Shown: positions 1 to 64,000 of the stretch, piece by piece
Numbering within the stretch: the first letter of the stretch is position 1
How the letters are laid out: each line of letters opens with the position of its first letter
Origin: Eledone cirrhosa
Taxonomy: Eukaryota
DNA: 64,000 nt
Assembly (NCBI GenBank): GCA_964016885.1
Contig: OZ024747.1
Coordinates: forward strand, 35,650,001 to 35,714,000
Direction: 5' to 3'
Program-made: the position numbers and the translations under genes
The notes under the pieces: model-generated
Told to the model about the DNA's origin: nothing
Databases searched by the model: none
The model's input: the letters and a program-made list of their open reading frames with translations, nothing else

Positions 1-430
1 ATCGTTTTCGGTACGCCGGGCCAACTAACTCACTCGATATGCAAATTAGGCTGCTCAGCCGTTAATATGCATAAGGAAAGCATATACTTCAAACGTTCAA
101 TCAACTGACAGGAAGGTATACGGTGCTGATGACAGCTAATAAGCTAGAAACTAGTTAATCGTTCAAAAGGGCAACGATGGTGGCCGAACAGTGTACGGCT
201 AATAATTCAGGCTGTTTGTTTATAAACAAACCGAGTATTATTATAAATGTTCGATAAACCCATACGTACATATATATATATGTGCATGTATGTATGTATA
301 GACGTACTACTGTACGTCTGTATATATATATGTATGTACGTATACATACTTATATATATATATATATATATATATACGTATACATACTTATATATGCATA
401 TATACATATATGCATATATACACGAAGGCA
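1..430 (+). mobile_element. Non-coding HHR repeat family A (~440-nt unit), copy cut by the window edge
   Basis: Homologous to 6207-7000, 9032-9256(-) and 51460-52160. HHR at 121-161: cggtg CTGATGA cagct-aata-agcta GAAA ctagt t aatcg. Confidence 0.8.
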
Positions 431-865
431 CATTAAAACATATATGGTGCGTAGATACTTTTTAAACATATATTTCTTCTACATCATATGATATGACGAC
501 ATATAACAGTAAAGGCCTAAATTAAATGCATCGTGTTGGAAACTGGATGCTTGTTTCAAATGGAATTATCCATCATTTGTAAATTATACATTCCACAATA
601 CCAATGTTATAGAATACAGAATACCCGATGAAAATTATCTTTCGAAATTTATTTCTTATTCTTTTGTAAATGGAATAATTAATGTTTTAAATATTTCATC
701 GTGGGTATTGGGATAACAACACCAGTTGCTTGCGAAATTTATATCATACTGTGAAATCAATATCATTGTAGTTGTTTATCAGGTATTTCGATTTAATGTC
801 ATTTAGTGTAGATAACTATTTTAAAGAGGATTTTGTACATGCTCAACGCCCACCCCGCCCATATA

Positions 866-917
<52 letters not shown>

Positions 918-919
<2 letters not shown>

Positions 920-1092
920 GTGTGTGTGAGTTCGTTTCCTGTACCGGGTGATGCATTATGTCCTTCAGCAAGACTGTTCATTTCACGTTGCTCCTTCTAC
1001 CTGGAGTTGCGACCGATTAATAATATTAGCAATTGGAAAGATCAATAGAAACATAGTTTCCTTGGTCCGATTTGACAAAACTCGATCGACTG
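918..1092 (+). mobile_element. tRNA/CORE-type SINE, 5'-truncated
   Basis: B-box-like gagttcgtttcc followed by tgtccttcagcaagac...tttcacgttgctcc; reverse complement of the copies at 38685 and 52180. Confidence 0.75.
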
Positions 1093-1109
1093 TCGATATA
1101 TATATATAT

Positions 1110-1545
1110 ACTAGCAGAGGTACCCGGCGTTGCTCGGGTATTAAATAGCAGTTATATATATATCATTTATGTCGATACTTCAGTGCTGCTTCGAAAACTA
1201 TACTTTTACAACATCATCGGCTTTTTCCAAAAGGGGGTTCCTGCCCCCAGAGGTCCCCTACTCAATATGTGCCAATTATGAGAGTTCACATTGATCTGTA
1301 GAACAAACGTAGCACAAGTGTCAAGTTTTGTGAAAATCGGTTGCGAACTCCAGAAGTTATGACGATTTGTTTCATTGCACTGCAGTGCTTCAGTCGACAC
1401 CAAGGAAGTGGTTAAAGGGGTTATCTGCCGGGAGGCCCTATAATCAATATCTGGAAAAATGAATGTGCCCATGACCATCCGGAGTACATAAGTAACCAAT
1501 GTCTTAAGTTTGGTGAAAATACTGTAGAAATGCATAAGTTGTACT
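1110..1545 (-). mobile_element. Non-autonomous Helitron, 3' portion
   Basis: Minus strand ends acccgagcaacgccgggtacctctgCTAG|t (hairpin plus CTAG), nearly the same end as 49345-49374. The 5' limit is uncertain. Confidence 0.6.
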
Positions 1546-1694
1546 CACACACGCATGTGTGTGTGTGTGTGTGTGTGCGCGGGCGCGCATGTGTGTGTAT
1601 TTGTCTGTACGTATGTATAAGTATGTGTATGTCCGTCGGCGCATATGTATGTACTGGCCTATATCTTAACTATTTACTTTTACTATTTTAAGGC

Positions 1695-1815
1695 AAAGTT
1701 AAAATCCCGTCGAAGTTAACTTTGCCTTTCATCATTACGGGATCGATAACATAAAGTACCAGTAATCTACTGGGTATTTGCTGGCCCTGTGCAAAAGGTA
1801 GAAACAACTATTTTA
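1695..1815 (+). mobile_element. tRNA-derived SINE with Meta-type core, decayed
   Basis: tttgcctttcatcattacgggatcgataacataaagtaccag core and gtagaaacaactattt tail. Confidence 0.75.
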
Positions 1816-1854
1816 ATAACCTCTGTTATTTCCGTTTACAATTTTATTTACATC

Positions 1855-2162
1855 ATTCTTAAACTCCGGGGCTGGAAATCATTCGGTTATTTTATATAGA
1901 ATATTAGTCTAACGACTCCATTTACACCATAAACTTGGTCTTATCTTTGAATGAAATTGTTTTTCTCGGCCCACATAACGACGTATTATCCTCGCTTTAT
2001 TTCCGTTCATTACCAGGGAACGTCTTCACGAACCAAAATATCGTCTTCTTGTTTTCAGTTGCAACGTTTCTCGAAATATTTAATTCTGCGTTCACAGATA
2101 GAATTTTTTAGTTTAAGAAGATCCCATTAATGTTGAAAGCAGCGATTCTTTACTTAAACTTT
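1855..2162 (+). mobile_element. Non-coding HHR family D copy (decayed core AAGAAGA at 2115-2121)
   Basis: Homologous to 43968-44157 and 56935-57395; helix I agttt/aaact retained. Confidence 0.7.
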
Positions 2163-2831
2163 CTTTCTTTCTCACTCCCTCTCCCGTTGTTCTTATGCCC
2201 TCTCTATCTCTCTTTTATCTCTCTCTCTCTCTCTCTCACTCATACCCCCTCTCTCTCTCTTGCTCTACAGAATGGAGAACAATAAATAATGCGCAGACGT
2301 CTCTCACTCTCTCTCTGTCTGTATATATATATATGTGTTTGTGTGTGTGTGTGTGTGTGTGAACCAGCGTTCGTCGCCATTCTCTCTCTATCTTTCTCTC
2401 TCTCTATCTGATTATCTTGTACCTCTCTCTGTATAACGACCTATCTCACTCTCTCTCTCTAAATCTCCCTTTCTCTCTTTAGATGTATATGTATATGTGT
2501 GTGTGTGTGATATAGATATATATATATAGAGAGAGTTTCAACATGTATGTAGTTTTATCGATTTTTGAGTTAGTGAGAATGAAAATATAAACAGAGCATA
2601 TAAATAAATTTACAGTAGAATAACATAACAAATATATTTTAAATATATACATAAATAACATTACAAATGCCTCGGTAACACTACAAAGGATGATATAATG
2701 AAATATATATTATTTTAATGTTACAATATTAAAGAAAATGTAAAGGAAGGGGTGAACAACGGAACCAACACCAGAGCAAAAGACAGCACCGTCGCGAGTA
2801 CTGAGCAACCTATATAATGATTTTTGAGGCA

Positions 2832-3301
2832 AGCCAGCATACTCGCAGCGTTGCCTCGGGTGATGGCGAGGCGGATGCGCTGAACTATTGTTTTAAAATA
2901 CTTTTTAATGGAAATGAAGGAAATTGGAAGCTTAATGTTGAAACTTCAAACTCGTGAATTTTGCAGGTTAAAATTCTGCTGGCCCGAAAACTTTTGTACT
3001 TTTGCACGTTTAATCGTAACGTAAATAGATAAACAAATGACGCCATAAAAGGGAAATAACTTGTCTCTCGTCTCTATTTATACATTTGAACTGAAAAAAT
3101 CAATACATTACAAATTTGATTCTTGCACTTGGCGGGGGTCGATTTGAAGATTTTTCTGTCCGATGTCTCCGGCAGACCTTCATCTATAAGTGTAGCAATT
3201 TCACCGAAATATGAACGTACGGTTTAGGAGGAGATGTGTGCCGACTCTTTTAGTAGACAGACAGACAGACAGACATACAGACAGACAGACAGACAACCCC
3301 A

Positions 3302-3320
<19 letters not shown>
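2832..3320 (-). mobile_element. Non-autonomous Helitron
   Basis: Reverse complement matches 48561-48970 (tataaaactg..gttgtctgtctgtc start; gacctgcaaaattca). Decayed hairpin end near 2835-2862. Confidence 0.7.
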
Positions 3321-3344
<24 letters not shown>

Positions 3345-6160
3345 CATTAACTGTCAGAGAAAACAACAACAAATTCTTGAATACATGTATTTACTGGCTA
3401 ATATCTTGCTTCGGAGACTGAATCATTTATGTGTACATTGATGATATAATTACCGATCTAGAAATCGACAAGTGTATAGTGAAAATAAAAGCATGATTCA
3501 GTACCCTCTAGTACGGCTAGACGTATTATAATTGAGTCCAATGGTAGTTACTGGACTAGGACTATTAGACCAAATAGTTATGACATAACTATGGTATCAA
3601 GTAACTCTGCCCAGGTTACTGACATTGTCGCTATTACATTAGCTTAATGAGGAATTCCCCATCTACAAGGCGGCTTATATTGAGACGATGCGCTATTTAC
3701 TGTAGATAATTCTAACACACGTAGAACAGAGATTCTTAAAAAGCAGTTACATAAATTCTTTAAAAACTTTGGCCTTTCTATCACAATTGAACCTAACTAT
3801 AAAATTATCAACTTTCTTGATAGTACTTTAGACCTTATTACAGAATTATACCGCTCTTATCATAAACCTGCTGAGATCCTAACTTATATTAATCGCCTCT
3901 CAAACCACCTCTTTCCGTTCTTAAATATATTGTAAAGTTCATTTCACACAGAATCTCTAGGCTCTCAGCAAATGAGAATATATTTAATGATATCGCCTGG
4001 TACTATAACGAGGCTCTTTCTAATTCAGGTCATACGGATAAAATGTATTACTTACATTGTGTTCCATCCACACAACAATTATGTAATAATAATTTAATCA
4101 CACAGAGTAGTATCTATAGCAAGAATACATTTAAAAATGCTAATAGAAAAAGCTTTCCTCCTTTTAATGGCCTGTTACCTACTCCTAGCAATAAATTCAG
4201 AGTTAGCTCTATTAGAAAACTTAACCATATGCCTCCTATTAATACTAAGAATACATCCACCACCCTAAAAATTTGAAAAATAATCTAAATTTATTTATAA
4301 ACGCTTCTAATAATCCTCGTGTCATGCACTGTAAGATATCTCATGATGTATCCTGGCTAAATCTATCCTTCTCACTTAATGTTTCTTCTAGCCTCCCTAG
4401 AATGTTTTCTATCCTGCATAATAATATCTCTCCTGACCACACATACTATAATGTTTTGAACAAAACTAACGTTAATATTTCTTTCTTTACCACCCCTAAC
4501 TCAGCCTATTATATTGCCTTTAGTATGCAGAAGGAATTAAATAAGCATATGGTATCCCTTCCTGATGATATACCTCTACCTATCAACCATCTACATACGA
4601 ATAATGTTAACTATAACACCAATCCTATTAACCCTTTAACCTCCTCACCGGTAACTTCTATCTCTGCACCTACGCCTATTTTCTCTACTACTGCTAACTG
4701 TAAATGTAACTGCAGATAGCCTAACAACTGCCCTCTGAATGGGCATTGCCATTTAATAATGTAGTGTATAGATGCACGGTTAAATCAGCAAATGACACAA
4801 AAACTGATATTGGAGCTACCGCTAACCCTTTCAAAACTCGTTTTAATTCTCATACACATTCAATGAGGAATAGTAGCTCAAAATCCTCAACTTCATGTAA
4901 ATGCATTTCAACTCTCCAATATGAAATACTCTCTAGTTTGGGATATTTTAGCCAAATCCTCCCCATACAAAGGACTTAAGAATCATTACGATCCCTGATT
5001 ATCTGAAGCTTATTTCATAACTTTATTTAAACATTGCCCAATTAATAACCGCAATGAGATTGTGTTTAACTACCATCACCGTTCGGCATACACATTCCCT
5101 AACAGGGCTTTTCATCCCACTTAGTTAATTTATTATCTATCCTCCAATATTTTATTATGTGCTCTCTACCCATGCATCATACCCCCATATATTAACTAGT
5201 TAGCCCCTATCTAATTTAAGTTGAACTTATCTCAGTTTTTAACTTATTCTCTCCCACCTTATATTAATACTAATTCCTTGTAGCTCCACTTTTTATATAT
5301 CTGCTTTAATGTGGAACCTTGACCCTTTACCTTACCATCCTATCTGTGGTTATGAACTCTTATTTTTTCATTTTTAATATAATCTTATATTATGCATTAT
5401 TATTTGCACATATCTTTTAACCTAGATATTCCCTATTTAATCTTCTTTAATTATTTTCAATTGTTTTTAGTGCACTCCAAGTAATTCCCATCAATATCAT
5501 TTATTCTTTTTTTAAAGTGAATTCTTATTGATTTGACCTTCATACCTCTATCCAATAATAATCAAATATATTTCTTATACCTCATCATTTGAATCTTTTA
5601 TTTATAATGTATATTTTTTTTTTTACCCCTTCTTATCTTATCATTTTTCTAAAATTATATGTAGTAAACATTTAACTATACATTACTACTAATTTATCTT
5701 CCTTGAATACTAATTATCCCCCTATGACAATCGCAACTCCGGTCACATTTTAATTCTTCTATCAGACCCCCTAATAGCCATGATCCTGGCCACCATAATG
5801 AATGTTCGCCATATATACACTGTTAACAAGCTGATAAATTCTGACCGAGAATTGCCTTTAATGTAGGATTTCTTCTTCAGTGGCATGTATTTATTTTAAA
5901 ATTAATATGTTTAAACCGTTTCTTTTTATTCTAAAGAGGGTATTCAAACATGCATTTATTTTCACTGTACGCTTATCGATTTCTAGATCGGTAATTAAAT
6001 CATAAATGTACAAATGAATTATTCAGTCTCCGAAACAAGTTGTCAGCCAGGAAATATTTGTAGTAAAACATTTGTTGTTTTCTATGAGATTTAATTCATG
6101 CTTTTTAACTTTTCTTATAATACTTTTCTAGGCATATTTCCTTCGAATTACTCGCTGTGT
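3345..6160 (+). mobile_element. Penelope-like element remnant (RT C-terminus + GIY-YIG, pLTR) with inverted 5' pLTR piece
   Basis: Broken frames read INFLD..YRSYHKP..YINR.SNH; WLN.SFS; CKCNCR...CPLNGHC; VVYRCTV..IGATANPFKTRFNSH. Segment 3345-3505 is an inverted copy of about 5935-6090. Confidence 0.85.
5927..6048 (+). ncRNA. Decayed hammerhead ribozyme in pLTR
   Basis: CTAAAGA (G5A) ggg...attcagtctcc GAAAC aagtt GTC; the inverted copy supplies actgaat, which pairs with attcagt. Confidence 0.45.
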
Positions 6161-6996
6161 TAATCGGCCGGGTGCAACGATAACGATAAACGGAAAAAAG
6201 TAAACGATTAACCCACTCGATATGCAAATTAGGCTGCTCGGCCGTTAATATGCATAAGGAAAGTATATACTTTCAGACGTTCAATCATCTGGCAGGAAAC
6301 TATACGTTGCCGACGATAAGTAATAAGCATGAAACTAGTACAGCGTTCCTTTGTCAGTGTTGAACAAACGAGCAACGATGGTTGCTAGACACTGCGGCTT
6401 AATACGGGATGTTTTTTTACAAACACACCGAGCACTATAATAAATGTTCGGTGAATCCATACGTACATATATATATATATATATATGTGTGCATGTATGT
6501 ATATATATATATATACATACTACTGTACGTCTGTATACATATATGTATGTACGTATACATACTTATATTTAAGTAACATCCGTATTAAGAGTGGGAAATT
6601 AAATTTCGTTTCATTTATTCCGTTTATCGTTTTCGGTGCACCCGGCCGATTACCCCACTCGATATACAAATTAGGCTGCTCAGCCGTTAACATGCATAAG
6701 GAAAGTATATACTTTCAGGCGTTCAATCATCTGGCAGGAAGGTATCAGTTGCTGACGATAGCTAATAATCTTGAAACTAGTACTGCGTTCCTTTGTCAGT
6801 GTTGAACAAACGAGCAAGGATGGTTGCTAACACTACGGCTTAATACGGTATGTTTGTTTACAAACACACCTGGCAATATAATAAATGTTCGGTGAATCCA
6901 TACGTACATATATATATATGTGTGCTTGTATGTATATACATATGTATATACATACTACTGTACGTCTGTCTACATATATGTATGTACGTATACATA

Positions 6997-7000
<4 letters not shown>
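6160..7000 (+). mobile_element. Family A tandem dimer with short 5' inversion
   Basis: Two HHR motifs (6305-6345, 6747-6787) whose predicted cleavage nucleotides 6340 and 6782 are 442 nt apart. 6161-6207 is an approximate reverse complement of 6607-6652. Ends in (TA)n. Confidence 0.85.
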
Positions 7001-7050
<50 letters not shown>

Positions 7051-7352
7051 TATATATATATATATATATAAGTCCGACAGACAACATTTTCCCCCACCCC
7101 GGAAAAAACCCCAATTGATGGGTGTGAATGCGAAATATATAGGGACTATTAAAGTCTCCCAAGGTAACTCTCTCTTGTGTTGTTATTTTTATTTTCTCCT
7201 TTATACTCTTCCCTTCATTCTACACATTTCACACATCTTATACACACCATGCATCTCAACGTACACCCACTTACATCTCTCTCTCCACCACCGGACCTTG
7301 TTACCCGGAGATTTACCCATTTGCATTGTCGAGGCTTCCAAACGACTTAAAG

Positions 7353-7593
<241 letters not shown>

Positions 7594-7773
7594 TAATTTA
7601 ATATATCTACTAACATAAGCGCACAGATGTACGCTAATGCCAGCAAATACACAGGTTATGTCATAGTACCTAGGTGGTTCAATGCAGGAGGATGCAGAAC
7701 AATAATATAAAAGACGTAAAATAAGAAAATTTAAAAAAAAAATTAAAAAAAAATTAACTTACTTAAATTTTCA

Positions 7774-7853
7774 CTCAAACTAATTAGTTTCTGCAATGGG
7801 ATAAAGACAGTTACGTAATGAACTGTTGAGAATTTCATTGCGTCATCAGGGAG
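7774..7853 (-). ncRNA. Type I hammerhead ribozyme, family B unit 1
   Basis: ctcc CTGATGA c gcaatg...acagtt/aactgt...cattgc a GAAAC TAATTA GTT tgag. Confidence 0.85.
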
Positions 7854-8312
7854 ATCTATTCTCAGCCAAGTCTCCAGGCAATGCGCGGACACTGGGGTCT
7901 CATATAAAAATAATAATAATTCGGTAAATGGAACAGCTATTGAGGACTGGATTCCAGGCACTGAACATTCTCACTGCCACTGGTCATATGGCCGATTCTA
8001 AAGAATCAATCACGTGACACAGAGGCTAGTCAGTAGGAATGGGATGGTAAGATGACAGACGCCTACTAACACCCCCCAAAAATTTAGAAGTGGTTTTGGC
8101 AGGTTTGCTCGACAAATCAGTGATTTGGAGATAAATATAGATAATTTAATATATCTACTAACATAAGCGCACAGATGTACGCTAATGCCAGCAAATACAC
8201 AGGTTATGTCATAGTACCTAGGTGGTTCAATGCAGGAGGATGCAGAACAATAATATATAAGACGTAAAATAAGAAAATTTAAAAAAAATTAACTTACTTA
8301 CTTAAATTTTCA

Positions 8313-8392
8313 CTCCAACTAATTAGTTTCTACAATGGGATAACGACAGTTAAGTAATGAACTGTTGAGAATTTCATTGCGTCATCAGGTAG
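8313..8392 (-). ncRNA. Type I hammerhead ribozyme, family B unit 2
   Basis: ctac CTGATGA c gcaatg...cattgt a GAAAC TAATTA GTT ggag. Confidence 0.85.
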
Positions 8393-8451
8393 ATCTATTC
8401 TCAGCCAAGTCTCCAGGCAATGCGCGGACACTGGGGACTCATATAAAAATA

Positions 8452-8637
8452 ATAATTGTTTCTACTTTAGGCACAAAGCCAGCAATTACCCAGTGCATTA
8501 CTGGTACTTTATTTTATCGACCCCGTAAGGATGAAAGGCAAAGTCAACCTCGGCGGGATTTGAACTCAGATCGTAAAGGGACGTAACTACGCTGGAAAGC
8601 ATGGTGTCCGACCCTCCACCGATACTGCCAATCCACT
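8452..8637 (-). mobile_element. Full-length Meta-core tRNA SINE inserted in family B unit 2
   Basis: Minus strand: tggcagtatcgg (A-box-like), gagttcaaatccc (B box), gcctttcatccttacggggtcgataaaataaagtaccag, (att)n tail. Absent from unit 1. Confidence 0.9.
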
Positions 8638-9031
8638 TCGGTAAATGGAACAGCTATCGAGGACTGGATTCCAGGCACTGAAAATTCTCAATGCCACTGG
8701 TCATATGGCCGATTCTAAAGAATCAATCACGTGATACAGAGGCTAGTCAGTAGGAATGGGATGGTAAGATGACAGACGCCTACTAACACCCCCCAAAAAT
8801 TTAGAAGTGGTTTTGGCAGGTTTGCTCGACAAATCAGTGATTTGGAGATAAATATAGATAATTTAATATATCTACTAACATAAGCGCACAGATGTACGCT
8901 AATGCCAGCAAATACACAGGTTATGTCATAGTACCTAGGTGGTTCAATGCAGGAGGATGCAGAACAATAATATAAAAGACGTAAAATAAGAAAGTTTAAA
9001 AAAAAAATTTAAAAAAAATTAACTTACTTAA

Positions 9032-9072
9032 ATACAGACGTACATTAGTATGTATATATATATACATACATG

Positions 9073-9109
<37 letters not shown>

Positions 9110-9256
9110 TCCTATATATATATACGTATGGATTCACCGAACATTTCTTATAATGCTCGGCGTGTTTGTAAACAAACATCGCGAATTAAGCCGTACAGTG
9201 TCTAGCAACCATCGTTGCTCATTTGTTCAACACTGACAAATGAACACTGTACTAGT
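9032..9256 (-). mobile_element. Family A partial copy starting at the HHR helix III palindrome
   Basis: Reverse complement matches about 6334-6535; homology stops at actagt 9251-9256. Confidence 0.8.
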
Positions 9257-9649
9257 GTACTTAATATGCGGACGAAACCATGGTCGAGGTAAATAAATGT
9301 GTTCACTTTCTCCTAGTTTATTTTACACCTAATTCTGTTTAATTGACTGTATATCTGGGCGCTGTCGAAATATTCGATAAATATTCCGTCGCAGCCGGCG
9401 CGAAGGGCTGGTTTCGGTTATTTGTTGGAGATTTCTTCATAGAAGCCTTATTCTTATAGCTTGGTCTATTCGATTTTTTATATAGTTAATTATGCTAATT
9501 GGGAGAGGAAATGGTATATATGTTATCTGTGATTCTATAGACATGTTTTATGATATATATATATAACGAAGGAAATGTGGTAAGGAACCAGGTGGACCAT
9601 AACGCACCAAAGTACTCAATACTTGGGGTAGTAGAGTGGTAGTCTGGTT

Positions 9650-9724
<75 letters not shown>

Positions 9725-9849
9725 ATTTATATACATATATATATATTTAGATAGATAGATAGAGGAGAGGGGGGGACATATGGAGGTAGCAAGGATGGCT
9801 ACTTATCTCCCAGACAAGCCAGTGAACTGTTGTCTCGTTTATGGATGGT

Positions 9850-10600
9850 CTCAGGTTCAACCAAACATTTGTTTGGCTTTCGATGGCTTTCGATGACTGG
9901 ATGCCCTACCTATCACCAACAGATTTACATCGTGTACTCGGTGCGTTTATTGTGTAGATCGGCAAATACTTGTGTGGCTGTCACGCCTTGACGCGACGTA
10001 AGGGTTCTTCCAAACATTTATGTAGCAAGGCCTCCTCACGTTGGCGCGTTATGTGTTGAGAGGGTGTAGTTGTCTTCAGGGTAGTTGTTAGTGAACGGTG
10101 TTTCATGTTGAAAGCTCTTCTTCTGTTGTAGTCGTCCTATTGCACGCAGAGAGAAACATTTTCTTGTCAACAGTGGGAGTCGCTCTCTAAACGTCTTCCA
10201 CCCTATCCTTATTCTATCTATTAAGTTCCGAGATCATTCTCATCCGCTGCCAATTAAGTCACCTAGGTATCAGAAGCTATCGACCAGTTCTATGGACCGT
10301 TCCTATGACTTGAATTGATTTACATCACTGACGCTCATTCCCTTGATCAACCTTCTGACTCTTCTACATACAAATTTACTCTTCCGTTAGTCTACTTGCT
10401 GAAATAGAATATAGAATTTCTTATCCTTCTAATATTTAAATGAATGAATATGATTTATGTGTTGAATTTACCTCCCTTTACTAAATAAATGCCGATTCCC
10501 GATGCATGCGAATAATGGTCTGTACAAGCCCAGTTCTACTGCGGTATTTCTGCAGAGATATCTAAGCTACATAAACGAAGCAAAAGTGATATTTCTAATA
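9850..10600 (-). pseudogene. Decayed RTE-clade LINE fragment(s)
   Basis: Minus strand at about 10130-10300 reads IELVDSF*YLGDLIGSG...RIRIGWKTFRERLPLLTRK, the RTE post-RT region. Outer limits are uncertain. Confidence 0.65.
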
Positions 10601-10960
10601 CATCTTCTGCTGCTAGTCTAGTGTTAAAAAGAACTTATAAAATATTCAATCTACAAAAAATCAATGATATATCGATTACTATTGATATAAAATATTAAAT
10701 AGCGTCCTTCTGGCATATAAAATTTATACGCGTAACGAAACAAAATATATAGGAATATATAAAATCACACAAGCAAAATAAACATTGGAGAAAAAATTAG
10801 TACATCTAAAAGCAAAATATACACGTCTGTCACACACGCAACTTACATAAATGTATAGACAATTACATACGCACACACACACGCACACCCCAAAACACAC
10901 ACAATTTTGTATTCTTTTACGACCAACTAAGGTCATAGAAATTCATATATATATATATAA

Positions 10961-11000
<40 letters not shown>

Positions 11001-11087
11001 TTAAAAGGTAAACAGAAATAACAACACGAGCGGTACAGTATATGGAAGGAATATATTAGGTTAACGCTTGAAATAGCAGGAAGAGAG

Positions 11088-11122
11088 TCTTCACGTTTCG
11101 GACGTAGTCCTTCGTCAGAAGA
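11088..11122 (-). ncRNA. Minimal hammerhead motif in a solo pLTR-like fragment (G at the cleavage site)
   Basis: tctt CTGACGA a ggac-tac-gtcc GAAACGT G aaga. Confidence 0.75.
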
Positions 11123-11255
11123 AATAATGAGAAATATGAAGGGACGGGCGGGTGTAATTCGAAAAGAAATATATATATCATCATTAGAAAAATAAATATA
11201 TTTTTGTATATATATATATATTTAAAAGAACAGAGGTGTAACACACGAGTTATGA

Positions 11256-11618
11256 TATATTGGTAAAAAGAAAAGAAAATGCTGACAAATTATTCCCAAT
11301 GAAAAATAGTTTAATTAGGAATAAAAGTAAAAATTAGTAATAAGTATTGGTTAGTATTCAGTTTTGGTTTTAAGTTTTTACTGGTTACGCATTTCTAATG
11401 CTTTTCAAAATAATTTTGAGATAGAGCGCCCGTGATGTTTTCTCTAATCTGATTAGAGCAAACATTACGGGCGCTCTATCTCAAAATTATTTTTGAAAAG
11501 CATTAGAAATATGCAAACGGTAAAAACTTAAACGAAAACTGAATACTAACCAATACTTATTACTAATTTTTACTTATTCCTAATTAAACTATTTTCCTTT
11601 TACTTTTACCAATATATA
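11256..11618. repeat. Fold-back palindrome centred at 11450, decayed TTGAAAA-type HHR on each arm
   Basis: ctctaatc-t-gattagag centre; arms of about 150 bp, imperfect. Confidence 0.9.
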
Positions 11619-11638
11619 TATATATATATATTTATATA

Positions 11639-11674
<36 letters not shown>

Positions 11675-11739
11675 AATAACGAAACGAAATTAAATTTCGT
11701 TTCGTTTGTAACTCACTTTTGTATGACTGACGCTTAAAC

Positions 11740-11916
11740 AATTAAGTTAAAAATGTACATCCATATATGTATACTGAAATACTAGTATGCATATGAATAC
11801 ACACACGTATACATATGTAGATGTACCAAGACTTGGTACATCTACATATGTATACGTGTGTGTATTCATATGCATACTAGTATTTCAGTATACATATATG
11901 GATGTACATTTTTAAC

Positions 11917-11922
<6 letters not shown>
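11740..11922. repeat. Perfect 91-bp-arm palindrome, 1-nt loop at 11831
   Basis: gtaccaag-a-cttggtac centre; arms read as exact reverse complements. Confidence 0.95.
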
Positions 11923-11954
<32 letters not shown>

Positions 11955-11962
<8 letters not shown>

Positions 11963-12111
11963 GTGAGTTTTTTTTTTACAAAATGAAAAATAACCGAGGT
12001 GTCCTACACGAGTGAAAGTATTTAAGAAAAAGTGATGAAATCGAAAATGCAACTGGAGTCTTATTTTTTTTAAAATATATATATTTATTTGGTTCCTTTA
12101 CCGGTTTCGCA
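11955..12111 (-). mobile_element. Family C fragment truncated inside its HHR
   Basis: Near-identical to 39241-39396; keeps gcGAAACCGGTAaagg. Confidence 0.8.
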
Positions 12112-12429
12112 ATGTTTTGATATTTGTAGTAGGGTGATAGCAGGGAAACCATAACTGAAAGCATATTAAAGTTGATGTTAACCTCCTTTGGTGCAATATG
12201 TTTGGTAACTTTTTTCACATCATAAAAATGACGGGGCGCAAACGGCGGTGTTGGAGAAGGTAGACAGATCATTTTCTCTATTCTCTAATCGAAACCAATA
12301 GTCAATGTGTTCTACGCCATCTAAGGCTTTTGTGTAATTGACCTATGTGCTGTTTCAATTTGTTTTACGTTGCGAGATAACAACGGGCACCATTATTCAT
12401 GGTGGGAGCCTAGAAAGAGACGACACTGA

Positions 12430-12465
<36 letters not shown>

Positions 12466-12466
12466 C

Positions 12467-12543
<77 letters not shown>

Positions 12544-12550
12544 TCTCTCT

Positions 12551-12585
<35 letters not shown>

Positions 12586-12587
12586 AT

Positions 12588-13612
12588 AAAAGAAAACACA
12601 GGTAAGCATTAAGAGAAGGATTTTATCCAGGTATTTACGACCGTTTCATTGGTAAGTGCAACCTTATATTGCTATACTACAAATAGCAGCCACTCAATTA
12701 TAATTGTTGTTCACAATCCAAATTTTCAAAATAGTGAGTAAGTTAGTCTTGAAATAGTTCTTAATATATAGAGAAAAACATTTTTTGGAATTGTATTTAC
12801 TAGTATAAACCCTCTAGTTGTATCTAAACCCTTTTAATTACCCACAAAAAACCAATACCTATATCCCTCCCTTCTCCTTCATTCCTTTTCTATTTCTTCG
12901 TTTTCTCCCTTCCCTCCCCTTTTTGGCTATATTTTCTTTTCTTTCTTCTCCCAACTTTGCTTTTGTTTTTGTCATTATTATCTTTATCTTTATTTTGTAT
13001 ATATATATTTATCTCTTTATATCTCCACCCCTCTTTCTCTCTCTCTCTATCCATCCCCCCCACTATGATCAATTTAATTTTCTTTAACTCACTACATTCT
13101 CCGACATGAAGTCTACACATCAAAACTGATCAAGGAATCCTTCCATCTCTACCCCCCATCACAGTTTGTCACTATACTTCCTAACTCTCCCCCCTTCCTC
13201 TCTCTCTCTATACTATTCCGTTTGTCTCCTCACCTTCTAAATCCTCTCTCTCTATACTAGTAAATACAATTCCCAAAAAATGTTTTTCTCTATATATTAA
13301 GAACTATTTCAAGGATAACTTACTCACTATTTTGAAAATTTGGACTGTGAACAACTATTATAATTGAGTGGCTGCTATATGCAGTATAGCAATATAAGCT
13401 TGCACTTACCAATGAAACGGTCGTAAATACATGGATAAAATCCTTCACTTAATGCTTACCTGTGTTTTCTCTTTTTTACTTTATACTCCAAGATTGAACG
13501 GAATTCTTACAAACTTTTGGAGTTACCCCTAACCGTACGTTGAAACCATCCATGAAACTGGCTTTCTTAACCACGAACTGGATCACAATAAGCAATTTTC
13601 TGTTTCCCTAAC
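12588..13612 (+). mobile_element. Non-coding pLTR-type insertion with inverted 5' copy and U3-A8 HHR
   Basis: 12590-12807 is an inverted copy of 13253-13470. HHR 13328-13429: tatt TTGAAAA t ttgg...ccaa t GAAACG gt CGTA aata. Shares gagt.acccct.accgtacgt with the pLTR at about 32765. Confidence 0.75.
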
Positions 13613-14936
13613 TATATATATCTATATATAAATATGTTTTTTTTAAGTAAATGTCAAGTGGCCGGACTGATGAAATTACTTGAAAGATTTATTTCAGCAA
13701 ACACTTTGTACATTTCAGTGGCCAGGTTACGTATAATTCTGGCGAAATGATCAGGTGTTTATTGCATACTAGTTATATCATAAAGGTATAATGGTAAACA
13801 CATTCCAAGAAGCTATATCGAGATAAAAAACAGAGAAAAATGTTTTTCCACTAGAAGGCGATCAAGAGGGTTCGTTGATAAGTAACTCCGTTCTCGCACC
13901 ACCAACAAGATTCAACATCAAAATGGCTGAGTTGCAACACGTTGAGTGCTTTTTCTAATATTACATTATGGTTGGCTATACAGAATGCCCAGTTCTATCC
14001 AGTGCTGAACCACCAAGCTTAAATGAATAATGATCCTTATAATTTTGAGCGCTTTATGATGTAATGGAGAGCAAGGGCGCTGGCACCAGCATGGAGCTAT
14101 CTCCACCATGGGACTAACTACACCACTGTCTGATATTAACTGCAGAAAATATGTCTACCCCACTATTCGGACCACACCTTACTACACATCCCTATCTTCA
14201 ACATGCAAACCTCTGTCGGAGGTCACAGATTCTTTTAGCAATTCGCATGTTCTACTATACTCTGTATTGACTGAATTTTGCATTTATAATTCATAGTTTT
14301 AAGGTATTTAGGTAAATGGATAATACACGCACCTACTCTACATATACCCGATGCCACCTCTATACTTCTATCTTCTATATTTTTATATGTTTAACCTTAT
14401 ATTTATTGTTTATTTGTTACACTTTAATTTGTATTTATTTCATATTTCTTAGATATTTTCTTATTTACTTCCATGTTTGCTCCCATGATTACATTTAATA
14501 TTCTTTATACCCAAGTTTTTACTCAACTGTTACCTAAACATATTTCACAACACTAGGCTATTACTTTCTATACTCTGTTCTTTTTCTGAATCCACTTGTA
14601 CACATCATGACCTTAGCGTTATCCAGTGACTCTTACAAAATATCACACGTCCCCGATACAAGAAACATTTACTTTCATTAACTACGCTTCACTATCAGTT
14701 TCACATAGTTACCAGCCATTTCCTAATTGGCTATATATGTTTATATATCTATTTATTTATTTAATTATTCCCCCCCCCACCCCTTAGCATTCACTCTACC
14801 CAATTAGGATTCACCTCACCATGTAACATACGATATAGTTCCCATATTATAATAATTATTTAGGTATTGTTGTTGTTGTTATTCCATTCGGTCTTTCTGT
14901 TTAACTTTCGTTTTGTCAGTTCTATCTCACTTGCTT

Positions 14937-16055
<1,119 letters not shown>

Positions 16056-16068
16056 TATCCATCTCACA

Positions 16069-16785
16069 GTATGAACACGCCAGACAAAGACATGATCGGT
16101 ATATAGACAACATAGAAATCAAAATAATATTTAAGCATAGACATAATTAACAGGTAGGCTAATCGGAGAAGCAAGTGTGATAGAACCAAGAAAACCAAAG
16201 TTAAACAGAAAGAACGAATGGAAAAACAACAACCTTACCCCAAAATACAATACTGACCTAAGGCAAATATAAATAACTAAATATATACACAATTACAATA
16301 ACAGCAAACACATATAAACATACACTAGTGAAAAAAGATAGAATACGAAAATAAAAAAAAACATACACTCCATCACGAACACCCACACACCAAACATTAA
16401 ACACACACACCAAATAATGCGCAAACCGAGACAAGAATAAATAAATTAATTAATTAAATAAAAATGGCGTAGGCATTACAATACAATGGGAGGAAACATA
16501 ATAGTACCACTGATGATGTAACAGGTGTGCGATGAAAGAACTTTGATAGACTATATACATATATATATTTATATCTGTATTTTTAACCGTTGGTCAATCT
16601 ATGATACACGTTGATTGCCAGATAAATTAACTATGGAGATATAAAAGATAGAGAAGCGAAAACTTATCCAAACCATACATCGCGTGTGTTCTGTTATGAT
16701 TTCTGAGAATATGATAACAATATCACCCTCCCCAAGTACAACATATGTTTCGACACACGATTTCATATTAAAAAAAACCTTGATA

Positions 16786-16792
<7 letters not shown>
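16069..16792 (+). mobile_element. 5'-truncated PLE (same family as 27250 and 41992) with pLTR
   Basis: YEHARQRHDRYIDNIEIKII...RKPKLNRKNEW; HHR 16505-16548 CTGATGA...GAAAGAACTT. Confidence 0.85.
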
Positions 16793-16825
<33 letters not shown>

Positions 16826-17187
16826 AACAAGCCCTTTCCTTACAGTGGCTGCTTTACACACACACACACACACACACTGGCTCATATACACTCTTACAAA
16901 TATGTGCATATCCCATACAGGCGCACGCACGTCTACAAAGATACATATTTATATATATATATATATATACATATATACACAAATAGGATATATACACAAA
17001 GTCATAGAAAGTACACAAGGGGTCATACAGTGTGTCATACATGAAATGATGCATCTTGTTATAAATATGCACATATATAAACAATATAACCATATACATA
17101 CATATATACATATACATACATATATATATATATATACATCTATATATACACATACATACACATATATAAAAGAAATATGCAATATAT

Positions 17188-17373
17188 TAATAATTGTTTC
17201 TACTTTAGGCACAAGGCCAGCAATTACCCAGTGCTTACTGGTACTTTATTTTATCGACCCCGTAAGGATGAAAGGCAAAGTCAACCTCGGCGGGATTAGA
17301 ACTCAGATCGTAAAGGGACGTAACTATGCTGGAGAGCATGGCGTCCGACCCTCTACCGATACTGCCAATCCAC
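17188..17373 (-). mobile_element. Full-length Meta-core tRNA SINE
   Basis: Near-identical to 8452-8637. Confidence 0.9.
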
Positions 17374-17389
17374 CAATATACATATAACG

Positions 17390-18580
17390 TCACATAGGGA
17401 TATACAAAAAGAAGGAGGAACGTGTATGCGTATGAGATAGTACACGGGAGAAGTATGAGATATACACATCGGCCTGTATACGGAAAATATATGTGTTACA
17501 AAATGGAATACGTGGAGAGTATGGAATCTCTATTGAAAAGATACACATGCATGGGGTGCGTGTACCGGCCATACTGGAGTATTACACTGTGGTTGAGGTA
17601 TATTATCCTATAGGTGTAATGCATTTAACTGAAAGTCAGTGGAATCCGGGTCAACCTGTCCCGGCTCATGCGATGTTCTTGCCTATGGTGACGTACAGAG
17701 ACGGTATTGCATCCTATGTTATTACGGTTTACCCCACGGGGCATATATAGTCATCGGGGTATGGTGTCTGATCCCTTGAATCCGTTTCACTGGTCTGGTC
17801 GGCGTACGCTCCCCCGCATGCATTCAGCCTGGATTTCCCGGTGTATTCCATGTGGAGAGTGTGCACCTTCTCTGGTGCCTGCACGTCATGATTATTTCCG
17901 ATTTCAGGTTGACCGTATCATCCTTCAGTCTGACTATGTCCATGGCCTCGTAAAGGCATAGCCTACACTTTCTATTACCAGCCGAGAATGCATTCGCGTG
18001 CCGAACGATACTCCAGTCAAGGGCATACGGCGTGCCTTTGTCTTTCAAGTCGCATACCAGGTCCGCCAACCTAGTAGAGTGCCCCTGACTCCAGTCCTTG
18101 AAAGAGTTCGTGTGGTTATACATCCGCAATTTAAAGGTTGTGGATGTTGCGCCGATATAGGTGCGCTTTATATTGTGCGTTCTAACCACACATTTATATA
18201 CCAGGCCGTTCGTCAGGCATCATCCCTGCAAGAGGCACTGCGTGTCTGCTCTGCAGTTGCACGTTCTGTAGTTATGTTGTTCATTTCGGACGCCTGGCCA
18301 TTGATCTGCTAGGGCCCTCTCCCGATTCTCAGGGTGTTGTTCCGCTGATACGGTGGTCTCCTCTCCGCCAACCTTTCCCACCCGGTGTTGGATTGTATCG
18401 TCTTCCGCGGCGAGGCGGCCGCCGCGAGGGCTGGGTTGTGGTTGGAAGACCGATCCGCGAGGGACCCTCCGTGCTATGATGGACGGTCATTAAGCCGCTG
18501 CGATTGACGATCGAGGTTCCCCATCTTCGCCGCGTTAGTTTTGGCCATGTAGTCGGCCATGTTAGGTGCTGTGGAGAAGA
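17390..18580 (-). mobile_element. PLE remnant: long linker + GIY-YIG endonuclease + 3' region
   Basis: CNCRADTQCLLQG*CLTNGLVYKCVV...TYIGATSTTFKLRMYNHTNSF...KCRLCLYEA...NLKSEIIMTCRH. Confidence 0.85.
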
Positions 18581-19203
18581 ATATATATATATATACATAT
18601 TTGCAATACTCCGACCACGGTGTCGGTTACAGCTTATGTGTTCAGGAAGCAGGAAGCCTTTCCGAGGCTGTAGTAATATTTGTAAGACTTGTAATATTTG
18701 TCAGTTATCTTAGTAGTCATTTTGTCTAATTTATCATTGTATTAAACTGGGCTGATGGAGAAAGTTGGTGGGCAGTGAATGTTAAGTGTGTCTGGACAGG
18801 CAAGAGGCCTGATCAGGAAGTAGTGTGGGTGGGTACAGGGACGGAGAAGTGGTAAAACGTTCATAGGGATAGAAGGTGAAGTGGGTAAGGGTATGAGGGC
18901 TTAGATTCTGAAGATGTAACTTTTAGAAAGGAATAACATTCAAAATTAAAAGTAGATAATATAGAATTAAATGAGCAAGCGGTTCAAGAAATTAGCAAAG
19001 ACGATAAAATGAGATTGAATAAGATCATGTAAAATATAAAGGTTTAAAAATAGTTAAAATGGGTAATATTGGTTGGTAACCAGTAATAAAGTGTATGTAA
19101 TATATGTTTCCATACTGTATACACACATGCACGTAAAACATAGTGGGTACGTTTAGAAAGTTTTAAATAGAAATGCATGGTTTCCCTTGTCTCATAGCCT
19201 GGG

Positions 19204-19273
<70 letters not shown>

Positions 19274-19347
19274 TCTCTCTCTCACTCTCTCTCCCTCTCT
19301 CTCTCTCTATCTCTCTCTCTCTCTCTATCTATCTCTTTATCTATCTA

Positions 19348-19382
<35 letters not shown>

Positions 19383-19499
19383 CAATCACACGTGTCATTT
19401 CTGACGGCCTGCACCCGGTGTATCAGGCTTTTACTTACTACATAAAGTTTGGGATTCACTGCCAGGTTAGACGTCAGTTAATTTTAAAATGCTAAGCAG

Positions 19500-20040
19500 G
19501 TGTCTACTTTCCCAGATGTGTTCTTTCATATATGAATATCGATTTTCAATTACACTACTCTTCTTTCTCTTAACCATTTTTTTCCAGTCTACCCTTCCTG
19601 CATTCATTCGTCTAAATATACATTTTTGATCTAAATCTACATTTTCTCCCCATTCTTTTTGTATTTGTATTTCTCCCCATTCTGTTTGTATATTTATATA
19701 ATATCAATAGTATACTTACTTTATTTCATCTGTAATTGTTCTTCGATTATTTCAGATATATTTTTTTTATTCATATTCTTTTCAATTAGTATTGTTTAAT
19801 GTTCACTTTTCTCCTTCATATCTCGAAGCTCTTTTCTTTCACTCCATGGTTTTATTATTTTAAATTTGTTATTTACATACTTTATAACATTTTGATGTGT
19901 TCGCTTCATCTATTCGAAGCTTTCTGTCACATAATATTACTAAGATTCTCGTTCGCTTAGGCTTACCATTCGGTTTAGTTGCCTCATCTTTGTACAGACG
20001 ATTCATCGTTTCTTTCTGTCTACAATTGGTCCATTATTAC
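19500..20040 (-). pseudogene. Possible highly decayed LINE (RTE-like) fragment
   Basis: Purine-rich minus strand with an RMNAGRVDWKKM-like segment; no intact motifs. Confidence 0.25.
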
Positions 20041-20044
20041 TTTG

Positions 20045-20230
20045 AATTGGTAGTATCGGTAGAGGGTCGGACGCCATGCTTTGACACATAGAGTTACGGC
20101 CCTTGCCATTCTGAGTTCAAATCCCGCCGAGGTTAACTTTGCCTTTCATCCTTACGGGGTCGATAAAATAAAGTACCAGTAATGTACTGGGTAATTGCTG
20201 TCCTTGTGTCAATAGTAGAAACAATTATTA
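20045..20230 (+). mobile_element. Meta-core tRNA SINE
   Basis: gagttcaaatcccgccgagg...gcctttcatccttacggggtcgataaaataaagtaccag. Confidence 0.9.
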
Positions 20231-20699
20231 CTTTTTCTTTACGATATAATATATTTCCTACTTTTTCTTTCAATACTTTTTTTTATGGATGTAACTATAT
20301 TCTCCTTCAATTTTTGCCGTTGTGTTTCTTCTATAAACTATTACGCTTTGTTGCTTATTACTTATTAACTTTAGTGTTATAATTCTGTAGGTTTTGTATC
20401 GTATCTAATTCACCGTCAACACTGCCCGGTCTTAATCCAGTAGTTGGTTTAGATTTGCCTCATTCTCTTTTCGGTTGCTGACATACATGTGCTTTTCGTG
20501 TTTCCATCTTCGGTAAGATTTGTTTTCCTTTCTTTCTTTCTTTTTTCCCTTCTGCTATATTTTTTCTCTCTCTCCTTTTCCCCAATATCGTCCTATAATT
20601 ATTGACGCACTGGAGCTAGACATATTTTCATTAATTTTCCGTAATCTCCAGTAGACAACTGATGATGGGAAATAAAAAACGTTTGTGCTTTCCTGTTAG

Positions 20700-20780
<81 letters not shown>

Positions 20781-20785
<5 letters not shown>

Positions 20786-20982
20786 CTATACTTTGGGAGG
20801 GTCATGTTGCCAATAAGAAACACACGCACCAGTGCTTTCACTTCAATTTAGCATAATAAATTGAAGTGAAAGCAACTGGTGCATGCGTTTCTTATTGGCA
20901 ACATGACCCTTCCAAATATAACAATATCGGTTTAAACACACGTTTTCAGATAAAGAATCTTGCTAAACAAATTCAGAAACGA
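20781..20982 (+). mobile_element. Fold-back pLTR-end fragment of the 41992 PLE family
   Basis: Arms 20781-20850 and 20857-20926 with loop gcataa; 20857-20982 is the reverse complement of about 41995-42120; flanked by (TA)n. Confidence 0.88.
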
Positions 20983-21079
20983 TATATATATATATATATA
21001 TATATGCATATTTATATATATATATACAAATAACTATATACATATTTATATATATGCATATATATATATATATATGAGA

Positions 21080-21998
21080 TATTGGCAGGGGTGCTCCATG
21101 GAGATACATTGGCTCCCTATCTTTTTATCATCGTAGTGGACTATTTTATGCGCCTTGCACTGGAGAAACACAAGGACTCTGGCTTTACTGTAACAACGGA
21201 TCAGAGCAGGAGAGTTAAGGCGAAAAAGATATCGTATGCGGAATTTGCCGACCACATAGTTTTGCCAAACACAGTGAAGGGAGAAGAGTATTTGATGCAG
21301 GAGGTTGAGACCGTGTCGATGAGTGTTGGGGTTAGAATGAATGAGACTAAGACAAATTATTTGGTAGGGAATGTTGAGAAGCCAGAGGCGATAACTAATG
21401 TAGGCGGGAAGTCGCTAGAATTGGTTGAGGACTTCCTGTATTTGGGAGCAAGGATTGGGAATACGGAAGATGATGTGGTAGAGAGGAAGGGAAAAGCCTG
21501 GGCGCCGTACCACAGCTTGAGATCAGTGTGGAAGTCGGACCTTCATTAGGACCTGAAGATCCGCTTCTTCATTGCTGTAGTGGAGTATGTACTACTGTAC
21601 GGTTTGAGAATTGGACACTGACCAATAAACTCACTCAGATGGTGGATGGGTGCTACACGAGAATGCTGAGGAAGGCTCTGAACATTAATCAGTATATACT
21701 GAGGATGAAAAACTCAGAGTTTCATGAGAGCCGCCCAAAAGTCGGTTCAAAAGCGACACAGCGGAGACTGAGGTTAGCTGGACACGTTCACCGACACCCA
21801 GAGTTGACACTGCACTCAGTGCTCCTGTGGGAGCCCCTGCATGGATACACTGGAAGAAGAAGACAAAGGTTAACATATGTTGATGCCCTGAGGACAGACA
21901 CTGGTCTGTTGGGGACGCTAGACATGGCAGCGCTAATGAGGGACAGAGACCGCTGGAGAGAACTCGTCCATGGGTCTCGGGAATTTTACCCGCCCTAC
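21080..21998 (+). pseudogene. 5'-truncated RTE-clade LINE (RT domain to C-terminus)
   Basis: GVLHGDTLAPYLFIIVVD, FADH, KTNYL, DFLYLG, LLYG.ENWTLT, RRLRLAGHVHR, DRDRWR; contains a stop and frameshifts; embedded in (TA)n. Confidence 0.92.
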
Positions 21999-22044
21999 AT
22001 ATATATATATATATATATAAAATAAGGAGTTGACGGATCCAGCA

Positions 22045-22092
<48 letters not shown>

Positions 22093-22096
<4 letters not shown>

Positions 22097-25000
22097 ATGT
22101 AGAAGAGCAACACACGAGTTGATATATATATATATATAAACAAATAGCAGAAAGGAAAAATATTTTTTCAGTAGAAAATGTTGAAGAGATTGAAATATAA
22201 AAACATTAATTTATTTACAATGCCAGTTTCAGCATTATATGCATTTTCAATTGCGGATATGCAGAATGTTAAGTTGCATATTTTTACAAATAGTGATAAT
22301 AATAATAATAATAAAAATAAAAAGGAAAGAAAAATTACCTTTTACAACACTGTTCATTCAGAGAAGAGAGTTCATTTCTCTGTCCATCCTTCTCTGCTAA
22401 TAGCTCAGTTATGACTGGTAGTAGGAGAGGATAGACGTAGGAGGGGAGAGGAGAAGAAGAAAGAGGTGGAGGAGGCGCGGGATAGTTGTGGTGGCATACT
22501 GCTGTGAGGGATACTATTAAGAGTGGATACAAGTTCCAGCTGGGATTGGTTTGAAAGGCCGGGTGACGTTATATTGCCTGGGGGGGGGGGGGGATTGTTT
22601 CTAAAATTATCTATCTTGGTATTTTTTCTTGGAAGAAATCATTAGCATTGACCTTGTTATTTTCTGCCACAAAGAAGAATCAGAGTTATTGAAATACTAA
22701 TTCCGTCCCTAGCAGAAATTTCAGATTTAAGAGAATGAAGAACATTTTGCCACTGGAATACCCATTCTATCTTCAGCAGAAACTTCCTGATTCAGGGGAA
22801 TGTAAAGCATTTAGTTTGACACCTGAATGCTTCCTTTTATCCGATTATCTTCGTGGAAGTCCTCCCGGACTAGCTGATTTGGTCGTTTCTATGTGGTTGG
22901 ATGGTCTGCATTATATAGTTGTCAAAGGTTAATGGAATCTTGGAGAAGGATACATTGTTCAAGTGTTAATTCGTCTAGCGTGTTAATTTTAAAGTGTGCC
23001 AGCTGTAGTTTAGTCCGAAGTGGAAGCATTTTCGTATTTGGCGATAAATTGTGATTCCTTGCTAATGCGTTGGATGTATGAAACTTTGTCTTTAAATTTG
23101 TAGATGGGACAAATTCTAAAGTTGGGTTGTTCATTAGATGCTCAGGTCGCGATGTGTACACTCAGTGCTATCTTTCTGTATTACCATATTTTAATTTGGG
23201 ATCTATGGACAGTCATACCTTGTCAGAGACTGGTTTTGGTCTGCCCTATGTAGTGCTCTCGACAACCTGAGCAGGTGAACACATAGATCAGGTTGTCTGA
23301 TGCACATGTGAAATTGTATTTAACTGTAAAGTGTTGTCCTTGTTTGAATTGGAATTCGGATCCCTCTATTAGATTGATTCATATACCAGTGTTTTTTTTC
23401 CCGCATTTTTTACTGTAGGATACATTGAGAGGGTCGGCTGGACTTTGGCCTGTGTAAGTATGTTCTTTATGGATTTAGGTCCTCTTTTGCTCTTTATGAT
23501 ATTGTGCGTTTGGAAGATTTGATCCATTTTTAGGTCTCTATTTAGTAAAAGTATATTCTGGAGGATGGTGTCGAATGCCTCATTGTTAAGCTATTATAGG
23601 TCTTAAGTTGAGGTCATTGGATGAGGGTTGCATGCCTTACTTATTTTTTAGCTTTTGTGTATCTTAGGGATACCGTAGAAAAGGCTGAGTTTTCTTGTCA
23701 AGTCAGTGATATAGTTGTGAGTCCTTTTCTGTAAAGGGTTGTTAGAGATTTTAGGTTTCTCATTATTTTCTGTTGGCTGTAGTGTTGAGCCTTTTCGTAG
23801 TATATTTCGTCTTCTAAAAATGAGAGTACTAGGGTTGTATAATTTCTGTCTCCTTAAGAACTACCGCACCCCCTTTATCCGCCTCTTTGATTGTTAAAGT
23901 TTTATCATTCTTTAAACTGTTAAGTTCATCCCATTTTTTCTTGTGTTTATGTCTGTGTAGGTGTTGATGTGGGTAAATTGTAATGTGTTCGCAGAATTGG
24001 GCAAGGAATTTGTTATTACATTTTGATGGGGGTGTAGTTGCTTCTATTTCAGGCTAGTGAGTTGTCCTCATTGTACTTGTGTAGTTCCTTGCTAAGTCTT
24101 AGTTTTCTACTGAATTCCGCAATGTCCTCCTTCATTTCGGGGTGGTTTGGGTGTTGGTGGGGGTCGGTGCAGATTTCAGCCCTTTGGAGAGTATGTTGAT
24201 TTGGTCTGTTGTTAGTTCTTTAGTGGTTAAATTTATGACTCCTATTACTTTTGGTCTCTCCTGTATGTCTTGTGTCATCTCGTTTCACAGTGTCTGTGTA
24301 CTGGGTCTAAAAAATGATTACGGTAGTTGTGTCGGTTGCTGATGCTGAGTTATCTCCTGTGGTTGTATTGATCCCTGGTGTTGTTATTGAAGGTTCAGGG
24401 TCGTGGTTGTGGGTTGATTAGGGCGTATCTATATTTAGTGTGTGGTTGTGTTTCCCTATATATCATGTGTGGTAGTTTTAGTTTAGGGGCCCTTCGTTGC
24501 TGAATATATCGAGTGGTTTAGGTTTGTTGTGTGAGGTGTTTGTGGGTGTGTGTGGAACAATGTAGGTTTCCTTGGTATCTCCTAGTGGGAGAGGGGCTGT
24601 AATGACCATCCTGGAGGTGATGTTTTCTTATTTCTTTGTAAGTTGTTGGGCTGTCAGCGTAGTTGCTGTGCGGTTGTGTTAAGAGGTAATGGGTAAGGTG
24701 TTGCCTTCTTTTTTTTTTGTAGAAGGGGAAGGCTGGTTCTTTTTTTTTTGTTGGGTGTTTAACAGTTTTTGAGAGATGTTTAGGTTTTCTTGTTTTTATG
24801 AAGGGGTTGTTGGAAGGGTATTCTGTTTGAAAGATTTTTCCATAGTGTAAGAACCAAGCTTCGCGTTGAAGGGATTTCAGTTCCTTGTTGCAATCCTCCA
24901 TCCATAGTTTAAAGATATTTTCTAGGTTGGTGCCTTGAGTCTTTATGTTAATTTCTTGGTTGATCTCTTCGTCAATGGATTTTATTTTATCCTCATTTAT

Positions 25001-25775
25001 CTGAGCCCTCAATTTTACAAGTTCAATTCCTCTCTTCATTCGTTCCAGTGCCATTCTTTCCCTAAATCGTCTTTGTGTCTCGGGTTCATCTGGGATGGGT
25101 TTAAGCTGTAGTTTGCGGGGATGGATTAATGGGGATGAATTGAGCCATTTTTAATAAAGCTCAGCTTTGTTGTTGTTTTGGATCATCTTCCAAACGGAGA
25201 ATGTTCTGTCTCTGAGTGATGTGTTCCATTGTGGAATTATTTGGTTTTTAATTTTGTATGTTGTTAGTGTATTTGTGCCACATGGCTCCGTGTTTGTTTG
25301 TCTTGAGTTTGTGTTATTCGTAAAGTATGTTTTTATCGTTTCACATAGGCTGTGAAGTTTTTTGCTGATTTGGGAGGAATTGCATTCGGGGTTGGTATCC
25401 TCATTTGTCGAATCTAGTTTGGTAACGAGTACTGACAGGTTCGAGTTTATTTTCTGCAGTTCCTTGAGTATCTCTTCATTTATGTTAATGAGAGTTGTGT
25501 CTGTTTTTGTCGAAGTTTCTGTAACTCGTGTGGGGGTATGATATATTGAATGTAGAAAATTAACACACGAGATGATATATACAAACAAATAGTAGAAACG
25601 AAAAGGATTTTTTCAGTAGAAAATGTTGAAAAGATTTTTTCAGTGAAATATCAAAACATTAATTTATTTACAATAACGGTTTAAGCATTATATGCAGTGT
25701 TAATTGCAGATATGCAGAATAGTGTTAAGTACTATATTTGTACAAATAGTGATGATAATAATAACGATAATATAC
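22093..25775 (-). mobile_element. PLE with two direct pLTRs, long N-terminal region, internally deleted RT, Cys-linker and GIY-YIG
   Basis: pLTRs 22093-22310 and 25545-25775. Minus-strand motifs: VINLTTKELT..ILSKGLKSAPTP, FSRKLRL, IKEADKGGAVV, FYGIPKIHK, RPIIA, then NLIYVFTCSGCREHYIGQTK. Confidence 0.9.
22217..22254 (-). ncRNA. U3-A8-type hammerhead in pLTR (cleavage triplet altered to GCA)
   Basis: gcaa TTGAAAA t gcat-ata-atgc t GAAAC tg GCA ttgt. Confidence 0.65.
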
Positions 25776-26544
25776 ATATATATATATAGTTGTTATATAG
25801 TAAGGTGTATTATTGGTTGTGTAAAACGCTCCAATAAATTTATGTTACCAATATTAAGGTCTCCACGCTTTTGTATATCTTCAATTCCATTCAAGGGAAC
25901 AGCTAGATGATGTAAAACGGAGTATATATAGCTAGTCGTATTGCACACTCAGGTAGAACCGATTACGCTCTCTATACACAACTCTACACACAGTACCCGT
26001 TTCTTTAGACATTGAGTTCCCACAGTTGCGACTGGTCACGTTCCTACCGATTGAACACTACACTAAGTTTTGATGCGTGACCATCTAACCATAGAGTGCC
26101 GACAGTTACGGATTGAACAATAATACTTACACACCATTAATGGGCCTAAACACACCCTCTGGGTTTTGCTATCCTTTGTTATTTACTTTACCTTTTGTGT
26201 TGGATCACACACCTCCACCACCCAAACACCTATCTTAAAAGCCCAAGGGCCCATTTCAGAGGAAATCGCACTTACTGACTCATTAATCCAAATACCCAAC
26301 CCTACACGGAAACCCTTGCTGGCCTACATTGCGGTTGCTTGCACGCACGGTTTTGGGGACTCAGACTCTGAATGGGACAGCGCTACATACTGAATTCGAT
26401 ATGAGCTGATTGCTTTCTCTTCACATGGATGTGTAAATACCTGACATATACTTTTTCGGACGATACGGATAACATACACTTGAAGATACGGATGTTACAA
26501 TTCAATCTATACATGTATAACATAACACTGAACTGAACTTACTT

Positions 26545-27199
26545 CCTTGTGTGTGTATATGTGTGTGTATGGGGCTGTGGTTAACCCAATATTTCCAATT
26601 TACATCGTCAAATGGAGATTTGACCAATGTAACATTTGTTGTTTTGTAAACGAACTATTGGTGAATGCTGTGTTGGTATATTCTTATTCTTATATTTGTT
26701 GTTTTTTCTATGACATCGCTTCGGTGTGTGTGAGGGTGTGTGTGTACCCACTGACACTTATTATGACCTTCTATAGATCTACAGGTTTGATGCTGTGTTG
26801 ATATGTGTATATATATAGATTTTTTTTTTCTTTGACCTCGAGCCGGTGAGTATGGGTGTTGAGTGTGTCTGTACCCACTCACATTAACTGTGACCGAATG
26901 TATTTCTACAGATCTGATTAATGTCCAGCGTCCTTTGCAGCTATGGAGATTTGACAGTTTTATGACCCTAACTGAAGCTGATAGCAGTCGCCGTATTTCT
27001 GACAACTGGATCTTCATATGAGGGAATAAACTCTGTGAGTGAACATTGCTAATTTTCTCCCTCATATCAAGAATTTGAAGAGAATTTATTTTCACCTGAT
27101 GACAAAAGTGATAATTGATCATGGCTTTACAATCGATCTATCTCTTATTGAAACATGTGTCGTGATTAAAATGATGGGAATTTTATCTTGCCTTCCGAT

Positions 27200-27205
<6 letters not shown>
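26545..27205 (+). mobile_element. Non-coding element ending in an HHR and (TA)n
   Basis: Internal short duplications (tgtacccact.acac/acat; atggagatttgac); HHR near the 3' end. The 5' limit is uncertain. Confidence 0.5.
27092..27165 (+). ncRNA. Type I hammerhead ribozyme
   Basis: tcac CTGATGA (helix II aagtgata/tatctctt) GAAAC atgt GTC gtga. Confidence 0.85.
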
Positions 27206-27249
<44 letters not shown>

Positions 27250-27257
<8 letters not shown>

Positions 27258-28842
27258 ATATTTGGGGAGGGTCATATTTGCGTAATATTGCCAGAATTAA
27301 TAACAGAACACACTCACTGTTTGGTTGGTTTTCGCTTCTCGCTGTCTTTTATATATATATATCTGCGATCTAACTTACTCGGTCCTCAATGTTGCCATTG
27401 ACTGACAGGCGGTCAAAAATAATACAGATACAATATAGACACAAACACATATATATAGTTTACATAATTTACATAAATCTTTCGTTGCACATCTGCAACA
27501 TCGTCAGTGGTGTTATATTCATTGTTCCTCCTGTTGTGTTGTATGTCTACGCCATTTTTTTTTTTTGTTCAGTCTGTCTATATATTTATTTATTTATTTG
27601 CTTGTTTGTTTATCTTATTTTATTTTGTCTTCTTTGCGCATGCGTTTGCGTGTGTGTATAGTGTTATGTGTGATGTGTGACTAGTGTGTATAGTGTTGTG
27701 TCTGCTGGGTGACTAGTGTGTGTTTATGTGCTTGTGTATGTATTTATTTATCTTATTTTATTTAATTTTATTTACTTATTTATACTTCTCTTAGGTCAGT
27801 GTTGTTTTTTGGGGTGTTGTTGTTGTTCCACTCATTCTTTCTGTTTAGCTTTGGTCTTCTAATTTCTATTTCACTGGCCTCTCTGATTTGCCTATCTGCT
27901 GGGTCATTCCTATGTTTAGATATTATTCTAATTTCTATGTTGTCTATGTTACCGTCGTGTTGTTGTCTAGCATGTTCGTATAGTACTGACCCGTTTTTTC
28001 GTCCTTTTAGTTCCCCCCAGTGTTGGTCTATCCTTTCACCTATGCTACGAGCTGTCTCACCTATGTATGTTGTTGTCATGTTTCTGCAAGTACCCTCTGT
28101 ACATCTTATGCTATAGACTACGTTTCTGGTTTTACAGTTTATCCGGGGGTTCACCTTACATATGATACATTTCCTATTAGTACAGTGGGTTTTCTTAAAA
28201 GGGTAGGTTTTGCTGATCAGGGATTTTATGGTGGTTCCTGGCTTTTCTACCACCTTTATTTTTAAGTGGGTCTTTCTCAGGGCCTTTCTACACTGGTTAG
28301 CTAATTTCCCTCCAGGGGTGGCATCCACAAACATGACACTCTGATATCTCTGGTTGTCGTACCATGATGTGGCCTTCCCTATCTTATGTCTAGCCCTATC
28401 TAAGCTATTCCATGATTTGCTCCTGTATAGTGGGCAAATTCCTTTCATGTCCAGTTCTATGAGGGTCTTATACTTTTCCATGGCTCCTTCGTATACTCTG
28501 ACTCTGTCTCTTTGGTTGTAGCCAGAGAACTGCATGCGGTTGATGAAGTGTTGGATGTGTCCTTCCATTTCTGTTGGGTCGCACATGCTGGACACATTCT
28601 TCATCACTCGTACCAAATCTGCGATCAGAATATTAAACTTAGCACTACTGGACATTGCTGAGTTTTTGAGTATCAGGTATTTGGAGGCCATGGGTTTAGC
28701 ATAGTGTGAGTGGAGAATTTGGGCTCTCTCGTCTATAGTGTTAATCCAGAGTTCTGTGTCTAATACAGGTAGTCTATTGTTAGGGTGTTTGGAAGGGAAG
28801 TCTATAGTTACAGTTATACTCTGGTGTATGGAATTAGCGATT

Positions 28843-28843
<1 letters not shown>
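27250..28843 (-). mobile_element. 5'-truncated PLE: RT C-terminus/thumb + GIY-YIG + pLTR
   Basis: DFPSKHPNNRLPVLDTELW, YAKPMAS, NVVYSIRC...TYIGETARSIGERIDQH, LNRKNEW. HHR 27470-27511: CTGACGA t gttgca-gatg-tgcaac GAAAGATTTA. Confidence 0.93.
27780..28691 (-). CDS. Uninterrupted 303-aa C-terminal part of a PLE RT/GIY-YIG protein
   Basis: ORF track; Cys linker CTNRKCIIC..C and VVY..YIG motif. Confidence 0.85.
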   Translation of the reverse strand: MASKYLILKNSAMSSSAKFNILIADLVRVMKNVSSMCDPTEMEGHIQHFINRMQFSGYNQRDRVRVYEGAMEKYKTLIELDMKGICPLYRSKSWNSLDRARHKIGKATSWYDNQRYQSVMFVDATPGGKLANQCRKALRKTHLKIKVVEKPGTTIKSLISKTYPFKKTHCTNRKCIICKVNPRINCKTRNVVYSIRCTEGTCRNMTTTYIGETARSIGERIDQHWGELKGRKNGSVLYEHARQQHDGNIDNIEIRIISKHRNDPADRQIREASEIEIRRPKLNRKNEWNNNNTPKNNTDLREV

Positions 28844-30783
<1,940 letters not shown>

Positions 30784-30787
30784 CACT

Positions 30788-32387
30788 CTTAAAGTAGTAC
30801 ACCTTCTAGACGTAACTCTTAATTTAAATACCGGACTGATACGACCCTTCCACAACATAAATGAGAAGCTTACCTATATCAATCTTAACTCAAACCACCC
30901 ACTTTCCATGATCAAATCGGTTTTCCGTAGTATTTCTCTTAGAATCTCTCGCCTATCGTCTGAATGAGATTTTCTGTGAACATGCCGAATACTATAATAA
31001 TCCATTAAGGAATGCCGACCACTTGGATACAATAGAATACATTGATAAGAATCTCCATAACACACATAGCTCTACACGAAATCAAAGAATACGTAACCGG
31101 GGTACATAAATACAAGCGCACACACAAGACATACTAATAATAGAAAAGCATCACCAAATAAATCACGTTGTTGAAAGTATATGTGGTATAATCCCATTTT
31201 TAATGCTTCGATTAGTATAAAACTATCTCTTTCATTCTTTAAGTTAATCAACAAGCATTTCCCTAGTTCCCATAAATACAGTAAAATTCTGAACTCTAAG
31301 ACTATTAAGCTATCATACTCCACTACACAAAACCTTGAAGTATACATTAAAAAAAACTTAACTTAAAGCAATTAATCAACGCTACAAAACAAAATATTTT
31401 AATAACAGATGTGCATAACGTAGTATCGGCCTCCCAACCAGTAAATGGGAGACGGGTATTACACAACCCACATGTACTGTTATCCCAACCTATCCATGGA
31501 ATACCTGCTACCCACAATAAAAACTGTAACTGCCACCTATCTGAAAGATGTCGATTGAAGAATAAATGTCTAAAGTCCAACATCGTTTATCAATGCACTG
31601 TTGAATTGAACGACCTGAAATGGTATTACATCGGGTCTACCACTACCTTCATTAAATTTCGCTGGTATCGTCATCGATTCTCAATTAAACATCATAATCA
31701 CCGTTTTGTGACCACGCTCGCCAACAAGACCTGGCAACTCCGTGAACGCAACCAACAGTTCACCGTGAAATGGTATATACTTTCCAGCGCTAGTGCATAT
31801 CGGAGTGGATTGAAGTACTGCAGGTTATGTAACCTTGAACTCTTTTACATCTTAAAATCCAAAAATAAATTACTAAATGACAGAATCGAACGATCATTAT
31901 ACTGCAACCTCAAACAGAAGGCTAAATTCTCTCACTATTAAATAACTTAACATTCGAACCCGTAACTATAACACTGCTTTCTCGTTAACTACTTTCTCTC
32001 AATAACAACTTCTTAACTGTATCCCCCACACTACAAAACAATACCCGGCTTATCACTATAAATGGATACTTAAGTGCAATTTGTAGCCTACAACTATGAA
32101 CTCAATATACACCTATCCCACAGCTTTCGTCTGCCACTCTCTATCTCTATCTATTCCTCTCTCTCCATCACCCCTCTCTCTCTCTCTCTATCTATCTCTC
32201 GCCCTCGATCCACCTCCCTCCCCTCCACATCTATGAACCTGCCCTTTGTGACAATAAATAATTCCAACCTTAACTATCAACGCATCGCTTAAGGTTGTCG
32301 CTTTAAGAGTAACCAGTATAATAAAACCCTACCACAACATTTTGATTAAGATATCTACAAACCACTCTGTCCCATTTCTCCAGCCCC

Positions 32388-32456
<69 letters not shown>

Positions 32457-33420
32457 CTTTTATTTCTTCCTTTTCTACTCTATCTTCCCCCAATAACCTC
32501 ACTTAAGGGTATTTACATTGTACATTTTAACCATTCTGCTCTGATGATACAGTGGTCACAGCATTTGATAATTGAGTTTGCAAATAGTTATAAATTTGCA
32601 CATAGCATAACTAGGCTGTATAACCACCGTGGAAACATTTGTAAGCACACATAATAAATTACCTTTTTATGATGTCTACCTGTTATTATTCATTCTTTAT
32701 CTACACTCCGGAATACAGAAGGATCAGGAACTAAGTTTCTTCAACTATTCTTCCATAACTCGTTGAGTAACCCCTCACCGTACGTCAACCATATCCAGTG
32801 TAGTAATTAACCATTACTACATCTAGGATAATCCTATACCTAATAATCGCCTCCTGCACAGTTGAGCAACCACACCGACATACGGCAGTAATGTGGAGAG
32901 GCATCATATAGGTATGTCACTTAAAAACACACCTTTACCTAACAGAAGGGAATATATTCTTGGTATGATTCAACGCAATAATGGCTTTATTCGGCGTGTA
33001 CGATGGAAGGCTTTCCATTTCGATAAGGGACACGCCAGTCACTCGTCTGAATCATATGGTTTTAAATCATGTAAAAACCCACCCACAAACCCCCATCTCG
33101 ATGCTTTCGAACAAGACTTAATGAATACGACCATGAATATTAAATTTACCAAACATAGAAGTAATGAGCTGCAGAGCAACATGAAAGCACTACTCCGAAG
33201 ACTGCAAAATATCAATGGAATTGTTGTGAAAGCTGATAAACCTCTAACGTGTATACCATGGGAATCGATACATACAACAGCTTCGTATGCAAAGAACTAC
33301 ACAAGAAATATAGAAAAACAAGTGTAACTACGCTAGCAAACATAAACAACGAGGCATACAAGGTAGTGAAGAATCTCAAGATAGACGATAGAACAGAGCC
33401 GATTATACCCCCCCCCCCCC
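30788..33420 (+). mobile_element. Partial-tandem PLE: 3' half of ORF, pLTR, then 5' start of the next ORF
   Basis: LLDVTLNL..RPFH, WYNPIF, KHFPSSHKY, CNCHLSERC, IVYQC..YYIGST, CRLCNLE; then SLKNTPLP..RRVRWKAF..YGFKS..KADK. Confidence 0.92.
32537..32647 (+). ncRNA. Type I hammerhead ribozyme with extended helix II in pLTR
   Basis: tgct CTGATGA tacagtggt/accaccgtg, acagc/gctgt, tgcaaat/atttgca, GAAAC attt GTA agca. Confidence 0.88.
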
Positions 33421-34574
33421 TAGAGATTTTAATATGATGATTCTGTCATATAATTTTGAGATTCGTATAAGAAGTGAATATCTTATTGAATAAAATAGAG
33501 CCAGCTTTGAAAGTCACTTCACACGTGATCGTCATCTTCAAATAAACCACCAGAGTTCCTGATGAGATGTTCTGGCTAAATGACAGCAAGTATATTGCTA
33601 GTCATGCGTTCGTGGTTTGGTATGAGGCAAGGGAAATTTAACAGAATATATCTACGGCTTTTTACTTGCAGAGATTTTCTTCTGGCATGAAATCAAATCT
33701 CACATGTACTTAAATAGTAATGTTGTATTTGTAGCTGCTTAGAATACCTCCAGGGAGATACATTTTCCCTCCTTCATCTGGTTTTCGTTAGTGAAAATAT
33801 GTTATTCTGAAAACTTGAGTGAAATTGAGCGTAAGGTTTAATGATAACATTACCATGTCAATCGGAAATTAGGAAATTCATGTATAATGTTCATGAATAA
33901 GTTGAATTTTCAATAGACAGTTTTAAGAAAATACAAGATTTCGCGATTTAAAAATAGTGATGACATGTGTTACCTATTTATTACATATTTTGTAAATGTT
34001 ATATTGAAAAAATATTGTAACAAATTAAAAAGACTTATATTATTTATGTTGATCAATTTACAGACAATGTCTATTTCATAGCATAGCTCAAGTATAGAAG
34101 AGACCGTTAACTTTATTTATTGTTAATAGGTGTTGGTATTTTTATTTACGAATAATCATTTATGAAATTGAGTTCCACCAAACTAACATTTAGGATGCAT
34201 TAGGACATTAAAATTCATCAATCGTTATTTTTTTTCAATTCAAAATATTTACAACATATCAATTGCAATAATAAATATATTGAATGGATTTAATATATTA
34301 CATTTTTAAATATCGGGTGAACAATCTATATTAATGTATAACAATAATTACTCAATGACTGTGAGAACGCGAAGCGGTGTGTTGGTTTGATTAAAATGGT
34401 TAGGATATCGGATTTAATGTTTTTTAGGTCTGCGTTCTTACATGGATGTCTCTGATGTTAACATTGCTTTAATCCATTTCAGTTCGATGAAATAAAGTAC
34501 TGAGGCTGATCTAATTGACATTTTGCTTATCGTAAATTTGCGTCACATATGCTTAAATTAGAAAACTTTATTAT

Positions 34575-34740
34575 TGGCAGTATCGGCTTTCCAGCATAGA
34601 GTAACATCCCTTTACGGTCTGAGTTCAAATCCCACCGAGGTTAACTTTGCATTTCATCCTTAAGGGGTTGATAAAATAAAGTACCCGTAATGCATTGATA
34701 TAATCGCTGGCCCTCAGCCAAAAGTTGAAACAATTATTAT
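34575..34740 (+). mobile_element. Meta-core tRNA SINE (decayed second copy at about 34470-34570)
   Basis: gagttcaaatcccaccgagg...tttcatccttaaggggttgataaaataaagtacc. Confidence 0.85.
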
Positions 34741-35199
34741 GACCAATAACGTAGTTAAATCATGTAGTAGAAAAACATAGTCAAGCTGGTCTTACCAGTG
34801 ATCATTTCATAAATAAACTTGAACTAGTGAATGACACGATACAAGAAAGTCTTCTTCTTCTTCTTCTTCTTCTTCTTCGTCCTGTTATACCCGTGAGGGT
34901 CTTGAGAATAGAGAGACCAAACCCCCCCCCCAGCTGGTGCTGTCAGAGGTAACCCTCACCAAATGATCCAGATGGATCCCAAGACATTATGTTAACTATA
35001 TACTCTAGCTATTCTCCTTAGAATGATAAGTGTTTGAATTGAGAAGAATCTAAAACTATGATTCTCCATCACTGGACCTATTCCAATTATATATGTTTCC
35101 ATATGTTTATATTTAAATAGTGTGTTTCAATGAAAACCTTTTGTCTATAATAATAATTAAATGGAATCGTCAATGAGTATTACGTCATATGGACATTAA

Positions 35200-36680
35200 T
35201 GCTATGTCTTACATGCTACGTTGGGCGGGCCCGTACTGACGGTCTGCCATGACCTTCAATCGGTGGTTCCTGCACTGGCGGTAATCGGCATCCAGGTCAG
35301 CTCGGCCATGTCGGAGGTGGTGAATGTCAGCCTCGATGTAGCAAGCTTTGCAGCATCCGTATTGGATGTGCGGTCCATTCTCCGCCAGATTCAGGTGACT
35401 CCCAAAGAGGATGTCCTAATCCTCGGGTCATCGATCCATCCACCGGCCATCGGCTCCACCATCAGGTCCATGCTTCAACAGCTCCAGACTCCTACGAGCC
35501 GACTGGGCTTGATTGACGGCCACCCAGCGATCTTTCTGCTGAGGAACTGCTTCGCCATGCCGAAGCTCCTCTATACACTCCGCAGCGCTTCGTGCTACCC
35601 CGAGACATCTCTCCTCGCTGACCTCGATACTTGTATCCAAGCTGCAGCCGAGGTGATAAGCAACGTCAAGTTTGACGACAATGGGAGGCAACAGGCCGCT
35701 TTACCTGTCAGGTATGGCGGCCTTGGCCTCCGTTGCCCGATCTCACTAGCTTTGCCGGTGTATATTTCGTCGGTAACCTCGCGCCGCGTCCTCGTCAGGA
35801 GGGATTTTCAAAACACAACAGAACCTTCTGTGTTCAGACAACGTGAGGCTGCCTGTGAGACGTGGGACCGGCTGGGACTTAGCCCAGTAGACGTGCCTCC
35901 TCCTTCTCCCCCTGTTGACGACGTCAAGTCCCCCCAACGCACTTGGGATGCCATCCAGTGCAGCCTGGCCTCAGACGGGTTCACGCGCCAGCTAGTTCAG
36001 CACCGCTTTGCTTGTTTTCGTGCGGCCTCCAAAACCCATATTGGTGCCTAGCTCCATGCCCTTCCATCCTTCTTCACTGGCACGCAGCTACACAAGCATA
36101 ACTTGCGCATCCGCGTTTCACTGAGGCTCGGCCTCCGGATCTGCCAGCCACACCAATGTCGTTGCGGTTCCACCGTGGACTCTTTCGGCCCCCACCCGCT
36201 TTCCTGTCGCCACAGTGCCTGCTGCATTCCACGCCATGATGCCCTTAACAAGGTCATTAAGCATGGCTTGGACGCTGTAGGCTTCCCTTCCCAGCTCGAG
36301 CCAGTGGGGCTGGATCGAGGGGACGGCAAAAGGCCAGATGGCATGACCACCTTCCCGTTCCGCGGTGGCAAAGCTCTCGTCTGAGATGCCACTTGCACCA
36401 ACATTTTCTGCAGCCACAACCTGGTACAGTCTGCGACTGACACAGGTTCTGCTGCACGTTGGGCTGAGGGAGCCAAACTCCTCAAATACCGGCCGCTCTC
36501 CGACAGATTTGCGGTCGTACCCCTGGCAGTGGAGACTTCTGGTGTCGTCGGCTCGAGGGATACCTCCTTACTCACCACTATAGGCGCTGAGCTGGCCAGC
36601 CGCAGGTCTCCCTTGCCGTCCTCGAGGAGGCGCCTTCTCCATTCTGTCCACTGGGACTGCGGGTGGGCCCCATCGCGTAC
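35200..36680 (+). pseudogene. CRE-like non-LTR retrotransposon, RT C-terminus + CCHC knuckle + restriction-like endonuclease
   Basis: One frame: LPVRYGGLGL, CRCG..DSFGPHPLSC..RHD, RPDG..PFRGGKALV*DATC, E.AKLLKY, PLAVETSG. Both stops fall at expected Trp codons. GC-rich. Confidence 0.88.
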
Positions 36681-37635
36681 CGTTGTAGTTTTTGTATATA
36701 GATATTAACTCATCAATCCGATTGACCTAATCCAAAAGTTCTTATTTATTATACTTGTTTAAAAGACAAAAAAAAACCTAACAACTTTCTGCAAATATAT
36801 AAAAATTAAAAAAATCAATAGAGCTATAATCAGTTATTCAGTGCAATAACACATAAGCTATTTCGAAAGTACGCGGGAATAACAGGCGTTCTTTGATTGC
36901 GTAAATGACATTCGACTTTAAACCACATAATTAGAGAAAAAGAAGGCAAGATGTCACACCTGATGGGACTGAATGGTATTTCTTCCTGCTCAGTAAAAAG
37001 TCTTTTCCAAGGATCCATTAACATTTATCGCATTTCGCTAGAAGGTACAAATGTGATCGAATTTCTATGCCTAAATTTCTATTCGCATCCATTACACAGA
37101 CCGTTCCTTACTATATGGCTGCATTAATAAACGTGTAAGAAATATACATCTCTATGTGGGTGGGGAAATCAAGGCCGGCTGAAAGATTCATAGGCTAACT
37201 ATGGGAGAGTGACGCTACTTATTAATAACTTATTAATAACCACATTGATTCAGTCCATGAGAGTATCATGGTCAGTGTATAAAAGTTTCAGCTTATGGAC
37301 TTGCCATACAAATATATGTTTCTTGAATATATACCCTAGTTTATCAACTGAAATATAATGGATATCTATTACACAATCCTTTGCATTGTAATACAACTCT
37401 TCCAAATATCTGAATATTTGAAAGATGTCTAAAACCCAGAAGAGCGCGTTACAAATAAAACACTTAGGCGATTATTTTGATAATAAAATCAGTGAAGACA
37501 TTTTCGTTAAATGCCTTAAAAGAATTGTAATTTATCTCAGTTTAGCTGACATGCTAAACTAACTAAACTCACATGTGCCGATTCTGTTTTTAAGATCCAA
37601 TATCATATATTATTTTAGTCAACCAAATGATTTCG

Positions 37636-37689
<54 letters not shown>

Positions 37690-37693
<4 letters not shown>

Positions 37694-37818
37694 GTTTCTA
37701 CGTTAGGCACAAGGCCAGCAATTACCCAGTGTATTACTGGCACTTTATTTTATCGACCCCGTAAGGATGAAAGGCAAAGTTAACCTCGGCGGGATTTGAA
37801 CTCAGAATAGCAAGGGCC

Positions 37819-37822
<4 letters not shown>
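37690..37822 (-). mobile_element. Meta-core SINE, 5'-truncated
   Basis: tcgaccccgtaaggatgaaaggcaaagttaacctcggcgggatttgaactc. Confidence 0.88.
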
Positions 37823-37859
<37 letters not shown>

Positions 37860-37987
37860 GTCTGTGATTCAGTGAATTAACTCTGCGAAACGCACATAAC
37901 AGTTCCACACACAATAAAAGAAAATCTAACTATATATAACCGAAAATTCATCGTTTACTCATACAATTATATATATATATATATATA

Positions 37988-37988
37988 T

Positions 37989-38057
<69 letters not shown>

Positions 38058-38070
38058 TGTGTGTGTGTGT

Positions 38071-38148
<78 letters not shown>
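37988..38148. repeat. (GT)n microsatellite
   Basis: Direct reading. Confidence 0.98.
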
Positions 38149-38152
<4 letters not shown>

Positions 38153-38684
38153 CGTATATGAAGTATCATTGCTTGATACTTAATCATTAGCATCATGGAC
38201 GTGTCTTTCTAGTGCTGTTAGGGGCTCGCCTATGGATAACAATGCCATGCATTAGAGAAAGTGTCACATATCAAGCCATATCTGTTCTTGAAGCATTTTA
38301 AGTGAAGAAAGCTTTTGAATGTGGCCAATCAAGTTCTGTAATCTGATGGAAAGAATAACTGGTCTAAACCATTGGAAGCAAATGAAGTTAGAGGTGTTAT
38401 ATCAGAGTCGCATTCCCCTGGAGAGATGTTTTAATGAGGACTAGGAGTCTGTCACTAAGAAAAAAAAGAAAATCGTTATTGGATGGCTTGTGGTGCTCCG
38501 GAGTTCCTCCTCCCTTTGACGGGTCTTGTTTGTCATCCTGCAGGATGTCCAAAATCCTCCCGTCGAGCAAGTTTGGTGTCGTTGCCGGTTCAGTCACCGA
38601 CGAGCCGACCATGAACAGGTTGTACTGGGCTACATGTTACCAGTTGCGCTGAAAAGCGACCTGATATATATTATGTATATATGT

Positions 38685-38902
38685 AGGAACGATCGACTTT
38701 CGTCAATCGGATCGAGGGAACAATGTTTCCGTTGGTCTTTCCAATTGCTAATACTATCTATCGGTCGCAACTCCAGGTAGAAGGATCAACGTGAAATAAA
38801 GTGCCTTGCTCAAGGACATACGCATCGCCTGGTCCAGGAATCGAACTCACAACTTACGATTGCGAATCCAATGTTCTAACCACTCAGCCACGCACGCCTT
38901 CA
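38685..38902 (-). mobile_element. Full-length tRNA/CORE-type SINE
   Basis: Minus strand: A box tggctgagtgg, B box gagttcgattcc, then tgtccttgagcaaggcactt. Confidence 0.88.
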
Positions 38903-38903
38903 T

Positions 38904-38951
<48 letters not shown>

Positions 38952-39037
38952 GGAAAAATTTGAACAGGGACAAAACAGAGAGGCAGTACAACGAATGTTT
39001 ATTAATTTCACGCTCTGGAGAGTGGTGTGTTGGTGAG

Positions 39038-39073
39038 GGACGACGTTTCGGGCATAAGCCCTTCCTCAGGTGA
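39038..39073 (-). ncRNA. Minimal hammerhead motif in a solo pLTR-like insert (38950-39215)
   Basis: ac CTGAGGA a gggc-ttat-gccc GAAACGTC gt; helix I only 2 bp. Confidence 0.75.
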
Positions 39074-39216
39074 AAAGTGTGCGGGAACAGAGTTCAAAGG
39101 GTGTGTAGAGGAGTGGTGGAGAGACATATAGCGAAAGGAAACCGTGCGAATGAAAAAAATAAAAGTAAAAATAAAAATAAAGCATGATCAAAATACAAGG
39201 AATGAAATAAATTTAA

Positions 39217-39240
<24 letters not shown>

Positions 39241-39248
<8 letters not shown>

Positions 39249-39596
39249 GTGAGGTTTTTTTTACAAAGTGAAAAATAACCGAGGTGTCCTACATGAGTGA
39301 AAGTATAAAGAAAAAGAGATGAAATCGAAAATGCAACTGGAGTCTTATTTTTTTAAAAAATATATTTATTTATTTGGTTCCTTTACCGGTTTCGCAGCTC
39401 TTCTGCTTTTCAAAAGGTGAGTTGAGATGGAGGGTCTGTGGTTTTTCTCACAGATGTGACAAAAACCACATACCCTCCATCTCAACTCACCTTTTGAAAA
39501 GCAGAAGAGCTGCGAAACCGGTAAAGGAACCAAATAAATAAATATATTTAAAAAACAAATAAGACTCCAATTGCATTTTCGATTTCATCTATTTTT

Positions 39597-39603
<7 letters not shown>
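39241..39603. mobile_element. Family C fold-back insertion with two U3-A8 HHRs
   Basis: Centre tcaca-ga-tgtga at 39453-39454. HHR(+) 39490-39527: cctt TTGAAAA gcag-aagag-ctgc GAAAC cg GTA aagg. HHR(-) 39380-39417. Confidence 0.88.
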
Positions 39604-41138
<1,535 letters not shown>

Positions 41139-41818
41139 CGAGAGAGAGAGAGAGAGACAGAGGGGGAGAGAGAGAGAGAATGGAAAACGAAAAATCAGTG
41201 AAGCATCTGAACTCAATTTATTGTGTGTTACAATTGTTTCCCCGGCAATTAGCTCGATGTGCGATGCATGACTCTAGACTCGCAGGTTCCTGGGACACGT
41301 CTATTGATTTTGGACCATATCCTCTTTCTGGGGTTTTTTGACCGTGCGGCTCTATAATGTCCACTTTCATCCGCTTTGCGCGTCCTTGGGTTGGTCACTG
41401 GTTAGCGACGTCATCATTACTCTGACCAATTGTAGTAGCCCGCTGACCATCAGGGCGTGAGCTGTCACTCACCCTCTGCCCCGTCGGTAAAATTGCTGCT
41501 GTTTGTCAGTTCCCACGCCCACTCGCACACACATACAATGAGAGGCACACGTGCATACACGCGCGTGTATATACGCAGGCATATACACATATACGCACCC
41601 ATATATATACATGCACACATACACGTACGCATCCGTACATATACATACACATACACTCACAGATATATATATATATACATACATACATTTACGTACACAC
41701 ATATGCACATCTGCACATACATATGCATACACACATATACATATATATATATAGATACGCACGTCCAGACATACGCAGACACATACGTCTACACACGTGT
41801 ATACAAATACATACACAC

Positions 41819-41905
<87 letters not shown>

Positions 41906-41954
41906 TATGCCCTTATACATTTTTTCACGCAGACTCGCACATTCATTCTTACAC

Positions 41955-41991
<37 letters not shown>

Positions 41992-41994
<3 letters not shown>

Positions 41995-43490
41995 CGTTTC
42001 TGAATTTGTTTAGCAAGATTCTTTATCTGAAATCGTGTGTTGAAACCGATATTGTTATACTTTGGGAGGGTCATGTTGCCAATAAGAAACACACGCACCA
42101 GTAGCTTTCACTTCAATTTATTATAATAAATTTATAATAAATTTATAAATTTATTTATAAATTTCTGGTTAGTTGGTTGGTTCCACAACCAGATAGTTGT
42201 TTATATATTGTCATAGTTCTTTCGTCACACACTATGTGACCTCTTCAGTGACTGGGGTTTCCTTTCTTTGTTTTTGTGCCTCTCCTTTGTTCTGTCCTAC
42301 GCCATTTTGTTTCCGTGTGTGTGTTGTGTGCTCAGTCTGCGCATGCGCCACATCCGTGTGTCTGTGTGTGTTTATGTTCATTTATTTATTTGTTTATTTA
42401 CATGTTACTGGTTGGTTGTTTGTTCTATGTGTGTGTGTGTTTTCATTTTGTCCTTAATTGTAAGTTGTGATGTTGCTGTTCCACTCATATTTTCTATTTA
42501 ATTTTGGTTGTAATTCTTTTATGTTTATTGCCTCTGTGATTTGTCTAAACATTGCGTCTTTTCTGTGTGTAGATTCAATTTTTATTTCTATGTTCTCTAA
42601 TTTACCCTTGTGTTCTATTTTAGCATGCTGGTAGAGTACAGATGATTCTTTACTATCTTGAAGGTCTCGCCAGTGTTCATTTATCCGTTCCCCTACACTA
42701 CGAGCTGTCTCACCTATGTACACTATATTTTTGTATATACATTGTCCCTCAGTACATCTTATGCTATACACTACATTTCTAGTTTTACAGTTAATATGGG
42801 GGCTTATTTTACAGGTTATACATTTCTTATCTATACATGAGGGTATTTTAAAAGGGTATGTATTGCTAATATGTGTTTTTACGGAGGTACCTGGTCTTTC
42901 TACTATCTTAATATTGAGTTTATGTTTATCTAGGGCCCTTCTAAATTTGTAAGCTAATTCACCTCTAGGGGTTGTATCGATGAACATTACACTCTGGTAT
43001 TTTTTTGCTATCATACCATGAGTTTATTCTATTAGCCTTGTTCCTAGTTCTTTCTATTCTATTCCAAAATTTGCTCCTATACAAGGGGCAGGTCCCATTT
43101 ATGTCATTATTTACCATTTTTTACATTTGGTTCTGGCTCCTCTATACACTCTTATTTTATCTCTCTGATTGTAGCCAGAGAACTGCATACGGTGGATGAA
43201 GTGTTGTATGTGTCTCTCTAGTTCTTCGGGCTTGCACATGCGGGACACGTTTCTCATCACCCGTACCACATCTGCAATCAGTATGTTGATTTTGGTATGA
43301 TCCGAAACGGCCGAGTTTCGGTGGATCAGATGTTTGGAAGTCATGGGTTTGGCATAATGGGAATGGAGGATTTGTTTTTTGTTATTAATGGTATCTAACC
43401 AGAGCTCTGTGTCTAGTACAGGTAATCGATGGTTGGGGTGTTTACTTGGGTAGTCTATAGTAACTCTAATATTCTGGTGGATGGAGTTAT
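41992..43490 (-). mobile_element. 5'-truncated PLE, paralogue of 27250-28843
   Basis: DYPSKHPNHRLPVLDTELW, NVVYSIRC..VYIGETARSVGERINEH, LNRKYEW; frameshifts present. Confidence 0.93.
42210..42252 (-). ncRNA. Minimal hammerhead ribozyme in pLTR
   Basis: gtca CTGAAGA g gtcaca-tagtg-tgtgac GAAAG aa CTA tgac. Confidence 0.88.
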
Positions 43491-43763
43491 AATGAAATAG
43501 TATGATAGAATATTAAATTCTAAGTGTTAATTGAACAAGTACTTTCATGCTTTCGCAATCTTCAGGTTCATGATATGTGGTGACAGTCGAGTTTGCAATT
43601 TTCAACTGTAATGAGATGGGTAAATTTACTACCTTTTATACATTTTATACAGAGAAAAGTGGCTCCAGAATGCAAAGCCCTGTAGACACACACACACACA
43701 CACATATATATATCTATATATCTATATATATCTATATATATATATCTATATCTATATATATCT

Positions 43764-43824
<61 letters not shown>

Positions 43825-43830
<6 letters not shown>

Positions 43831-44157
43831 TAACAGATTAAAGTTTAATCAAAGAATCGCTACTTTCACCCTTAACGGACCCCTTCTGAAACTAACGAAG
43901 TCAATCTGTGAACGCAGAAGTGAATATTTCAAAAAAAGTTGCAACCGGAGGAATAAAGGAACACGATACTTTTTTCCCGTTCTTTACCAGGGAACGTTTC
44001 CACGAACCAAAGTATCGTCTTCCTGTCTTCCTCCGGGTGCAACGTTTTTTTAAATATTCACTTCTGCATTCACATATTGACTTTGTTAGTTTCAGAAGAT
44101 CCCGTTAAGGGTGAAAGCACCGATTCTTTGCTTAAACTTTAATCTGTTATTTTATAT
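43825..44157. mobile_element. Family D inverted-repeat insertion with CAGAAGA-core HHRs
   Basis: HHR(+) 44088-44138: agttt CAGAAGA t ccc-gttaa-ggg t GAAAGCA ccgattctt TGCTT aaact. Decayed inverted copy 43842-43893. Confidence 0.8.
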
Positions 44158-45157
44158 TTGTTCCACGGTTTGTTCTACGGTTCTTATATATTTGATATAT
44201 ATTTATCCTTATCGAGCACTCTTTGGATTTTAGTCTTCAAATGTATTATTATTACTATATATATATATATGTATATATATGTATGTATGTATACAGACAC
44301 ACGCACGCACGCACACACACACACACACACACACATACACACACAAACACACACACACACACACATATATATATCTATATATTTATATATATCTATATAT
44401 ATATATATATTTATACTAAAACAGAGAGACAGACAGAGGGTGACAATGTTTGCTGAAATCTAGCGGTCAATAAAAGAAAAATAGGCCATTATCTTTATGA
44501 GATCAACTATAAAGATAAATATCGTTAAGTTTAATTACCTTGCATTCTATATTTATGTTTTCTATTACATTTCATCGCTTCCACTAAAGCTATGCATCGT
44601 TAACAGTAATTAAGTATAACTTGTAGCAGTTACATGTTTTAATCAAATTAGATAATTTTGAACACTGAATTGGGCGATTTAAGCATTAATCACTACGCCT
44701 ATCGCATAAGAACGACAGAAAAATTTATCGGCATTCGTAACTTATATTATGTTAAGCTAATTCATTGTAAACGATCACGTGTTTTCTAGATATAGCGGAC
44801 AATAAGACCTTTAAGAGGTCGTATATATAATTTCCATTAACATTGTACTTATTAACATTAGTTCATACAATATTAGGAAAAAATATTACATAGAATCTTG
44901 TAATTTGAATGTTGAATACAAATTAAATTTCCTGATGTTAAATGAAACTATTTAACAATTATTCTCGAGAAATATATATTAAATTTCCGACAGAAATATA
45001 ATAAATTAAATAGATTTGACTGGTTGGATTATGAAATTAATCGTTTTAATAATACATAATAAACGTTAGGTGATATTTTGTTGGAGATTTCGATAACATT
45101 TTCTTTGGATGCTCACATTAAGAGAAGACATTACATTCAAGTAATAGAAGAATATTT

Positions 45158-45335
45158 TATTTGTTTCTACTTTAGTCACAAGGCCAGCAATTACCCTAGT
45201 GCATTACTGGTGCTTTAATTTATCGACCCTGTAAGCATGAAAGGCAAAGCTAATCTCGGCGAGATTTGAAATCAGAACTATTTTGAAAAGCATGGTGTCT
45301 GACGCTCTACCGATACTGACTATCTACCGCCTTAA
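45158..45335 (-). mobile_element. Meta-core tRNA SINE
   Basis: Diverged match to 8452-8637. Confidence 0.82.
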
Positions 45336-45511
45336 AGAAGAATGGGGCTAGTTATGAAAGCCGTCACCCATGCTGCCCAGGCTGACACAAATGTTCTCGA
45401 CTGGCTTGAATCGTCTTTCGTAAGAATATTATAATCTAAGACGACAAATACTTATTAGACCCCTGCCGTGTATTGCCTCCATAATCATAGCATCCTTTCT
45501 TTTATTATACA

Positions 45512-47183
45512 CTAGCTGAATTACCCAGCGTTTCCCGGGTTACTACCGTTCTTATTCAGGTTAGTAAACAATAAATATGAAGATATGTTTTTTTCTTCTC
45601 ATAATTATCTCAAAATATCTATTTTTATTAAAAACATATCAAAAGTGTAATGATAACAGAATTTAGAAATGAAAATCTGCAAAACTTGAAGCACCTTAGG
45701 GTAAACAATATTCATTGTGTAATTCATATATGTGTAGATGTGTGTGTGTATTTAATAAGGTACCTCATGAACGCGCAAACACGCACACACTCACATACAC
45801 ATACATATTCATATAGAAATTGTGACGTACTATTGTTTTAATCCAAAGGAAAATAAAAATTATTACACATACACTAACACACACATACACACTCACATAC
45901 ACCCACACACACTCTCACATACATTCACACACATATACTAAGCCATACACACACAGACATACATTCACGCACACCTGTATGTCATCATATATGTATCTGT
46001 ATTTGTAGATGTGTGTGCGTATTTAATTGTTTGTGTGCACACTCATATGCTCTCAAATACACTCACACACACATATACTCACACACATACACACACATAT
46101 ACACTAACACACAGTCTCACATACACTCACACACATATACTAAGACAGACACACACAGACATACATTCACGCACACCTGTCTGTCACCACATATGTATCT
46201 GTATATGTAGATGTGTGTGTGTATTTAATTGTCTGCGTGCACACTCATATGCTCTCACATACACTCACACACACATATACTCACACACATACACACACAT
46301 ATACACTAACACACAGTCTCACATACACTCACACACATATACTAAGACATACACACACAGACATACATTCACGCACACCTGTCTGTCATCACATATGTAT
46401 CTGTATATGTAGATGTGTGTGTGTATTTAATTGTCTGTGTGCACACTCATATGCTCTCACATACACTCACACACACATATACTCACACACATACACAAAC
46501 GCATACACTCACACACAGTCTCACATACACTCGCACGCCTATACTAAGACACAAACACACAGACATAAATTCACGCACACCTGCCATCACATATGTATCT
46601 GTATGTGTAGATGTGTGCGTGTTTTTAATTGTATGTGTGCAGTCATATAAAAAATGTGACGTTGTTGTAGTGGTTTACTATAGTTGACTAAAGAAAAGAT
46701 CATTAAGTCACTCAATAAACATACACTAACACACACACATACACTGTCACATGCACTCACACACGAACATACACTCTATCATACATTCACATACATATAC
46801 TAAGACGGACACATACACATAGAAAATATGACGTCTACACTCTCGCATACACTCACACACATTATGTGTATGTATGTGTAGATGTGTGAATGTTTAATTC
46901 TCTGAGGCTTACCATGCATAACACACACACATACACATACACACTCATATACAAAATGTTTCGTCATGGTAATGATGGTTTACTATAGTTGACTATAAAA
47001 ATATTATTTAAGTTAAAATCTTATATTGTTTTAATCCAAATGAACATAAAATTTACATGCTGTCACTCTCGGGGGCTAATACTATGAACCTTGTAAAATT
47101 GTATTTGATTTGGTCCAGCCGTTTGATAATGAATGGAAACAGAGAGACAGGCAGACATACAGACAACGAATTCAGTATATAGA
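45512..47183 (-). mobile_element. Non-autonomous Helitron carrying a 202-bp minisatellite
   Basis: Minus-strand 5' TCtatatactgaattcgttgtctgtatgtctg; 3' acccgggaaacgctgggtaattcagCTAG|t. Confidence 0.72.
45865..46650. repeat. ~202-bp CA-rich tandem repeat, about 4 units
   Basis: gtagatgtgtg recurs at ~200-bp spacing; ORF starts at 46011, 46213 and 46415. Confidence 0.92.
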
Positions 47184-47829
47184 GAGATATACCCTATAGG
47201 AAAATTGTGTGTATATGTATGTATGTATGTGTGTATGTTTGTTTGAGTATAAGTGCGTATGTATGTAGGTTTATATGCATATGTGCATATATATATATAT
47301 ATATATTTTCGTTTTCCATTCTATAATAATCTGCTCCGTAGGAGCCTAGAGTCCTCAACCGGCATACCGCCTACGTATATATCTGTATGTATATATGTAT
47401 CTATGTATGTACTTACGTATGTAGGCATGTGTGTGTCTGTGTCTCTGTGTATATATATATATATATTAATTTCAAGAACGTCAGTATTCCGTGTGTCATA
47501 ATTCTCGATTATCATTGGTTCTTAGGTTTCAAACGGCTCCGTCCACCTCAACGACGCCAAACTTAAATTAATAAGCATAATGCCAATGAGGGAGTGAGAG
47601 GGAAGAGTAAGAAATAGAGAGGCAAAATGAACGCTGTAACCATTACCTTGTGTGTGTGTATATGTACGTGCGCGTATGTTTATGTTTGTGTGCGTGCGTG
47701 CAGCGTTCCACAGAAAGTAAAAACTATCAACCTGTGTGAGTGTGTAAGTGTGTGTAAGTGCATGGGTGCATGTGCGCGTTTCCATGCGTGTATGTGTGTG
47801 TACGTGGGGCGTTCCACAATCGCCACGCA

Positions 47830-48559
47830 GTTTATCTGTCTGTGTGCCTGTCTGTCAGTCTAACTTACACAGAGTTGTGAAAGGAGTAAATAGGAACCTT
47901 TTTTTTACATTGACGGACATCTTTTATATTTATTATTGTCATTTTTTGACAATTGCTCGAAATCAATAATGATAATAAAAACAATTCGTCTTTATCAGTG
48001 AACTACAGCGGCCACGGCATGCAGCCAGTAATGAAGAAAAACGGGCCGAACAGCGCCATCGGAACGCCGAAATGCAGAGGCGAAGACGTGCCGCCATGAA
48101 TGAAGAGGAGCTGACTGAACAACGCCAACGAAACACTGTAAAACACTATAGCCAAGCTGCTATTGTTGAAGGCGAACTGGCTGAGCATCATCTTTTATAT
48201 TAATTATATATATCTGCATATAATATAAAAGATTGAAACTTCCATCATCCTTTTGAGAAACGTGGAATAACCACGTCTATGCAATGATACACGATTTACA
48301 ATCAGGCAGAAGATGAACCATCTCCTAGAGGTCACTATTCTAGTTGGGAGCACCTAGAATTGGTAATAGACTATGCACAAAAGGTACAACGAAGAATCTG
48401 GTATATCTGGTAGATTTCTTTTACTGTTTTTGTATCACACAGACACTACGAACTCGCCTCATACTGTAACCAGACAAACATCCAGTACAGTCATGTTCTC
48501 TTTTACCTGTCTTCTCTCATCATCCGTTTACCCGGGTGAAGTTGGTTACGTCAGCTATT
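47830..48559 (+). mobile_element. Deleted Helitron derivative with a Rep-helicase N-terminal repeat fragment
   Basis: 48000-48195 reads ELQRPRHAASNEEKRAEQRHRNAEMQRRRRAAMNEEELTEQRQRN...LAEHHL; decayed hairpin end acccgggtgaagttggttacgtcagcta. Confidence 0.55.
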
Positions 48560-48560
48560 A

Positions 48561-49374
48561 TCTATATATATAAAACTGTGGTTGTCTGTCTGTCTATCGA
48601 TTTTTGGCACACATCTCCTCTTAGAATCTCTCACGGAATTGCACCGAAATTGCTATACTTGTACATTGAGCCCTAGCGAAGACATCGGAAAAAAATATTT
48701 CAAATTGACCCACCCTATGTGACGAAATCGAATATAATGTATCGATTTTTGAGCGTAAGTTATCAATTATTTCTCTTTGTTCTGTTTACATTGAGCGTCT
48801 TACGTAAAAAATTACGCTGGCTTTCTCAGCGTTTAAAATGACATTAACACAATACACGAACAGTTGTCGAGCCAGCAAAATATTGACCTGCAAAATTCAT
48901 CAGTTCGAACACTAAGCTTCCGTTTTGCTTCATTTCCATTTGAAAGCATTTTAAAACAATATTTTTACTTGAAAACAAGTCTATTTAAAGACTACGTAAA
49001 ACAAGCAAATATTTCAGGCGTGCAGACAGACAGTCGTACAGAGAGGTGATATAGGCGTGCAGACAGACATAACTGATAATTTGGTTACGCTAATGTTTTT
49101 CTCTGCGTTGCAGTGTTTACATTTTCGATCTTTGTTAATAAATAACCAGTGCAGTTTTTATCCCCAGCATCCTCTTTTGTTATAACATTCGGGTTATCGT
49201 TATGTTTTCTTAACTTCATAAGGCATATTGTTGGTTGAGGGAATATTAATCAAAAACACCACATGCAAGTCTGCACAGTAGACACTACAGTTTTTAAGCC
49301 AAAAAAGAAACTTAACATTGTAACTTTAACACAGCTGCTGAGCGACCCCGAGCAACGCCGGGCTTTACTGCTAG
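48561..49374 (+). mobile_element. Full-length non-autonomous Helitron
   Basis: a|TC start, (TGTC)n near the 5' end, cccg-agcaacgc-cggg hairpin, CTAG|t end. Confidence 0.85.
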
Positions 49375-49589
49375 TATATATATATATATATATATATTAG
49401 GGTAAACATTGATGCAATTCAATTCAAGCACTCAACGTACTTTTTCCACATAGGAGTTCCTTATTCTATATATATATATGTATATGTGTATGTATGTATA
49501 TGTATGATTGTCTATATATGTATGTATGCATTCATGTATGTATATATGCACTCATGTATGTGCCCAGCCAACCAAACATATATGGTTTT

Positions 49590-49692
49590 AATAACTGTTT
49601 CTACTGTTGGCACAAGGCCAGCAATTACCCAGTACATTACTGGTAGTTTATTTCATCGACCCCGTCAGGATGAAAGGCAAAGTTAATCGCGG
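49590..49692 (-). mobile_element. Meta-core SINE 3' half
   Basis: tcgaccccgtcaggatgaaaggcaaagtt. Confidence 0.8.
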
Positions 49693-49902
49693 CAACGATG
49701 TGTAATTGTGGTACATAAGTACAACTGTATATTGTGGTGAACTTATTACTATTTTTTTTTCCTCTTTTATTTGCAGCCTACCTTCGTCTTAGGTACATTG
49801 CTTACGATGTAAATCACAAACAACGACATCGGTAGATTCCGGCCGCTTTCGTAGTCGCTAATGATATATATACTATATACATATATATACATATATATAT
49901 AA

Positions 49903-50040
49903 ATATAAGGAAAACTGATGAAATTGAAAATGCAACTGGAGACCTTTTGTTTTAAAATATATTTATTTGGCTCCTTTACCGGTTTCGCAGTTCTTGTGCT
50001 TTTCAAAAGTAGAATTGAGATGGAGGGTTTGTGGTTTTTC
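49903..50040 (-). mobile_element. Family C copy with U3-A8 HHR (49973-50010)
   Basis: actt TTGAAAA gcac-aagaa-ctgc GAAACCGGTA aagg. Confidence 0.8.
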
Positions 50041-50254
50041 ATATATTTTTCACATATTTAGTATGTATTATGAATGTATATATGAATTTGTATGTGTGTA
50101 TGTGTATATGTATATATGTCTCTATGTACCTGTGTGTTCGGCACTGTCTCCATAAATGCAGAGATGGCCGAACTCACACACGCACGCATATTCTAAGTAG
50201 ACTGTTTTAGCGACAACGAAAACTCATGGAAACTACCCAAGACAATGTTTATTA

Positions 50255-50430
50255 TAATCGGTAGAGCGTCGAACAACATGTTTTGCGATATATTGTCACG
50301 GTACTTTAAGGTCTGAGTTCAAATCCTGTCGTGGCTATTTTTACCTTTCATCCTTACGGGGTCGATAAAATAAAGTAACATTAATGCACTGGAGCCGGTT
50401 TAATCATCTTTCGCCTCCCCTGCAATTGTT
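50255..50430 (+). mobile_element. Meta-core tRNA SINE
   Basis: gagttcaaatcc...cctttcatccttacggggtcgataaaataaagta. Confidence 0.8.
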
Positions 50431-51413
50431 GACCCGAAAAGGTGGGGTTATCCGCAGTTCACAGAGTGCACCTGAAAATGCTAGCAACCCTTGGTGCCCA
50501 TGCTGAATTTTCAACAGCAACTTTTGCTAGGTGTGTTTATGGCAGATCATTTTTTTGTGTGGAACTATCAATAGCTCTTTAAGTTATAATTCCTTCTTCT
50601 ATCCAGCTTTCTTCATTCAGAGTGAATAAGCCGGGGAAGTTTTAGGTCGAAGAGTATGGAACTTATTCAACAAACTTATGTGTAAGAATAGCAAACATAC
50701 TGCCTTAGCGTTCAAGAACAAACACAGAACACTGGAGGAAGTGATCGCAATTATTGAAGAAAGTATTACCGAGTGAACATATTCAGATATTGTTCAAGCA
50801 CCCTGTATATCACCGTTTGTAAAGCCCTTCGAATGACTGAAACAATTCAATAAAACCATCCCGTTTTCGCCTATAGTAGACATAACCCGAAAAACCACAT
50901 CATAATAGGTGGGATAAACAATTAGAAGTGCTGGCTCTAAAGACGGCCTTGTAACGTTCACAGTTGCAAAGAGTCAATGATGGAGGATAAGTTACATTTT
51001 GTTAATTCGTGTTAATCTTCCCACGATCCGACACCTCGAAATATTGACACAATAGACTCTACTCTCAAAGACGACATGTTACAATTAGCATGATGTCGGG
51101 AGTACGAATATTCGTCAACATACGATTTGGGTTTTATTCTACGCACTAATCTCAGGATAAGCCAAATTCCAGGTCATTGATGATCATATTTTTTTGTAAA
51201 TTATCACCGATTCCTAGCGTTGACCTTTATGTGACCTAAGCGATTGCACGTCTTCAGAATCCATATCAGTGGATGTGATATATATATGTGATATACATAC
51301 TAACACACACATATATCCTAAAAACGATCGTAAAATGAGGATTTTTTTTAATATGAGGAACTGTTTCTTTGTTTTTATTCATTAATTTTATTAATTTATA
51401 TATATATATATAC

Positions 51414-51459
<46 letters not shown>

Positions 51460-51462
<3 letters not shown>

Positions 51463-52162
51463 TATGTATGTATACGTACATACATATATGTATACAGACG
51501 TGCATTAGCATGTACATATATACATACAGGCACATATATATATATATATGCACGTAAACTGTATCGTGCATATATATATATGTGTGCCTGTATGTATATA
51601 TATATATACATGCTACTGTACGTCTGTATACATATATGTATGTACGTATATATACATACTTACATTTAAGTAAGTGCCGTACTAAGAGTGAGAAATGAAA
51701 TTTCGTTTCATTCTATTCCATTTATCGTTTTCGGTGCGCCTGGCCGACTGAACTCACTCGATATGCAACTTAGGCTGCTCAGCCGTTAATTTTCATAAGG
51801 AAAGTATATACTTTCGGACGTTCAACCATCTGGCAGAAAGGTATACGGTGCTGACGATAGCTAATAAGCTTGAAACTAGTACATCGTTCCTGTGTCAGTG
51901 TTGAACAAAAAGGTGACGTGGTTGCCTTAACACCGTACGGCGTAATTCAGGCTGTTTGTTTACAAACGAACAAACCGAGCACTATAATAAATGTTCGGTA
52001 AACTGATACGTGCATCTATATATGTGTGCCTGTATGTATATATATACATGCTACTGTACGTCTGTATACATATATGTATGTACGTATACATACATACTTA
52101 CATTTAAGTAAGTGCCGTTCTAAGAGTGAGAAATGAAATTTCGTTTCATTCTATTCCATTTA
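51460..52162 (+). mobile_element. Family A, terminally redundant copy (period 438)
   Basis: tacatttaagtaagtgccgt at 51661 and 52099; short inverted piece at about 51460-51530; between (TA)n tracts. Confidence 0.85.
51846..51886 (+). ncRNA. Intact minimal hammerhead ribozyme, family A
   Basis: cggtg CTGACGA t agct-aata-agct t GAAAC ta GTA catcg. Confidence 0.9.
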
Positions 52163-52180
52163 TATATATATATATATATA

Positions 52181-52397
52181 AGGATCGATCGACTTTCGTC
52201 AAATCGGGCCGAGGACACTGTTTCCGTTGGTCTTTCCAGTTGCTAGTACTATCTATCGGTCGCAACACTAGGTAGAAGGAGCAATGTGAAATAAAGTATC
52301 TTGCTCAAGGACATAACGCATTTCCGGGCCAAGGGATCGAACTCACAGCCTCAAGATTGTGATTCCAATTTTCTAACCACTCAGCCACACGCCTTCA
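52181..52397 (-). mobile_element. Full-length tRNA/CORE-type SINE
   Basis: Homologous to 38685-38902; A and B boxes present. Confidence 0.88.
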
Positions 52398-52829
52398 TAT
52401 ATTAATATATATATATATACACACACACACATACACACACCACACAAAGACATACATCTGTTCAGTCTGCTTTATTTGAAATTTCTTCATGCATATTTCT
52501 AATAAGTTGTTTCCTCGTTTTGGAGGACTGAGTTGCGGGAGGAGGAAGCGGAGTAGTGGGAGGGAGTGTTTAACATACCGTAGTAGTATCTCTTCTTCCC
52601 CATCTCTCAAGAAACATCTTCTCTTTCCTCCTCCTTTGTAAAGATGCCTCCATTATCGAATTGTATTAACATCCAATTAGCCAGTCCTGTTTCTGAATAT
52701 AATCTTAACATGTGAGACATTTTTCATCAGGATCAGGTCACTGGTGTAGGTGACAACTGGTTATACACAGATTACACAGATACACAGACAGACAGAAATT
52801 ACCATTTATATAGTAGATAAAGGAAAGGG

Positions 52830-53025
52830 CAGTGGGTTGGAAATCTAGGTAGAGCATTTGGACATCATGCTTTGCTCTGTAACGCTACACCCCTTTAATA
52901 CTTTGATTGGAAACCCACCGAGTTTAGCTTTGCTTTTCGTCTATACGGATCGATAAAATAAAGTACTAGAAACACACAGGGGTAGATTTAATCGACCTTG
53001 CCCCTTTCCCAAAATTGTTAGCAGA
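52830..53025 (+). mobile_element. Decayed Meta-core SINE
   Basis: gatcgataaaataaagtacta core remnant. Confidence 0.6.
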
Positions 53026-54890
53026 AACTAATATTTTTGTTATTATTGCAGTTTCTACTAAATAAGGTGTGATCATGTGAAGCTTACGTTTGAATGAGGC
53101 TAATGTATAATCTCAGAACGTTTCGGCTTCCCCCAGAGCATCTTTGGGTCTCGTGATATATAATCTCTGTGGGCCCATTCCAGGGCTTCCAGTACAATTC
53201 ATAGGCCTATCAATAATTCTTGACACCATGGAGGGCAACTGTAATATATTTTACGAATCGGCACCTCTTCCTATGACTTGAACGTGTCACATGAAATATC
53301 GCACAAAACACTGTGAGTTATGCGTGGCTTTAGTTTTCTGGCCATATTGCAGTGTTTAGGTGGTCTTATTGCCGTCCGTCACCAATTTCATAATTTTCCC
53401 AGACCTGCGAAAACTAGGCTTTTGTAGATGCAACCTTTACTCAATTGATAGTCTTTTGGGGTTATGTATGTTTTCTTCGGAGCTAACATTGTTACCCATT
53501 GCTCCATCTCCCCTCGTAGTTTACCGCTGTAGTTCCGGTATTGCTCATTCGTCCGGAAGGGGCCCGCTAATATCAGAACTAATCATCAGATCCGATGACT
53601 GTATCGCTATCCTCCACCGGCAAACCCCTTTCGTAGAAGACTACTTTGAAAATCTATATTGCTATTTAATCTTCACTGCATCAATTAACCAGACAGATAA
53701 TATTTTTTCCAGCCGACATTACTCAGGTTTTGTCGTTCTACATGAATCTCGTATACCCGCATGCTACAACGTTCCCTCTTGTTAATATGTAGATTGTCTG
53801 CAAAGGCGTTTTCTCAGAAGTTGGTGTTTCTTTAAATTAATAGTTGTATTGATAATATTGTCAACTACTTTTAATGAAAATTAACTTCAATTTTGCATAT
53901 TTCTACTTCCAAATATCAAGCGACTATATGAAGGATTGCACAACCTCGATTTTACTCGAATTGCAATCTTGCATATCACCAAGAAAACTAATGTAAAACG
54001 CTATCAATAATTTTTCCAAGATTTTGTACGTAACTTGGTAGGTAAAGAACATAGTGTAATTAATCTCGTTGCTTAATATATCATTTAACATTCAAAATGG
54101 CTTTGTACTTTCTGAAAGATTAAAGATTCACAATAGATTGTGCTATGCAAAGCGAAACTGGATTTCATATCACCCCTGCGAATAAAAGATGTAGGCTTAT
54201 AAAAGTTCCAATGAATATTACTGGCATTAATTTGAGATGAAAAGAAATGTAAATATGAACATACCATGGAATTGCAACGACGATTGCGACTTATTTCTTA
54301 CATTTACCCTTTGAGGTAATAATTTTTCCTCCGTATTACAGGAAAGATTTTGTAATACCTTGAACTTCCATGATCGACTGATCAATAACCGTTTTATCAT
54401 ATACAAATTTGCTATATAACGTTAGAATCGTTCAAGTAGTGTTTACATTGCCCCAACTCAGGGTAAATGATGTACAGCTAAATTTAAAATATCTGATTTC
54501 GTTCGTTATATTTCTGGACACACCTTCAAAGAAATGTGAATGCATTTGATATATTTTATATGCATATGTTATATTTTACTCACAATTTGCATTTAGTTAA
54601 ATTGATACGTTCTATAAAATGGTATTTCTATTAATTATATATTTGTCACGGTTATGATACGCTTTCATTTGTAATCGCTGTCATTGAAATGATTTATATG
54701 TAAATATCTCGTTAGTGTAAGGGAGGTAATATCCATATGTCTATCTCATTACCCATGTAATTTGGACATATACTGAAAAGATGATTGAGATGTGATATGA
54801 AGCATGCATAGGAGAATGACTTTTGTCTCAAAATTAACCATATGTTTTTATTTTGATTAATATAGATTAATTCTTTTCATCTCAAATTTC

Positions 54891-54951
54891 CTTCTTCTTC
54901 TTCTTCTTCTTCTTCTTCTTCTTCTTCTTCTTCTTCTTCTTCTTCTTCTTC
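54891..54951. repeat. (TTC)n microsatellite
   Basis: Direct reading. Confidence 0.97.
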
Positions 54952-55514
54952 TGCTGCTTGATAATATGTTCTCTATTTATAGATTTTAACATTTCGGGAC
55001 GAATTCTAAGCTTCCCATTAGCCATGACACACTTGAGCTCTTGTGTCCTCAGACCCGAGAAATTAGAATTTACTCGTAGATGCACCACATATTCATTAGA
55101 AGATGTTATAATTAGATCATCAATGTTTCGCTCCAACTTCTGAGGATGCACCTCTCTTCCAAGACAACACCAGACGTGTTGCTGACAGAAGGCGTGAGGC
55201 ATGATTACTTATCAGACATCCCCGAAATGTCTGCAAGAAAACTGCTTGCTGATCTGAAATTTTTATAGCATTATATTCAGAAACTTGCCTTAGTATGATG
55301 ACACAGTTTATCAACAAATACCTCGTTCATGCATAATAACGCAATTTATAGGCATGAACGAACAGGTAAGGATTATCATTATTTTCCGTCTTACGTTAAG
55401 ATATGATTAAAACAATAGTGTTTTCGTCGCATTTACCAATGGACGTCAGATTGTACAATGCTTCATAAATATGGATGACTTAGATGAGAACCTATTCAAA
55501 ATAATTATGCAATA

Positions 55515-55601
<87 letters not shown>

Positions 55602-55602
<1 letters not shown>

Positions 55603-56400
55603 GCATATTTTCAACGAACATTCCACATATTACAATGACGTTCTTGCTAGGAGTGGATTTGTCGATAAGGTAGCATATACAGAGTACGAGAATTGACCTA
55701 GAAGAGATACATCCTGACGCATTATATGGTATAACTCACCATATAATATAGAGGTGGCCATACCATTAGCTAAGATCTTTCTATCTTTTATTACGAAGCA
55801 TTTTTCCCCCTACACATAAATATAGTAACATTTTTAATAGAAATACTATTAAAACTTCTTACTCTATGACTCCTAACCTTACACATAACATCACAGCTTC
55901 AAATTTAGCTAAACTACCTAGCCATAGGAACACGTGCAACCCTGTAGTTAGTACTAACGGTAATTGTAGGAATCGGGTTGATTGCCCCCTATACGGGAAA
56001 TGCCTCTCTAGTAACATTGTCTACAAATGTAATGTTGAAACACCCACGTCCCGTAGGGCCTAAATAGGGTTAACCGCCAATAGATTCAAGCAGCGTCTTT
56101 ACATGCATACCCATTCTTTTCGTTACCTTTTAAGAAGGAATATAACGTAATTTTCAGCTTATATCTGGAGTCTAAAAGACAACCACACCGAATATAAATT
56201 ACAGTGGGAGATCCTGGCTAGAGCTAGATCGTATAACGGAAATAAAAGACCATGTGACCTCTGCGCCGCTGAGGCCCTGGAAATACTCTACGCCACAGAC
56301 CACATCTTAAACAAAAATCTGAGGCAATTTCGGCTTGCAAACAAAAATTGCACAAAACTTTCCTGTATTACAGCCCCACATTAAACCCTAACGGATAGTA
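55602..56400 (+). mobile_element. PLE remnant, thumb + GIY-YIG
   Basis: IIWYNSPY, KHFSP.HKYSNIFNRNTIKTSYS, NCRNRVDCPLYGKCLSSNIVYKC, *IGLTANRFKQR, CDLCAAE. Confidence 0.88.
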
Positions 56401-56934
56401 CGATCTATACGCGGATATTTTACGTCTTGATGTGGTAGCTAAGTATATGTTATGTTTATACCATTACTTATTTGCATAGGTAAGTATATATTACCTGTAT
56501 GTTTTGTGAAGGTACGTATACTTTCTTGTACGCATATTTGATTGTATATGTTATGGCGTATATTTTATATATTCTGGTACATACGCTTTTGGTTATGTGT
56601 ATACGTGAATTTTGTGTCGGTGTGAGTATGCAGGTTCGTACGTATGTAGGGTGTGTGTATATGTGCACTTCGTGTTTTGGCTGACGTACGTCTGCGAACA
56701 TTTGTGTATTTACATGTAGGTATGTGTGTGCGCTTGTTATATACGTATTTATTTATTTATATACGTTTATTTAATTATTTGTATACACGAACACACACAC
56801 ACACATTTTTATACGTGCGTGTATTTGTATACCTATGGCGAGTGTTTTCGCGTATGCTTGTTAATGTACGTATATGGATGCGTGTATGTATTTATTTAAT
56901 TTCAATTACCCATGTATTTTATTTACATTATTCT

Positions 56935-57395
56935 TAACTCTAAAGCGGAAAATCATTCGGTTTCCTAGTTAGAATTTTAGTCTACGACTTCAGTTATAAC
57001 ATTTACGTGGTTTTGTCTTTGCGTGCAATTGTACTCCACGGTCCACATATGACGTATTATCTTCGTTTTTTCCGATCATAATTGGAGAACGTCTCTATGA
57101 ACCACCTAAGAGAATATTAGTCTACGACTTCTGTTATACCATAAACGTGGTTCTGTCTTTGCGTGTAATTGTTTTTCGCCGCTCCAAATAATCACGTTTT
57201 ATATTCGTTTTTTCCCGTTCTTTGCCAGGGAACGTTTCCACGAACCAAAGTATCGTCTTCCTGTCTTCCACCGGTTGCAACGTTTTTTGAAAAATTCACT
57301 TCTGCGTTCACAGATTGACTTTGTTAGTTTCAGAAGATCCCGCTAAGGGTGAAAGCCGCGATTCTTCGCTTAAACATTAATCTGTAATTTTAATA
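56935..57395 (+). mobile_element. Family D copy with internal partial duplication and CAGAAGA HHR (57326-57375)
   Basis: agaat.ttagtctacgacttc occurs at about 56971 and 57110; agttt CAGAAGA t ccc-gctaa-ggg t GAAAGC...GCTT aaac. Confidence 0.8.
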
Positions 57396-58449
57396 AATAT
57401 ATATATGTGTATGTATATATATATATATAAAATAATATTAAACACGGCACTACATAACGTAGTAGTTTCAGTGGTGTTGGAAAATCACATGCTTTATGTT
57501 TATTCAAATAAAAATAATATCCCCAAACAATATCACGGAGAAAATAGGCTGTCATGAAAAACGTATTCGAAGAATTTGACAATAACTACAAGAAATATAA
57601 GTTACTATTTGGCTGATAAACGCAACACAGTAATCATGAGACAAAAAGTAAACAAAATTCTTTCATCTACTAAAAAACAATACAATGCATGCTGACTAAC
57701 ACTAACGTTATCATTCATTGAAAATATTTTTTTTTTATGTATTATTACGTTCTTCAGGAGACAAACGGTTGTTTTCCATTTCTCAAAACCATAAATTGAA
57801 ATGTTCAAAAGAACGAATACGAAGGAAAACACTATATATTCCACCATGGATATTGCAACATATATTATTGTAAAAACATGAATATGAGGCATGCGGCTTT
57901 AACAATGTAACATAACATGTTTACTATACATATTGAACAAATAAAAAAGAACATAATGTATATAGATATATATTAATATCTATCTAATGCAGTTTCTGTT
58001 TCCTGTTTATTACAATACAACCTGCAGAAAAAAATGACTAAATACAATATACAAATATATATTATCAAACATTTGAATATTTACACGCGGAAATTTCTTT
58101 CTGGCAGGCGGTATGTAATATCCATTTGCACTGCAACATCTGCATATGAATTTCATCGCCTAACGACTTGATGTAAAGAAGCCAAATCGTCTATATTATT
58201 TGCTAACAAAAAGAGTTAATTATAAATGTCATTCTTCCAAATATATTGAATACTTAATGAAATATTATGACCATATTATATAGCTCCCATGTAAGGCGGT
58301 TATGTACATCGCCGGTTCATAGATATTATTTAAATATATATGTATATATATATATAGTAATAATAATAAATTTGAAGACTAAAATGCAGAGAGGGCTCGA
58401 TAAGGATAAATATATATCAGATATAAAAGAACCGTAGAGCACATATTTA

Positions 58450-58525
58450 TTAAAATAACAAATTAAAGTTTAAGCAAAGAATCCGTGCTTTCACCCTTAA
58501 CGGGATCTTCTGAAACTTTAATCTG

Positions 58526-58532
<7 letters not shown>
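58450..58532 (-). mobile_element. Family D micro-insertion: HHR only, folded back at helix I
   Basis: HHR(-) 58467-58517, then aaactttaatctgttatt in the opposite orientation. Confidence 0.78.
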
Positions 58533-58563
<31 letters not shown>

Positions 58564-58567
58564 CATT

Positions 58568-58842
58568 CTAGGGCGGGTAAAAAACCCGAGATCCATGGAC
58601 GAGTTCTCTCCAGCGGTTTCTGTCCCTTATTATCGCTGTCATGTCCTGCATCTCCAACAGACCAGTCTCTGTCCTTAGGGCATCAACATACGTTAACCTT
58701 GGACTTCCTCTTCCAGTGTGTCCATGTAGGGGCTCCCACGCGATCACTGAATGCAATGTCAACTCTGGATGTCGATGGGCATGTCCCGCTAACCTCAGTC
58801 TCCTCTGTGTCACTATTGAGCTGACTTTTGGGAGGCTCCTAT
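58568..58842 (-). pseudogene. RTE-clade LINE 3' fragment (same family as 21080)
   Basis: QRRLRLAGHAHRHPELTLHSV.AWEPLHG...DRNRWRELVHGSRVFYPP*. Confidence 0.9.
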
Positions 58843-59767
58843 ATATGAACAAGTAATCAATTAACATATATATATATGTATATAAAATAAACATATGAAA
58901 CAATCACGGGATAATTTGTAGAGAGTGTAAGCACACACAGCTAGGTAGGTAACTAATTAAAGTTTAACGAGAACTTCAAATATCGATACCTTTTAAAAAT
59001 GATTAATATCCTTTGTATATATGTCATTAAATAAAGAAATACATTTCACCATCAATGGATCGGTAAATCACAGAAGTCAAATCTCGGATCGTCAGCAAAG
59101 GAGAACATTTAACTCTCTGTTACACAGCAAATGCAAATCTGTGAACAACTCGAAGCACGTGTTGCACATTTAAAAAAGAATACACACATCGTACAAGCGT
59201 CATCCCAGTGGCGTGAATAGGATTATCGACAGCTAGAAATAGCAGCCAAATCCTTTCAACTTGATATAAATGGTCGGATCTATTCATTGGAATCTTTGAG
59301 CATATTCTACAGTGTTTATGGCACATGTTTCTCAGACATGACATCCTTAACTTAATTTTGGTTATATATATATATATATAGAGAGAGAGAGATAAGCATA
59401 ACATGTAAACAGGACAACATCTACTGACTAACAGACACATGAATTTTTATCTCGTAAAAAACTTTCTGTGTGAAATTTCGTACATTAATTTGGTATTACA
59501 TTTGTAATACCAGTTTGTGCAACGGATTAGGGAACCGTTTTGTTAAGATATATGTGAGATAATAACGTAATAAATGTATAGACCAATTCCCTGTATCTTT
59601 CAAACAAAACATAGATAAATATATTAATAAATAAAACGTCGTAAAACTAATACTAGAAATATGTAATGCACGCATAACATAAAATATATGAAAGACACCA
59701 AGGCTGGAAGAAATCTATACACCTAGAACAAATCAAAAGTAGTCGCTGGATGTTTATATACGTAAAT

Positions 59768-59877
59768 AATTATTTCTACAATAGGCACAAGGCCAGCAAT
59801 TATCCCAGTGTATTACTGGTACTTTATTTTATCGAACCCCGTTAGGATGAAAGGCAGGCAAAGTTAACCTCGACGGT
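59768..59877 (-). mobile_element. Meta-core SINE 3' half
   Basis: ctggtactttattttatcgaaccccgttaggatgaaaggca. Confidence 0.8.
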
Positions 59878-60088
59878 AAATCGTACAATCCAAAATCAAA
59901 GCCAGAAATAGACAAAACACCCAGTGGATAAGACCAGCAAACACGTAACTAATATATTCATTAAAACAAAGTCAATTTGAAAACGAAATTCCTGCTTTAG
60001 TCATCATCTATATTTCCGGACTCATATTCATTTAATGCAACCACTAACCTGCCCCAAATACCAGTATGGCGGAGGAAATCCTTTTTAA

Positions 60089-60364
60089 AGTTGCAGTTGT
60101 ATTCTCATTGCGAAAGGTAGCCGTGAACAGCTTGATACTATTTGCATAGCAAAAAATGTTTTGTGTTAAGATATAACGACAAATTGGAGTAAGAGTGGGA
60201 GAGGGAAGGGGAAAGAGAGTCAAAGTATTTGATGGGAAGCTGATGATTCAGATAACGCTAAGTTCCTTGTTCTCTTTAGTATGTTCCCTCCATCCTTTTA
60301 TCCATTCCTCCGTCTTTCTCAACAAGTTCTGCTCCATTGTTTTCGTTACCATTTCCTCCTCTCA

Positions 60365-60443
<79 letters not shown>

Positions 60444-60588
60444 ACCCTCTCATTTCTCATACTTTGACACTCTTTCTCCCTCTTTCTCCCACTCTCCGTT
60501 CAATTAGTGGTTATATCTTAACCCCAAACATGTTTTGCCATGCAAATAGTATCCAGCTGTTCACGGCTACCTATCGCACTGAGAATAC
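60089..60588. repeat. Diverged inverted repeat (~145-bp arms) around a spacer with (CT)n
   Basis: 60089-60235 versus 60452-60588, e.g. aggtagccgtgaacagct / agctgttcacggctacct. Confidence 0.8.
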
Positions 60589-63500
60589 TCAAATTCTACG
60601 CATATTCATAATGACTCATCGCTTCAAACCTTTTCAGTTAATATATATATATGTGTGTGTGTGTGAGTGTGTGCCCTTTGTTGTTTGGGGATGCACTTAT
60701 TTTGATTATTTATAACCTACAATGTATTAACGGAGTAAATATACCCTTTATATATGGATGAACGTAACGTCTTTCGTTTACGAATAGTACAGCGACAGTC
60801 ACAGTAACGTTGAGAACAATTAATCTAACAATTAGACTTTTCTCAACTGTAATACAACTGCTCATTAAAATACTATTCACATTAAACTATGATTCTGTTT
60901 TGAACATTTTGGCTGGTAATATGTATGATATTTTAGGCAATTTCTTAACCTAGTGAGTCAAATATGTACAATAAATACTTTCTATTTTACATTGTATTGT
61001 TGATATAATACAAATAACATTTTAGAAAACGTATAAGCATTTCCCGGGCAACAGTTTTATAAACACCTCTATAAAAGCATTACCGATAATTTGAGTTAAT
61101 ACTTGGGTGTTTGACCCGTGTATTTGTATCTGAAAAGCCATAACTAAAATTTGATTATTGTTAAAACTTTTCAGTTCTATTTATTTTAAATTTACTCATG
61201 AAATAATTGACATTAGTTCAAAACTACAGACACAAAAACCTACGCAAAACAAAGTTATGTTTATCATCAAAATTAAAGTAATACATTTCGCAAATAATGC
61301 ATCGACGAATAATGCTATATGACTGTGGCGTATAGTAGGCACACATAGAAATTAAGATGGGTGAAGTGTAGTTGAGTTTGTTGGTAATGTAATGCATTTC
61401 AAACCATTTATCAAATGTAAAGGTTATTTTATTTCTTTACGGCAATAGGCATTTTGGATTGAGAAATGATATCTATTCTAACATTTTTTATGATAGAAAT
61501 AAGAAATCCATTGAAATATCAGTATCTGAATCGGTCCCATATAATTATTATCTATTCTGTACAATATTACATGTATGTATGGACCCGTAAAAGCGGCTTA
61601 GAAATATAACGCGAGCAAGTGTGGAAGAAATATGGTGTAAAATCCAAACCTAGTACTGGGTTGTTACATTTTAAATAGACCTCAAAAAGATGAAAATAAA
61701 AGTTGGTTTCGGCAGCACTTGAACAAGGAACTCATAGAGATGGAATGAAATCTATGCAACAAGTGAGTTGCTGGAAAAAGAAAAACAATAAAAAGCAGGT
61801 CACCTACGGCTGATCAGTAATTAACGACAACGCACGATGTAGAAAGAACATCTGTGTATAACTTTATGTATCTCCCAGCGTTGTCTTTCCTAGTCCTAGG
61901 TTTGGTAAAATACTGTAACAGCCCAGGGTGGTGGATGATCAGTACTAGATATTTGACAAAAATATCCCAGGCTGCTTGCTAGCCAAATTCCTTCACAAGA
62001 GATTGGGTTTTGTCCATCTGACAAAAGCAGAATACTATTATTATTTACTATGTGAGTTTCATTGTATCCAGGATTGCTAAAACGCTGCTAAATGTCGGTC
62101 AAATGCACTCCTATGATCCACTAAATTATAGAATGCAGAAAAACAATACTTGCAGAAACACAAGAAGATACATATACACCTACCACACAAACACACACAT
62201 ACCTCTGTGTGCGTGTGTATGTGTGCATATTTTCGTGATGAGAACGAGAAATTACAGCTGGAGACAGAGGGAATAGATTTTTAGGAAGACAGTGTGCCTA
62301 GGAAAAATATAGTAATGTCATTATATGTGAGAGAATAAGATTATGGGAATGTGGGTTTATCCATTTAATGTAAGCTAAACTAAACTACTGTCGTGTGACA
62401 TCAATCGAGTCTCTGTATTCAGAAATATTCTTTCATACATAAAGCTTAGAAACGTATTTGCAGATATTGCCAGGTATTTTGAAAAGGAAATTAATATAAT
62501 AGATTTACCTGGATGCTTTCATCGTAATAATTTTCTGTTCAGCAGGAAGAATAGATATTTTCAGTCGGGAAGGATTTCATATAAAATATGTCTATTTCAT
62601 TAATGGGTAGTTTATATATTATATCACGAACTTATATGAAAGGAAAGTCTTTGAATCCTCTCCTGCCTCTCTCTTATGGTGGCAACGATGTTTCTCCCTC
62701 ATCTCCCTCCAGTCTCTCGCTCTCCCTTTACGGATATATACACATACAACGACACACATGTGTATATATAAGAGAGAGAGTTTGATAGATACAGAGAGAG
62801 AGAAGTGGGGAGAGAAGACAAGGACATACGTTTATAAGTGCATGACTAAAAAATGCATTTATAAATGAAATATCCGTGAACATACGGCAATTACTTAGAT
62901 ATGGCATTTGTGCTGCAAACATAATATCTATTGTGTAATATTGCCTGCTGATGTTGTTTCATATGTAGTAAAACAAGATTTCCGCCTAGCACGCACTACC
63001 AATGTCTTGAAATGAGATTTAAATTATTATTTCAATAATTGATAATTCGCTGCATTAGTGATATATTTTAAACAAAAGCAAACAACATTATACCACATTA
63101 ATAACCTCCAAATGGAGTATTATCAAATGATTTGATAATAGAATGCCTTCTATATTTTACTTTACCGATCTATTCACTGATACTATATAATTTCAGAATC
63201 TGTCAAAATATAGTATATACAATATTCATAACAAATATGTGACTATGTAGTAAGTAAGTTATTTTAGATCATGCTCACGCACATTTTGGTTTGTTTTCGC
63301 TGCTTTCAACTTTTGTTAAGTGGTACTTGCCAGAACCCCAGTTTGACTAATGCATTGAGAATGAAAGTGTGTGCCCAGACCACCAATGGAAACCCATCGG
63401 ATGGAAAACTATAGTATTCAATAATATCTATATTGTGTTTCAATTTATGGTTTAATATTGCAGATTTATGTTTTTAATATTCCAATAGGATATGAGAAGT

Positions 63501-64000
63501 AGTAACCGAAATTCGATGTGTTCACTTTTTAAGCATTGCTGCAGTCAAATATATTGTGTCAGAAATGTTGTTTATTTCTCAGAGAATAATCAAATATTTC
63601 AGGCATTTGTACAATTAATTCTCAACGGTAGTCCCCATAATATCCATAGCCAAAAGTAAACGTTAGTATAAGAATTGATTGAACAGAATATGTTTCTCTT
63701 TAGGGTGCATGAAACTAATCTTCAATCAACAGCTTATGTATTGGACATGACTGACTATTATATATTCAAATTTAATTTGTATTGGGGAAAGGCAAATGGA
63801 TAGGAAGGGAAAACATGCGGGATGTATCAGAGAACAGGGCAATATATATAATATTGATTTCATCTTCATAATGCTTGGTAACCTAGGCAATCGATTCTAT
63901 AATCCATTTGTTCCTATGGTGTATATGAACATTGCTAATGAAATAGCGAATTGAATTTGTAGTTCCGTTTGCATTTTATAAATATGGGATTAGAAGATAT

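Follow-up and report, generated by a model that had tools for sequence, protein, structure and literature searches.

The window, i.e., the whole stretch of 64,000 nt of Eledone cirrhosa DNA analysed here, carries several copies of a repeat, family A, that is dispersed across the genome and that we assign to the non-LTR retrozymes. We put at about 0.8 the probability that this retrozyme is moved by PLE machinery. The original prediction had proposed both the class and the PLE link. The former is borne out by the non-coding tandem unit with one type I hammerhead, by the thousands of short arrays, and by the lack of an RT ORF in the sampled copies; the latter, given two fixed ends, inverted arms, and TA targets, comes out stronger than had been supposed. 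By an arginine kinase exon of the genome, 88% identical to that of Octopus bimaculoides, 85% to Argonauta, and 62-72% to bivalves and gastropods, the host is octopod-like. Family A extends to cephalopods a class of elements that was itself already known, and our literature search (open papers, their supplements lying outside its scope) found, as anticipated, no description of a cephalopod retrozyme.

The family A unit and its copies in the window

We counted exact matches to four patterns in the 3.0-Gb genome, all four counts being lower bounds: 12,161 for a 30-nt hammerhead core, 27,161 for the sequence directly 3' of the cut site, 10,307 for the head-to-tail junction, and 17,487 for the tail hairpin. 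Every reversed control gave 0 and, with 12,161 core matches against none, family A is far more abundant than chance allows. Copies were read in three samples: the window and the loci at which contig C1 has its first 100 core matches, duplicates being dropped (sample 1); 29 loci from the second pattern (sample 2); and the 29 best matches to the young copy at 51.7 kb (sample 3). These sampled loci, designated below by L-numbers, represent a few hundred copies among tens of thousands, mostly from one chromosome arm.

The unit measures about 420-500 nt (430 nt in the commonest alignment frame) and is numbered from the base after the long end described below, with window positions 51726-52163 (438 nt) as reference. 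An arm holds from a fraction of one unit up to 7.5 units. Among 82 full units, we distinguished five subfamilies with at least three full units each, whose members lie 1.3-2.7% from their own majority sequence; a further sister subfamily stands at about 70% identity. The absence of an ORF noted originally holds in that none is conserved: the longest ATG frame measures 43 aa in the 51.7-kb unit; in the monomer of the focal insertion (6160-7000), it reaches 106 aa and crosses TA repeats. Family A thus has the short head-to-tail tandem unit without protein coding of non-LTR retrozymes, and one further feature of this class is found at loci L063, L144, L158, and L163 and is missing from the 6160-7000 dimer. 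The unit RNA is strongly self-paired, with a GC content of 0.38 and circular fold z-scores of -8.4 and -6.9 against 20 shuffles, to which the TA hairpin contributes a large share.

Table 1. Family A copies, predicted hammerheads, and target tract in the window (positions from its first nucleotide)
Feature	Position	Strand	Remarks
Older-subfamily copy (GUU triplet, C.A at helix II base)	1..352	+	short end at 352
Short inverted arm	6161..6207	-	47 nt; unit ~415-430 plus 1-26; outer end at neither fixed end
Unit 1, 5'-truncated (unit ~20-430), head-to-tail into unit 2	6205..6627	+	
Type I hammerhead 1	6286..6360	+	predicted cut after 6340; damaged
62-nt 'tail' between short and long fixed ends, with hairpin	6566..6627	+	
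Unit 2 (unit 1-~368), ends at short fixed end	6628..7000	+	93% identity to unit 1
Type I hammerhead 2	6728..6802	+	predicted cut after 6782; damaged
3' target tract, (TA)n	7001..7070	.	
Partial copy, starts in helix III; head-to-head with other repeat at 9257-9565	9032..9256	-	
Inverted arm ending at short end (51460)	51460..51556	-	
Main arm, ~1.4 units, young subfamily; long end 52163, then (TA)n	51539..52163	+	
Intact type I hammerhead	51827..51901	+	predicted cut after 51881 (GUA)

The four copies originally placed at 1-430, 6160-7000, 9032-9256, and 51460-52162 are all present there, and two of them have a more elaborate layout than described (Table 1). The 'dimer' at 6160-7000 is a tandem, though of about 1.8 units (6205-7000) with a 47-nt inverted arm, and the 51.7-kb copy is a two-armed insertion (51460-52163) with one hammerhead. 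The proposed spacings are exact: H17 falls at 6340 and 6782, 442 nt apart, and the 438-nt period at 51.7 kb runs from 51725 to 52163. A hammerhead had been announced in each full unit; the motif is there, with H17 at 6340, 6782, and 51881, but both focal ribozymes are damaged. The first carries U4C and has three of its four helix II pairs broken (fold z +0.4), the second has lost three of six helix I pairs and one of four helix II pairs (fold z -0.2), and both fold no better than shuffled sequences. Hence, the C in the reported 'C(T/C)GA' reflects decay and not family variation, and the focal insertion is probably dead. The hammerhead at 51827-51901 keeps its core and all 13 pairs tested. Of the two remaining copies, the one at 1-352 has its start upstream of the window (locus L113), and the one at 9032-9256 has no whole hammerhead because it begins inside helix III.

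The hammerhead and its conservation as RNA

The family A hammerhead possesses a helix I of 6 bp, beyond which come an internal loop, with UAU facing U, and another, long stem; a helix II of 4 bp over a U.U (or C.A) mismatch, closed by an AAYA loop; and a helix III made of a single A-U pair with a palindromic tetraloop (loop 3). The cleavage triplet is GUA, or GUU in older copies. It had been described as minimal, a description that we correct. According to the accessible text of PMC4209133, a min-HHR has a helix II of 7-8 bp, a helix I of 4-5 bp, a loop 1 that is ill-defined, and a single unpaired base 5' of helix II. With its 6-bp helix I, 4-bp helix II, and conserved internal loop and loop 2, the family A ribozyme is by these definitions of the canonical metazoan type I. 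Hammerheads of this type are expected to act as dimers (same text), and self-cleavage of family A transcripts, as dimers, would be expected.

Several comparisons point to selection on the RNA. We aligned 117 hammerhead regions, two from window copies and 115 from a set of 142 distinct ones, of which 27 were set aside as near-duplicates or truncated. Pairing holds in 93.8% of cells, and in 107 of 116 rows a pair of helix I alternates between U.G, G.U, and A-U; the conservation of core and helix II in this set is partly due to the copies having been selected on the core. When copies are instead chosen by sequence outside the core, 94 of the first 98 contain the hammerhead region, and 78 of these have core, helices, and palindrome intact. 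When family A is compared with its 70% sister and two other tandem families (14 rows, one without the 5' side), 9 of 13 hammerhead pairs change on both sides, with core, internal loop, and loop 2 constant. These double-sided changes occupy 32 cells, against at most 5 when the alignment is slid, for a list of sister families that rests on the first relaxed hammerhead pattern and may miss others. Around the whole unit, as examined in 27 of the 82 full units, double-sided changes affect 8 of 107 consensus pairs, some of them in the long-range helices flanking the tail. Since related sequences can mimic covariation, these counts are support and not proof. They agree with the earlier remark that helix I varies while keeping its pairing, which we observe across subfamilies and sister families.

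The G.U-rich, strand-specific character of this covariation and the conserved catalytic core speak against a DNA-level repeat, i.e., a satellite or a foldback/MITE spread by recombination or DNA transposition, in which the hammerhead would be incidental. Some arrays (L063) do show recent local duplication, and inverted arms resemble terminal inverted repeats, but the one-sided fixed ends, ragged 5' ends, and unequal arm ends described below do not fit such a repeat. We consider this explanation largely refuted and extremely improbable.

Rfam returned for the 51.7-kb copy Hammerhead_HH9 only, below the cut-off (16 bits vs 52, E 0.11), and no hammerhead match for the focal dimer. Over the whole window, 162 matches were obtained at E<=1; there is no hammerhead among the 150 matches listed, almost all of which are miRNA-like hairpins in TA repeats.

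Family A sequence is present in RNA, partly by read-through. The unlabelled run X5, coded as the same organism as the DNA-like runs that best contain the unit, covers the arginine kinase exons and not a 104-nt intron, with loose ends matching exon-exon joins, and thus behaves as spliced RNA; run X1 runs through the upstream arginine kinase intron. All 29 of 29 bins of the unit are covered by X5 contigs. Three of these contigs pass from the long end into the TA flank and therefore derive, at least partly, from read-through of genomic copies. Strand, ends, size, and circularity lie beyond the reach of such contigs. Close family A copies also occur in run X6, coded as another organism. Run X4 yielded no contig on the unit, and neither X4 nor X6 any on the control exons, gaps to which we give no weight.

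Insertion ends and the search for an autonomous partner

In sample 1, 104 of the 120 arms end at one of two fixed points about 62 nt apart: the short end, after TACTTA (51 arms), and the long end, after CC(A/G)TTTAT (53 arms), both nearly always followed by TA-rich DNA. The 16 other arms end elsewhere, several through visible deletions, and the inverted arm of the focal insertion likewise ends at no fixed site. Two-armed head-to-head insertions number 64 in the three samples, 11 of them with one unclassifiable end. Among the 53 that can be classified, 51 combine one short and one long end, one has two short ends, and one has two long ends, where independent ends would give about half mixed.

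Accessible portions of two papers describe as PLE marks a truncated copy in inverted orientation and a tail borne by one of the ends (10.1101/2021.04.23.441226), the tail being the stretch between two internal RT start sites, with both strands cut (PMC11167929). Fixed 3' ends, a tail on one end, an inverted 5'-truncated arm, and a microsatellite target are all found in family A insertions. The same genome offers a control, in that two families of Neptune-like PLEs also end in (TA)n at two points, separated by about 56-58 nt, and their two-armed copies at L019, L068, and L102, read by eye, have one end of each kind in three cases out of three.

The 5' ends are ragged. We looked among 98 copies for a 5'-end pile-up at the predicted cut site and found none, a single copy stopping there. 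A cluster of 5' ends at unit 117-129 in sample 1 was discarded, being confounded by selection on the core, as were eighteen 'stops at 427', which are alignment artefacts of a variant tail. Since 5' ends ignore the cut site and reverse transcription reads through it, the template is either a circle or an uncut multimer.

Since these ends, like the tail, the inversion, and the targeting of TA tracts, belong to the traits of PLEs, the unit could also be the pseudo-LTR (pLTR) of a rare autonomous PLE, its copies being truncated debris. Many Xenopus retrozymes match pLTRs (10.64898/2026.07.22.740005, accessible text), and our sample covers a few hundred copies out of tens of thousands, mostly on one chromosome arm. 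On the contrary, wherever an arm exceeded one unit, it continued into the preceding unit; exact head-to-tail junctions number 10,307, an arm may hold up to 7.5 units, and subfamily covariation extends round the whole unit; moreover, PLE pLTR hammerheads are of the minimal type in the accessible part of PMC4209133, whereas that of family A is canonical. Constant attachment of the unit to an RT ORF elsewhere had been named as a refutation of the retrozyme, and an RT plus GIY-YIG ORF between family A repeats was found in none of the sampled copies. We judge this origin of present-day copies very unlikely; an ancestral derivation of the unit from a pLTR is possible, even if no copy bears the ORF.

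The PLE frames of the window match many loci, never in register upstream of a family A arm, and no PLE ORF in register was seen in the 30 loci examined out of 39 with a related hammerhead pattern. No partner sharing the 3' or tail sequence appeared in four PLE families and 30 sister-hammerhead loci. In a survey of the tail hairpin at 30 loci (four rows re-read by eye), it is followed by the next unit in 14 and by a TA-rich flank in 16. Head-to-head junctions without a TA spacer occur at window 9257-9565, L055:999-1276, L083:2067-2232, and L061:1800-2408; they involve four different partner elements, two of which are truncated inside their own hammerhead, and are possibly hybrid insertions or deletions between neighbours. 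As clues to the helper, those at window 9256/9257, L055, and L083 are not decisive, with three different elements, and the GIY-YIG fragment at L061 was rejected: its PLE family is an abundant one, of which the other copies end at different places and have nothing in common with family A. As helper, a Neptune-type PLE is our guess, from the target and the tail length.

Pfam named none of the PLE frames above its cut-off, and the term 'Neptune-like' therefore rests on a cysteine linker together with a C-terminal GIY-YIG recognized by inspection. In the window, 3' fragments of this kind, with GIY-YIG frames and two alternative ends, lie at 27204-28880 and 41900-43512 (minus), with minimal-type hammerheads at 27507 and 42248. 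Fragments of another abundant PLE type, which we take to be 'Hydra-like', are found at 3893-4871, 17824-18219, 31351-33327, and 56001-56312; a related endonuclease piece gave 53,858 first-look candidates.

The template and its possible mode of copying

For a retrozyme moved by a PLE, we lean slightly towards a circle as template. At loci L144 and L163, arms of 6-7 near-identical units share rare variants on both arms. Variants that occur in no more than 2 of the 143 insertions count here as rare; their sharing per site is 0.0024 inside an arm, 0.0015 from one arm to the other, and 0.00002 from one insertion to another, this last rate being limited by the definition and the control partly circular. 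Rare variants are common to both arms in 10 of 33 two-armed insertions; in the young set, they are shared at 3 of 3,627 sites within arms and at 0 of 2,996 across, a low number that speaks against a simple monomer circle.

The template could instead be an uncut multimeric transcript of tandem source loci, inserted by the PLE in the same way, with the hammerhead kept for another step. Mixed-subfamily arms (L105, L066) and an A-B-A-B alternation (L063) oppose a single monomer circle, which would need template switching or later recombination to produce them. The indifference of 5' ends to the cut site and the read-through contigs of the RNA-like run X5 also suit a multimer, as do two published results, in the text accessible to us: hammerhead mutants had no effect on anole PLE insertion in vitro (PMC11167929), and 1 of 9 Xenopus dimers was cleaved (10.64898/2026.07.22.740005). 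An uncut multimer accounts less well for the 78 copies out of 94 that keep core, helices, and palindrome intact, for a hammerhead rebuilt with new sequence in sister families, for the long arms of L144 and L163, and for the abundant circles that related elements yield (PMC7229834, accessible part). We hold it to be a serious possibility, with the odds against it. L105 was also considered as evidence for a ligated heterodimer and rejected, its subfamily switch lying between unit 221 and 397 and not at the cut site.

For the circle, we tentatively propose a coupled two-strand rolling-circle reverse transcription, in which one PLE dimer would copy one ligated circle from two obligatorily different start sites; we rate this full scheme a little short of even odds. 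Transcripts of tandem copies would self-cleave as hammerhead dimers via the palindromic loop 3, and a host ligase would close the resulting monomers into a one-unit RNA circle. A PLE protein, most likely of Neptune type, would bind the structured region around the tail, nick both strands of a TA tract, and start reverse transcription internally, the short site priming one strand and the long site the other. On each strand, reverse transcription would pass the cleavage junction and could extend over several units; a head-to-head joining of both truncated ends would follow. If this scheme is true, tens of thousands of octopus loci record Penelope copying of ribozyme circles. The enzyme that mobilizes animal retrozymes and the use of circles as templates are questions left by PMC7229834, PMC7761336, and 10.64898/2026.07.22.740005, as far as their accessible text goes; with RT start sites mapped, a one-short/one-long rule, and a PLE control in the same genome, both the PLE helper and the rolling circle are directly testable.

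Known relatives and neighbouring hammerhead repeats

The non-LTR retrozymes of coral, Mytilus (350-390 bp), and axolotl (Rtz331/Rtz353), as presented in the consulted part of PMC7229834, likewise consist of a non-coding unit in tandem that bears a single canonical type I hammerhead; they show the same strong self-pairing (GC being 38% in family A), thousands of copies, and PLEs in the same genome. Among the axolotl ribozymes there, HHR_Amex1 has, like family A, a 1-bp helix III with a palindromic tetraloop, and HHR_Amex2 a U.U at the base of helix II. Family A differs by its longer unit (420-500 nt), its long TA hairpin, and its cephalopod host; circles have been shown for the retrozymes of that paper, whereas those of family A are putative. 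In the accessible main texts of PMC7229834 and 10.64898/2026.07.22.740005, the PLE link is drawn from shared hammerheads, co-occurrence, and pLTR homology, and we found there no description of fixed ends, tail, or two-armed insertions. The survey of the latter, on vertebrates, covers 35 species and no molluscs, as far as its available text indicates. In the giant squid genome paper, 235 Rfam hammerhead loci are counted (PMC6962438, accessible text).

Neptune, Poseidon, and Naiad PLEs, in the portions available of PMC8557442, PMC11167929, and PMC4209133, share with family A partial tandems, an inverted 5'-truncated arm, a tail at one end, AT or microsatellite targets, and an internal RT start. 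They differ from it by their RT/GIY-YIG ORF, a tail of 30-40 nt vs about 62 nt, and a minimal vs canonical hammerhead, and family A shares no sequence with the PLE families examined. The Chlamys MRC1-type elements (PMC8557442, same portions) are likewise non-autonomous PLE dependants with multicopy head-to-tail insertions; these elements of green algae share 3' sequence with autonomous partners, whereas for family A no such partner was found at the loci examined.

Other hammerhead families occur at the sampled loci and in the window. A second tandem family, two-armed and with a 310-nt period (L163:6390-7700; L067:200-1400; L096:1100-1500), has helices unrelated to those of family A and the same loops and U.U mismatch. 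At L060:1533-1700, the 5' end of a family A arm abuts a same-orientation repeat resembling this 310-nt family, possibly by a template switch between retrozymes. A third family (window 11660-11925; L079:2884-3440; L054:1984-2297) is about 70% identical over the TA hairpin and tail and has its own hammerhead, with loop 3 as in family A; in the window, it is two-armed with unequal ends. The older sister subfamily, about 70% identical to family A (around 1500 in L198, L202, L205, L206, L210, L211, and L221), differs in its palindromic loop 3 and in helices I and II, where compensatory changes have replaced the sequence. Hammerhead-like cores that stand alone, sharing loop 2 and having a palindromic loop 3 but divergent flanks, lie around 1500 in L195, L196, L199, L201, L203, L207, L208, L212-L215, L217-L220, and L223, several of them on contig C10; no tandem or PLE context was seen for them.

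In the window, a tandem repeat with a period of about 545-750 nt and a SINE-like insert (7594-9032) lies directly upstream of the 9032 copy, and its minus strand has two CUGAUGA...GAAA motifs, at 7849 and 8388. At 11165-11600, another TA-flanked repeat forms a foldback insertion whose two inverted arms are long. Other repeat families have minimal-type hammerhead motifs at 11118(-), 39069(-), 40005(+)/39823(-), 43565(-), and 16510(+).

What the first reader, a model, noticed from the sequence alone, without database searches (positions are those of the whole stretch)
7591..9031. Family B: second retrozyme-like tandem family (539-nt monomer) with a 12-bp palindromic helix III
Seen: about 2.3 head-to-tail non-coding units; minus-strand hammerheads predicted to cleave at 7778 and 8317; helix III is AACTAATTAGTT, a perfect palindrome. 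The 5' helix-I strand of unit 1 (ctcc) is perfectly complementary to the 3' strand of unit 2 (ggag), whereas each unit alone has a mismatch. Inference: a strand-swapped double hammerhead would give one perfect active site. Unrelated in sequence to family A.
Basis: partly seen in the sequence, partly recalled or inferred. Interest (0 to 1): 0.85.

Follow-up and report, generated by a model that had tools for sequence, protein, structure and literature searches.

The report
Ribozyme repeat copied by Penelope machinery
This is one decayed copy of a young, protein-free repeat that carries a self-cutting-RNA motif and sits in TA microsatellites with two fixed ends, a footprint shared with the Penelope-type jumping genes of the same genome, so it is likely copied by their enzyme, probably from a small RNA circle.

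Summary
In detail: 2.3 non-coding units with minus-strand type I hammerheads (cut sites 7778 and 8317, 539 nt apart) and the palindrome AACTAATTAGTT. A 187-nt SINE-like insert and a family-A junction were missed. A double hammerhead through the palindrome is predicted for the whole family. The 'one perfect site' is decay: 102 of 112 genomic hammerheads have matched CTCC/GGAG.

The stronger signal is at the ends. Copies sit in (TA)n and start at monomer position 1 or 115. Of 61 two-arm (head-to-head) copies with both ends at these sites, 60 use one of each. The genome's young Neptune-type Penelope element does the same (16 of 16, tail 42-55 nt). Units and arms of one insertion share private variants whatever their rank, junctions are precise, and ends do not pile up at the cut site. 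This fits a circular monomer template, but does not prove it.

Verdict: a new family of the known animal retrozymes, with a Penelope insertion footprint and a long, structured 114-nt tail. Cleavage, circles and the partner enzyme are not shown. This scan noted the same footprint before on other DNA, including this genome.

The parts
7354..7590 (.). (TA)n microsatellite, target of the insertion
   Evidence: 71 of 85 S1/S115 outer ends abut TA-rich flanks by script
7591..8138 (-). Unit 1, 548-nt non-coding monomer (RNA sense = minus strand); outer end = fixed site S1
7591..7704 (-). 114-nt 'tail' between the two fixed ends S1 (7591) and S115 (7705); predicted small hairpin plus long hairpin
   Evidence: unit-2 copy folds at z=-4.4; same fold in most subfamily copies; compensatory pairs
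7774..7853 (-). Type I hammerhead 1: CUGAUGA 7849-7843, long helix II with a C.A mismatch at its base, GAAAC, palindrome 7789-7778, predicted cut after GUU at 7778; private mutation in helix I 3' strand at 7777
8139..8855 (-). Unit 2, interrupted by a later insertion
8313..8392 (-). Hammerhead 2: predicted cut at 8317; private mutations in helix I 5' strand (8390) and at the base of helix II (8332, G-C to G.U)
8450..8636 (+). About 187-nt dispersed SINE-like repeat inserted in unit 2 (SINE label recalled, not tested); it would block read-through of a normal monomer
   Evidence: 96% match to 17188-17373 and further window copies
8856..9033 (-). Partial unit 3 (monomer positions 1-178), ends about 9 nt before a third cut site; 5' end of the insertion
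9034..9256 (-). Family-A retrozyme-like copy joined directly to the 5' end; B probably landed in its TA-rich end
40224..41080 (.). Two-arm copy of related subfamily B2 (522-nt period, about 70% identity) with one S1-type and one S115-type end in (TA)n
27254..28880 (-). Truncated copy of a young autonomous Neptune-type Penelope-like element (candidate enzyme source; partnership not shown)

Best explanation
Family B is a young, non-coding, hammerhead-bearing repeat family with fixed ends in (TA)n, and is likely a non-autonomous retrozyme copied in trans by a Penelope-like (probably Neptune-type) RT-endonuclease from a likely circular monomer RNA. Steps: (1, inferred) a tandem locus is transcribed on the hammerhead strand. 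(2, predicted) neighbouring hammerheads pair through the 12-nt palindromic helix III, cut as a double hammerhead and release a ~548-nt monomer, whose circle is predicted to keep the ribozyme mostly misfolded. (3, inferred from literature) the monomer is ligated into a circle. (4, inferred from end statistics and the in vitro PLE work) the enzyme cuts both strands of (TA)n; one target end primes at site S1 and the other at S115, which flank a 114-nt two-hairpin tail. (5, inferred) each RT runs round the template for 0.1-5 laps, and the two cDNAs are joined head-to-head at short overlaps, or one arm is lost and joined to the target. Shown in sequence: the anatomy, the fixed ends, the one-of-each rule, shared haplotypes within an insertion, and compensatory helices. 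The window copy is a one-arm S1 insertion that has since decayed.
For: Ends: of 54 distinct family-B sites, 39 are two-arm; 31 are S1+S115, 1 is S1+S1 (one end abuts a LINE-like end, not TA), 0 are S115+S115, and 7 have a non-standard end (31 of 32, p=1.5e-8). Further samples: B2, 14 of 24 sites with both ends called, all S1+S115; hammerhead-pattern sample not chosen by ends, 15 of 28, all S1+S115. The genome's Neptune-type element shows tail plus no-tail in 16 of 16 two-arm loci among the 50 loci examined. In vitro, a PLE protein cuts and extends both strands and starts RT at two internal sites that bound the tail (PMC11167929). Template: 70 variants shared by 2 or more units of a site are in all covering units (31 across both arms), against 17 in a subset (12 of them from one locus, L024). 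17 site-private variants are fixed in all units at 14 sites. Opposite arms differ equally at matched and unmatched rank (0.0104 vs 0.0106, p=0.93), and 2 of 93 inner ends lie within 5 nt of the cut site (1.9 expected). Both arms wrap past the unit boundary at 11 sites. Ribozyme: core intact in 101 of 112 copies; helix II base pair 24-71 takes all four Watson-Crick types across subfamilies; inter-unit helix III p=0.18-1.0 in 9 tandem RNAs, against 0.06 for helix III in a circle.
Against: No partner found: no DNA similarity and no tail-model match above TA-repeat noise (best 37 bits vs 145-158 for family members) to the two Neptune-type families sampled. Their tails are 42-60 nt, not 114-120. 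The hammerhead is non-canonical (C.A at the base of helix II, GUU site); Rfam does not detect it. In PMC11167929, hammerhead cleavage was dispensable for insertion in vitro, and in the 2026 preprint 8 of 9 retrozyme dimers did not cleave. L016 has two rank-matched variants shared by both arms, and L023 has one arm-specific variant; both fit a heterogeneous multimer or two templates. L024 shows that arrays also grow by DNA-level duplication. 13 of 39 arm junctions lie within 15 nt of the same monomer phase (3.4 expected, 0 of 20000 permutations), which this model does not explain by itself. The samples are the best-scoring tens of more than a thousand candidates, and the first search favoured full S1 units. 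The inner swapped helix I is predicted at only 0.00-0.07.
Confidence: 0.62

Rival explanations
1. Same PLE-driven two-site priming, but the template is an uncleaved linear multimeric transcript; the hammerhead is weak or dispensable, and arrays are kept long and uniform by young source loci and local duplication.
For: Hammerhead mutants did not affect insertion in vitro (PMC11167929); 8 of 9 Xenopus dimers did not cleave; rank-matched variants in L016 and a two-unit duplication in L024; precise junctions and no end pile-up at the cut site fit this too.
Against: No overall rank effect between arms; private variants fixed in all units at 14 sites; hammerhead core and helix II kept with compensatory changes across subfamilies only 65-90% identical.
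Confidence: 0.2
2. The second arm is not a second RNA-primed cDNA but a fold-back (self-primed) copy of the first, which then joins (TA)n at an internal TA-like word; the fixed ends reflect microhomology.
For: 13 of 39 junctions are near-palindromic in phase; 24 of 31 S1+S115 sites have one arm contained in the other; self-priming was proposed for PLE inverted junctions (PMC3846280); S115 lies at ATATATA.
Against: At L019, L023 and L064 neither arm fits inside the other, by 109-205 nt (four more miss by 1-15 nt). Like-with-like ends should be common if microhomology alone set the second end, yet 60 of 61 are one of each. One-arm copies use either site (8 S1, 6 S115 of 15).
Confidence: 0.12
3. 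The repeats are the terminal repeats of an unrecognised coding PLE, or a DNA-level satellite or fold-back element that needs no RNA stage.
For: PLE pLTRs carry such hammerheads (PMC4209133); only part of the family was inspected; DNA duplication is seen at L024.
Against: tblastn with a full PLE protein hit 5 of 54 B sites; of these I inspected L042, where the PLE pieces are separated from B by TA repeats, and in no two-arm or tandem copy does a unit run on into an ORF. Copies are dispersed over many contigs with variable 5' ends and fixed 3' ends. Two RNA structures are conserved.
Confidence: 0.06

Closest known systems
Animal non-LTR retrozymes (Cervera and de la Pena 2020, PMC7229834; Li, Clavereau, Pollet 2026, bioRxiv 10.64898/2026.07.22.740005)
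   Same: Non-coding tandem units with one type I hammerhead each, GC under 45%, dimers to multimers, dispersed; a mismatch at the base of helix II like axolotl HHR_Amex2; proposed PLE dependence and circular RNA intermediate.
   Different: Unit of 548 nt (170-400 nt in the 2020 paper, but within the 51-972 bp of the preprint); long helix II; 12-nt palindromic helix III. The passages I read describe no fixed two-site ends, inverted arms or TA targeting, and here no parent pLTR could be matched.
EN+ Penelope-like element insertions: pLTR, inverted 5'-truncated copy, one-sided tail, (TA)n bias (Craig et al. 2021 PMC8557442; Arkhipova et al. 2013 PMC3846280)
   Same: Head-to-head arms, a tail on one end only, partial tandems, (TA)n target; the same rule holds in this genome's Neptune-type element.
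   Different: No ORF; the whole unit is the repeat; the tail is 114-120 nt and structured, against 30-40 nt in print and 42-60 nt in the local autonomous families.
Poseidon PAc in vitro mechanism (Frangieh et al. 2024, PMC11167929)
   Same: Two internal RT start sites downstream of the hammerhead bounding the tail; AT-rich target; both strands extended.
   Different: There the sites lie in the ORF and are not homologous to the target. Here they lie in non-coding RNA, have short TA-like matches to the target, and are seen used one per target end in 60 of 61 copies.
Double (dimeric) hammerheads of PLE repeats (Cervera and de la Pena 2014, PMC4209133; Lunse et al. 2017 recalled, not read)
   Same: Weak, palindromic helix III that pairs between two ribozymes.
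   Different: The palindrome is longer (10-12 bp duplex), and there is an extra A before G12 as well as the extra base after A9.

Membership tests
Animal non-LTR retrozyme | Tandem non-coding units, each with a type I hammerhead | tested here: met
Animal non-LTR retrozyme | No LTR-retrotransposon organisation, low GC, dispersed high copy | tested here: met
   GC 37%; 1559 candidates; PBS/PPT not searched separately
Animal non-LTR retrozyme | Hammerhead self-cleaves | not testable with these tools
   only folding predictions and covariation
Animal non-LTR retrozyme | Expressed as linear and circular monomer RNA | tested here: inconclusive
   no run on record as RNA holds the stretch; genomic signs fit a circle
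Animal non-LTR retrozyme | Sequence related to a PLE pLTR (2026 preprint) | tested here: inconclusive
   no match to the two Neptune-type families sampled; other PLE families of the genome not sampled
Type I hammerhead ribozyme | CUGANGA, GAAA, NUH core with helices I-III | tested here: met
   core intact in 101 of 112; helix II covaries; helix III invariant but partly by query design
Type I hammerhead ribozyme | Canonical G10.1-C11.1 directly next to the core; Rfam family match | tested here: not met
   C.A mismatch precedes the G-C pair; no Rfam hit; so a variant hammerhead
EN+ PLE-type insertion | Inverted 5'-truncated arm and tail on one end only | tested here: met
   60 of 61
EN+ PLE-type insertion | (TA)n target bias as in Neptune/Naiad | tested here: met
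Autonomous PLE | RT plus GIY-YIG ORF within the element | tested here: not met
   longest ORF 31 aa; family B is not itself an autonomous PLE

The most novel reading that the evidence does not exclude
Family B records, in hundreds of genomic copies, a twin rolling-circle integration: a dimeric Penelope enzyme holds one small ribozyme-made RNA circle at two sites either side of a 114-nt structured docking domain, primes one strand of a cut (TA)n at each site, and both RTs lap the same circle. That one mechanism would explain the tandem pLTRs, inverted arms and one-sided tail of all endonuclease-bearing PLEs, and the non-coding tail would be a portable signal for loading foreign RNA onto the enzyme.
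Probability: 0.35. Interest if true: 0.8.

Novelty: new member of a known kind. Interest (0 to 1): 0.5.

Why it matters
How Penelope-like elements make their tandem and inverted insertions is stated to be unresolved (PMC8557442), and the link between animal retrozymes and PLEs rests so far on co-occurrence and pLTR similarity. This family gives mechanistic footprints instead: the retrozyme obeys the same one-end-each rule as a young autonomous PLE in the same genome, and its within-insertion haplotypes lean towards a circular template. A 548-nt RNA with a delimited 114-nt tail, a (TA)n target and intact candidate enzymes is a compact system for testing circle versus linear template and two-site priming. 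The window copy itself is a decayed passenger.

Tried and rejected
Strand-swap complement as a design: rejected as two private mutations. Rfam at gathering over the window and at E up to 10 over one intact unit: nothing. Expression: no RNA holder listed; three guessed-RNA contig runs laid nothing, and one run of unknown type held DNA-like pieces with the tandem joint; no evidence either way. Template jumping between cleaved linear monomers: disfavoured, since junctions across the cut site are precise and inner ends are not enriched there. Partner search: two Neptune-type families share no sequence or tail structure with B; a pattern search for shorter-helix relatives gave only more non-coding subfamilies. 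Pfam gave no family for the 1218-aa PLE protein; it was identified by its YVDD and CX4CX2C/GIY-YIG-type motifs, a weak GIY-YIG hit in the 59%-identical relative and Atlas neighbours; the Neptune label rests on the motif description in PMC8557442, with no tree. The first motif-based end caller gave false S1 calls and was replaced. The helix III probabilities for the window span had an off-by-one index and were redone. RNAalifold on the mixed alignment missed the hammerhead, because several rows carry helix II deletions and helix III is weak. Look-ups of earlier findings by place and by sequence were empty.

Full report
Setting. The window lies in a 3.0-Gb animal genome rich in TA microsatellites; its repeats look octopus-like to me (recalled, not tested).

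Observation. After a long (TA)n (7354-7590) come units starting at 7591, 8139 and 8856 and ending at 9033. On the minus strand each full unit holds CUGAUGA, a long helix II, GAAAC, the palindrome and GUU. Predicted cuts are at 7778 and 8317, 539 nt apart; start to start is 548. Unit 2 carries a ~187-nt dispersed repeat at about 8450-8636, and the array's 5' end joins a family-A copy. The monomer is non-coding (longest ORF 31 aa) and has no BLASTN similarity to family A. Rfam finds nothing.

The family. A search of the genome gave 1559 candidates, of which 39 were scored. A second search with a mid-unit piece gave 1486, 40 scored. Merging fetched loci gave 54 distinct sites. Units differ by 1.9% between sites. 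A related subfamily B2 (522 nt, about 70% identity, 2699 candidates) has a copy at 40224-41080. A hammerhead pattern gave 52 matches against 1 control match and revealed further subfamilies at 65-90% identity.

The ribozyme. So their complementarity is decay. The dimer idea is sound for the family. Helix III is +1.5 kcal/mol as a hairpin and -9.0 as a duplex, and two copies co-fold into a swapped double hammerhead. In 9 tandem RNAs, inter-unit helix III has p=0.18-1.0; the outer swapped helix I is 0.13-0.92 in the intact tandems and 0.0 here, and the inner one is 0.00-0.07. In a circle the active fold is about 0.02-0.06 (three loci were skipped by the script). Across 16 aligned copies, 96.8% of cells pair, 14 cells show double changes (3.5 in shuffles, which ignore relatedness), and slid controls pair at 29-49%. 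Helix III invariance is partly built into the query. The base of helix II is a C.A mismatch and the site is GUU, so activity is uncertain. Palindromic helix III and dimer action are in print for PLE hammerheads (PMC4209133).

The ends. Copies begin at monomer position 1-11 (S1) or 108-132, mostly 115 (S115); 71 of these 85 ends scored as TA-flanked. Of 54 sites, 39 are two arms meeting head to head: 31 S1+S115, 1 S1+S1, 0 S115+S115, 7 with a non-standard end. The 15 one-arm sites are 8 S1, 6 S115 and 1 other; the window copy is a one-arm S1. In B2 (24 sites after dropping 6 overlapping or duplicated loci) 14 had both ends called, all one of each. In the pattern sample (28 sites after merging one pair and dropping one duplicate) 15 did, all one of each. 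The 114 nt between the sites fold strongly (z=-4.4) into two hairpins kept across subfamilies. The whole circle folds at z=-6.2 against 60 shuffles.

The local Penelope elements. Window 27254-28880 belongs to a very young family (150 scored copies at 99% protein identity, open frames up to 1218 aa) with RT, a CX4CX2C linker and a GIY-YIG-type end, Neptune-type by the description in PMC8557442. Among 50 loci examined, 16 distinct two-arm loci (10 picked as opposite-strand pairs, 6 met in passing) all have one tailed and one untailed end in (TA)n; tails are about 42 or 55 nt. A second family has a ~60-nt tail. Neither resembles B in sequence or tail structure, so the partner is not identified. 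PMC11167929 showed that a PLE protein cuts and extends both target strands, is predicted to be a dimer, and starts RT at two internal sites that bound the tail. I read S1 and S115 as those sites (inference).

Template. Within a site, 70 shared variants are in all covering units and 17 in a subset (12 from L024, a later two-unit duplication). 17 site-private variants are fixed in all units, 5 of them across both arms. Rank does not affect the difference between arms (70/6725 vs 66/6246; 30 sites, L024 left out), and inner ends are not enriched at the cut site. Arms reach 5.3 units, and both arms wrap at 11 sites. This fits one homogeneous template read repeatedly, most simply a monomer circle, as proposed in PMC4209133 and PMC7229834. 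Against: two rank-matched variants at L016, an arm-specific variant at L023, and the possibility of young uniform multimers. Unexplained: 13 of 39 junctions join the arms within 15 nt of the same phase (3.4 expected). Fold-back, collision of two RTs on one circle, or joining at local palindromes could each do this. Pure fold-back fails at three sites by 109-205 nt.

What is known. Tandem type I hammerhead repeats are non-LTR retrozymes (PMC7229834), and a 2026 preprint derives them from PLE pLTRs. Inverted arms, one-sided tails and TA bias are known for PLEs (PMC8557442, PMC3846280). Five full-text searches and a term look-up in the preprint found no paper that reports the tail or two-site ends in retrozymes. 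An octopus repeat annotation (PMC13282606) has no occurrence of hammerhead or ribozyme in its main text. What I saw of each paper: preprint, parts 1-3 of 5 (main text); PMC11167929, parts 1-3 of 4 (main text and methods); PMC4209133, parts 1-2 of 4; PMC7229834, PMC8557442, PMC3846280 and PMC13282606, passages only; Lunse 2017, recalled. Earlier AI notes of this scan report the same footprint in other pieces of this genome and in other genomes. My reading was recorded before that look-up, and those notes are not counted as support.

Verdict. A real, young retrozyme family: a new member of a known kind. Its main value is the quantified Penelope-type footprint and the haplotype evidence on the template. 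Odds: PLE-mobilised non-coding element about 0.9; two-site, two-strand priming about 0.75; circular monomer template about 0.6-0.65; active double hammerhead about 0.6. Interest 0.5.

Noticed in passing
window 1-265, 6205-6907, 9034-9256, 51666-52011; L219-L248: Family A also has a palindromic helix III (AACTAG-type), a C.A or U.U mismatch at the base of helix II, and two alternative 3' ends in (TA)n about 55-57 nt apart (by eye): the same PLE tail rule with a shorter tail.
   Followed up: partly
L149 (G000:C28:57247500-57255500); window 27254-28880: Very young Neptune-type PLE: 4136-nt repeating unit, 1218-aa ORF with a long Asn-rich insert, about 38,000 protein candidates genome-wide. Its tail has two lengths (about 42 and 55 nt), and its hammerhead looks degenerate in helices I and III.
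   Followed up: partly
window 42080-43512; L159-L188: Second Neptune-type family (59% aa identity in the endonuclease region) with a minimal hammerhead and a ~60-nt tail.
   Followed up: partly
L027 junction (about 1183-1240) and L036 right flank: The 3' end of an unrelated LINE-like element (similar to window 21474-22025) sits between the two arms at L027 and directly against an S1 end at L036; possibly a template switch to another RNA.
   Followed up: no
L024 (G000:C5:87934903-87938095): A five-unit arm with ABAB haplotypes, one unit type carrying a dead GAAA-to-GGAA core: most simply a later two-unit duplication, though a dimer circle is not excluded.
   Followed up: partly
window 11096-11118, 16510-16537, 30578-30619, 35765-35798, 39046-39069, 39782-40046, 54992-55227: Further hammerhead-like cores of other families, two of them as inverted pairs (39782/40005, 54992/55140); the window holds several distinct ribozyme-bearing repeat families.
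   Followed up: no
window 17824-18219, 31351-31941, 32866-33327: Fragments that look like another PLE clade by their GIY-YIG-type motifs (recalled; no significant Pfam hit).
   Followed up: no
L090-L092 (G000:C1:349.32-349.37 Mb) and L201/L202: Identical insertions repeated about 25 kb and 133 kb apart: segmental duplications or assembly duplicates, dropped before counts.
   Followed up: partly

What the first reader, a model, noticed from the sequence alone, without database searches (positions are those of the whole stretch)
44088..44138. Family D: hammerhead fold with a fixed non-canonical CAGAAGA core (U4A)
Seen: agttt CAGAAGA t ccc/ggg t GAAAGCA-9-nt loop-TGCTT aaact. A4 is present in all five copies (2115, 43882, 44093, 57331, 58506). 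Helix I has 5 bp and helix III has 3-4 bp with a real loop, so unlike the other families it could fold as a monomer. Inference: a natural core variant retained by a mobile non-coding family.
Basis: partly seen in the sequence, partly recalled or inferred. Interest (0 to 1): 0.72.

Follow-up and report, generated by a model that had tools for sequence, protein, structure and literature searches.

The report
Retrotransposon hammerhead with altered core base
More than 17,000 copies of a protein-coding jumping gene in this animal genome carry a hammerhead RNA motif with an A where the textbook core has a U, and related families change the same position, so it is likely a weakened self-cutting RNA that standard searches miss, though cutting is untested.

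Summary
The motif is real and A4 is the family state: 17,572 exact genomic matches carry A, 178 another base. The family is not non-coding. The motif ends an autonomous Penelope-like retrotransposon (RT plus GIY-YIG, Hydra-clade motifs). Copies with ~710-aa frames sit between two A4 hammerheads, and window copy 57331 ends a 1.8-kb coding fragment. Published Hydra hammerheads share the short helix II, the U·U closure and often U17, but all 26 listed rows have U4. Position 4 looks relaxed in this lineage. The related family in organism K reads mostly C, partly U; its other changes fall mostly in loops or keep pairs (P=0.02). Two other hammerhead families here carry C4. Against activity: CUGA mutants cut poorly in print, the hammerhead is not the lowest-energy fold, a 189-copy chimeric subfamily spread with helix II broken, and copy ends show no trace of the cut. 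No RNA data were available. Verdict: new variant of a known kind; slow or protein-assisted cutting about 55% likely.

The parts
44072..44147 (+). Type I hammerhead motif, extended: distal helix 44072-80/44139-47, 7-nt bulge 44081-87, helix I 44088-92/44134-38, helix II 44101-03/44109-11 closed by U44100·U44112, helix III 44116-19/44129-32
   Evidence: Sequence; pairing model mapped from L054
44093..44099 (+). Core C3-A9 with non-canonical A4 at 44094
44133..44134 (+). Predicted cleavage site after U17 (triplet CUU); untested
   Evidence: Hammerhead numbering
43970..44147 (+). 5'-truncated 3' end (pseudo-LTR) of the Penelope-like element, 93% identical to L054
   Evidence: blastn
44148..44258 (+). 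'Tail': start of the element's 5' UTR, ending at the second preferred end (about +111 from the cut)
43826..43972 (-). Inverted 5'-truncated copy with a degenerate hammerhead (core 43888-43882, A4 kept, A9G)
43704..43825 (.). (TA)n-rich target microsatellite, left (right side 44256-44288)
55602..57385 (+). 1.8-kb 5'-truncated copy of the autonomous element: broken thumb/linker/GIY-YIG coding fragment (55803-56395, 87% aa identity), 3' UTR, A4 hammerhead (core 57331-57337)
   Evidence: blastn and in-frame C-terminal tblastn
58358..58517 (-). Short copy: hammerhead (core 58512-58506, A4) plus tail, joined to a small inverted piece
1898..2162 (+). Copy of chimeric subfamily S3: A4 kept, C3A, helix II broken

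Best explanation
This is the hammerhead motif in the pseudo-LTR of an autonomous Hydra-clade Penelope-like retrotransposon, with A fixed at core position 4; it likely still cuts, but slowly or with help from the element's own protein. Shown: each full unit runs hammerhead, ~155-nt 5' UTR, one RT + GIY-YIG frame, ~900-nt 3' UTR, hammerhead, (TA)n. Insertions are 5'-truncated, often inverted, and end 29 or about 111 nt past the predicted cut. Inferred: the protein nicks (TA)n and starts reverse transcription internally at these two points on RNA that is uncut (or rejoined) at the hammerhead, so a fast ribozyme is not needed and may be a cost. Inferred: the fold and the other core bases stay constrained while position 4 is relaxed (A here; C, U and A in organism K; C in two other families), giving an attenuated ribozyme that trims only part of the read-through transcripts. 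A4 also adds a predicted competing helix that hides the core.
For: Element anatomy: L054. In 26 of 30 loci picked by protein alone, a sense hammerhead lies downstream and all 26 have A4. Frames of 709-714 aa with all seven scored motifs lie between two A4 hammerheads in L268, L269 and L271. Clade: RWR, DKT, CxCX5C, CxxC..E and CxH motifs and a (TA)n target match the Hydra definition. Architecture: 14 of 26 published Hydra rows have the same U·U closure and 10 of 26 have U17 (my count). Constraint: subfamilies S1 and S2 differ at many upstream sites but have identical majority sequence over helix I to helix I. In run X14 (organism K), 10 of 76 model positions vary at 5% or more; 8 are in the bulge, loops or N7 or keep a pair (G·U), and 2 violate the model (position 4 and a 6% change in helix I). 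P=0.02 by simulation. Position 4 there: C 21,583 and U 3,822 of depth 27,063. Other families: 93 of 100 listed copies have C4, with A-U/G-C covariation in helix II (552 matches); 35 of 100 listed have C4 (1,314 matches). Precedent: a natural U4C lowers activity in vitro but permits viroid infectivity, and U10.1·U11.1 is a natural tolerated mismatch (PMC3088659 passages). A PLE hammerhead cut only with its protein, and reverse transcription started at two internal sites that explain the tail (PMC11167929 parts 1-2 of 4).
Against: All single mutants of the CUGA turn had low activity in a pairwise scan of one hammerhead (PMC9901934 passages). The model fold is -13.0 against an MFE of -15.1 kcal/mol and is not favoured in 171-nt context. 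A4 raises the core-hiding helix to probability 0.32, against 0-0.08 in natural non-A4 copies; helix I stays at 0.07 or below in all eight copies folded, whatever base 4 is. Subfamily S3 (189 exact matches; 4 of 100 anchored copies) spread with helix II broken; adding its sites weakens the test to P=0.06. There is no genomic footprint of cutting: 0 of 30 ORF-start copies begin at the cut, and junctions at the cut number 51 against 56 at a control site 7 nt away. No two-sided compensatory change was seen inside this family. In PAc, hammerhead mutants did not affect insertion in vitro. The X14 proportions rest on about a tenth of the depth seen 30 nt downstream, so they cover only the contigs that laid there.
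Confidence: 0.55

Rival explanations
1. The ribozyme is catalytically dead, but its fold is kept as an RNA structure that the element's RT/endonuclease binds to position the two internal start sites.
For: The helices are conserved, copy ends cluster at +29 and +111 beyond the motif, there is no footprint of cutting, and catalysis was dispensable for insertion in PAc.
Against: The unpaired catalytic bases (G5, A6, G8, A9, G12-A14) show no change at 5% or more in X14 while N7 does. S3 spread with helix II broken, and its S3b branch also lost the 3' arm of the distal helix, so the whole fold is not needed for mobilisation.
Confidence: 0.28
2. The motif is a decayed hammerhead that hitch-hiked in a young, very successful family: one founder with U4A was copied tens of thousands of times and nothing selects on it now.
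For: Copies are only about 3-4% from their subfamily majority, so fixation alone says little. Naiad PLEs reach high copy numbers without canonical hammerheads (PMC8557442 passages). S3.
Against: Changes across S1/S2 and organism K avoid the core and helices (P=0.02). Non-U bases recur at this one position in at least three families, one with covarying stems.
Confidence: 0.13
3. The motif is a fully active monomeric hammerhead in which tertiary contacts between the bulge and loop 2 make U4 unnecessary.
For: It has an extended helix I with a bulge and a non-palindromic helix III. Tertiary contacts are proposed to offset core variants.
Against: It has three sub-optimal features together (A4, U·U closure, CUU site), unfavourable predicted folding, and nearly all copies extend through the uncut site (43 of 45).
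Confidence: 0.04

Closest known systems
Hydra clade of C-terminal EN+ Penelope-like elements and their hammerheads (Craig et al. 2021, PMC8557442; passages, section 11, and supplement parts 1-2 including File S2 read)
   Same: Single RT + GIY-YIG frame; RW[K/R], DKT, CxCX5C, CxxC and CxH motifs; (TA)n target; sense hammerhead near the 3' end; 3-4-bp helix II closed by U·U; U17 common; inverted 5'-truncated copies and tail.
   Different: All 26 Hydra rows have U4; this family has A4. Their helix III is short and palindromic with a loop of 1-3 nt; here it has 5 bp and a 7-nt non-palindromic loop. The unit is about 3.25 kb (published: generally under 3 kb). The hammerhead differs from that of Hydra-1_Obim.
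PLE minimal hammerheads (Cervera and de la Pena 2014, PMC4209133; parts 1-2 of 4 read, supplement searched)
   Same: Type I hammerhead in pLTRs, often as single or inverted truncated copies; low activity in vitro.
   Different: Their consensus is CUGANGAH with G10.1-C11.1 and a dimer-type helix III; the core variant described is U3-A8. No A4 core appeared in the 5 supplement passages returned.
Natural U4C hammerhead of a viroid and the CYGANGA descriptor (as cited in PMC3088659, passages; PMC13481778, passages)
   Same: Departure at position 4 with the rest of the core kept.
   Different: Those have a pyrimidine; here a purine is fixed in more than 17,000 chromosomal copies and lies outside the CYGANGA descriptor.
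PAc (Poseidon element of Anolis; Frangieh et al. 2024, PMC11167929; parts 1-2 of 4 read)
   Same: Two preferred 3' ends separated by a tail, downstream of the hammerhead; no reads or ends at the cut.
   Different: Different clade. Its core follows the C3/G8 consensus and it was shown to cut with protein; nothing has been assayed here.

Membership tests
Hammerhead ribozyme, type I (canonical consensus) | C3, G5, A6, G8, A9, G12, A13, A14, A15.1-U16.1, H17 | tested here: met
   no change at 5% or more at these sites in X14
Hammerhead ribozyme, type I (canonical consensus) | U (or C) at position 4 | tested here: not met
   A in 17,572 of 17,750 matches; hence filed as a variant, not a canonical member
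Hammerhead ribozyme, type I (canonical consensus) | Three helices around the core | tested here: inconclusive
   All can pair and natural changes mostly respect them (P=0.02-0.06), but the fold is not the MFE and no two-sided covariation was seen in this family
Hammerhead ribozyme, type I (canonical consensus) | Paired 10.1-11.1 (usually G-C) | tested here: not met
   U·U; a known natural variant and usual in Hydra elements
Hammerhead ribozyme, type I (canonical consensus) | Site-specific self-cleavage after H17 | not testable with these tools
   Needs an assay; genomic footprint tests were negative
Hammerhead ribozyme, type I (canonical consensus) | Match to an Rfam hammerhead model at gathering score | tested here: not met
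   0 hits in the window for any family, including the window's U4 hammerhead motifs
Penelope-like element, EN+ | [quoted passage not shown] | tested here: met
   YRDD and YIG motifs in ~710-aa frames; 567 homologues at E<=1e-20, many with PF26215/PF28514; homologue P0095 passes PF01541. No Pfam hit for the element's own fragments
Penelope-like element, EN+ | Partial tandem (pLTR), inverted truncated copies, optional tail | tested here: met
Hydra clade | RWK-like motif, DKT, CxCX5C linker, CxxC and CxH around the catalytic E/N | tested here: met
   All present in L268, L269, L271, L273 (definition)
Hydra clade | [quoted passage not shown] | tested here: met
   One cysteine only, by reading the translation
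Hydra clade | N-terminal GxKF/Y motif not conserved | tested here: inconclusive
   A GFKTY stretch follows the RWR motif; not aligned to references
Hydra clade | Placement in the RT tree | not tested
   No reference PLE proteins were on hand as tool sequences
Neptune clade | CX2-5CxxC linker plus CCHH motif | tested here: not met
   The linker is CxCX5C and CCHH is absent
Non-LTR retrozyme | Non-coding tandem repeats of a few hundred bases, each with a hammerhead | tested here: not met
   Hammerheads are about 3.25 kb apart around an ORF

The most novel reading that the evidence does not exclude
Hydra-clade Penelope elements of this animal lineage use hammerheads in which position 4 is free (A, C or U). 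The A4 form is a working, deliberately slow ribozyme, held off by a helix that A4 itself creates and switched on by the element's protein. Tens of thousands of genomic ribozymes would then be invisible to CUGANGA and CYGANGA searches.
Probability: 0.3. Interest if true: 0.72.

Novelty: new variant of a known kind. Interest (0 to 1): 0.5.

Why it matters
U4 is treated as one of the near-invariant hammerhead bases, and genome searches require U or Y there. A purine fixed in more than 17,000 copies, with C4 or mixed states in sister families, gives a natural series (A, C, U on near-identical scaffolds). That series can test how much the core tolerates, and it bears on an open question: whether Penelope-like elements need their ribozyme to cut at all. 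If A4 is dead, this large family is a clean case of a canonical-type PLE thriving without cleavage.

Tried and rejected
Rfam: 0 hits. Pfam and PDB on the element's ORF fragments: nothing useful. The Neptune assignment, my first reading, was rejected on motifs. A U4 subfamily was suspected after and rejected: 7 of 9 U4 loci examined have the U at a 5' junction (two are arms of one locus) and 2 are point mutants. An organism-K-like subfamily in this genome was not found: 81 loop variants, 80 with A4. A closer sister family was not found: best hits to a piece of P0001 were 60-68% identical, and 28 of the 30 loci taken hold this family's hammerhead. The 67% 'sister' in L013/L125 reads as a decayed copy of the same family. 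The first tblastn query was out of frame by one base, so only the blastn and C-terminal results are used. The mapping reference lacked a few bases just after the motif, so only columns up to the end of helix I are used. Expression: no RNA holder listed. Runs X6-X11 show A4 where covered, but several are at low depth and may be trace DNA; X19 gave no contig. I give these no weight. A second junction control, 4 nt before the cut, was not obtained, so the junction comparison rests on one control site. Not held: Lünse et al. 2016/17 on PLE hammerhead variants and Ambros and Flores 1998; either could describe position-4 variants. The supplements of PMC9901934 were listed but not read, so I have no number for U4A. 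The supplements of PMC3088659 were not opened.

Full report
Observation. A4 is in all five window copies, but only three keep the whole CAGAAGA core: 2115 has C3A and 43882 has A9G. The copies at 43882 and 44093 are the two arms of one inverted insertion of about 430 bases between TA-rich microsatellites. The window lies in G000, a 3.0-Gb assembly; that it is an animal is inferred from its repeat content.

Is A4 the family state? Yes. The exact 31-base motif with A has 17,572 matches and with any other base 178; the reversed control has 0. G, U and C all occur among the 178. Of 9 U4 loci examined, 7 have the U right at a 5' junction and 2 are point changes in intact copies. With anchors outside the core, 100 of the 100 listed copies (of 16,340) have A4, read by eye.

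What carries it. Pairs of motifs a few kb apart flank a coding frame. L054 runs: truncated 3' end, hammerhead, about 155 bases of 5' UTR, a frame from base 2124 with one stop at 4047, about 900 bases of 3' UTR, hammerhead, (TA)n. In 30 loci picked by protein alone, 26 have a sense hammerhead downstream within the fetched DNA, all with A4. Three loci hold frames of 709-714 aa between two A4 hammerheads. In the window itself, 55602-57385 is a 1.8-kb truncated copy, 90% identical, with a broken linker/endonuclease fragment ahead of the 57331 hammerhead. The protein has 567 homologues at E<=1e-20 among 7,995 scored candidates, and one homologue passes Pfam GIY-YIG. Its motifs (RWR, DKT, YRDD, CxCX5C, YIG, CxxC..E, CxH, no CCHH) and the (TA)n target fit the Hydra clade of Penelope-like elements as defined in PMC8557442 section 11. 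No tree was built. The family is therefore coding; most copies are just truncated ends.

Is it a hammerhead by descent? File S2 of PMC8557442 lists 26 Hydra rows. By my count all have U4, 14 have the same U·U closure of a short helix II, and 10 cut after U. The motif here has the same position, strand and design, so homology is secure and U is the likely ancestral base. It differs in A4 and in a longer, non-palindromic helix III.

Is the fold still constrained? Subfamilies S1 (94 copies sampled) and S2 (15) differ at many upstream sites and in the bulge, but not from helix I to helix I (the S2 sample was enriched for non-A4 loci). Run X14 (organism K, 2,043 contigs laid, most 80-95% alike) has 10 variable sites at 5% or more among the 76 model positions. 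Six are in the bulge, N7, loop 2 or loop III, and two turn a pair into G·U. One minor change (6%) breaks helix I, and one is position 4, read as C at depth 21,583 and U at 3,822 of 27,063. Two or fewer violations among 10 random changes occur with P=0.02; with the S3 sites added it is 4 of 13, P=0.06. The threshold and model are mine and sites are not independent events, so this is moderate support. Depth at position 4 is about a tenth of that 30 bases downstream, so the proportions describe only part of K's copies.

Position 4 in other families. A scan of the 151 sequences held at that point (594 kb) found C4 cores in several other repeats. One family has 552 matches, with 93 C, 5 U, 1 A and 1 G among 100 listed, and an A-U/G-C swap in helix II. 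Another has 1,314 matches, with 35 C and 65 U among 100 listed; one copy of it follows a PLE endonuclease frame (L033). So position 4 is loosened more than once in this genome. A4 is the extreme case.

Evidence against activity. In a pairwise scan of one hammerhead, all CUGA-turn mutants other than the C3/G8 swap had low activity (PMC9901934 passages). The model fold is 2.1 kcal/mol above the minimum, and helix I pairs with probability 0.07. A4 extends a helix between UUUCA and UGAAA that hides the core: probability 0.32 in two S1 A4 copies and 0.14 in one S2 A4 copy, against 0-0.08 in five natural non-A4 copies. Folding z-scores are unremarkable for the finding's own copy. Subfamily S3, with 189 exact matches and a 5' part from another repeat, spread with two of three helix II pairs broken. 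Copy ends show no sign of the cut: 0 of 30 ORF-start copies begin there, junctions at the cut number 51 against 56 at a control site, and 43 of 45 loci picked without a 3' anchor run at least 22 bases past it, mostly to +29 or +111.

Mechanism. The two preferred ends and the tail match PAc, where reverse transcription starts at two internal sites, the hammerhead cuts only with the protein, and hammerhead mutants still insert in vitro (PMC11167929). I infer the same here: the template is uncut or rejoined RNA, so selection on speed is weak or negative, while the remaining core and helices are still held. A natural U4C that is weak in vitro yet supports a viroid, and a tolerated U10.1·U11.1, are precedents (PMC3088659 passages). 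I put 0.55 on slow or protein-assisted cutting, 0.28 on a dead fold kept for protein binding, 0.13 on plain hitch-hiking and 0.04 on full activity. Element identity, A4 fixation, copy ends and variation patterns are shown; everything about catalysis is inferred.

Novelty. Searches for hammerhead with U4A gave 0 papers, with U4C one, and for degenerate core strings one relevant paper, which uses CYGANGA (20 of 28 hits listed). Searches showed no title or abstract on a natural A4 core. The most relevant survey, Lünse et al., was not held, so absence from print is not established. I also read part 1 of 5 of bioRxiv 10.64898/2026.07.22.740005 and passages of PMC6765202, PMC3376415, PMC11014351 and PMC7151607; none of what I saw reports A4. 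Earlier notes of this scan show no look-alike sequence but agree on Hydra-clade elements in this genome. Verdict: a real, new variant of a known kind, of moderate interest until cleavage is tested.

Noticed in passing
L007:154-200, L139, L157-L162: Hammerhead family with C4 as its majority state (552 matches; 93 of 100 listed) and covarying helix II.
   Followed up: partly
L033:5013-5075, L083, L151-L156: PLE hammerhead family with a long helix II and mixed C4/U4 (1,314 matches; 35 of 100 listed C).
   Followed up: partly
window:1380-2300 and L100-L124: Chimeric subfamily S3: 5' part from another repeat joined to this element's 3' end, helix II broken. A branch (S3b) has a new CT-rich 3' extension in place of the distal helix arm.
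   Followed up: partly
L054:1996-2015 and 2078-2102 (window 44163-44182 for the first): Both preferred 3' ends (+29, +111) are followed by a similar short motif, TTG(G)CTC...CGGTT, seen by eye. This agrees with earlier notes on twin hairpins at RT start sites.
   Followed up: no
window:4294-5097 (+), 17872-18261 (-), 31522-31959 (+): Fragments of other PLE endonuclease frames, 22-40% identical to this family.
   Followed up: no
window:126, 51851 (+); 43565, 42248 (-); 39494 (+): Other hammerhead motifs with U4, some with the same mismatch closing helix II and one with a U3-A8 core.
   Followed up: partly
window:39304-39603, 39716-40112, 40224-41082, 12576-13485: Long near-perfect inverted repeats next to (TA)n, the shape of PLE inverted insertions.
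   Followed up: no
L198, L212, L214: Three independent insertions share the same fold-back junction exactly at the predicted cut; overall junction counts there are not above the control.
   Followed up: partly
window:45865-46641: 202-bp CA-rich minisatellite, 3.9 copies, 93% matches.
   Followed up: no
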